Source of the DNA: Anolis carolinensis
Taxonomy: Eukaryota
Reading direction: 5' to 3'
Assembly (NCBI RefSeq): GCF_035594765.1
Contig: NC_085844.1
Span: 228,858,107 to 228,922,106, forward strand
DNA: 64,000 bases
In this document: positions 1 through 64,000 of the stretch, one piece after another
Numbering within the stretch: the first letter of the stretch is position 1
Layout: the number at the start of each line of letters is the position of its first letter
Translations under genes and position numbers: made by a program
The notes under the pieces: model-generated
Seen by the model: only the letters and a program-made list of their open reading frames with translations
Told to the model about the DNA's origin: nothing
Database searches by the model: none

Positions 1-141
1 TCTCCGTGACTCTATGGGTCAGGGAGAGGGAACCGTGAAAGACTAGTAGGGCACATCAGCCCTCCAGGAAACCCTTAGTCTTCTTCAACACAAAAAGAGT
101 GGTACTTTTTGTGGTGTTGTAGTACTTTTAAGATTAATATT

Positions 142-363
142 GGGTGCATCTCTACCTAACAAATTATTGCAGTTTGATACTACTTTAACTGCCATGGCTC
201 AATGCTGTGGAATCGTTGGGGTAGTAGTTTTGTAAAGTTTTTAACCTTCTTTGTGAAGAGTACTGGGGCCTCACCAAACTACAGGCCCCAGGATCCCATA
301 ACATTGAGCCATGGCCGTTTGAGTAGTATCAAACTGCATTAATGTGACAGTGTAAATGCACCC
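142..363. mobile_element. PIF/Harbinger-like MITE (GGGTGCATCTACAC family)
   Basis: GGGTGCAT...ATGCACCC termini, internal palindromy, ATT on both flanks; related copies at ~9402-9610, 10874-12952 and 27863-28029. Confidence 0.7.
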
Positions 364-1726
364 ATTATTTCAGCAAACACTTTTGTAGACTGCAACCACC
401 CTTTTCAGATGCATTTAAAAAAAGGACTGAAGTCAATTGAAAGCTCTGGTTGAAATAAAATGGTGAATCTAAAGGAACTGCAAGATTCACCCATCCCCCC
501 CTTTCTCGCTGAATGGGAGAATTTTGGGAATCATGCAGAATATGATACAGGGGAAACTGATTGAAATGACTGCCTCTCAGAGTCAGCAGAAGGCAATGGA
601 CAATTAGATGCCATCCCGTTCCACTTAACAAAAGCAAATTAGGTTGACGGTTGAATTTTACTTGCCACTGGCCAGTATCTTCTATAATTCCTGAGGTCTG
701 CAAACAGGTTTAAGAAGTGTACCCACTTTACATAAACAGAGGAGCAATGGCGGATTGAACTCGACACTAAGAACCTCAGTATTGCCTACAATATTTGCAT
801 GGGAAATCCACATGCTTTTGCAATCTACTCTAAACTAGTAAATATGTTTCCAATTGCTAAATGCATATTCACAGTACTTCCTTCCTCCCCCTTCTGAAAG
901 CACAGCTGGATTTGTCTTATAAATCACAACAGACATTTCTCTGGCAAGAAGGATCATCCCCATATACAATAAATCACGAAACATCAACAGACTCTAATGG
1001 ATTTTGAGTCTATGCCACAGACAGCCTAAGCTGGAGGCCGACATTTTGGGATCCTGGTTGCATGCCAAAGCACCCGGATAAATTATTTACATTCTGTACT
1101 CTGACATCTGAGATATAAGAAAAGGCAGCCTGGATCTGTCTGTTGTGAGAAATAAAAATGACAATTGGGTTTTGAAAAGTGCACAACATTCCTTCTCCTG
1201 ACAGACTGCATCAAATAACCCTTCATCTTTGAAATGCCTTCCTTGGACTTTACAGAAACTATATGTTTCTTTTACTATCACCTGCCATGCCCAGGCAGCA
1301 ACTCCGGTTTAAATATATAGACTGTTTTGTATACAATGTCATTTGCGCAGAGCAAGATATTTCAAAAAAGTCAACTGTGTAGAAGAGGGTGGGGAAGCAA
1401 ACCAATCCCTTCCGCTACAGCATTTTATATCTATTATTCGCTTAATGGCAGTGTGGTTTTCAAACCTCCTCCTTTCAGAAAATACTAATTTGTTTGTCAA
1501 AAAAACTCAAAGTCAGAGATGAGAAAACTGGCAATTCAAATGCTCCCATAAAGCCTAGCAAACTTAGCCAGTGGTCAACAACAACAAAACAAATTTTATT
1601 TGTATACTGCTCTATCTCCCTGGGAGGGACTCAGGGTAGTTTCCAACATGGCAAAGCATTCAATATCAATACAACAACAACGTAGTAAAAAAAAGCATAG
1701 GCATAGCTACGATTAGAATGAAAATA

Positions 1727-2070
1727 CAGTAGAGTCTCACTTATCCAACATAAACGGGCCAGCAGTACGTTGGATAAGTGAATATGTTGGATAATAAGGA
1801 GGGGTTAAGGAAAAGCCTATTAAACATCAAATTACATTATGATTTTACAAATTAAGCACCAAAACATCATGTTTTACAACAAATCAACAGAAAAAGAAGT
1901 TCAATACACAGCAATGTTATATAATAATTACTGTATTTACGAATTTAGCACCAAAATATCACAATGTATAGAAAAGATTGACTACAAAAACTTTGACTAC
2001 TAAAAGGCAGATAGTGTTGGATAATCCAGAATGTTGGATAAGCGAAGGTTGGAAAAGTGAGACTCTACTG
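1727..2070. mobile_element. Tc1/mariner (pogo/Tigger-like) MITE
   Basis: TIR CAGTAGAGTCTCACTTATCCAAC, TA duplication; four copies in window. Confidence 0.9.
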
Positions 2071-2684
2071 TACTCATTAAAATTAAAACCAGTTGAAACT
2101 ATTCTATTGGGTGAATTCAGCTACCAATGGTTGGAATACCAGGGTGCGCCTAGACAATTGTAAGAGGCTGGGCCAAGGCTAATGCAACAAGGTAACATAG
2201 CACCGGGGGATAAGTAAAGTGCAAACTGATAGGGTCTGGGTTATTCGATCTCAAGACCCGCTCAGCAGCTATAGATGACAAGGTTAGTGCAATGAGGTAT
2301 CGTAGGGCCAGGGAAATGGGTAAAGTGCAAGGTGGAGCCCTTTCTGTAGGTCAGAGTAGGGTCTGGTGCTGGAACCACCAGGTTTTCAGGTCCCTGCGGA
2401 AGGAGGGTAGTGATGGGGATTGTCTTATCTCTTTGTTCAGCAATATCCAGAAAGCCACTGGTTTCTTATCCTGGCATTAAATGCATGTCCTTGAATCCTT
2501 TATTTCAAAGAAGATTCTGGAATTCATTGTCATTTGTTTTAGATAAGGCATTTACAAGATTTTTCAGATGTCATGAGCACCTTATTTCAAGGGAGCACAA
2601 ACCCTTTTTCATTTCTCCCTTGACATACATTACAAGAGAAAGCTGAAAATGGTGAACAAGAAGTTATTTAAAAAACCCAAGGAA

Positions 2685-2878
2685 AGGCCACAGTTCAGTG
2701 GTGCAGTATATGCATTACATTTTTTAAAAAGCCCCAGGTTCAGTCTTCAGCATCTCCATGAAGAATTAGAGAAATCTCATAGCTGAAACCCTGAAGAGCC
2801 ATATCACCTATTGAACAAAACACTGAGCTACATGTGCCAATGACCTGATTCAGTATAAAGGCATTTCCTATGTTCCTA
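2685..2878 (+). mobile_element. Old tRNA-derived SINE, Squam3-like
   Basis: Degraded head plus tail ...CCAATGACCTGATTCAGTATAAAGGCATTTCCTATGTTCCT; a second copy on minus at ~53835-53996. Confidence 0.5.
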
Positions 2879-5303
2879 CGAAAGCTCAGAAACATTGCTT
2901 TTGGGACTAGAACTTCCACAATCCTCCAACCAGTAACATGCAGTGCCCATGCTTTGGGAATCTTGTGGTTATAGTCCAAAAAGGTAACATTCTCAAGCTC
3001 TATATTCCTGTTGGAGTTTGTAGCACTTTGAGACTAATCTACAAATGCGTATGTGACCAGTTTTCTCTCCATTAGTCTCAAAGATAATACCAGATCCAAT
3101 AGGAACATAGAGTTTGGTAATGTTACGTTTTTGGGACTATAACTCCCAGATTCTCCTAGCCAACATGGGCCCTGTGCATTTCTCTCTTTCTCTCTATTAG
3201 TCTCAAATGTGTGACAAGATTCCTTTGCCTACTACTGATCCAGACTAACACAGCTATATCATTGAATTCTGGTTCCTTATTGATCTTCAACTGGATGAAG
3301 ATATGGAAAACTTCCAAGTATAATCCTAGACATTTTCTGGATCAACTAGATGTGAAATAAAATGCATATTCTCTTCAATAACCCATTTTTAAAATCCACA
3401 ACAGGACTTCCTTAAGATATGTGCCTCAATAATCAAGATAGCAAATTAAACCAATTTCCAGATAACCAGTCACTAAACAAAGCACATTAAATGAAAGATA
3501 CATAGGAGAGAACATACTATAACAAACTGATATTGTTCATCAGTTGAAGGAGAACCGTTTTCAAAAACAAGTGAAATTATTATCTAGTTTGACCTCACTT
3601 AGAAATTCAGTGCATCATTATGACACACACACACAGCCACGGGCCTTTTCAAAATAAATGACCATCTTATACTTTCTGATTTTATGGATACACATTGCAT
3701 CTGCATTAGCCTTCATATTTACACCTGTTGTTGGTTTTTGAAAGCATGCTGCGGCTAGAAAAAATATGTCGCTTCAAGGCATTAACATGCAAGACCCAAT
3801 TAGCTGCCAAATATGCTAGCGATTTTGAGTCTTTATTTTCCCAAGGTTTGTTATTACCCTGCATAATGCTCCAAGAGCTGCCATATCTTAAGGATGTATT
3901 TTTACATTAGATTTTGTAGACAAGTTCAGTGACTTTAGTATGAAAAAAATATTATGTATGCATATTACATCAGATGCATAAACTAATGTAAAACAATACC
4001 TCTTGTTGAAATACATAGAGACAGTGCCTTGGAAAAGATTGAGTCAACTTTTCCAAATAATTTAAAGGAAAAGAAAAACTTAGAGATTCACAAGTGATGT
4101 GATGGACACCTATGTTATGGTTAGGAATATCCCTCAACTAAGAACACAGCATAAGAAGATGTAATTAGGGCTAAATCCAGGGTTGTTCTCAACTACAGCA
4201 AATCCACTAAAATCAATGGGACATAAATGGTGTCTAAAAAAATCCCAGTCATTCCAATGGGTCTACCCTAATTGTGACTAATACCGACTGTAGCCCTTAT
4301 TCAAATCTAGCCTTAATGGTTGATACAAGCAGAAGCCAGCTCACACAACTTATCTTTCCCTCCTCTCTGCTGTAGTCTGTTGCACCCACTCAATATATGA
4401 AACTGTCTTTTACAGCTCAGTAACTTATTTCCCAGTAGTGAGTTTTTACCAGCAGCAGCTTTCCAAGGTCATCAACTATAAATCCTTTATAGTACAGCTG
4501 TCTTTGAATATTTTGAAAGGAGATGCAAAGAATAAAAATTGGGGTGCATCAACCAAGGCAAAGTGTAAGAGCTCTGTTCCTGAGGTCTCTTATGACAACA
4601 GGTCTCAGCCTCATGCTATAAATTTCTCACTTATAGCATTAAATGTTGTTGTTTTTTTACCATAACACCCACCACTCATGCTAGCCGGCGAGTTTGGGGT
4701 GCTATAGTTTGAAGAGTTACTTTCCCATCTCTGCTCACACTCTGGTTGGAAAACGACTCTTCCGTTCCTCAAATTGTTGAAGGACAAAACAGAGACATAC
4801 CATATAATGTTTAACATATTGTTTCAAAGAAAAGGTTCCAAGTGCATATCAATGAATAACCTTTAAAACCTCAGTGATCCAGTATGACCACAAGAAATGT
4901 TGGCAGTTGGAAGTTTTCCCTGGAACTTGGAAAATACATTTTGTACTATAACAAATCTTAGAATTCTCCAGTAATTCTGGGGACTCTGGGAGTTGTACTC
5001 CAAAAGGTAACTCTTCCAATAAATGCTTTTGGGAGGCAACTTATAACTGCTGTGAAAGGTAGCTATGGACTCAATGTAAAATAAAAACATTACATGCAGA
5101 CTTCAGGTCTGCATGAAACGCCTGAAACCACACATTAAAAAAAATCAACAAATGTGACACTAGCATCAGTCATAAAAACTAAGTTATTGCATTCAGAAAG
5201 ATATACCGGTAATTGCTAGTACTTATATTCCATAAAAAACCCACCAGTGTTCATTATGAGATTTGCCTAAAGAATGATATACTACTATTCATATTTATCT
5301 CTT

Positions 5304-5306
<3 letters not shown>

Positions 5307-5360
<54 letters not shown>
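5307..5360. repeat. (AT)n microsatellite
   Basis: Pure AT dinucleotide run. Confidence 0.98.
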
Positions 5361-5362
<2 letters not shown>

Positions 5363-6042
5363 TCTTTTGTCTATTGTAAACCAAATATGTTGATGAACAT
5401 TTCTGTTTAGAGGCTACCACATATTGTAAAGATAATATGATTCAGGATGTAGCAGTGGGAAGAAAATTAGTATGGAGCTCATACTAATGCTCAACTGAAA
5501 TCTGTTGCATTGCACCCATACTTTTAAGGTCATCCTTCTAACAAACCCAAACTCTTTTCAAGAGATTAGACAAAACTCTATTCAAACAGTGTATGATTGA
5601 TGAACACATTACATATTCAGAAATACATTACAGATCTGCCTTTTGTGACTTGAAGTATCCACATAATCTGAAGTGTACTCTACTGCTGCCCTTCCAATCA
5701 AGTAATTCCGTTCTCTGGAGAACATCCTCAACTGTTGTGTCAATAAATATCTAGGGAAAAAAGACTGATGGGCCAATATTTGTCTTAACAACCTAGATCC
5801 TCTCACTTAAAAACTAATACCAAATCCCAACAGTTGAATATGTAAATATGGAAAGGAAAACAACATGGGGCTCCACAAAACCAAAAGATAATTGAGGCTT
5901 TTGGCAAGTCCTTTTGGTGATAAACAATGTTGTGAACAATCACGGGACATGCTTGAAAAACTATTGTCCACCATCCATCGCTTTAATGAATATAAGCCAA
6001 GCCTATCCATCAAAGATAATGAATGTATAGCTTGAACATTAC

Positions 6043-6609
6043 CTTGGCCGCTACTGAGGAATTGGGTTTCTCCAAAAGGTCCCAGAGTTTTTTCCTCTTC
6101 TCAGCGCAGCAGGTATTATCAAATTCCTCTCCTTCCCTCTCCCGCATTGTTTCCGCTTCTCGCTTGAGCTCTTCATTCATCTGCTCCTTTTTCTGGTGGT
6201 ACCTTGCCTGACAACAGGACTCCAGATAGATCTCATCGATTCCCCAGTAGTCCAGCTCTTGGCTGAAGGACAAGGCACACATTTCCTCCATCATGTGCAG
6301 CTTGCCTGTGCGGTAAAAGTTCAAGATTGAAGTAAATGCCCCTGGATGCCTATCGAAGAAATACTCATTCTCCTCCAAGTTGTAGTCGTCACATATATCC
6401 ATCAAAGTTTCATGGGTGTTGCCGTCTCTGAGCTTACCCAGCCTTGTCCGAGGCAACCTATCCAAGGTTCTCCATAAAACCTCATGAGCCAAGCCACCCA
6501 CATTAAGCTTGACCCTCCTGGAACAGGCCTTGCTTCGAACAATCTCTGTGGGATCTGGAGGCAAAGAGGTAGTTGATCGAGATCCATTTTTGTTCATTCC
6601 CGCAGGCAT
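6043..6609 (-). CDS. KCNB1: Kv2.1 voltage-gated K+ channel, first coding exon (N-terminus and T1/BTB domain, 189 codons)
   Basis: Translation [20 protein letters not shown]...[24 protein letters not shown]...EYFFDRHP...KPNSSVAAK matches Kv2.1 (KCNB2 starts MAEKAPPG and has NHEVLW); 567 nt then AAG|GTAATG donor at 6042, same phase-0 position as mammalian KCNB1. Confidence 0.97.
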
Positions 6610-7249
6610 TGCTCGTCTCTATAAGGCTAGAACTGGGCGATGACAACTCCCAAAATACTCACACTTCTGAGCAGGATCCCTTCATCTGTTCTCCTTCTCC
6701 TCCATGCCTGCAAGAGAAGAAGAAAAATATTCAGAGAGCTCCTGGTGATTTCCGAGAATCCAACAAGAGCCTCTTCCTTTGTTTGTGGACTGCCGGCTTG
6801 ATCAATTAGTCAGGCAGACATATAAATAGCTGTTAGTATGCCTGGAGGAGCAGCAGGGAGAGTGGACTGGCTGCAAGAACACAGGTCGCTGTTCAGTCTC
6901 CTGGTGCTGAAAATGAACAGAGAGGCTTAAGAACAGCAAGTTGGGAAGGGTGTGAATGTGTGCGGCGGCAGCAGCGGCTGGGATTATTTTGCCATTGGGC
7001 TAATGCAAGACTTTAGTAGAGTCTTTGCCAAATCTTTAAACAGGAGGAACCCATTCTAACGGGGAAGAGTTTCTGAGCCCTGCCTATGAAATGGACTCTC
7101 TGAATATTTGGTTTTCACCCTCTCAGTCAATAACTGTGCTTTCTGTATGGGGTGGCTACTTGATAACCTCTGCAGACTCAAATGAGGGCAATGCCTATTT
7201 TAATTCACTTTGGCCTGATTCAAGTAATATGTATGATGCATTCTCTTCA

Positions 7250-8115
7250 CCTTATTTATTTATTTACTTATTTATTTCTATATTGCCTTTCTCCAAGGAC
7301 TCCAGCGGGTTTAAAACAACAGCTAAACATGTGATATAAAATTTAAGCCATTAAAATAATCCCATATGTTACCATAGAACATACATTTGTCATTAAAAGA
7401 TAAAATATGATTATAAAGTGTAGTTCCTAGGCTTCTGTCATCTTTAATTAAAAGCTATTCCACATAGGAAAGTTTTCAGATATTTTCTAAAGGAGAAGAG
7501 TTTGGGGGCTGCTCTGATCATTTCTAGCAGAGCCTTCCAGAGTTTTGGACTCGCAGCCGAGAAAGTGCCATCTCTAGACAGTTTTAAGTGTCGACTGTCC
7601 CTGAGCTGAGTGGAGAGGAACATTTCGCTACTCCATATTGGGAGTCTGTGTAGTATCCTTGACTGAAACCATGCAGGGCTTTATAGGTTAAAACCAGCAC
7701 TTTAAATTGGGCTAATCGGGAGCTAGTGGGGCTGCCCCAGCAGGAGAGTGGTACACTCCCTGGAGTCAGCTCTGATGAGCAGTCTGGCTGCTATGCGCAG
7801 GACCAGTTGCAATTTCCAGACACTTTTTAAAGGCAGTCCAATGTAAAGCACATGTCCAAATGGGATGTAACCAGTGCATGTACTACCACAGCAAAGTCAG
7901 ATTTCTTCAGAAATGGGCATAGCTGGCATACAAGTTTTAATTGTGCAAAGGCCACCACCACTAGATGTGCTTCTAGATTTAAGGTGGGGTCCAGGACCAC
8001 CCCCAAACTGCAAACCTGAGATTTCAGGGGAAGTGTAATCCCATCCAGCTCAAGTTGTAACCCTATCTCTGGACTGATCTTAAGAAAGACCTGCAGTACT
8101 TCCCTTTTGCCTGGA
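7250..8115 (-). mobile_element. L2 LINE 3' fragment, degraded
   Basis: (TTTA)n tail at left; internal similarity to the L2 at 59313-60246. Confidence 0.7.
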
Positions 8116-10644
8116 TGCCATTCTTTGTAGCCTATACCCTTGCTACATTTGTGGACAAATTCTTTTTCTCAGCTGAAACCTAGCTTTGGTTATATTGATC
8201 AATCATACAAAACCTCAGATTCTTGCTTATTTTATGGAAAGATGTGTTTTCGGCAATTTGCATCCTGTAGGATAATTCAAAACCACATGAAGATAAATAT
8301 TAATCACTAAAACGCAGTTGCGCCCTTTTGTTACTTTGCAACATCCTTCTACATATACATGCTTTAGATTCAGGCTTTATTTGTGAGTGATAATGTTGAT
8401 GTTCCTGTATAAAAAGCAAATACTTGATCAAGCATGTTGTAATACACTTTACAGGCCCTCATCAGAACAATCTCTATGGCAACACCTCTGTGGAAAGTCC
8501 AAAAGGTCAGGCAGCTCTGTTGATATAAAGCAATTTCCAGCCATTTTCACCTCAGCTAGGAGCAGGTCTTTTGTACAGTCACCTCAACATAATTTGGATT
8601 ACAGTAGGAATATTTCAAGAAAGCTAATGATAAAACCACGTTTGAGTATTCCTTGCCTAATGGAATGCTATGTAATTCATGGAGTTGACATTAATCAACA
8701 GGTGACCTGAAGGCACATACACTCACATATTTATTTATTTTCAGCATTAATATCCCATCCTTCTCACCCGAAGGGACTCAGGGTGGCTGATAATAGGGAT
8801 AATGCATAACAATATACATATCATTTGCAAATCATTTTCCCTTTTATGACTGTAAACATTGCATAGGGAAAAGGGGAATCCAAGGGAGATGGTAGATGAT
8901 TCCATAGTTGCTGAAAATAATAAAAAAAATACTTATGCAAATCCAGGTTCTACTTCATCACTGCGTACAACAATATTACACCAAGAAGCCTTGGGTTCTG
9001 GATAAGAACAGATGGATATTGGTCATCTGTGTTGCTGAGATAGTTTGGTTCCCATAGTTATGAATGAAAAGGCTAAAACATCTGAATTTCTTTCTTCTTA
9101 GAAACATAAATAGAAAGGCCAAGTGTACATGTACCATGATGGTCACTTTACAATTCAAACCAAAGTCTCTTATAGATGTTTTTCTTCACACAGACGTACT
9201 ACACACAGTGATGTGCACAGTGAAGGGTGCTTTACTACAATGTTGTTAGAAATTATATACATCACATTTCAACATGATTTACCCCCCCCCCCCCCAATAG
9301 ATGCATATACATATAAATCACAAATAAATCAAAGCAGGATCCCAAGGAATTCAATGTTTGGAAGTATATTAATCTTAAATAGAGAATTAAATCTAGATTT
9401 AGGGTGCATCTACACTGTAGAATGAATGCAGTTTGACATTACTTCAACGGCCATGGTTCAATGTTATGAAATCCTGAGAACTGTAATTTTACAAATTCTT
9501 TTCTGCCAAAGCATGCTAGTACCCCACCAAACTCCAACTCCCAGGATCCTAAAGCATTGAGCCATGACAGTTAAAGTGGTGTCAATTTGCATCTCTCCTA
9601 TAGCATACAGCTAGCCTTATTCGTGCTTAGGGTAAGCCAAGAGATTTGTCACAACCAATTAGTAATTATGAGCTTACCATTGATTTCCACGGGTGTCTTC
9701 AAAGCAGGACTAAGACTGGATCCAATCCAAGAGAATTTGGAGGCTGTTTTTAAAATTTCTTGGTTCTAAAATATTTTTTCAATGGCCCTTTCAGCAACAT
9801 TTCTGTGGCTTGCTTTCTTCTGCCAAGGAGTGGAACCATGACTTTTGAACAAGCTGCCATGATTTGTGCTTCTTAGCTATTCAAGGAAATGTAAACAACT
9901 CTAGTCCCCTTGCACTTGCTTCTCATCTGTCAACTCCTTTCAAATGTAACATGTTACAGCGCAGGCTGCTAGTAGGAGAGATGAGACCATCAAATCACAA
10001 GTCCTGCTTTAGCATGGGTAGCCCTCCTCTACATGGAGAAAGTCTAACCGGAGCCAAGCCAAATGACATTCACAGACTACTATCCCTGTGCATTCAGTGT
10101 GCAAGCTTTTTCAAAGCAATGACAGGCTGATCATGACATTTACATAAACAAATATTGGCAGAGATATTTTCAGGGCCTGAAATTGCAGCAACACCACATT
10201 AAATGTAGATACAGCCTCAGTTTAGGTGGTTAAAATGACCACTTACAACAGAGGTCTCTGGTGGATCCAGTGGGCCCTCCATGGTCCCATCAATATGTGA
10301 TCTGTTTGAGGATCAGGAGAACAGACTTTATATGGTCTTTTGCCTTATAAAGGTCTCTGATGTACAGAATGAATGAGGAAGCGACAGATTAGTTTTCTCA
10401 CATTTAACCAAGGAATGGAGGGGTAAAATTCTACATCAACACACACCCACATTTACAGTGGATAAGAGATTGTATCAGGGATGTTCAAATGAAAGAGATT
10501 GAGTGTGCAAAGGGGTGCGAGTGCATCCACACCTACCTTTAGTGAAACCAATTGGGGGGGGGGGGGAGGGCAACTATTGAAAGAGGCCACATGTTAAGTC
10601 CAGTTTGCTGAAACAGCACAATGGCCAAATAGATGACTCCGCTT

Positions 10645-10741
10645 AAGCGGCTGTGGGGGAAAAGGAAGGGACCTGAGGCTGTTAGGAATGGTGGGAGTTG
10701 GAGTCCAAAATACCTGGAGGGCCCAAGTTTGCCCATGCTTG
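10645..10741. mobile_element. hAT MITE right half
   Basis: Ends AAGTTTGCCCATGCTTG, matches the intact MITE at 32588-32678. Confidence 0.6.
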
Positions 10742-11624
10742 GTGTAGATGCACCCCAACTCTGTGGAATGAGGATTTTCTCTGCCAAAGAATGCTGGTGC
10801 CTCACCATGTTACAGATTCCAGGATTCCATAGGATTGAGCTGTGTTTGCTGCCGCCTCCACTACTGCCTTATAGGGATGCATCCATATTGTAGAATGAAC
10901 CACTTTAAGTGCCACGTCTCAATGCTATGAATCATGGAAATTGTAGTTTAACAAAGTATTTAGCCTTCTCTGCCAAGCAGAGCTGGTGCCTCACCAACTG
11001 CAGCTCCCAGGGTCCCATAGCATGGCCCATGGCAGTTAAAGCGATGTCAGGCTGCATTCATAGAATAATAAAGTTGGAAGAGACCTTATGGGCCATCCAG
11101 TCCAACCCCTTGCCAAGAAGCAGGAAAACTGCATTCAAATCACCCCTGACAGATGGCCATCCAGCCTCTGTTTAAAAGCCTCCAAAGAAGGAGCCTCCAC
11201 CACACTCCGGGGAAGAGAGTTCCACTCCTAAACAGCTCTCACAGTGAGGATGTTCTTTCTAATGTTCAGGTGGAATCTCCTTTCCTGTAGTTTGAAGCCA
11301 TTATTCTGCATCCTAGTCTCCAGGGCAGCAGAAAACAAGCTTGCTCCCTCCTCTCTATGTCTTCCCCTCACATATTTATACATGGCCATCATCATGTCTC
11401 CTCTCAGCCTTCTCTTCTGCAGGCTAAACATGTCCAGCTCTTTCAGCCGCTCCTTGTAGGGCTTGTTCTCCAGACCCTTGATCATTTTATTCACCATCCT
11501 CTGGAAACATTTCAGCTTGTCAACGTCTCTTTTCAATTGTGGTGCCCAGAATTGGACACAGTATTCCAGGTGTGGTCTGACCAAGGCAGAATAGAGAGGT
11601 AGCATGACTTCCCAGGATTTAGAC

Positions 11625-12331
11625 CAGGGGTCCCCAAACTAAGGCCCGGGGGCCGGATGCGGCCCTCCAAGGTCATTTACCTGGCCCCCGCCCTCAGTTT
11701 TATAATATAATATTTTTGTATTAGTTTCAATAATATAATATATTGTATATACATATAATATTGATAATAATATTATGTTATGCAATATAATACTAATAAT
11801 AATACCATATAATAATATTAATTATATGTTATATATTACATATAATATTACAGTATAGTGGTATAGTTCAATATAGTAATATATAATGCTAATATTGTGC
11901 TATGCTAATAATATAATATATTGTATGTACATATAGCTGCTCTGAGCCACCTTCAGGGTGAGAAGGGTGGGATATAAATGTAGTAAATAAATGCAGTAAA
12001 TAATTAATTAATTTTAGACTTAGGCTCTCCCAAAGTCTGAAATGACTTGAAGTCACACGATAACAACAATCCTAACTAACTTGACTATTTCATTGGCCAG
12101 AAGCAGGCCCACACTTTCCATTGAAATCCTGATAGGTTTATGTTGGTTAAAATTGTTTTCATTTTTAAATATTGTATTGTTCTTTCGTTGTTGTTGTTGT
12201 TGTTTCACTACAAATAAGACATGTGCAGTATGCATAGGAATTTGTATTTTTTTTTCAAATGATAATTTGGCCCCACAACAGTCTGAAGGATTGTGGACCG
12301 GCCCTCTGCTTCAAAAGTTCGAGGACCCCTG
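11625..12331. mobile_element. Non-autonomous hAT (Charlie group, OC1/hAT-HT-like) with internal AT-rich tract and L2-type tail
   Basis: TIR CAGGGGTCC(C/T)C; perfect 8-bp TSD ATTTAGAC (11617-24, 12332-39). Confidence 0.9.
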
Positions 12332-12503
12332 ATTTAGACACTAGACTCCTATTTATACAGGCTTTTTTTCGCCATCTCATGACATTGTTGGCTCATGTTT
12401 AACTTGTTGTCCACAAGGACTCCAAGATCTTTTTCACATGGAGGAAGGCGTACTCCATTCTGCATCTTTGCCTTTCATTTTTTCTGCCTAAGTGGAGGGA
12501 GTA

Positions 12504-12825
12504 CAGTAGAATCTCACTTATCCAACATTCGCTTACCCAACGTTCTGGATTATCCAACACATTTTGTAGTCAATGTTTTCAATACATCATGATATTTTGG
12601 TGCTAAATTCATAAATACAGTAATTACTACATAGCATTACTGGGTATTGAACTACTTTTTCTGTCAAGTTTGTTGTATAACATGATGTTTTGGTGCTTAA
12701 TTTGTAAAATCATAACCTAATTTGATGTTTAATAGGCTTTTCCTTAATCCCTCCTTATTATCCAATATATTCGCTTATCCAACATTCTGCCGGCCCATTT
12801 ATGTTGGATAAGTGAGACTCTACTG
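12504..12825. mobile_element. Tc1/mariner MITE nested in CR1
   Basis: Same TIR as 1727-2070, TA flanks. Confidence 0.9.
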
Positions 12826-13149
12826 TATCTTGCATCTGTCCCTGTTGAACTTCCTTTTGTTCGTTTTTGGCCCATTTCTTTAATCTGTTAGGATCGTTTC
12901 TGAATTCTGCTCCTGTCTTCTGGAGTATTCTTTCTACAGTGTAGGTGCACCCAAAGACTACAGGTGTGTTTGTATGTGTGTGGACGTGTTTCCGGAAAGG
13001 AAAGTAAAAGGGATATCAAACTGCACTTATTTTACAAGGGAGATGCACCCAAAGTGGTTAGGGGAGAGGAGAGCGCATTGACACGGAAGATTGACTAAAA
13101 TCATGGCATTTGTTTCCCCTCGAAGAGGGAGGAGCTGAAGAGCCCATCA

Positions 13150-14210
13150 TCCCCCACCAAGCAATGGCTGAGAGAGGAGTCGCCATAACAACCCTCTCCT
13201 TCTTCTCCTTCCTCCTCCTCCTCCTCCTCCCTGCTCGAAGGCAGCCAAGAGAAACAGCTGCCTAGCAGCCTCCCTCGCGCTGTTGCTCAGACAAGATGGC
13301 TTGGAAAAACACAAATCCCGAGGCTTCCTCGCCTCCCAGAAGGGCTTCAGTTTGGATCTGAAGCAGGATCCGTTCCGACGAGTAGGGCACCCCAACATGG
13401 TCCTCCAGGGACGGGGCCAAGAACTCCAACAAGCCCCCTGGGGCGAAGCGGAGATGCTTCCTTCCAGTGGCCTTTCCCGCCCCGGTACCAAAGCAGCAGC
13501 CCCTCCCCTGCCTGCCTCAGTTTCCCCACTTACTTCTTTGGCCGGGAAGGAAGGGGACATGGGCCGGGCGGCTCCTTACATCACGCTCCGGGCGAGGCGG
13601 GCGAGGAGGCAGCCTGGCGAGCTGGCACCGCGGGTTGGCATCCTGCCTTCTTGCTCGCCTTCCTGGCTTGCAAAGGGAACGGGAGGAGGACGCCTTGGCC
13701 AGGCAGGCAGCACCAAATCCCACCGAGGAAGAAGAAGAAGAAGAGCAAAGCGCTACTCCCAGGCTCCAGGATCGATCCAGGATCGATCACCTCGATCGCA
13801 TTTTGCAAGGCGCTCCTCCAAGGGCCTCGGGTGGAAAGGGGTCCTCCTCTGTTTCTCTCCTTTTCCCCAGCTTCTCATCCGCTGCAGCCCAAGCGGGAAT
13901 ACACAGAAGGAGCAGCGCAGATGGAAGACGCCTTCCTTGCTCGCTCGCTCACTCTCCGGGCTCCCTTTCGCTTCTTCTTGGCGGAGATCAACAAGTCCAG
14001 CCTCAGCCTCCGGCTCTGCCCTGCGATTCTGTCCCGGAGTTTTGGTTCGAAAGCATTGGAAGGAAGTTGGGAGCGGAATGGAGAAGGGAAGGGCGCCACC
14101 GTGAGGGCGGACGAGGCATTGCAAGGCGAGCTGATGCTTGTTTGGCTTCTCCCTTCCCTCCTTCTGGAAAGAAATGGGGAAAAATCTTGCGGTTTTTGTT
14201 GGTCCACAAA
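13150..14210 (-). promoter_or_regulatory. CpG island, probable distal KCNB1 promoter / non-coding first exon
   Basis: Only extended GC- and CpG-rich unique stretch in the window; minus-strand donor GAA|GTAAGT at 13533 (weaker GAT|GTAAGG at 13579); candidate acceptor TTTTTCTTCTTCTCTTGCAG at 6708 just 5' of the KCNB1 ATG. Confidence 0.65.
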
Positions 14211-14230
14211 TAAGCAGAGCTTGGGGAAAT

Positions 14231-14482
14231 TGGGTTGCTGTGAATTTCCCGGGTTGTATGGCCACGTTCCAGAAGCATTCCCTCCTGACGTTTCGCCCAC
14301 ATCTATGGCAGGCATCCTCAGAGGTTGTGAGGTCTGTTGGGAACTAAGCAAGTGGGGTTTATATATCTGTGGAAGGTCCGGGGTGGGAGAAAGAACTCTT
14401 GTGTGAATGGTGCAATTGGCCCCCTTGATTAGCATTGAATGGCTTTGCAGCTTCAAAGCCTGGCTGCTTCCTGCCTGGGGAA
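14231..14482 (-). mobile_element. Penelope-like element terminal fragment
   Basis: Closely matches 15826-16090; contains hammerhead motif. Confidence 0.85.
14284..14324 (-). ncRNA. Minimal hammerhead ribozyme motif in Penelope terminal repeat (core intact)
   Basis: Minus strand CCU-CUGAGGA-U-GCCUGC(CAUAGAU)GUGGGC-GAAAC-GUC^AGG: conserved core, 6-bp stem II, palindromic ACGU stem III. Confidence 0.75.
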
Positions 14483-14511
14483 AATTGTTTCTTGGACTAA
14501 TTGAAAAATTG

Positions 14512-15013
14512 TTTCTTGGGCACCACAGTTGAAGGGAGATGTTGACAAGCTGGAAAGCGTCCAGAAGAGGGCGACTAAAATGATTAAGGGTCTGGAGAAC
14601 AAGCCCTATGAGGAGAGGCTTAAAGAGCTGGGCATGTTTAGCCTGCAGAAGAGAAGGCTGAGAGGAGACATGATAGCCATGTACAAATATGTGAGGGGAA
14701 GTCATAGGGATGAGGGAGCAAGCTTGTTTTCTGCTGCCCTGCAGACTAGGACACGGAACAATGGCTTCAAACTACAGGAAAAGAGATTCCGTCTGAACAT
14801 CAGGAAGAACTTCCTCACTGTGAGGGCTGTTCGGCAGTGGAACTCTCTCTCCCCTAGACTGTGGTGGAGGCTCCTTCTTTGGAAGCTTTTAAGCAGAGGC
14901 TGGATGGCCATCTGTCGGGGGTGCTTTGAATGCAATTTCCTGCTTCTTAGCAGGGGGTTGGACTAGATGGCCCATGAGGTCTCTTCCAACTCTACTATTC
15001 TATGATTCTATGA
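14512..15013 (+). mobile_element. CR1 LINE 3' end, young
   Basis: ORF DVDKLESVQKRATKMIKGLE...KRRLRGDMI; tail ATTCTATGATTCTATGA. Confidence 0.93.
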
Positions 15014-15016
15014 CTA

Positions 15017-15290
15017 CAGTTCCCTTATCTGCGGATTCCACATCCATGGATTCAACCACCTGTAGCTTGAAAATATAATCACAAAATCAAACTTTGAGAT
15101 TGCCATTTAATGACACTATTTTGCAATGGTATTTTATATCTGTCAGAGTAATGCGCGTTCCTTCGTTCTGCGCTCAACTGACGTCATTCATCTGCTGCTA
15201 CGCTGTGCGCATTACTCTGACAATATCATGGGTCTTGAGCATCCACAAGGGTCCTGGAACCAAACCGTAGTGGATTTCAAGGCTCTGCTA
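15017..15290. mobile_element. Old Tigger-like MITE (host of the 82-bp element)
   Basis: Reverse-complement similarity to 59059-59295. Confidence 0.6.
15141..15222. mobile_element. 82-bp unclassified TG..CA mini-transposon
   Basis: Perfect 16-bp TIR TGTCAGAGTAATGCGC, 5-bp TSD ATATC. Confidence 0.85.
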
Positions 15291-15335
15291 TATATGCCTT
15301 TAAGTGACTTGTTGATTTATGGGGACCCTATAAAT

Positions 15336-15470
15336 CAGTGGTTCTCAACCTGTGGGTCCCCAGATGTTTTGGCCTTCAACTCCCAGAAATCCTAACAGCT
15401 GGTAAATTGGCTGGGATTTCTGAGAGCTGTAGGCCAAAACATCTGGGGAACCTCAGGTTGAGAACCACTG
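15336..15470. mobile_element. hAT MITE with SPIN-like termini
   Basis: TIR CAGTGGTTCTCAACCTG; perfect 8-bp TSD CTATAAAT. Confidence 0.9.
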
Positions 15471-15492
15471 CTATAAATTTCATAGGGTTTTC

Positions 15493-15691
15493 AGTACTGT
15501 TCCATTATCTGGGTGGAGGCCACGAGGAGGCGCTAGAGAGAAGGATAGACCATTTTACAGAGTAGTGGGTGGGTTAAGGAGTTAAATCATTTCCCTATTT
15601 TCCTGTTATTTCCCCCCACCCATATCCCTGTTGTGGAAACAACCCTCGCTTATGATACGGCAAAAATGGAGAAATGATTTTCATCCTTCAG

Positions 15692-15722
<31 letters not shown>

Positions 15723-15795
15723 ACACACCACAATGGATGATCCTTCTCTCTCTAGCACCCCCTAGTGACCTCCGCCTGAATAATGAAACAGTACC
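15493..15795. mobile_element. MITE with ~30-bp TIRs, tentatively Merlin-like; contains poly-C/(CA)n
   Basis: RGTACTGTTYCATTATYYRGGYGGAGGYCAC inverted termini; flanks GGTTTTC/AGTTTTC. Confidence 0.6.
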
Positions 15796-15825
15796 AGTTT
15801 TCTTAGGCAAGAAATAGTCAGAGGT

Positions 15826-16822
15826 GGGTTGCTGTGAGTTCTCCGGGCTGTATGGCCATGTTCCAGAACGATTACCTCCTGACGTTTCACCCACATCTAC
15901 GGCAGGCATCCTCAGAGGTTGTGAGGTCTGTTGGAAACTAGGCCTGTGGGGGTTATAGATCTGTGGAAAGTCCGGGTTGGGAGAAAGAACTCTTGTCTGT
16001 TTGAGCAAGTGTGGATGATGTAATTGATCACCTTGATAGCATTTGATGGCCTTGTAGCTTCAAAGCCTGGCTGCCTCCTGCCTGAGGGAATGCTTTGATG
16101 GGAGGTGTTGGCTGGACCTGATTGTTTCTTGTCTGGAATTCCTCTGTTTTCAGCGTGTTATTCTTTAATTGCTGTCCTGATTTTAGAATTTTTTTAAATA
16201 CTGGTAGCCAGATTTTGTTCATTTTCATGATTTCCTCCTTTCTGTTGAAATTGTCCACATGCTTATAGATTTCACTGGCTTTTCTATGTATTCTGACATA
16301 GTGGTTGTTAGAGTGGGTCCAGCATTTCTGTGTTCTAAAAAAAATATATGCTGTTGATTCATCAAGTGTTCTGCTATGGCTGACTTTTCTGATTGAGCTA
16401 GTCTGCAGTGCTTTTCATGTTCCTTGATTCGTGTTTGGGCAATGCTGCATTTGGTGGTCGCTATGTAGACTTGTCCACAGCTGCATGGTATACGGTAGAC
16501 CCCTGCAGAGGCAAGAGGATCCTCTTGTCCCTTGCTGAACGTAGGATTTGTTGGATTTTCTTCGTGGGTCTGTAGATAGTTTGTAGGTTGTGTTTCTTCA
16601 TCAGTTTCACTGTGTGCTCAGTGGTTCCTTTGATGTATGGTAAGGACAAATTTCCTCTGGGTGGATCTTGTGGTTTGTGCCTGGCCTTCTGATGTCTGTT
16701 GTTGAGTATCCATATATGTAGGTGAAACGTCAGGAGAGAATGCTTCTGGAACATGGCCATATAGTCCAGAAAACTCTCAGAAACACAGTGATTCTGGCCA
16801 TGAAAGCCTTTGACAACACATT
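15826..16822 (-). mobile_element. Penelope-like element, truncated, GIY-YIG endonuclease remnant with inverted terminal repeat
   Basis: Minus-strand LPYIKGTTE...LQTIYRPTKKIQQILRS, then GVYxxPCSCGQVY in a shifted frame; inverted pLTR piece at ~16712-16822; flanking duplication TCAGAGGTG. Confidence 0.88.
15878..15918 (-). ncRNA. Second minimal hammerhead motif in Penelope terminal repeat (core intact, G-U at base of stem II)
   Basis: Minus strand CCU-CUGAGGA-U-GCCUGC(CGUAGAU)GUGGGU-GAAAC-GUC^AGG. Confidence 0.7.
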
Positions 16823-16903
16823 ACTCAGAGGTGGTTTTGCCAGTTCTTTTGAAATATAGCCTATACTGTTGGGGATTGTAGATGATAAGTAGAAGTTCTT
16901 ATA

Positions 16904-17176
16904 TGTGCCCATGAAGCCAGAGTCACCCTGCAGAATGATGCACCATTCAGCTTTGCAGAATGAATAACACAGGAACCTTTACTAAGTCCAAGAGATTAAC
17001 AGAACAATGGTATTTACAATAATCCCTCTGATTACTTACAGAAATCAGCAGTCAGAAGCAATCCTTTCTTAGTCCATAAATCTGCTTCAGTGAAGACCAG
17101 CAGCAAACAAGGCCTCAGAAATAGTCAGGCCTCTCTGAGTATAGAGCCATCTTCTTCCCAGCCAGTACTCAGTAGA

Positions 17177-17210
<34 letters not shown>

Positions 17211-17354
17211 AAGAAACCTGTTCAAACCTGTTCTCCAGCAGCAGGACAGCAACAGTTGCAAACCCATTCCCAGGTCCTTGCAAACTGAGCCAATCGGCTT
17301 TATGCATTTGATTTTCTGGTTAACATACATATAGTATCTTTGCAAACCATGACA
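16904..17354. mobile_element. Possible solo LTR (Gypsy-like)
   Basis: TGT...ACA ends with TATA on both sides; internal (CT)n(CA)n; boundaries uncertain. Confidence 0.35.
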
Positions 17355-19464
17355 TATATCACCTGGTATTAGTTGATTTCCCTTCCAAGATTTTACCAGG
17401 GCCAAGGTTATTTAACTTCCAGGAACAAATGAGATCCTGGTGCCTATAGACGCCAGCTTAAAAGATCAGATTGCATAGTGTCTCTGTTTTAAAGATTCAT
17501 CCTCCCAGCTATGTTGGACTGGCTCTCATAGTTCCCAGCCAGTATAGTAATGTGGATAGCCCTGGAAAGCACCTGGAAGTTAAAAGCTGAAGCAGCAATC
17601 TATGGAAAAGAGTTGCTCTGAGGCATTGAATCCAGATAGATGCTGCCAACCAGAAAAGTCAGTATTTGGCTATATAAGCCAATAATAAGGCCAGCTTAAG
17701 GTGGCACCCTCTGAGCTGGAATTCTAAATGCCTTGGAAGCTTACAATAGAAACAGGTGTAGAAAAAAATCTTCTTAAACATATTCTCAGATCCTGAAAAA
17801 ATTACTTGTTAGCATGGCCAAAAGCTAAAAGCAATACAGATAACGACTATCCTGGTAAGGATCCTAGGGACTGTCATCCAAGAAAATAACTTTTCCACAC
17901 ATTCCCATCAACACACCTGCAGTTCTGTACTTATGAGGAAGTTCCTAAGTAATATAACATGAATTCCTGACAGGGTAAATTGCCAGAATTTCTTATTAAG
18001 ATAGAGAGCCAAAACCGGGGGGGGGGGGGGGGGGGGGAGGATGCAACAGGGATAAATGGAAGCTACAACATCTTGGCAGGACAAATGAAACTCACAAATA
18101 TAGGTTGGGTGACACCTAGGTACAAGTAAGAAGGATAGTAGTATTCTTAGTAGAATGCAAGTTGAATATGAATTTATAGTGTGATGAAGTCACCAAAAAA
18201 AGCTAAAGACTACAGTTAATTTAACAACATGTTGGTCCAGATGTTCAACATTCAGACTGAACAATTTGGCATTGAAGCAAACATATATCTTACCTCTTAT
18301 AGAAGTTTTGGAATATCTGCCCAGCAATAGCATATGATGATTGACAGAAAAATAGTGGAGATATATCAACAAATCAAGAAACAGATGTCATTAATGGAAA
18401 ATAATCAAGCACACACCAAATAAAAATTATTCATGTTGAATTTTTCCATTACATTTCAGATTGTTATTAATTGTGAGTGCCAGTTGATTGATGGTAGAGT
18501 CAGAATGCCCTTTAAATACTTACTTTGCTTTATCTTGGGATTCCTAAGAGTTTAATAACTTTGAGGCGTCTAAACTTTTCCTTGATTTGGAACATTTCCC
18601 CTTTAGCATGGCTCTACATTTCTTTGCCCTTACGGAACACCTTGGATTGTTTTCTTCATAGACCAACGGCCTTTGGCTCTCTCCAGTTGTCACCTTGTTG
18701 ACAGTCATTCCCCTCTATCTACCCAACTCAGCTGATTATTACAAGAACTGTCACTTAAAGAAGTCTATTAAGTGTCATGTCTTCTGGATATTCTGCTTTC
18801 AAGCTTGTTTTTGATGCTTCCATGCTACTTGGTGGCTTCTTTTGGCTAAAGAAGGAATAAAAATGATGATGATGTTGATGATAATGTTGATGCTGCTGAT
18901 ATGATGATAGGGAAAACACCTATGGGCCTTCCACTTGCCTGTGTCACTGAAAGTGAGGTTGGTCTGAACTTCATAGGTAGCAGAGCTCTACCAAATACTC
19001 ACAGTCTTATGTTTGCATTATCTTTCTACTAACAGATAACTTATTAGCAAAAGGTATTGTCCAACTTGATCCCTATCAGTGTATAATAAGTGTCAATCTA
19101 CAAACCACAGTAAATGATGTAATTATGTTCAAAATGGCTCACAGCCTACATTTAATAAGTAAGTAAGTAAAACTTTATATATATACTGCTCTATCTCCCT
19201 GAAGGGACTCAGGACAATTTCCAACAATAAATACAAACAACATACAGTTCATAAACAGCACAAAACACATTATTAAACAGGATAAAACCAAGTACAACTA
19301 AAATAACAATAAGCGACAGTCACAACAACCTTGTGTATTTGTTTAGAGGAGTCAAGCCAATGCAAAGCTGTATCTTGTGCTGCACTAACTATACATGGTA
19401 TTTCAATTCTGCTGCCTGGTGATGTCTTGTTGGGGTCTTATGCATATAAGTTCCCTATAGAAAT

Positions 19465-19731
19465 TGATCCACTATGGCGCAATGGGTTAAACCCTTGTGC
19501 CAGCTGGACTGCTGACCTGAAGGCTGGGTTGCTGACCTGAAGGTTGCTGGTTTGAATGTGTGAGATGGGGTGAGCTCCCATCTGTCAGCTCTAGCTTTTG
19601 GGGACATGAGAGAAGCCTCCCAGCAGGATGGTAACTCATTTGAGTGTTCCCTGGGTAATGTCTATGTAGATGGCCAATTCTCTCACACCAGAAGCTACTG
19701 GTTCTCAAGTCGCTTCTGACACGATAAAAAA
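19465..19731 (+). mobile_element. tRNA-derived SINE with putative Vingi-type tail
   Basis: A-box TGGCGCAATGG, tail GTCGCTTCTGACACGAT(A)n, 8-bp TSD ATAGAAAT. Confidence 0.8.
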
Positions 19732-20291
19732 ATAGAAATGGGTGATAATTTTTGTCCTATGCATAGCCTCTGTATTCAATTCAAGGTTGCGGAAATGGAG
19801 TTGCACAAGGAGGCACATTTAAAGCACAGTAAATAATCTTAATCTTAATTTTAAATTGTATGCTAGTGCTTTTATGTTAAGATGCTTTGAGTCTCCTTCT
19901 GGAGAAATAAAATGGGGTAATAATAATAATAATCATCATCATCTCCCCCAACTCTGTAAAAATTACAAAGAAAAATTAATGGGGTAGAGATTCTGCTATT
20001 CTACCTCTATGTGGACAAACATGGTTTTTGTATTCCCTGGAAACAACTATCCAGCAGAGCAGAAGAAATCACATTAAGTCAACTTGTTTATGTGCAAACA
20101 TGCACTGAATTGTACTGTAAAACTATCACAATCTCTACACGGGGTCTTTTTCACCATGTCAGAAACCTTTAATCTGGCATGTAAACTATTTTGATTTTTG
20201 TTCTGCTAAGTATGATGGCTGAAGAAGAGGTCTAATGAGTTTTCCATACTCCCCACAAAGTGTTTCCTTATTATGCAGTTAAGTTAGCTCA

Positions 20292-20442
20292 GAGCCCTTC
20301 CAGACAGGCTCTATATCCCAGGATCTGATCCCAGGTTTTCTGCTTCAAACTGGATTATATGAGTCCACACTGCCAAATAATCTGGAATAAACAGAAAACC
20401 TGGGATCAGATCCTGGGATATAAGGCCTGTCTGGAAGGTCCC
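20292..20442. mobile_element. Palindromic Harbinger-like MITE
   Basis: Long near-perfect hairpin arms; 3-bp TSD TCA. Confidence 0.85.
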
Positions 20443-20959
20443 TCAGTCTATCTGGACATCCAGGTTTGACTTCTGGTCTACTTTGAGTTAAGGGCTTGTA
20501 TAGACAAGACTTTAGTTTCACTGAAATGACCCTGTTCTAGAGTAAAGCATCTGAGCATGGAAATGAAAGCTATAAAATGTCCCCTAGATATTTCCCTCTG
20601 AACCTTCTCTTCTTCAATCATGTGTTTTATATCAAGCCATTATTTCTTAACAGCTGGTGGGAAAGTGGAATATTATGCGATATTTCCACTGTAGTCAGAT
20701 TTATAGATGCTAGCATCCATTTATAAGACTGCATTCACAAGAAGTGTGTTTAAATCATTTTCCCCAATTTTCTTTATCTGTAAATGGAATGAAGAGTCAT
20801 ATCAATTAGAATTAAAATGTAAATTATGTCTTTTTAAACTGCCTTCCACTTTTAATACCACTAATAATATTAATTGAGATACATGTGGATTTCAACAGCA
20901 TCACCATGCAGACTCCTTAGACTTTCTAGAAATTTGAGAAACATTTCATGATGGAGGAG

Positions 20960-21232
20960 TTTTTATTGTGTCGGAAGTGACTTGAGAACATAGTGCAAGT
21001 CGCTTCTGTTGTAATAGAATTGGCCATCTACAGAGATGTTGCCCAGAGGATGCCCAGATGTTACCATCCTGCTGGGAGGATTCTCTCATGTCTCCACAAG
21101 CTAGAGCTGACAGACGGGAGCTCACCCTTTCTCATGGATTCAAATTGGCAACCTTCAGGTCAGCAACCCAACCTTCAGGTCAGCAGTCCAGCTGGCACAA
21201 GTGTTTAACCCATTGCGCCACTGCAGCTGCTA
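20960..21232 (-). mobile_element. Second copy of the 19465 SINE family, inverted
   Basis: Reverse-complement match; TSD TGGAGGAG/TGGTGGAG. Confidence 0.8.
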
Positions 21233-22452
21233 TGGTGGAGGGTAATATTCCTTCTTGGGAGGCAAGGTCCTCATCCCCTTCCCACAGCTACACTCCTAAT
21301 AACTTGTCTTTCACATATATACTGTCTGACTGGGTGGAGGGAATCTGTACATTGCAGTCCAGAAAAGTATTTCTCCAAGTTCTGCAGCAAATCTTTAGTG
21401 GGGCTGGTCTCTGAACTTCTTATTCTTGGTTCTCTTACTCTTTTGTCCCCCTGTTCCACTCCTTTTGATTTCATTTTAATTATCAGTGCTGTTGTTAACC
21501 AACTTCTATACATTTGTATTTTTCTTCCTCTGAATTTAAGACATAGTGTACAAAGTACTGTTTGGACACTTGTACTTCATCACAACAGATAGGCTCAATT
21601 GAGGGAGAATCACCATCCTACTTGTCATCCCTCTCTCCCTGTCAGAGGATACATTGAGAAGTCAAAGAATTCTTTCATGTCTGTACTATGGGATGAAGAA
21701 CAATGGTTTTCTTGGTTTTGTTCTTAACCAATGCTAAGATCTCTTTAACCTGTACCTGTAGAGCAATTGCACTGCAATGTTGAAGAAGTAGTCATGGAAG
21801 GAGAAGTAATATTTCTTACAGGAAAATCCTTTTTTTATAAAACCAAGGCTAATATGTCACTGTTTTTCTAAGCGTACATTGAATACCAATACAGCACTTT
21901 CAGAGTCCTATATTGGTTCGCACAACCCCAATATGGCTTTTCCTACATGGAAACACTGAGTAGGCCTTCTTGTATTGAGTGTCACTAATGAAGATAAAGC
22001 CAGAGTACTAATAGCTCCTAAGTGTTGCAAACTGCTGTCCAAGGTAGCTCTATAGGTAAATCTATAGTTTGGTTACATTGCAGCTTAGGCAGCATGCAAT
22101 TTCTTGCAGGAAACTAAAATGCCACTCTGCTAGAGCTATGTCTAAACTCAGACCTCAAATTTTGCAAAGAGCATTTATGAAAAGGAGCATTTTGCAAATG
22201 GGCATATCTCTTTCTTTGTTGAGACTTCAAAAGAAATGAATACAGTCTACCTTTCACATTTGTTGGGTTTGATTATTTGAGGATTTGATTAAAACAGTCT
22301 CTTTAGGAATCTCTAGGTCCTTCAGTGCAACTCTTTAGGAAACTTCAATAGGAAAGATGAAAGAAAAACTGAAACTTTTAAAAAGCAGTTGTAGAAGTAG
22401 GATGACAAGGGATTAACCAGGACTGGGTATAAATTGAGCTTGAAAATTCACA

Positions 22453-22591
22453 GGCCCCTTCCACACAGCTGTATAAAATCCACGTTGAACTGGATTATAT
22501 GGCAGTGTGAAGTCAGATAACCTTGTTCAAAGTAGATATAGTGGATCATCTTCCTCGATATTCTGGGTTATAGGGCTGTGTGGAAGGACTC
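22453..22591. mobile_element. Palindromic Harbinger-like MITE (GGGCCCTTCCACACAG family)
   Basis: Inverted termini CCTTCCACACAGC/GCTGTGTGGAAGG. Confidence 0.8.
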
Positions 22592-23970
22592 ATAGTAATT
22601 CGACTACCATTGCAATTCTATTAAACATGGCTGACAAAAGCTATCTCTCATGTTGCATTTAGCAACTTTGGATCTAAAAGCCTTCACAATGTATGTTATA
22701 CCCAAGGTGTTTCTTGGAAATTTTAATAATGTAAAGGTTGCTCTGAAATGACCAATAAAAAGCAGCTAAAAACTTCTTTTTTTTTACTTTCCTGTTTTCA
22801 TAACATTCGCCTTCCCCTGGTGTTTCTGAGTCATATTATAGTACTTGTGGTTAGAGAAGTTTCATGCCAAGAGCTCAAAAATAATATATGCAAACTGTAA
22901 TTCTAGGTAAATATTTAATGATGCTAGCACCAGCTTATGGACAAAACAGCAAAAACGACCCAGAGGCATGGGAAAAGCAGCTTAGCAGAGGCTTCTTGGT
23001 AATTGGATACATTAAGTCCAGACCACAGACCCCAAAGAGCCATAAGCATCTGTTGCATTGTTAGCTTATTAAGACTCACTCCTCCATTGGATGCAGTTCT
23101 GTCTCAAAGCACCAAGGACCCACATTAAGAACCATGTGGCTCTTTGGGAAAGTTGATTTTCACATTAACAGATCTGCTTCTCTGTCTAATATATCAACAT
23201 TGAATATCAATGTCAAGAGGACTGTGATTTTTAATGAGAGCATGCCCTCCAGCATTTAACAAATGAAAGCCAAAATACATGTGGTCAAGATGGCAAAAGT
23301 AATTAATTTAGAGCTTGGCTGCCTGGCCATCTATCCAGACAGATTTGATTGTGTACTTGTGGCATGGAACAATAGGGTGCTGTTCCTGGGTTATACATGG
23401 CTGTTTCTATTAGCCACCTGCATGACTTTGGCTCTCAGTATTTCCATTCCTCTCCAGCACATCCATGTCCCAACATCCAGTAATAAGTTTTTGCCATTTA
23501 CCAAACTGTATTCATGTTGTCAGCATACACCCAATGAAGAACCAACATGTATAACCTTGCAACATCATCCTGTTGTTCCCTGGCACAAGTACACCACGAA
23601 ACCTATCTGCACAGATGGCCATACAACAAGGTCTGACTAACTAATGATGACATTATGTTCCTGTTTCGAAAGTGTCTGTTCCTGTTTCACTGTTGTACTA
23701 CTTAATGTGGAAGTACCTGTTGCATCCCAGGAACTTCATTTTTTTGCCACAAACTTCATTAAACAGGTGAAGGACGAAGTTTGTCTTCCCAGGACAAAGT
23801 TTTTGCCTTCTACTCAAGTGTCACCTTCTTTTTAGGAACTGACCAATCAGGAATAAACATCTAAAAGCCAGGAACAATTTTGTGATTTCCAATTGCAGGG
23901 ACATATAGACATGCGAAGATCCGGATATTCGGCTAAAAACCACGATATTCCTGGCAATCTCATGTTTTTT

Positions 23971-24429
23971 GGGGCCGGGCTGTGGTGCAGGCTGGTGAGC
24001 AGCCTGCTGCAATAAACCACTCTGAGCATGAGGTCATGAGTTCGAGGCCAGCCCATTGCGGGGTGAGCACCCGTCAATTAAAAAATAAAAAGTAGCCCCT
24101 GCTTGTTGCTGACCTAGCAACCCAAAAGATAGCTGCATCTATCAAGTAGAAAATAAGGTGCCACTTATAAAGTAGGGAGGCAAATTTAACTAATTTACGA
24201 CGTTGGAATGAGTAAGTGCCGTCACAGTGGATGATGAAACAGCTGCTCCCCCCCTGTGGCCAGAATCGAACCTCCCCTCAGGAAAAGGTTAAATTGCCTC
24301 TGCGTCTGTCTCTGTCTTGGTTCTATGTGTATATGGGCATTGAATGTTTGCCTTATATGTATATAATGTGATCAACCTTGAGTCCCCTTCGGGGTGAGAA
24401 GGGTGGAATATAAATACTTTAAATAAATA
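23971..24429 (+). mobile_element. tRNA-derived SINE with L2-type tail (Anolis SINE2-like), nested in a MITE (~23898-24531)
   Basis: A/B boxes (TGGTGCAGGCTGG; GAGTTCGAGGCC), tail GAGTCCCCTTCGGGGTGAGAAGGG...AAATAAATA similar to L2 ends in this window. Confidence 0.8.
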
Positions 24430-24662
24430 CATTTTGTAGCGATTGCTTCCAGGCTTATGGGCAACGACGTCTGGCCACTCTCCTGATTGCTGCGGGAGTT
24501 CCTGGGATAAATGTACTGTCTGGACGGGCCCTGAGTCTTTTGAGAAGGACAAGATTCCACCATCCCGTTTCACCCTGGTGAGTTATCTGAACACAAACTA
24601 CTTTGGACCTCAGTTTGCAGCCATTGAAATAAGCTAAGGACAAGTGGATTGTGGAAGACAGA

Positions 24663-24806
24663 GGGCCCTTCCACACAGCCCCATATCCCAGAATATCAAG
24701 GCAGAAAATCCCACAATATCTGCTTAGAACTGGGCTATCTGAACCCACACTGCCATATAGTCAAAGCAGATGATGTGGGATTTTATTAAACTGTGTGGAA
24801 GGGTCC
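24663..24806. mobile_element. Palindromic Harbinger-like MITE
   Basis: TIR GGGCCCTTCCACACAG; TSD AGA. Confidence 0.85.
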
Positions 24807-25789
24807 AGAGAAACAGGGCAATGTAAAAGCAGCTTTAAAAAAGCAGGACAGCAGAACTGCTCCTACCAAATTGTGATAGTTGGGGGGCATACATGGTTAG
24901 CATGCTATGAGGAACCGAATGATTTTTCTAAGATGCACCATATTCTTGCACCTCACATCTATTTAATACTCACCTGTATGGTTTTTTATGGGCTGCTATT
25001 GTAAATTTATTTTAAAATTACTTTTAATTCTTCAGGAGTCCTGGTGCATACTTTGAAAGTCCTGCTGTTAAGAATAACAGAACTGGAATATATATCCCAA
25101 TGGTTATTTAATTACCTGTCAGTGATAATTTGCGCTGATAAAAATGTGTTTCTAGATAACAGCTCTCAACAATACCATTATTACCTATACCGCCTGAGGT
25201 ATTCTGGGAGTAGTGAGCCCAAAGGATAACTTTACAGTGTTTGCCCCGGTTTAGAGGAAAATGAATGGAATGGAAAATTCAAAAAGGTGTTTCTTCTTTT
25301 CTAGTAGCGCTAAAACTCAGAGAGCCATTCAATTACAGTAGACTCTTGGTATCTGCTGGGTTTTGGGTTCATTTAGAAAAGTGTCTAAAAAAGCATTATA
25401 ATGATGACAAATGCTATAAGCAGCAGAGACACTGTAAATCTTTTTTTCAAACTGTGTACTTGGAAGTGTACATGAAAATTGCTTTTCTCTGTGAGGCCAC
25501 TTCTAGGCCTGGCCCTAGGTATGTCTGTAGAATAGTTTTCAAAAAGCTTGGCCCACGTTGTCTGGGAGAAGTCTCCCTATCTGACCAAACTGAGAACCAG
25601 GCACATTAAAAAGACAGGGTGACTCATGATCCATTAAGAGAGCTGGCTTTCTATACTGTACATATTTTCCCAAATTGTTTTAAATTGCACGTCATCAAGA
25701 AAAAATATATATATTCCAGGGTGGTATGCATAAGCATTTCAGCTTGAGATACAACACTAGAAGAGTGAAAAGCACCAGAGGTAAACTCA

Positions 25790-25940
25790 GGGTCCTTCCA
25801 CCTAGCTATATAACCCAGAATATCAAGGCAGAAAAATTTCACAATATTTGCTTTGAACTGGGTTATCTGAGTCCACACTGCCCTATGTCCCAGTTCAAAG
25901 CAGATAATGTGGGATTTTATTCAGCTGTGTGGAAGGGAAC
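25790..25940. mobile_element. Palindromic Harbinger-like MITE
   Basis: Same family as 24663; TSD TCA. Confidence 0.8.
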
Positions 25941-26862
25941 TCAGTCAAGGAAGCCCCCAAGTCTGCAAGACCTGAGCAAGGCTCATGATGACAGGATGAC
26001 TTGGAGGTTGCAAGTTGACGTCATCTTGACAGTAGTTAACAACATATTTGAAGACACGAATAGCCAATTTTGTTGGGCTCTTCTACCTCTTAGTCTATTT
26101 CTCAGTGTGCTATGCATCCCATTGAACCCTGAGATTTGCAGTGTAGAATTATCAGCCAGATTGTTCCAATTTCTCACCAAAGTACAAAACCCAGGATACC
26201 ATTGGATGCAGCCATGGCAGTTAAAGTGGAGTCCTAAGCACTGTCATTATGGTGTGTGGAAGGGCAACAGGCCTACTTTAAGGACAAAGAATATTTTGAC
26301 TGGAAAGCAGGATGCTTCAAGTGGCTCATCTCCAGTTAGCAGCACCTAGCCACAGACTTTTCTGAACTTTAATGTTCACCATGAGCCTCCTCCTTTCCAA
26401 ATCATTTGAATGTTCCACTTACATAACCGGGAAATTTACCGATCTGTTAAATTGTCATTTGCAGTTCTAATTTAAAGGTTCACTGCCATGGCCATTACAA
26501 AAGCAAAAGTCCCAGCTTTTCTTGCAGATTCAAGGAGACAATTATAATGGCTCGAAAGGCCATTTGCTAATGTGTCTGCTCCCAGAATAGTTATAAAGCA
26601 TGAATTGGGCTGAGGGTTGTGGTGAGGACAAATAAATTCTAAATGAACTCATCCGTATAATCCAAGCTCTTTTACTAAGCCGAAGAGCCAAAATCCAGAA
26701 AACTGGTATATGGGGCTGCATTTAAATATAAAGAATTCACCATGCTAAAAGCTTCAAGGGTATGGGTACAAACAAACTCCACAGATAAAAGAAGTGGATT
26801 CTACAACCTGAAGTACATTAAAGTTACTAAGAAACTCTCAGGCCCTTCTACACTGCCATATA

Positions 26863-27199
26863 CAGTACAGTCTCACTTATCCAACCATTGCTTTTCCAAT
26901 GTTCTGGATTATCCAATGCAGTCTTCCTTTTAGTAGTCAGTGTTTTTATCGTCAATGTTTTCAATGTCTTGCAATGTTTTGGTGCTAAATTCATAAAGTA
27001 ATTACTACATAATGTTACCATGTATTTAACTGCTTTTTCTGTCGATTTGTTGTAAAACATGTTTTGATGCTTAATTTGTAAAATCATAACGTAATTTGAT
27101 GTTGAATAGGCTTTTCCTTAATCCCTCCTGATTATCCAAGATTTCCGCTTATCCAATGTTTTGCCGGCCAGTTTATGTTGGATAAGCGAGGCTCTACTG
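26863..27199. mobile_element. Tc1/mariner MITE nested in a Harbinger-like MITE (26841-27250)
   Basis: TIR family of 1727; TA flanks; host termini GGCCCTTCTACACTG and CAGTGGAGAAGGC either side. Confidence 0.85.
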
Positions 27200-29112
27200 T
27201 AATACAATTCAGAGCAAATAATTTGGATTTTACATGACAGTGGAGAAGGCTTTGGATAACTATAGGGAAGAGCACCAAATTTTGTAACATACCAAAGGAT
27301 CGGGCTCCTGAACTATATAAATGTATGGAGGGTACTTCCCCACTTAAGGGGGTCTCACCAGGCAATGGTCATATGCGTTTTCACAATTCTTGCATTTTGG
27401 CCATAAGGACTAGAAATTTGCTCTATGAAAAGAATGAAACTTGACATTATCAGAGTTTTAACTCTTGGATCCAGTATAAAATTCTTTATTGCTTATTTTT
27501 CAGTTTTATTTCTGAGCTTTCTATAAAATATTCAGGTGACACAGTCAAAAATAAGAATACATCATCATAAAAAAAGAACAAAAATGTCAATAAAACCGCA
27601 GAAACACTGCTTTAAAACACTCTAAAGAGGACCCCCCAAAAGGCAATAGCAGCATAAATGCAACTTAAGCAAGAATTCACTGAAATGGCCTGCCTAAAAG
27701 CAAGCAACAAAGGGTCTGAATAATAGACCTTCCTTGGCACTCTGCTCCAAATCTCTTCTAACACATCAAACTGTTCAGTACCTTATTTTTAGCTTTCATT
27801 GAACTGTGGGGCACACACAACTTTGCTATTGAGAATATACCTTTCCTTTAGTGCAATCAAGAGGGGCATCTACACCTCAGAATTAATGCAGTTTGACGCC
27901 ACTTTAATTGACATGGTTCAATGCTAAAGAACCATGGGAGTTATGGTTTTATAAGGACTTTCATAGCGTTGAGCCATGGCAATTAAAAGTTGGGTCAAAC
28001 TTCATCAATTCTACAGTGTAGAAATACCCAAGATGAGGGGTGGCATTTTTTGGGTAACACCTCCTTTAAAAAAAGAGCTATACTACATATAACTGACCAT
28101 GAAAACTTGGCTCTTCCATCTCAAGCACACTAAAGCCAATGTGTATTAATTAGAAGATGCATGACAGTTTTGTGAAAAGCTATAGGTTGTAATAAAATTG
28201 CATCTCAAAGGAAAAGAACTCATTATGACACTAGCTCAATTATGCCGATCGTTCTACTCAAGTGTGCTGATCACTTCATGCTCAATTTACCTATTAACTG
28301 GCAAAATAATCAAAGACTGGCCTTCTGTTCCCTTGCTCCTAATATGCCATGGGCTGCATAAAAATTAAAAACTTGTTGTAATTCAGGAATCCTTCTGCAG
28401 TAGTAGGATTGGATTTCACCTTGGGTTGTTATGCTTGTTTGCCTTACCCAGGCATGAGCATCGGTAACCCTTCACACAATTTTAGACTTCATGTCCGATA
28501 ATATTGCACCTTTGGCTATGCCATTTAAGGCAGATAGGAATTGCAGACTTTAAAAAACCAGTCCCCACTATGCCTACAAGTCTGTCAATCACAGCTTAAT
28601 GTAAATCAGGGCTCTGCTTGCTCTTTAAGGTCTCAGAGCCCTATCCATTTTAAAATGTGATTATTCTTGTGAAAGCAAACAAAAGCCATGGTTTATATTT
28701 TCATGCACCTTTAAACCAGGAACATTTGTTAACCTAAACTCTTCTCTAGACCTGATCCACAACATTTTGAGGGGCACTCCTTCCCTGTCAAAACCCCTCA
28801 CTCTCATAGGGATGCACGCAACTGAGATCCTGTTCATTGTGTGCTTGGTTTAAGGACTCCAATGGTGCTAGAGTGCATGGCCACGATTCTGAGGTTATCC
28901 CATTTATGGCTCTAGGGCAAACAATCTGGTTCCCTCCTCTTAAATGGTTCCACTCTCTTGCCATCTGTGAAACAAAGCTCAGCTGTCCTTCAAACTTGTG
29001 ACTCTTAAAAAAAATTGGTTCTTTATTTTTTTTTAAAAAATGAACCCAAAAGTGCGTATCAGGAAAGTAACATTCAAAGTGCATTACATTTTGATAACTG
29101 CCTGCAAAAACA

Positions 29113-29182
29113 AAGGAGGAGGAGAGGGAGGAAGAAGAAGAAGAGGAGGAGGAAGAGGATGATGGTGAGGAGGAGGAGGAGA
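29113..29182. repeat. GA-rich (GAG/GAA)n low-complexity tract
   Basis: Imperfect trinucleotide run. Confidence 0.85.
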
Positions 29183-29244
29183 CTGCAGGGAAACCAAAAC
29201 TGACTGATGTTTTCTGTCTTTATATGGCATACTGTAGTAATTGA

Positions 29245-30145
29245 TATTTTATTTATTTACAGTAGAGTCTCACTTATCCAGCATTCGCTTATCCAACGTT
29301 CTAGATTATCCAACACATTTTTGTAGTCAATGTTTTCAATACATCATGATATTTTGGTGCTAAATTTGTAAATACAGTAATTACTACGTAGCATTACTGC
29401 ATATTAAACTACTTTTGCTGTCAAATTTGTTGTATAACATGATGTTTTGGTGCTTAATTTGTAAAATCATAACCTAATTTGATGTTTAATAGGCTTCTCC
29501 TTAATCTCTCCTTATTATCCAACATATTCGCTTATCCAATGTTCTGCCAGCCTGTTTATGTTGGATAAGTGAGACTCTACTGTATTTATTTAGGATATTT
29601 CTATCCCACCTTTTTCCACAATGCAAACCCAAGGCAGCTTACAAACAGAACACAAACATTAACATCCTTCAATCAGGAAAACAAAATAGATAAAACCATG
29701 ATAAAACAACAGTCAATAAAATCCCACATTTCAGTTAAAACCATAACCTCTTCCCCAGTGTATCCTCCTCCATCCTGATCACAAAATCCCCAACTCCTAC
29801 CATGGCTCAATTAAAGGCCTTGTTAAATAAGAAAGTCTTAATCCCCTTCCTAAAGCTGAGTAAAGATGGAGCAGCTCTTAGTTCTTCAGGGAGGGAGTTC
29901 CAGAGGGCTGGGGCTGCACCCAAGAAGGAGCCTTCTCTAGTTATGGGTAAACACATATTGGTGCGGGCTCGTGTGTAGATTCGAGTTTCCCTGCTTGATC
30001 TAAGTTTGTGTCCTGGGATGAAATGGGGGACACAGTGATCCAGATAAGCTGGACCTAAACCATATAGGGCTTTATAGGTGATGACCAGCACCTTGAATTG
30101 AGCCCGGAACCGGACAGGCAACGAATAGAGCTGCTTCAGGATAGG
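29245..30145 (-). mobile_element. L2 LINE 3' fragment
   Basis: ORF PVRFRAQFKVLVITYKALYGLGPAYL...APALWNSLPEELR...KTFLF; (TTTA)n tail split by the MITE at 29260. Confidence 0.88.
29260..29582. mobile_element. Tc1/mariner MITE inserted in the L2 tail
   Basis: TIR CAGTAGAGTCTCACTTATCCA, TA flanks. Confidence 0.9.
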
Positions 30146-31377
30146 TGTAATATTCAGGATAGGATATTAACAATATGGAACTGTATCTACAATCCCTGAC
30201 CTCACACACTCACTTAAAAGTCAAAATAGCACTTACACATAGCTGTCAGCACACCTAACTGGAACATATCTTATGCAGGGACCCTTTCTCAGCAGATATT
30301 GTTCCTATTACTACATTACTCATAGGCAGTCACTACTTAGGTCCAATGTAGTATGGTAGTTTGAGTATTGGACTAGAATTCCAGGGTTCAGCCAGGAAGC
30401 CGTTGATTGCTCTTGGGAAAGTCACTCTTTCTCAGTTGAAAAAGACAGTGTCAGACTTTGTCTTAATAATCTTGCTATGAAATCCATCATAAGTTGGAAT
30501 CAATCTGAAGGCACATAACAAAATCAAAAGGCCTCTATTTAGGCCTTTGACTAAACAAAGAGATGCCAGAAGAGAAGTGACAAGCAAAATCTTACTTCCC
30601 CTCTTTGTTCATCTTCAAATGTATATCTGTGAGTGTATTGGGGGGAAGAGAGAGAGAAAGAAAGAGAAGCAAGGACAGATGGGGCTTTAAAAATGTGGAA
30701 AGCTATTGGAGAAAATCAATATGCAACTTCAGAACAAATCTACTGACTTCAGTCATAAGTGGGTATAAAATTGCAACCTAAGTGTTTACAAGATTATAAC
30801 CTTAGTGATAAAACAGAAGATAAGGAAGTAAAGAACCAGAAAAAAAGATACAAAAATAGTTTCTGACAATCTTGCAAAACAATTGCAAAAGAAACAACAA
30901 TTTAAATAACTCTTCCAATTTACCATCCCCCTTGCGAATAATAAAAAATGGACCTCTATGGTATTTAGCACTTGGTACTAGAAGAAAAACAGTAAGCCAA
31001 TAATGAACTACTAGTCATCCTGATATATTTACTAGTTTACTTCATGTTTGTGTTGGTTACATGAAGGTGATTTTCAAAGCTATCATGGGGTGAGTTGTTT
31101 CCAATTATCCACTTATACCGCCATACATGTCCAAGAAGGTTGAGCTGAAGCAGTGTGGTAAAAAATAGCCAAACTCAAATGCTGAGGCTTTTGTATACAA
31201 AGAGCATACATGTGACACAGTGAACAACTTAAAATGGCCTCTTCATAGTTATTGCTTAGGTCTTCCTTTGGGATTATCATGGAGAAAATGTTTTTCAACA
31301 GAAACCAGCAACAAGGTGGTTTTTTGCTGATCAAGAGGTTTCCAGAAGGACTTGGTTAGGAGAAGAAATACGCTGCT

Positions 31378-31525
31378 CTACTGCTCTTTCAGTTTATATC
31401 GAACTATGACATCAATTTCTGGCTGCAACATTCCAAAGCCATAGCGTTCCTTGTCAAAGTCTGGTATCTTTGCCTTAGGATCTTTCAGTTCCAAATCAAA
31501 GTATGTTAAGAAGAGAAAAATGCAC
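31378..31525 (-). CDS. PTGIS: Prostacyclin synthase exon 10, coding part to TAG (CIFLFLTYFDLELKDPKAKIPDFDKERYGFGMLQPEIDVIVRYKLKEQ*)
   Basis: Read manually; TTTCAG acceptor, frame continues from exon 9, RYGFGMLQPE motif, stop at 31380-31378. Confidence 0.95.
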
Positions 31526-31762
31526 CTGAAATGATAAAATGATCAGATCAGTAAGGCCTAAGCTGCATAAATATTTTGGATTCATATAAAGCAGTTACAA
31601 ATATCTCTGGATAGTCTGAATATAATTTCAATAGAACAAATATTATAGAGTTGGCCCTCCAGATTTGGTTTAGATTTCTGTAGATCTGATTACAATTTTC
31701 TCTCAATGATCCTCCATTCAAACTCCATGGTTGACCATAAAGTCCTGATGGAGGACCTAGAC

Positions 31763-31881
31763 CAGTGGCTCTCAACCTGTGGGTCCCGAGATGTTTTGGT
31801 CTTCAACTCCCAGAAATCCTATCAGCTGGTAAACTGGTTGTAGGCCAAAACACCTGGAGACCTACAGATTGAGAACCACTG
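31763..31881. mobile_element. hAT MITE with SPIN-like termini (PTGIS intron 9)
   Basis: Same family as 15336; TSD ACCTAGAC/ATCTAGAC. Confidence 0.85.
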
Positions 31882-32244
31882 ATCTAGACATTTCTAGAGA
31901 AATGTTTTCTCAAGTAAAAAAAGCTTTTTTCCATTTCATATTTTTTCTACTTTTGATGGGGCCCTGCACCCCTAATCCCAGTGAATATGGAGAAATGATT
32001 TTGGTTCTAAAATCCACTTGAACAGAATGCCTATTTGCATAATAGCCTCAATGAATTCTATGGAAAAAGAAAGAGATGCACAGTTTTAATGGGTCCATAT
32101 TTGCAGATGAAACAACTGAAAACTGCATTGCATCAAAACCTTTCCTTTCCTTGTTCGTTTGAGAGATTTATTTTCTGCCCCAAGCCAAGAATGCTTTCTT
32201 TTGATTAATATTACTGTTACAGAGGAAGCTACTTATCCACTCAC

Positions 32245-32396
32245 TGTTTGATACTATTCACTGCGAAGAACTTTCCAATACAGACGTTGATTCCTGCTCC
32301 CCATGGCATGGTATAATACTTCAGTTTTTCTCCTCCTTTATAGAAGTCTGTTTTTTCTGTTCCATCGGCATTGAGGAACCTGTCATATTTGAATAT
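32245..32396 (-). CDS. PTGIS: Prostacyclin synthase exon 9, heme-binding ([51 protein letters not shown])
   Basis: Read manually; ATCCAG acceptor, GTGAGT donor, 152 nt; WGAGxxxCxG heme-thiolate motif of CYP8. Confidence 0.96.
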
Positions 32397-32587
32397 CTGG
32401 ATCAGAAGGGATCAAAAAGTTCAGGAGTGAGACAAACTTTCATCTTATCGTGAACTAACAAGTGTTTAAAATGAGAGTTGCAAGCATTTTAAAATTCTGC
32501 AGGATACCATTTGGATGTTCAAACAACAATCGTTTCCCTTAAAAGGTTACAGGATTGGTCCCAGCTATAGTCACACTGAGGGTAGAC

Positions 32588-32678
32588 CAGGCATGGGCAA
32601 ACTCCGGCCCTCCGGCTGTTAGGAATTGTGGGAGTTGAAGTCCAAAACACCTGGAGGGCTGAAGTTTGCCCATGCCTG
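32588..32678. mobile_element. hAT MITE, 91 bp
   Basis: TIR CAGGCATGGGCAAACT; perfect 8-bp TSD GGGTAGAC. Confidence 0.9.
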
Positions 32679-32713
32679 GGGTAGACCTACTGAAATCAGT
32701 AAGGTTTGTCTCA

Positions 32714-32850
32714 GGCCCCATCTACACTGCCATATAATGCAGCTTCAGAATGCAGTTTAACTGTATTGAACTGGATTATATGAATCTACATTGCCATATA
32801 ATGGAGCTCAATGAAGTTAAAGTGTGTTATATGGCAGTGTAGAAGGCGCC
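32714..32850. mobile_element. Palindromic Harbinger-like MITE
   Basis: TCTACACTGCCATATAA / TTATATGGCAGTGTAGA arms; TSD TCA. Confidence 0.8.
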
Positions 32851-34994
32851 TCAGTGGGAGGAGATTAGTATAGTCACATAAGGAAAAAACTGCAATGAGA
32901 TTCCTTTCATGTTGTTATAGATGCATCCCTAGATAATTTGCCAGTCCAAATAGCATTTTAGTGTTAGTTCATTTTTGGTAAGTTTCTACCTATTTGAAAG
33001 ATTCAGGATAAGACAAAACTGATATATCTTCCTATCCCTATTTTGGAGTGAAACCTTAAATCCATTGTGATGCAAGGTAGAGAAAAGTGACTTGTTTGAA
33101 CTGCAGTTCCCAGAATCCATCAAAAACTCACCTTCCCTTTCCTGCCTTTCCTAACAACTTGCAATAATTCTAGACATAGAAGTTGAACATGGTAAAAATG
33201 AGAAAATCAATTGCAATATTCATTGGAGATTCTTCCTCACTTCATGTTACAGCAATTAGATATTATTGAGTAGTTTTTTGGTTTGGGCTCCAGAATAGAA
33301 TACAGGAATTTTATTGCTTTTTGCGATGCTGGTGAGCATCGTATAATGTTGCAAACAATAATTTAATGAGACTTGTATTGCAATAATATCAGCATCATTT
33401 CTGCCATGATGGTCCCTGGGAAGCTGTTGTCAGAAGAAAGAATCCCAGTTTGAATCTTTGTTAACAGAGAGAAAATTAATGGAGGGAGGAAAGGAAGGCA
33501 GGTTAGGAACACTGAGAAGGAGAAACCTCACTGATATATTTTTAAAAGAGCTTTAGACTGTTGTCACAGCAACGGCCAAAGAAGAATTTCACTCCTCAAA
33601 GTGCACCAATGCTGGTCTTTATTTAGTACTGTTTATATAATGCTATTTTAGGGATCTTAAATATACATTCAGAAAACTCGTTTCTTTTCTCTTGGGCGGG
33701 GGGTCCAATTTGGCGAGTAACAGTATATTCAAGTTGTCTGATAGATTACTAAAACATTAAGTTATATGGTGTTATATGAGTGAATCATCACACCACATTT
33801 ACAGAGACTGATATTGTATCAACTGCTGCCATGTTTTTTCAGTGGGAAGTATTAAAACATTCAACATCGAGTCATCGGGTTCAGAGAAAATCAGAAGTGT
33901 GGAAAGCAAGTGAGGTGTGTAGATGTGTGTAATCCACTCTTTGTGACTCCAGAATGGAGCTTGCAGCAGATTCGAATTTAATTTTTTAATATTTAAATGG
34001 CAGCACAGATGCATTCGGATTTTGCTCCGAAAAGTACTTCTAATAACAGCATCAAGTGACATTCCTAGAAGTGATAATCCCAGTTCAAGTGTTTTCAAAT
34101 TCAACAGTTCTCATTATGTATCTTGAGTTGTTTCAGCACATGGAGACACTCACAAGCCTTGCACCATGCTGTTGACCCTGGTTGATCCCAAAATGGTAGC
34201 CTGGGGACTGTGTGTTTGGAAGATCCAGGGGATGGACTGCAGGGGGATTTCACTGTTGCTTCCCTGCCCCACTTCTGTGTTTTAATACTGACATTGTCAA
34301 TCATAATCTTTGGACACAGCTATTGAACTAGATTCATTTCCATAAACTGAGCAGAATTTATCCTGGCTCTGCTAGTAATTGAATGCTCAAAACGCCTTCA
34401 GAACATCCAGGTCCTCTTTTATTTTAACCTAAGCAGCCTCCCCACTCACATCTCTCTTGTTTTTATTATTTTAGGCCTAGGAAAGGACCAGGAAGGGAAG
34501 TAATCTGTTACAAAAAAAAAGAGGATGCACTCCTGGGTCTAAAATGGCACAAGAAGGCCAGAGGGACATTTTGGACTAAAAATGGGAAGATATTTGAAGG
34601 ATTTGGTAAGGGATGACGCACTAAGGGCTCCTGGGAATTAATGTAGTTCCTGGCTCCCACAGTTGTCCAGTTTTGCTTTAGATTAACATAGACAATCACA
34701 TCATCTGTGATGGTATCATGTATAGGCTTGGTTTTGTAAAGGCAACTATCTCACATTAGCTTTACCTGTTCCTGGGAAAAGTGAAACTGCCAGAGCTGGT
34801 TTGCTGATAGAGACAAACATATTTATGTGCATTTTCTAATTTTCCATGTGGATTTGGATATGGTCACAGTCATGATAAGTGCCTATAGTACAAAATGTAT
34901 CACTACAGAACTGATTTGAGCTCAAAGGAAGGATGCCACACACTGCATCACATTTTCAAGTTAAGCACAAGCGTACCACAAAAGGAACCTCTCA

Positions 34995-35357
<363 letters not shown>

Positions 35358-36327
35358 TTACACAATGAAATGGCTTTCAAAACCTGCCTGCAAATGCAGG
35401 AGTTCCTACCATTTCCTGAGCCAGCAACAAATGAAAAGTAATACAAACCATTGTAAATGTGCCAGAACATTTGTTAGAGGTGTATCATTGTAACACCAGC
35501 ATGAAAAAAATATATGTTTTCAAATAGTTTGAAGAATCAGGTGTCAGTGCTAAACAGTTGTTAATACCAAAGGGATGGGCACAATTATTTGCTCAGGCAT
35601 GAAGCCCACTAGTGATCTATCTTGTTGGGCTGTGGTGATTATAAGGAAATAACACATACAATTTTGAACTCCTTTGTTCGAAGGATGGAAAACCCTTAGT
35701 CCTGCAGTTGAAATGCAACTTTCATAATCCCTTACAGTGGCTATGTAGGTTGGCACTTACGGGAACTGAATCCCCAAATATCTGCAAAACTACTTATAGA
35801 GAAGGAAGAGAAAATGGGCATAGCCCCTACACACAGGAACTGTCGCCCTCAAAATTAAATTTTCTAACAGTCCCCAGATGTCTAGTATTGAAGAAAGAGA
35901 GATAGGGTTAACATCTAGAACTCATATTTTCTGTGCGCGCATTTGCCTGGCCCTTTTATTTGGATGCTAAATATCTAAATGATCAAAAACTTTTTAAATT
36001 ACTGCAATACTAGCAATTTGGAAAGGAAGAAAAAGTTTATTGGGGGAAGAGGTCTCACCTCATTTTAGATTCCAAAGGTGTATCCATACAGCACCACACC
36101 ACTACTGGGATTTGTAGTTTGGGGCAGGGCAGTTAGAATTCTTTAGCCCACATCAATGAATATCTGGCAGAGAATTCAGAAGTCCTAATCAAACTAAAAA
36201 TCCACCTGTTGAAAGCCTGATACTTTGAGAGCTATCCCAGTGTTACAGTTTTCTAATGTAGATACATTCTAAAACTCAAGTGGAAAGGTGGGATAATAAT
36301 GTAATAAATATATGTGTGTAAGGACAT

Positions 36328-36574
36328 CTGGCCTGCATTGTCTGTAGACACCTCCAAGGTCATGTGGCCGGCATGACTGCATGGAGCACCGTTACCTTCC
36401 TGCCAGAGCGATACCTATTGATCTACTCCCATTAGCATGTTTTCAAACTGCTTGATTGGCAGAAGCTGAGGCTAACAGTAGGGGCTCATCCCGCTCCCCG
36501 GATTTGAACCACCAACCTTTCAGTCAGCAAGTTCTGCAGCTCAGTGGTTTAACCTGCTGTGCCACCAGCGGCTC
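36328..36574 (-). mobile_element. Sauria SINE lacking 3' tail
   Basis: Matches 40693-41019. Confidence 0.85.
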
Positions 36575-50157: not shown

Positions 50158-50975
50158 CTACATGTAGATAGCCAAAAAAAAAATCATGCTGAATTTTTAT
50201 AACCACAACATTATCCTGCCTTCCTTTAAGAACAAAAGAGCACATATAGAGGCTGACCCATTTTCCCCTGTAAATATAATACACCAAGGATAGGTTTTAG
50301 GGTCAAAATTGTGGATTTTGATAAGACCCATAAATAAGTGAAGGGACATTCCATAGACAGCTGAAGGTCAATAACCTCAGGGAACAGCCACCCTTGGCTG
50401 CCACCATTTCCCCAACCATTCAAAAAAGTTATTCATCACTCTACTCAGAGAAGGAGGTTTCCTTTTTGATCAAAGTTAAGGTGCAGCATTAACCCTTATC
50501 TAAAATGAATCTTCTCCTTCTCTAGGTAGAGTGGCAAAAGGTGGCAGCTTAGTATATCCTGGGAGGACCTAAAAAACAACAACAACACCAATACCACCTA
50601 CTTTCTTGGCACACTTTGACGAGACACCCCCTCCCCCCCAAATGCTATTGCAATGTTTTCCCACCCAAACATTTGAAAAGGCCAGAAACGGTGCCGCAGT
50701 AAAGAAAGTAGCAGGGGTTGGTGCTTCTTTTAGGTTCTCGAGGATGGACTAAGCTTTCACATTTCACCACTCTATTCAGAAAAGGGGATTGTTTCTTTTT
50801 GATAAGAGTTAAGACATTTATATTGAAGTTAGCCCAGGGGTTTGGGAAGAGGGGTGTCAGTTTTTTAATTAAAATTTCTAGACTTATACATGACTATATA
50901 CTGTAGGTCCAAAACTGTAAGCTTAGCACTGGGATGGGTTTCCCAGTTTTATATATGGGCTATTACCAGTAATTA

Positions 50976-51286
50976 CACTATGTAACACGATTTTTGTTCC
51001 TGGGTTATTAATGTCATTTCCTAATTGGTTCAATCACAAAAACATGGAAAAGGTTTATTAAACTGCAAAAACTTTATTTTTGTGGAACATCCTGCAGCAC
51101 ATTATGCTTTGGTTTTTCAATGAATATCTCATCGAGTGTCAACCAATTCAACATAGTTTGTGGCAGCCACAAAAACGATGTTTCTGGAGTATAACAACTA
51201 CTTTCAAAGTAAGTAATGCACAATTTAACATGAAATAACACTTTCAAATCAGGAACAGAACATTTTTCAAATTGTGTTACATAGTA
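50976..51286. mobile_element. Tc1/mariner-type MITE
   Basis: ACTATGTAACAC / GTGTTACATAGT termini; related degraded sequence at ~23645-23830. Confidence 0.7.
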
Positions 51287-51560
51287 TTATTTAGTAGACC
51301 TATTGCAAATGTTTAGTGTTTGTTTATTACATATACAATTACCTATCTACTTTCCAACTGTGTTTGTTTGCTTTTTACTATTTCAAGTTCCTCCAAAGCA
51401 CCATAATATTGTGGTCAATATTTTGAGCAATAAGAAGAGTTATTGCATTGTTCCTTGTTGTCTGGGGTCTGGGGTGGGTTTCCTTGTTCTTTAAAATGCT
51501 CTCCAAAAAGTATTTAAAAAAATAACTGGAAGCATTTTCAAAAAGAAACAAACATTTCTT

Positions 51561-51777
51561 AGGGTTGTTGTATGTTTTCCGGGCTATTTGGCCATGTTCC
51601 AGAAGTATTCTGTCCTGATGTTTTGCCCACATCTATGGCAAGCATCCACAACCTCTGAGGATGCCCACCATAGATGTGGGCAAAACGTCAGGAGAGAATA
51701 CTTCTGGAACATGGTCATACAGCCCAGAAAACATACAACCCTGTGATCCCGGCCATGAAAGCCTTCAACAACACATT
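51561..51777. mobile_element. Penelope solo inverted terminal-repeat pair (hairpin)
   Basis: Two pLTR pieces in inverted orientation; hammerhead cores mutated. Confidence 0.85.
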
Positions 51778-52682
51778 AAACATTTCTTACTATCTCCAAA
51801 CATACATTTTTAGCAGAAGAAAATTGGGGGGGGGGGGACAAGGGCATTTTGGGAAGTTGGAGGTCCCTGGAGGTGCACTGGACTTCCGCACTGGACTTCC
51901 AAACTGGACATATAATTCCCATTTTTCTGTCTTGGGGCACCAGATATAGTTAGCTTACATTCTTAAGGTTGAAAAAGATCATAAGCAATAGTCAGCAAGA
52001 TGTTTTCTCCCACAAAATGTATTTCTCTATTTTAATTATTGGCTATGAAAACTAGTAGGCTAGAAATGCCTCATACAGTTTATTCTCTTTCCTTAAGGTA
52101 AAGGTAAAGGTTTTCCCTGATGTTAAGTCCAGTCATGTCTCTTTTCTTACAAATATTCTAATGGACAATCAGAATTACGTTTTTGAGCCAGTAGATGATA
52201 CTGAAAGGTTACACAATGGTGCCATCTACTGCTCGTAGGTTTCCTCTTTCCTTCATTACATTGCAAGAAGATTTAGTTCAGCCTCCTTCAACCTGTTCTC
52301 CTTAAAGATGAACAAATATATTCTGGCATAATCTACTTGTGATAGAATAGACTGTAGATTGTATAACATAATATATCTGTTGGTTGTTATGGTGCCACAT
52401 GACTTTTTGTTGTTTGACTCCAACAGTCTAACAGTTTCCCTGCAAATACCACTCCTATCAGCCCTAAATGCCCAGTGGTGAGAAATTACACGAGTTACAT
52501 CCAGAAACATCTGGAGAGCTGCAGTTCTCCATTGTTGAATTACGTCCATTTAAGTAGAAGAACAAGAACACCACAAATAAACAACCATATTTAACTGTTA
52601 CTGCAAAACTTAGGAGACCATTAAATCGAGAATCTCCCGGTTTGACACTTCAATATGACAATTCTTGGCCATTAACACCAAC

Positions 52683-52837
52683 CTGCACTCAAGCTGGAAC
52701 GGGCAGCTTTCATCAAAAGACGGTCTAGCTTATAAAACTCATTATATACTTCTAGTGAGTGAGCCTGATCTTTTGTTTGACTAGCGACGTCTTCATAATC
52801 CTTCATTTCATTGCCATAGAGTGTCAGGTATCCAGCT
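52683..52837 (-). CDS. PTGIS: Prostacyclin synthase exon 5 (AGYLTLYGNEMKDYEDVASQTKDQAHSLEVYNEFYKLDRLLMKAARSSLSA)
   Basis: Read manually (absent from ORF track); TTGCAG acceptor, GTTGGT donor, 155 nt, phase 2/1; AGYLTLYG motif. Confidence 0.93.
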
Positions 52838-53148
52838 CTGCAAAGCAGGGAAAGTATTTTTTTAAATGCTTATAATCAAAAGATCAGTCTTGAGCAGATG
52901 TGTTCAAAGTTTGTCAGTACCATTTGCAGACAGATGAAATCACCTCCTTCCTTCTACTCCAGATAGCTTATTTTCAATATCTGATCTGCCTTCCTGGTAT
53001 TTCCTTTTCCTTTTCTTAAACTCCATGACACTGTTGGGAGTTAGGGGTTGACCATAAAGGACCTAGATATTCTTAGAAAGACCATAATTGCAATGTGTAG
53101 TCCTCAGTGGCACTGTCATCTCCTCCTTTTTAGAGGAATGCCACTCAC

Positions 53149-53292
53149 CTGAGCATTGTACTGTAACAAAGGTGAAAGAGGTCCTCCTCTTTCCACTGCC
53201 GACTGGCTATACTTGGGTCATAAAGCAGCACAGTTCGCAAGTTGAAGGACATTGCCTTTGTCAGGGAGGAAAGATTTGGTTTTTGCAGAGTC
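53149..53292 (-). CDS. PTGIS: Prostacyclin synthase exon 4 (TLQKPNLSSLTKAM...FHLCYSTMLR)
   Basis: CCACAG acceptor, GTGAGT donor, 144 nt, phase 2/2. Confidence 0.93.
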
Positions 53293-53540
53293 CTGTGGAA
53301 ACAAAAGGTGTTCCATGAAACTTTAACTTCCTTTCCATTTATACTTCCAGAACTGAGTTTCATCCAATACCTGTTACAAAACATTTCCCAGTTGTGGTGT
53401 TGACATTTTGAAAAATGTCTCATAAAACTACTGTTATGCTGAGCCGTTGTAGGAAAATGCAACCAGCAAGGAGGAGGAAGTAATGTTAGGATCCTACATC
53501 TAAGTTTCTGGTGATTAATTTTGAGATGACAGAGCTATAA

Positions 53541-53683
53541 CATCATAGAATAATTATAGAATAATAGAGCTGGAAGAGACCACATGGGCCATTTAGTCCA
53601 ACCCTGTGCAAAGCAGGAAAAGCACAATCAAAGTACCCTGACAGATGGCCATCCAGCCTCTGTTTAAAAGCCTCCAAGGAAGC
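53541..53683 (-). mobile_element. CR1 3' tail fragment
   Basis: Matches 11059-11190. Confidence 0.85.
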
Positions 53684-54830
53684 TATGTTTCTGTAATGAT
53701 AGCCAACCAGGCATATATTCCCACCTTGGTCTTACAGGATTGCCCATGACATGCTTGGAACTCATAAAAATGTTATATGGATATTTTATGATTTGGTAAT
53801 TATCTTATTAAAACCAGACAATAAAAACAATATCGAGTGCTGCCTTATTCTGTCATACTGGTCTACTGAGGCCAGTTCTGTCAACACTGAGTGGCAGCTC
53901 TCCTTTAAGGTTTCTGAATCTCTCCTACCTGGAGTTGCTAGCCTGGGATCCTGTGCCCTCTCTCTCTCCCTCTCTCCCTCAGCTACAGCCCTTCCAAAGA
54001 GGTATCTGTCCTTTCAAATTGCTTGAATTAGCCTTTCCATGATTTGTAAAGCTGTGGAGGGGAGGATGTGAATAAACAGCCACTTATGTCAATGTTTATC
54101 AGTTTGAATAGTCTTGGAAAACAATTTTTGCTGTCTCAAGTAGCTGAACCACGTCGTCCAAGAGTGACCCTCGAATCTCTTGCCAAGTTGCACATAATAT
54201 TGGCTGTGTTTCTCTGGTAACTTGCTTCTTTTACTTACAGCTCTAAACTATTTTTGCCGGCCCAGAGAAATGGGTCAGCCACAGTTACTCCCAGTGGAAA
54301 TTGTTCTTTCTTGCAGCTTTCAACTAATCGCTGATACAAATCTGTTGACCCAACATAAGGCTGTTACCAAGAACCACATAGATATTCTGCAGCCCACTCC
54401 TGTATTCCTGGACTTGTATATATACTTTTCAGGTGTATATATCCTTTTCGCGATAGTCCCCTCACCCTTTAAATGTACCTTTCTCTGTGGCAGTTTTGTT
54501 TTCCTTTCATTTGTCAACATAAACTCCAAAGTCTGCCAAATTCTGCTCTCCAATAGCTTTCTCTTCCCACTCCCCCCATAACACAATCTGTTTTAAAGGA
54601 TTTAATGAAGTTTGTAGCTACACAAAAGATTTTTAAAGCATGAGTTAATAAAAACAGACACATTTAAAAGTACAAAATTCAAACAGGAAGATTCTTTTTT
54701 AAAAAGCAACAAACTGCTGTAAAGCTAGGCTGGTTTTTTAAAATATTGTTTTGGTAAGGAACCTTACATGATGTAATAGAATCAACACCATATGCTATTT
54801 TCAGATATATCGCAGCATAGACTTATTAGA

Positions 54831-55158
54831 GGAGCCCCCGGTGGCGCAGCAGATTAAACTGCTGAGATGCTGAATTTGCTAACCGAAAGGTTCGCGGTTC
54901 GGGGAGCGAGGTGAGCTACCGCTGTTAGCCCCAGTTTCTGCCAACCTAGCAGCTCGAAAACATGCAAATGTGAGTAAATCAATAGGTACCACTTTGGTGG
55001 GAAGGTAATGGCACTCCATGCAGTCATACCAGCCACATGACCTTGGAGGTGCCTACAGACAATGTCAGCTCTTCGGCTTAGAAATGGAGATGAACACCAA
55101 CCCCCAGAGTCAGACACAACTAGACTTAATGTCAGGGGAAAACCTTTACCTTTATCTT
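54831..55158 (+). mobile_element. Sauria SINE, full length
   Basis: GGAGCCCCCGGTGGCGCAG head, (ACCTTT)n tail. Confidence 0.92.
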
Positions 55159-55490
55159 AAACTTATTTTTGCACATGTTCTTGTTATGTGCCTTCAAGTT
55201 GTTTCCAACAAAGATGGGAGGAACCCAAGGACACGGTCATGTGTTAACTTGGCTGCTCCTAATGGACTCTAGGACCACAAAAACCTTCAATAAAACCATT
55301 TTCTTTTGTTGTGGGGCATCTACAAGGACCACTGTGTTGTCCGTGGGCCACACAATGCTAACCCCTGATGTAGATAAACATATGAATCATTTTTTTGTCC
55401 AGTGTCATGATTAAAATAAGATATTGATTAATTTTGTGGTGTCAGGCCATATTGCCAATGATCTTCCATCTAAGAGCTACACTTACTTAC

Positions 55491-55669
55491 ATTCTTAACA
55501 TGGCCTTTTCTTCATTGGGGTCATATTCTGGGAGTCTGACATCAAACATTCGGTCCATTAAAATGCGTGCATATGGGTTGAAGTCCAACTTGGAGCGAGA
55601 TTCCCAAAGCACCACATCATATGAGAGGGGATCCAATAAGATGGTGATAAATTTGCCTGCAGCTTGAAC
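55491..55669 (-). CDS. PTGIS: Prostacyclin synthase exon 3 (VQAAGKFITILLDPLSYDVVLWE...EKAMLR)
   Basis: TTTAAG acceptor, GTAAGT donor, 179 nt, phase 0/2. Confidence 0.95.
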
Positions 55670-56484
55670 CTTAAATACAAAAAAAAGGAAAATAAAGAAA
55701 AAAATTAAATTAATGTAAGCCAATGAATTTTAAATTGACTCTGACTTTAGGAAGGTTGTGCTTAAGTCAAGTCGCTTTCCATTTATATTTTGAATAGGTA
55801 GGTTTTTTTTTCTCAAGAACCACAAACTAAACAATTACAATGGGGGTGATAAAACTCAGGAAGTAATTGCTATACTCATTCTCAAATAGGTTCTGAAATT
55901 AACCAATATGATTTTGTTGCAAATGATTCAGTTAATGAAAGACTGTGTTGAGTAACAATGACATCTAAATCTATTCAGGAAGAGATTATGTAAGTCTCCA
56001 TAACACTATGGCTTACACTTACACTAATGTGGGAAAGATCCATGTGATTCTGTGTGACTGATACTTTTATGCCTCAACAAAATAATGAGAAAAATTATGG
56101 ACAAGAACTGGCTTTGGAGACAAAGCGATGGTACTAAGATCATGTTAGCAAATGGCAAGGTCATCAAATGATGGATATTAGTTTGAAAAAGGAGAAGCAT
56201 CTACACCTAATGTAGGGAAAGTGTCCAGAGTTCAGCTGAGAATTGTCTCATTCCATAGGTTCTTGTTCTTTTCATTTTCTTTGAGATATTATTTATTTAA
56301 AATGTATCCTCACTTTTGAGAAATCCAGCAAACAGAATGTGGAGAAAGCATTTTTGGAGTCCAACCTCCCACTGGGTGAATGCGTTTGTCTGTGTTAACC
56401 CAAATTAGCTCCCTGTATTGTGTAGCCCTCACAAAGGTGATTCACCCCACTTTGGGATAATGAGTCAGTATAGATGTGCCCCTA

Positions 56485-56815
56485 AAGTTGGAAAGGGTCA
56501 CAAAAATCATCTAGTCCAACACTGTGCCATGCAGGAATACACTGCTAAAGCACTCCTTAAAAATGCCCATACAGCTCTGTCTAAAACCGCCAAAGAAGGA
56601 GAATTTACCACCTTCTAAATGAGGTCTATTTCATTATCAAAGTGTTCTTACAGTTAAAAAAATCAAATTTTAAGTGGTATTTCTTTCTCTTTTTTTGTAA
56701 TTTGAATCCATTGGTTGCTGTTTTGTTATCTGGAGCACCAGAAAACAAGTTCACTCCATCCTCTCCCTGACAACAGATATTTAAAGGTGGATATCATGTG
56801 TCTTCTCAACATTTT
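56485..56815 (-). mobile_element. CR1 3' fragment, old
   Basis: Degraded match to 11059-11420. Confidence 0.65.
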
Positions 56816-58241
56816 TGCTACTAGACAGTCTAGAAATAATGCAAATGTATACACATAAATGAGTCATCTGAAGGAGCTTTTCCTATAACAGGAGGTATGG
56901 ATTTATTTTTCTCTGAAGAATGAGCAACAGGAGATTGCAAAAAACAGTTGTCTAAACATAGAAGCTGAATGTTGTTTTGAAGAGCCACAGCTGCTTTGTG
57001 ACCTGCCAAAGAAATATGACACAGAAGCTATTCTTGTGAGCCATCTTGGATAGAAAGCTTTTCACAGTGAAGGTTGCCAGGTCACAATCTGGAGATCATA
57101 CCTGCCTGCTTTAAAGCTGTAATTCAGGATGCAGCTGCTCAACCTTGTCCCACCCTGTTCCTTCAAGTGATCCCTTGGTACACCCTCATCTCCTGTCCAC
57201 TGGGAGGCACAATGAGAACTATGCTTGCCATAGTAGTCCCAATTCTGGGCGGAGAGGCAGCATACAAATGAATGAAATAATAATAAATAAGGGCTGCAAT
57301 TCTAAATCACGATCTATGTTGTGTATTTTAATGCATACCTAGCTACATAGCAGAGGTACTACAGAACCCTCTTAGTGAATTGTGAAGATATGTATAAAGG
57401 CACCGGGGAGAGCACTCCTAGCCAGATTGGGCATTGGTCATGCCTGATTCACATTGGTGCCTGTTGTGTATTGGTTCAAATGCACAATGGTAATTTTGCT
57501 TACTCCCCTAAATAGTAATGTCATGGAAGCCTCTTGCCGAATATACATTGAGCAAAACTGTTCCTGTCTCTTTCCTGCAGATGCAAGCCCACTTACATAC
57601 AAGTAAGTTCCCTAATGAAATCCAAGAATAATCACAAGCAGGAGGAGATGTGTATGGGAAAGTAACGCATAGAGGAGCTCAAGGGGATCAATTGCATTTT
57701 CTCCTGCTATTATGGTCAGCAAATTGGCTGTTGGGAGGCTTGATTCATCCTATTTGAATTATTCATTCCTTCATTCATGAAAATATTGATGACTGATTAA
57801 AATATCCTGCCCTCTATCTAAACATCTCAAGGTAATGTACAATAAAACCAACCTGATGAATTAAAAATAAGTTAAAAAGTTAAGAATGAACAAGTTATCT
57901 AGTTGTTGTTTTTTTAAAAAAAAATCACTATAACAGGTTAATATAATTTTGAAAATGCATAACTATGTACATTTTAGGATTAGGGCAAAAAACAAAATCA
58001 ATTAGGCTTCACAAACCAAAGGAGTAGCTACATTTTCACTTGATGCCAAAATGAAAACATACATAGTTGGCACCAATCAGGTCTGCAAGGGGAAGGTATT
58101 CCATAATTGGGATGCCACAGCAGTGAAAGTTACTTTTTGGACTACAGCTCCCAGAATCCTCTCATGAACATGGGAGAAGTGCCATCCTGGTTTGGGATTT
58201 TTGAGGATTATAATCCAAAAAAGAAAGTTTTCCAAATGTCA

Positions 58242-58436
<195 letters not shown>

Positions 58437-59058
58437 TCACTACATTGTTGTTTAAAACTTTCAGAATCTTTCATAAATAGCACCAAATTTAACAATGTAA
58501 CAAAAAAAATCACAGGAAAATAACTACAATTATAATGAAAAGGGGGAATCAGCAGTGATCCATAATATATATTTTCAAAAATAAAGACTGCTGGTTGAAA
58601 TACACAGCCAAGATATCTTAGTAATAGGTTAAGCATATGTCCTAGGTTATGCAGACAACCCTCCACTTGAAGGTTTCCTGTTTCAACAACTGTCCAGTTC
58701 AAGTCCAGTATAAAGATAAACACAAAAAAAGAAAGCAAGGAGTCTTGAAACTAACCACTAATACTTTTCTTCACTTATAACCTCATCACACTGGGGCAAT
58801 TGCCCCTTTTTCAAATTGTCCCCACTTTGGGGATGGGGCCTGCCAGGCACCCCAAAGTGCCGAGATGTTTCCTTGGCCATGGCAAAAGGCAAGGTAACGC
58901 CATCAGAACTACCCACTTTTTTTGTCCTTTTCCCCATCTGATGGGGACAGGGACAGGGTGCCAACACCTTGTCCCATTGAATATGTTGTGATGTATGGTT
59001 TTATTAATGGAAATTATAATAATTGGCCAATATGATTTATCAGCAACTTTGTTAAGTA

Positions 59059-59295
59059 CAGTGGACCCTTGGTATCTGCTGCAGTTTGGTGCCAGGGCCC
59101 CACATAAATACCAAATCTATGGATGCTTCAGTCCCATTATATACAATAGCATAGTAAAATTGTGACAAACAAAATGGCAAAATCAAAGTTTGCTTTTGAG
59201 ATTTTTTTTTTTTTGTGGGGGTGAATGTGAATATTTTCAAGCCATGGATGTTGAATCTGTGGATGCAGAATTCATGAATACAGATGTCTAACTGT
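59059..59295. mobile_element. Old Tigger-like MITE
   Basis: TA-CAGT...ACTG-TA termini. Confidence 0.6.
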
Positions 59296-59311
59296 ATACT
59301 ACTACTACTAC

Positions 59312-59312
<1 letters not shown>

Positions 59313-59357
<45 letters not shown>

Positions 59358-60246
59358 TTTATTTTTGTACCCCGCCACCATCTCCCCAGAGGGACTCGGG
59401 GCGGCTTACAGATATAAAACCAGCATATAGTAATATCAAATACAAAAACACACAAATAAATTTAAAAGGCATTAAAATCACAATCATTGTAAAACACATG
59501 AAAAACACAGCAATAAAAACATAAAATGAGCTGGGCAAAGTGCACTGAGTGGAACTTGTAAACAAGAAGGAAGTTAAGGTGCTACAAGGTCATGGGAAGA
59601 GCCTTAAACTGGGGTGAACTCTGAGGCTATGTCAAGGAGTTAACCAACAGGTACAACTGGTCAGAAGAAACTGCTAGTACAAGGGTTTAGCATACAGTGG
59701 GCGGTACTTCTTCAAAGGCCTGTTTGAAGAGCCAGGCTTCCAAGGTGGCAGCTTGCCTAATTTCCCTGGGGAGCTCGTTCCAGAGCCGAGGGGCCGCCAC
59801 AGAGAAGGCCCTCTCCCTCGTCCCCACCAACCGCGTTTGTGACGGAGGCGGAAGCGAGAGGAGGGCCTCCCCCGATGAACGAAGAGATTGTGCGGGTTCA
59901 TAGGGGGAGATGCGGTCAGAAAGGTAAGTGGGTCCCAAACCGTTCAGGGCTTTGTAGGTCAACACCTGCACCTTGAATTGGGTCCGGAAGGTGAACGGCA
60001 GCCAGTGGAACTCCTTAAACAGGGGAGTAGACCGTTCCCTGTAATTCGCTCCTGTTAGGATCCTGGCTGCCTCCCGCTGAACTAGTTGGAGTTTCCGGGC
60101 CGTCTTCAAAGGCAGCCCCACGTAGAGTGCGTTGCAATAATCCAATCTAGAGGTAACTAAGGCATGGACCACCGTAGCCAGATCAGACTTCACGAGGTAT
60201 GGTCGCAACTGGCGCACAAGTTTTAGTTGTGCAAAGACCCTCCCGG
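59313..60246 (-). mobile_element. L2 LINE 3' portion, young, with (TAA)n tail
   Basis: 176-aa ORF VVHALVTSRLDYCNALYVGLP...HWLP...APRLWNELP; CpGs retained. Confidence 0.93.
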
Positions 60247-62871
60247 TTTTATTACTGAAAATTATAGTAATTGTTTAGTTTTTGGTTGTTTTAGTAATTA
60301 TGATACAGAATACCGGCCTTACTATAATTTTCATTAGTAAAACTAAGTAACCTCTCCTGACAAACTGGATCAAAACATGCTCTGATAGCCAACATACAGG
60401 ACCTCCTTTTCCACTTGCTGCTAATGTCTAGTAATTGAGACTAAATAACTATTATGAATATCCAACAGTTATATAACTTCATTCTGCAATCAACTGAAGG
60501 ATGGGTGAATTACATTTCCATTAGGTTTGGTGGTGTGTCAGACCAAGAGTGACTTTGTCCCCCATCCCCCAACCTTACTGTTCACATTATCACCATAACC
60601 ACTTTTTCCCCATTTCTATTCACACACACAGTCTGCCTATAAAGGTCTGTTCCTAGAAAAGTCCATGTATCTATGGAGACAAGCTTACCACTTCATCACA
60701 TAGGGCTTTTTTTTTTTTGCCTTCCTAGGACACTTCCCCACCAGTCCAGTGATGGATGGGCATGCTGCCCATCACACAACATTGCTGGACTTCCAGCAGA
60801 GACCCCACCACAACCAAAGTAGAACCATCCTAGGAAGCTTCCCTCCAAATATGAGAGCCTGCCTGTGATCTGTGCCACTCTGGCAATGCTTCCCCCATGT
60901 GATGGAGTCGCCCCTCATCCCTGAGATCCCTGTCATTTTGCAATGGAGGCCGGTAAAATGGCACGGTGGGGGAGGTCCCCCATGAAATCCTTAGTTTACA
61001 AAATATTTTGCTACCAACGGTATTTCAAGATCCCTTTGCATTCAACATTCTTAGTATTAATAATATTATTGATGGATGTCAAATAAGCTTCAAAAGAATC
61101 CTAAGATTCCTCAAAACCGAGTTTGAAACCCTCGGTACATGGATACAGATAATTATGATGCTGGGAATATATTATATGATAGATGCAAGGTGATTTTTAT
61201 TTTGCTTGCAAATTTTTACTAAAGTAGGATGCCAGCTGTTTATTAAAAGTATGTTTTTGGGAGAGAGATGACTGAAAGATGTTGCTGTAGCATGACCAAG
61301 TATCCGAAGGGGAAAGAGAAAAGTAAATTTTTTGTGTTGGTCTTGCCACAAATAGCTGTCAAGCAATGCTTTTACTGTGCAATTGCCCTACCTCAGTCAT
61401 ATAATTTTATATAACCAGGACTCCTCCAGCCAACCCACAGCAAGGAGAGGTCTGCAAGCTTTTAGAAAATCTAATTTGCAGAAATTAAAAACAAAAAACA
61501 AACAAAAATATTTAGAAATGTATTTAGTGACCATGAAATACTATTTTAAGAGGCAAGGGAGTGAGATGGGTAAATGAACGGAACGGCATATTGTGGAAGA
61601 AGACAGCAATAGGAAATATAAACAATAGAATTGCAAAGTTCAGTGTGGGACATTACTCTTATAGCTTTAATAGTTATCATCCCAAAACAGGAAGACATGG
61701 CACATCAGCCATGGATTATCTCCTTGCTCTGCCTCCCCTTTCTGCAGTTGTATCCTGCTCTCCCTCCTATAACCATTATTGGCTTAAGGAGAGCAGGAGA
61801 AAAAGAAGAAACCTGGGTGTCACCAGAGTGGCACTGTTCTCCAAAGAACACCCCACCCCATGAAATTTTCATTCTGTCCCAAAATATATAGCACTGAAAT
61901 AATGTAACACTTCACTTGAGCATTTAGAAATATAGTATACGGATCTCAAGAAAAGGAAGGCAAAGTAGAGATCTACTGTGGCCCCCAGCAGCTGCTGCAT
62001 GGCAGTTGCCCTCATGCCAAATATTAGGCCCTCCTATGTGAAGAACAACCAATGATTAAATCTGAGTTGTCAACTGTTGCCTTCCCTCTCAGCTTAAAGA
62101 TGCAATCTTACTGTGAGCCAATCTTAATTCTGTGTTTTCCTATTTCTGAAGTCATAGATTTTTGTTAGAAAGCGTGACAGAAATGGAAATCAGCATTTCC
62201 ATTAATCAAAATCTAGCTGGCCACATAGTATTTTTTTGCAGACCAACCACTTTGTTTATATATGCTGTGGGCTGATTTATTCTAAAAGTGGACAAGCAGG
62301 GTGACGTCTTGTCTCCAAAATCTTCCTGTGAATTTGAAACTGAGAAGTTAAAAATAAAATATTGCAAAAGGTGTTTATTGTTTTCCATGGGATTTCAAAG
62401 CTCTGTAGGTCTTTTCAGCTGCGTTTGTGATAGTTACTTAATACTTATCCATCACCAGAAATGAGCTGATCCTCCAAGTGGGACAAATGGTGACATAATG
62501 GGAAATAATGCAAATAGGCAGCTTATGTTCTTGGTTACTTAGTCTGTCCAAATTTATGGTTTTTGATATAACTCATGGATAAGTTGAGGATCCTTCCATG
62601 GAGAGGGGAGAGCACCAATGTCAACTTAGGGAGTCAAATATCCTTGGCAGTTGCCACAATTTTCCCATCAAGTTATTTTAAAAGTCCAAAAGCAACACCA
62701 TAGTGGAGACAGTAGAAAGGGTCTTTTAGGTTCTTCTGGGATACACTAAGTTCTTGCCTTTTGCCACTCTATTCAGTCCTTTTTTTGATAAGAGTTAAAG
62801 TAAAGTACTTTTACGGGTAAGTCCATCCAGGTTTTTGAGATTGATCTTTTTTTGGCTAAATAGGTTACACT

Positions 62872-63276
62872 GAGGAACCTCCAGGCTTTGAAAAAACAAA
62901 CAAACATCTGATATGCACATTTTAAATTAAAATCACCTGTCAGATTGAAAATTTGATTAAAATGCTCCTTGAGAAGAGGTTAGCCCATGAAAAGGCTGAT
63001 AGATGCCTTTATTCAAGATACAAAGACAACAAGTGGACATTTATTTTGACCTATGTTGAGGATCTGATAATTTCCGGTGGGAAAAGACAAAACAGTGATG
63101 ATATCATAGAAAAAGTATGTAAGAAAATAGAAGTGAAGCAATGACGATACATTACATATTATCTAGGAATACAGATTGAAAGAAAAGATATGTGAAGACA
63201 ACCAAGGATGCTTAAATGTCTCTCAGATATAGGAGATCAGTCCTCATCTTAAACATGTTGACTTAAAGTATCATGA
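62872..63276 (+). mobile_element. Ty1/Copia pol remnant (RT plus RNase H pieces)
   Basis: EPPGFE, ADRCLY, ILTYVEDLII, YYLGIQI, EDNQGC and KHVDLKYH motifs in Copia order with stops, frameshifts and deletions. Confidence 0.8.
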
Positions 63277-63610
63277 AATGGAAATCCAACCCCAAATAGG
63301 GAGACAAGTTGTCCAGGAACACCTGGCGCCTCTAAATGAATTCAAGTCCCCAGGGCCAGATCAGCTACATCCAAGAGTATTGAAGGAACTAGCTGAGGTT
63401 ATTTCAGAACCACAGGCAATTATCTTCGGGAGTTCTTGGAGAACAGGAGAAGTCCCAGAAGATTGGAGAAGGGCAAATGTGGTCCCTATCTTCAAGAAGG
63501 GAAAAAAGAACGACCCAAACAATTACCGTCCAGTCAGCCTTACATCGATACCAGGCAAGATTCTGGAAAAGATCATTAAGGAAGTGGTCTGCAAACACTT
63601 AGAAACAAAT
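63277..63610 (+). mobile_element. CR1 RT N-terminal fragment
   Basis: KSPGPDQLHPRVLKELA...WRRANVVPIFKKGKKNDPNNYRPVSLTSIPGKILEKII. Confidence 0.92.
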
Positions 63611-64000
63611 GTTCTCTTTTTTTCATCCAGTTTTTCATTCTTGACAGCAACAATTACACAGCTCTTCACAGCTGACAACTCTTTGTCAACACATTTGGTT
63701 GGCAAACATTGTATTATCGAAGGGAGGTTTCAGGGTTTTTCCCTAAAGGTTTTAACATTTTTGTAATCTTGGACTTGTTTCATGCTTTTTTAGGTCACAA
63801 TAGTGGTTATCCTCCTCTTGAGGCATTAGAATATAGCACTGAGTCCATATAATTTATAGCCAACTTTTCTGAACATTAGTAATAAAATCAGATATTGTTC
63901 ACGCAAATGTAATGGAATTGAATACTGCTATCACTAAATCTAATCCTATGGAAGCTTGTATTTAAGGCTGAAATTCTATGCACACTTGCTGGAGATTTTT

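What the first reader, a model, noticed from the sequence alone, without database searches (positions are those of the whole stretch)
14284..15918. Tandem same-strand hammerhead ribozyme pair just upstream of the KCNB1 CpG island
Seen: two Penelope terminal repeats each carry an intact CUGAGGA...GAAAC-GUC core on the minus (KCNB1/PTGIS) strand, predicted cleavage after 15881 and after 14287 (1594 nt apart); the proximal one is ~75 bp from the island edge. Stem III is just the palindrome ACGU with no loop. Established: Penelope-like elements encode such minimal hammerheads, which are proposed to cleave as dimers via the palindromic stem III. Inference: two independent insertions have assembled a dimer-competent pair; a minus-strand RNA crossing it (upstream initiation or PTGIS read-through) could be cut twice, stopping read-through into the KCNB1 promoter and releasing a ~1.6-kb retrozyme-like unit. 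Stem I is only 3 bp and the distal copy has G-U at the base of stem II, so activity may be weak.
Basis: partly seen in the sequence, partly recalled or inferred. Interest (0 to 1): 0.7.

Follow-up and report, generated by a model that had tools for sequence, protein, structure and literature searches.

The report
Two decayed lizard Penelope ribozyme copies
These are two separate, worn insertions of a very common lizard jumping gene, each with a known type of tiny self-cutting RNA motif, and their position beside the KCNB1 gene's CpG island is likely chance rather than a working read-through barrier.

Summary
The motifs are real and where stated: two minimal type I hammerhead cores on the minus strand, C17 at 15881 and 14287, 1,594 nt apart. 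Both lie in terminal repeats (pLTRs) of a Poseidon-type Penelope-like element. Its geometry matches anole PAc, whose hammerhead is published, cuts in vitro only with its protein, and showed no RNA-seq ends at the cut site (PMC11167929). The genome holds 20,917 copies with intact core and stems; 9 same-strand pairs within 1.6 kb occur among the first 100 listed. Each copy here has its own target-site-duplication-like repeat and about 5-10% decay. The spacer is a patchwork of a CR1 fragment and four small inverted-repeat elements, so the 1.6 kb unit is not a retrozyme. PTGIS ends 15.5 kb upstream, behind 9 AATAAA sites. No excess conservation of the ribozymes remains once the ascertained core is removed (P about 0.18). 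One oddity: both copies share two rare letters (about 1% by chance), hinting at early gene conversion. Expression and cleavage are untested. The scan has reported this family several times on other DNA of this genome. Verdict: ordinary passengers.

The parts
15878..15918 (-). Distal minimal type I hammerhead: stem I CCU/AGG, core from 15915, stem II with G-U at its base, C17 at 15881; element ATG at 15909 opens stem II
14284..14324 (-). Proximal minimal type I hammerhead, C17 at 14287, G-C at base of stem II, both CpGs kept
15825..16090 (-). Distal pLTR, ending at ORF nt 85 (short end, no tail)
16100..16700 (-). Decayed 3' ORF fragment of the element with a GVY...YI endonuclease-like motif, spread over several reading frames; about 87% identical to its best genomic relatives
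   Evidence: Pfam did not detect GIY-YIG
16710..16823 (+). Inverted pLTR piece with the tail (ends at ORF nt 118-121); lacks the CUGAGGA half of the core
15818..15827 (-). Downstream copy of the 10-nt flanking repeat of the distal insertion (partner 16825-16834), read as a target-site duplication
16825..16834 (-). Upstream copy of the 10-nt flanking repeat of the distal insertion
14231..14482 (-). Proximal solo pLTR with a 14-nt internal deletion, TATA-like word at 14365, ending at ORF nt 85
14222..14232 (-). Downstream copy of an 11/12-nt flanking repeat of the proximal insertion (partner 14476-14487, one T longer), likely a target-site duplication
14517..15013 (+). 3' fragment of a CR1-like LINE in the spacer (name CR1 recalled from its sequence; repeat status shown)
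   Evidence: hits up to 96% identity
15141..15222 (.). Very young palindromic element with perfect 16-nt terminal inverted repeats, nested in an older diverged repeat that runs to about 15290
   Evidence: many hits of 94-100%
15336..15470 (.). Hairpin MITE with 8-nt target-site duplication (15328-15335 and 15471-15478); hAT-like by duplication length (recalled)
15494..15794 (.). Older MITE with 48-nt terminal inverted repeats; best genomic hits 83-84%
13431..14200 (.). CpG island, inferred to hold the KCNB1 promoter and a non-coding first exon (donor-like GTAAGT at 13533; acceptor-like site at 6708 before the coding exon)
   Evidence: exon assignment is inference

Best explanation
The two hammerheads are built-in parts of two separately inserted, decaying terminal repeats of a Poseidon-type Penelope-like retrotransposon, and they likely sit here as inert passengers with no selected role at KCNB1. 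Shown: motif, anatomy, copy number, own flanking repeats, foreign spacer. Inferred: the element's endonuclease cut two sites about 1 kb apart at different times; reverse transcription began inside the element RNA (ORF nt 85, and nt 118-121 for the inverted piece), which copies the ribozyme into every stub; younger elements later widened the gap. Any RNA crossing the pair would rarely be cut, because each monomer lacks stem III, a dimer rests on 3+4+3 base pairs across 1.5 kb, and the published family member needed its protein.
For: 20,917 copies with intact stem I, core and stem II, one per 88 kb. 9 consecutive same-strand pairs within 1.6 kb among the first 100 listed; two are over 1 kb apart (L012 1,410 nt, L013 1,109 nt) with spacers unmatched by the EN+pLTR query. 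Separate flanking repeats. Spacer of unrelated repeats, one likely older than the pLTRs (best hits 83-84% against 87-90%). Decay typical of the family: 26 and 14 change events in about 267 columns, end branches 0.087 and 0.045 against a median of 0.061. Module changes 2 of 82 against 38 of 452 in flanks; without the ascertained core 2 of 52, P = 0.18; 21 of 39 long copies also have at most 2 module changes (part of that panel was picked for intact motifs). Geometry equals PAc: cut 26 nt after the start codon, tail end at ORF nt 118 (against PMC11167929). PAc hammerhead: no cleavage without protein, no RNA-seq reads ending at the site, cleavage not needed for insertion in vitro. Minimal hammerheads cut weakly even as dimers and trimers (PMC4209133).
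Against: Only 4 of 27 unselected module-spanning copies match the strict pattern and 5 of 27 the core-only pattern, so two intact neighbours are a few-percent event before allowing for ascertainment. Over all 82 module sites the deficit of changes is P = 0.03 (binomial) or 0.07 (Fisher); an earlier count that scored a deletion base by base gave P = 0.002. Both copies share two rare letters. A pair this close to a promoter island is uncommon: 0.06 to 9 expected genome-wide, depending on assumed promoter number and distance. No expression, cleavage or cross-species data were obtained.
Confidence: 0.86

Rival explanations
1. One reading: the two copies work as a double hammerhead on a minus-strand RNA, cut it twice, shield the KCNB1 promoter from read-through and release a 1,594-nt unit that could circularise.
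For: Both cores and stems are intact, in the sense orientation and next to the island. The dimer is topologically possible as a nested fold. Dimer activity is published for minimal hammerheads, though low (PMC4209133), and is strong for canonical axolotl ones (PMC7229834 passages).
Against: PTGIS stop is 15,497 nt upstream with 9 AATAAA and 15 ATTAAA between. The ACGU duplex is only -1.7 kcal/mol, -3.1 with dangling bases. The family ribozyme needs the element's protein. Hundreds of similar pairs are expected by chance. The spacer has no paralogue and is not a repeat unit. No significant constraint after ascertainment.
Confidence: 0.04
2. The proximal pLTR matters as DNA, not as a ribozyme: its TATA-like promoter points into the KCNB1 island and gives a minor upstream start, with the element's ATG as an upstream reading frame.
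For: TATA-like word at 14365, about 165 nt from the island edge, in the KCNB1 direction. pLTRs are thought to hold promoters (PMC11167929; PMC3846280 passage). The copy keeps several CpGs. An open frame runs from the element ATG into the island (13875-14771).
Against: The TATA-like word is a standard part of the family (listing). No start-site data. CpG retention is expected next to an unmethylated island without any function (inference).
Confidence: 0.05
3. The two copies are not fully independent: an early short gene conversion, or templating from the neighbour, copied letters between them, including the stretch that holds the ribozyme. This is compatible with the best explanation and implies no function.
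For: Both carry C at 15974/14380 and G at 15875/14281. G is in 264 of 17,389 copies; of 52 long G copies only these two have the C; 19 long copies have the C at all. 6 of 435 pairs in the main subgroup share two exclusive letters, this pair included. The 60 columns up to the G differ at only 2 sites. The inverted piece of the distal insertion has the ordinary A, so the G likely arose after insertion.
Against: 4 unlinked pairs also share two exclusive letters. The copies are only 87.6% identical overall and do not group in the tree (low support). The sites were picked after the fact.
Confidence: 0.3

Closest known systems
PAc / Poseidon_Ac Penelope-like element of Anolis carolinensis and its hammerhead (Frangieh et al. 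2024, PMC11167929)
   Same: ORF starts at stem II; cut site 26 nt after the start codon; core C3/G8 before the ATG; ends at two internal sites about 33-36 nt apart, the outer at ORF nt 118; endonuclease-like 3' ORF next to the pLTR.
   Different: These are truncated, 5-10% decayed stubs with no RT region. Direct alignment to the published consensus was not possible: the GenBank supplement could not be read and the three readable files held none of four search words.
Minimal type I hammerheads of metazoan PLE pLTRs (Cervera and De la Pena 2014, PMC4209133)
   Same: No loop 3, palindromic positions 15.2-16.2, extra base between 9 and 10.1, long stem II, short stem I; dispersed mostly as single motifs from truncated elements.
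   Different: Stem I is 3 bp rather than 4-5; the distal copy has G-U instead of the conserved G10.1-C11.1; the two motifs flank foreign DNA, not an ORF.
Non-LTR retrozymes (PMC7229834; bioRxiv 10.64898/2026.07.22.740005)
   Same: Two same-strand type I hammerheads could in principle cut out the RNA between them.
   Different: Retrozymes are tandem repeats of about 150-450 bp with a ribozyme in each unit, present in many copies and seen as circles. This unit is 1,594 nt, apparently single-copy, and made of unrelated transposon pieces.
Endonuclease-bearing PLE insertions with an inverted pLTR, tail and target-site duplication (Arkhipova et al. 2013, PMC3846280)
   Same: The distal insertion has an inverted pLTR piece with tail at one end, a direct pLTR at the other and a 10-nt flanking repeat.
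   Different: Only the last 600 nt or so of the ORF are present.

Membership tests
Minimal type I hammerhead of PLEs | Core CUGANGA ... GAAA, NUH triplet | tested here: met
   both copies
Minimal type I hammerhead of PLEs | Loopless palindromic stem III; extra base after A9; stem II of 6 or more bp | tested here: met
   ACGU, U after A9, 6-bp stem II; pair probability 0.73-0.99 proximal, 0.48-0.71 distal
Minimal type I hammerhead of PLEs | G10.1-C11.1 closing pair | tested here: met
   Met in the proximal copy; the distal copy has G-U, as do 11 of 27 panel copies
Minimal type I hammerhead of PLEs | Self-cleavage | not testable with these tools
   Folding gave no discrimination
Poseidon-type PLE (PAc) | Start codon at stem II, cut 26 nt after it; ends at the two internal reverse-transcription start sites | tested here: met
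   against the text of PMC11167929: 26 nt; ends at ORF nt 85 and 118-121
Poseidon-type PLE (PAc) | C-terminal GIY-YIG endonuclease next to the pLTR | tested here: inconclusive
   GVY...YI motif visible and 64% identical to a longer frame in L024, but Pfam gave no GIY-YIG hit; the motif name rests on recall
Poseidon-type PLE (PAc) | Sequence identity to the Repbase consensus | not testable with these tools
   GenBank supplement unreadable
Non-LTR retrozyme | Head-to-tail repeat unit of about 150-450 bp with a hammerhead in each unit | tested here: not met
   1,594-nt spacing; only the pLTR is repeated; spacer is CR1 and MITE pieces
Non-LTR retrozyme | The unit occurs in several genomic copies | tested here: not met
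   Two spacer stretches (211 and 265 of about 1,340 nt) searched: best non-self hits 84%, or only the 82-nt young element (40 candidates scored in each)
Non-LTR retrozyme | Expressed as linear and circular RNA | not tested
   No reads were laid on the stretch

The most novel reading that the evidence does not exclude
A chance pair of retrotransposon ribozymes, kept alike by gene conversion, has been co-opted at the KCNB1 promoter: upstream minus-strand RNA is cut by a long-range double hammerhead, perhaps only in cells that make the element's protein, so that transposon activity would gate read-through into a neuronal potassium-channel gene and release a host-derived 1.6-kb circle.
Probability: 0.03. 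Interest if true: 0.8.

Novelty: already known. Interest (0 to 1): 0.12.

Why it matters
As it stands, little: it is two of about 21,000 intact copies of a published ribozyme family, and a reminder that in this genome same-strand pairs arise by the hundred. If the novel case held, it would be a vertebrate example of a retrotransposon double hammerhead co-opted as a transcriptional barrier, and would give a natural single-copy substrate for the open question of whether minimal PLE hammerheads cut in vivo. A search for 'KCNB1' with 'hammerhead' found 0 papers, and 'Penelope', 'hammerhead', 'Anolis' found 1.

Tried and rejected
Rfam: no hammerhead family hit at gathering score or E up to 10; the microRNA-like hits at 15336-15470 are the hairpin MITE. 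One search used a wrong loop length (6 instead of 7) and found 29 deletion variants; one search replaced it. Sequencing runs: no RNA holder listed, which is no evidence on expression; no reads were laid, so expression and insertion polymorphism stay open. Folding: the active-like monomer lies 7.5-9.1 kcal/mol above the ensemble, but that is mid-range among 34 other intact copies (medians 7.3 and 9.5), so my idea that the shared G deepens a misfold was not supported. The constrained dimer had P 8e-19 for this pair but 7e-22 and 1e-21 for natural tandem arrays and 3e-51 for L013; with no active control this cannot rank the pair and is not counted as evidence. One old element split by later insertions: rejected, since each copy has its own flanking repeat and a spacer element looks older. 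Retroposed unit from a donor locus: no donor found (partial coverage). A minor subfamily with both rare letters: not found. The Fisher P of 0.002 was set aside because it counted a 14-nt deletion as 14 changes and ignored common CpG decay. Pfam did not name the endonuclease or the PTGIS pieces. One search (co-option of ribozymes against read-through) gave only general reviews; listing seen only.

Full report
Observation. The minus strand carries two CUGAGGA...GAAAC-GUC motifs with C17 at 15881 and 14287, inside a direct repeat with 1,594-nt spacing. Stem I is 3 bp, stem II 6 bp with a 7-nt loop, stem III the palindrome ACGU; the distal copy has G-U at the base of stem II. KCNB1 and PTGIS were confirmed against PDB chains. 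The CpG island runs 13431-14200 by my scan. A donor-like site at 13533 and an acceptor-like site at 6708 suggest a non-coding first exon of KCNB1 in the island (inference). The proximal cut site is 7,678 nt upstream of the KCNB1 ATG. The true start site is unknown.

Identity. The genome is 1.85 Gb, and the element's geometry matches PAc of the green anole: the cut site lies 26 nt after the start codon that opens stem II, and the copies end at ORF nt 85 and, for an inverted piece, 118-121. PMC11167929 (parts 1 and 2 of 4 read; three readable supplements searched without a hit, GenBank file unreadable) reports reverse-transcription starts 111-118 bp into the ORF, a 30-40 bp tail between two start sites, a hammerhead that shows no cleavage without the protein, no RNA-seq reads ending at the site, and no need of cleavage for insertion in vitro. 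PMC4209133 (parts 1 and 2 of 4) defines these minimal motifs, found most as single copies from truncated elements, and saw no monomer and low dimer or trimer activity. The species name is inferred from this match, not given by a tool.

Anatomy. The distal insertion is 15825-16823: inverted tail piece, a decayed endonuclease-like 3' ORF fragment about 87% identical to its best relatives, and a pLTR, bounded by a 10-nt direct repeat. This is the layout described in PMC3846280 (passages seen). The proximal insertion is a solo pLTR, 14231-14482, bounded by an 11/12-nt repeat. The spacer holds a CR1-like fragment, an old diverged repeat with a very young 82-nt palindromic element inside, a hairpin MITE with an 8-nt duplication and an older MITE (family names recalled). 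The older MITE's best hits are 83-84% against 87-90% for the Penelope pieces, so it likely predates them.

Base rate. An exact 40-mer has 17,389 matches; a pattern that needs stem I, core and stem II has 20,917, 0.72 expected per 64-kb window. Among the first 100 listed matches (3.6 Mb of C1, denser than average) there are 9 consecutive same-strand pairs within 1.6 kb; 7 lie in tight arrays or clusters and 2 are over 1 kb apart. In those two (L012, L013) the spacer is not matched by my EN+pLTR query, and L012's holds a CR1 piece. Poisson alone gives about 188 pairs. With an assumed 10,000-20,000 promoter islands and 100-1,000 nt of reach, 0.06 to 9 pairs like this one are expected, so one example needs no special cause, though it is not common.

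Selection. In 600 kb of unselected DNA, 27 copies span the module; 4 match the strict pattern and 5 the core-only pattern. Both copies here being intact is thus a few-percent event, but intactness is why they were reported. Counting indels once, the module has 2 changes in 82 sites against 38 in 452 flank sites (P 0.03 binomial, 0.07 Fisher); without the 15 core sites per copy P is 0.18 and 0.41. 21 of 39 long copies also have at most 2 module changes; that panel mixes best hits, motif-picked loci and unselected DNA. The proximal copy keeps the module's CpGs, which closeness to an unmethylated island would explain without selection (inference). I find no firm sign of constraint, with low power.

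Oddity. Both copies share C at 15974/14380 and G at 15875/14281. The G is in 264 of 17,389 copies, the C in 19 long copies, and only these two of 52 long G copies have both. In a 30-copy subgroup, 6 of 435 pairs share two exclusive letters: this pair, one same-locus pair and four unlinked pairs; 11 more divergent copies were left out of that count, and with all 41 it is 8 of 820. So chance is about 1%, after the fact. The inverted piece has the ordinary A. Early gene conversion between neighbours is the simplest non-chance reading; it implies no function.

Mechanism at the RNA level. A monomer has no stem III. The dimer needs cross-pairing of 3, 4 and 3 bp over 1.5 kb; the ACGU duplex is -1.7 kcal/mol. 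Folding models could not separate this pair from natural tandem arrays or its monomers from 34 others, so they are not used as evidence. A crossing RNA is needed: the PTGIS stop is 15,497 nt upstream of the distal site with 9 AATAAA and 15 ATTAAA between. No RNA data were examined (one search listed no run on record as RNA), so transcription is open.

Comparison. It works like, and by geometry belongs to, the PAc pLTR hammerhead family. It fails the retrozyme tests of short tandem units and multi-copy unit (PMC7229834 passages; bioRxiv 10.64898/2026.07.22.740005, part 1 of 5). Earlier scan notes on other DNA of this genome reached similar readings; none lies near this place. They are not independent support.

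Verdict. Observation confirmed, interpretation partly supported. Most likely two inert, decaying stubs (0.86). Functional double hammerhead about 0.03-0.04, pLTR as minor promoter about 0.05. Novelty: already known. Interest 0.12.

Noticed in passing
window 51562-51778: A further head-to-head fold-back stub of the same element (two pieces, one with tail); both hammerhead cores fail the search pattern.
   Followed up: partly
window 15141-15222: Very young 82-nt palindromic element with perfect 16-nt terminal inverted repeats and many 97-100% copies in the genome; it makes a small CpG-rich patch.
   Followed up: partly
window 14481-14495 and 14505-14519: Exact 15-nt duplication with a 9-nt spacer at the junction of the CR1 fragment and the proximal pLTR; ten of its letters also match element sequence just upstream of the distal pLTR, so the proximal 5' boundary is uncertain.
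   Followed up: partly
L015:1029-1628, L016:1314-1932, L014:527-1185: Short tandem arrays of pLTR pieces (220, 173 and about 80-nt units) with intact hammerheads in several units. These fit the non-LTR retrozyme layout far better than the pair in this window.
   Followed up: partly
window 6708 and 13533: Strong acceptor-like site about 100 nt before the KCNB1 ATG and a donor-like GTAAGT in the island suggest a non-coding first exon and a 6.8-kb first intron.
   Followed up: no
window 31378-31542: Last coding exon of the PTGIS-like gene, ending in a stop at about 31378; first downstream AATAAA at 29590.
   Followed up: partly
L026:1-975 and 2745-3578: A copy of the element lies between GC-rich open stretches, which may be another insertion in or near a CpG island.
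   Followed up: no
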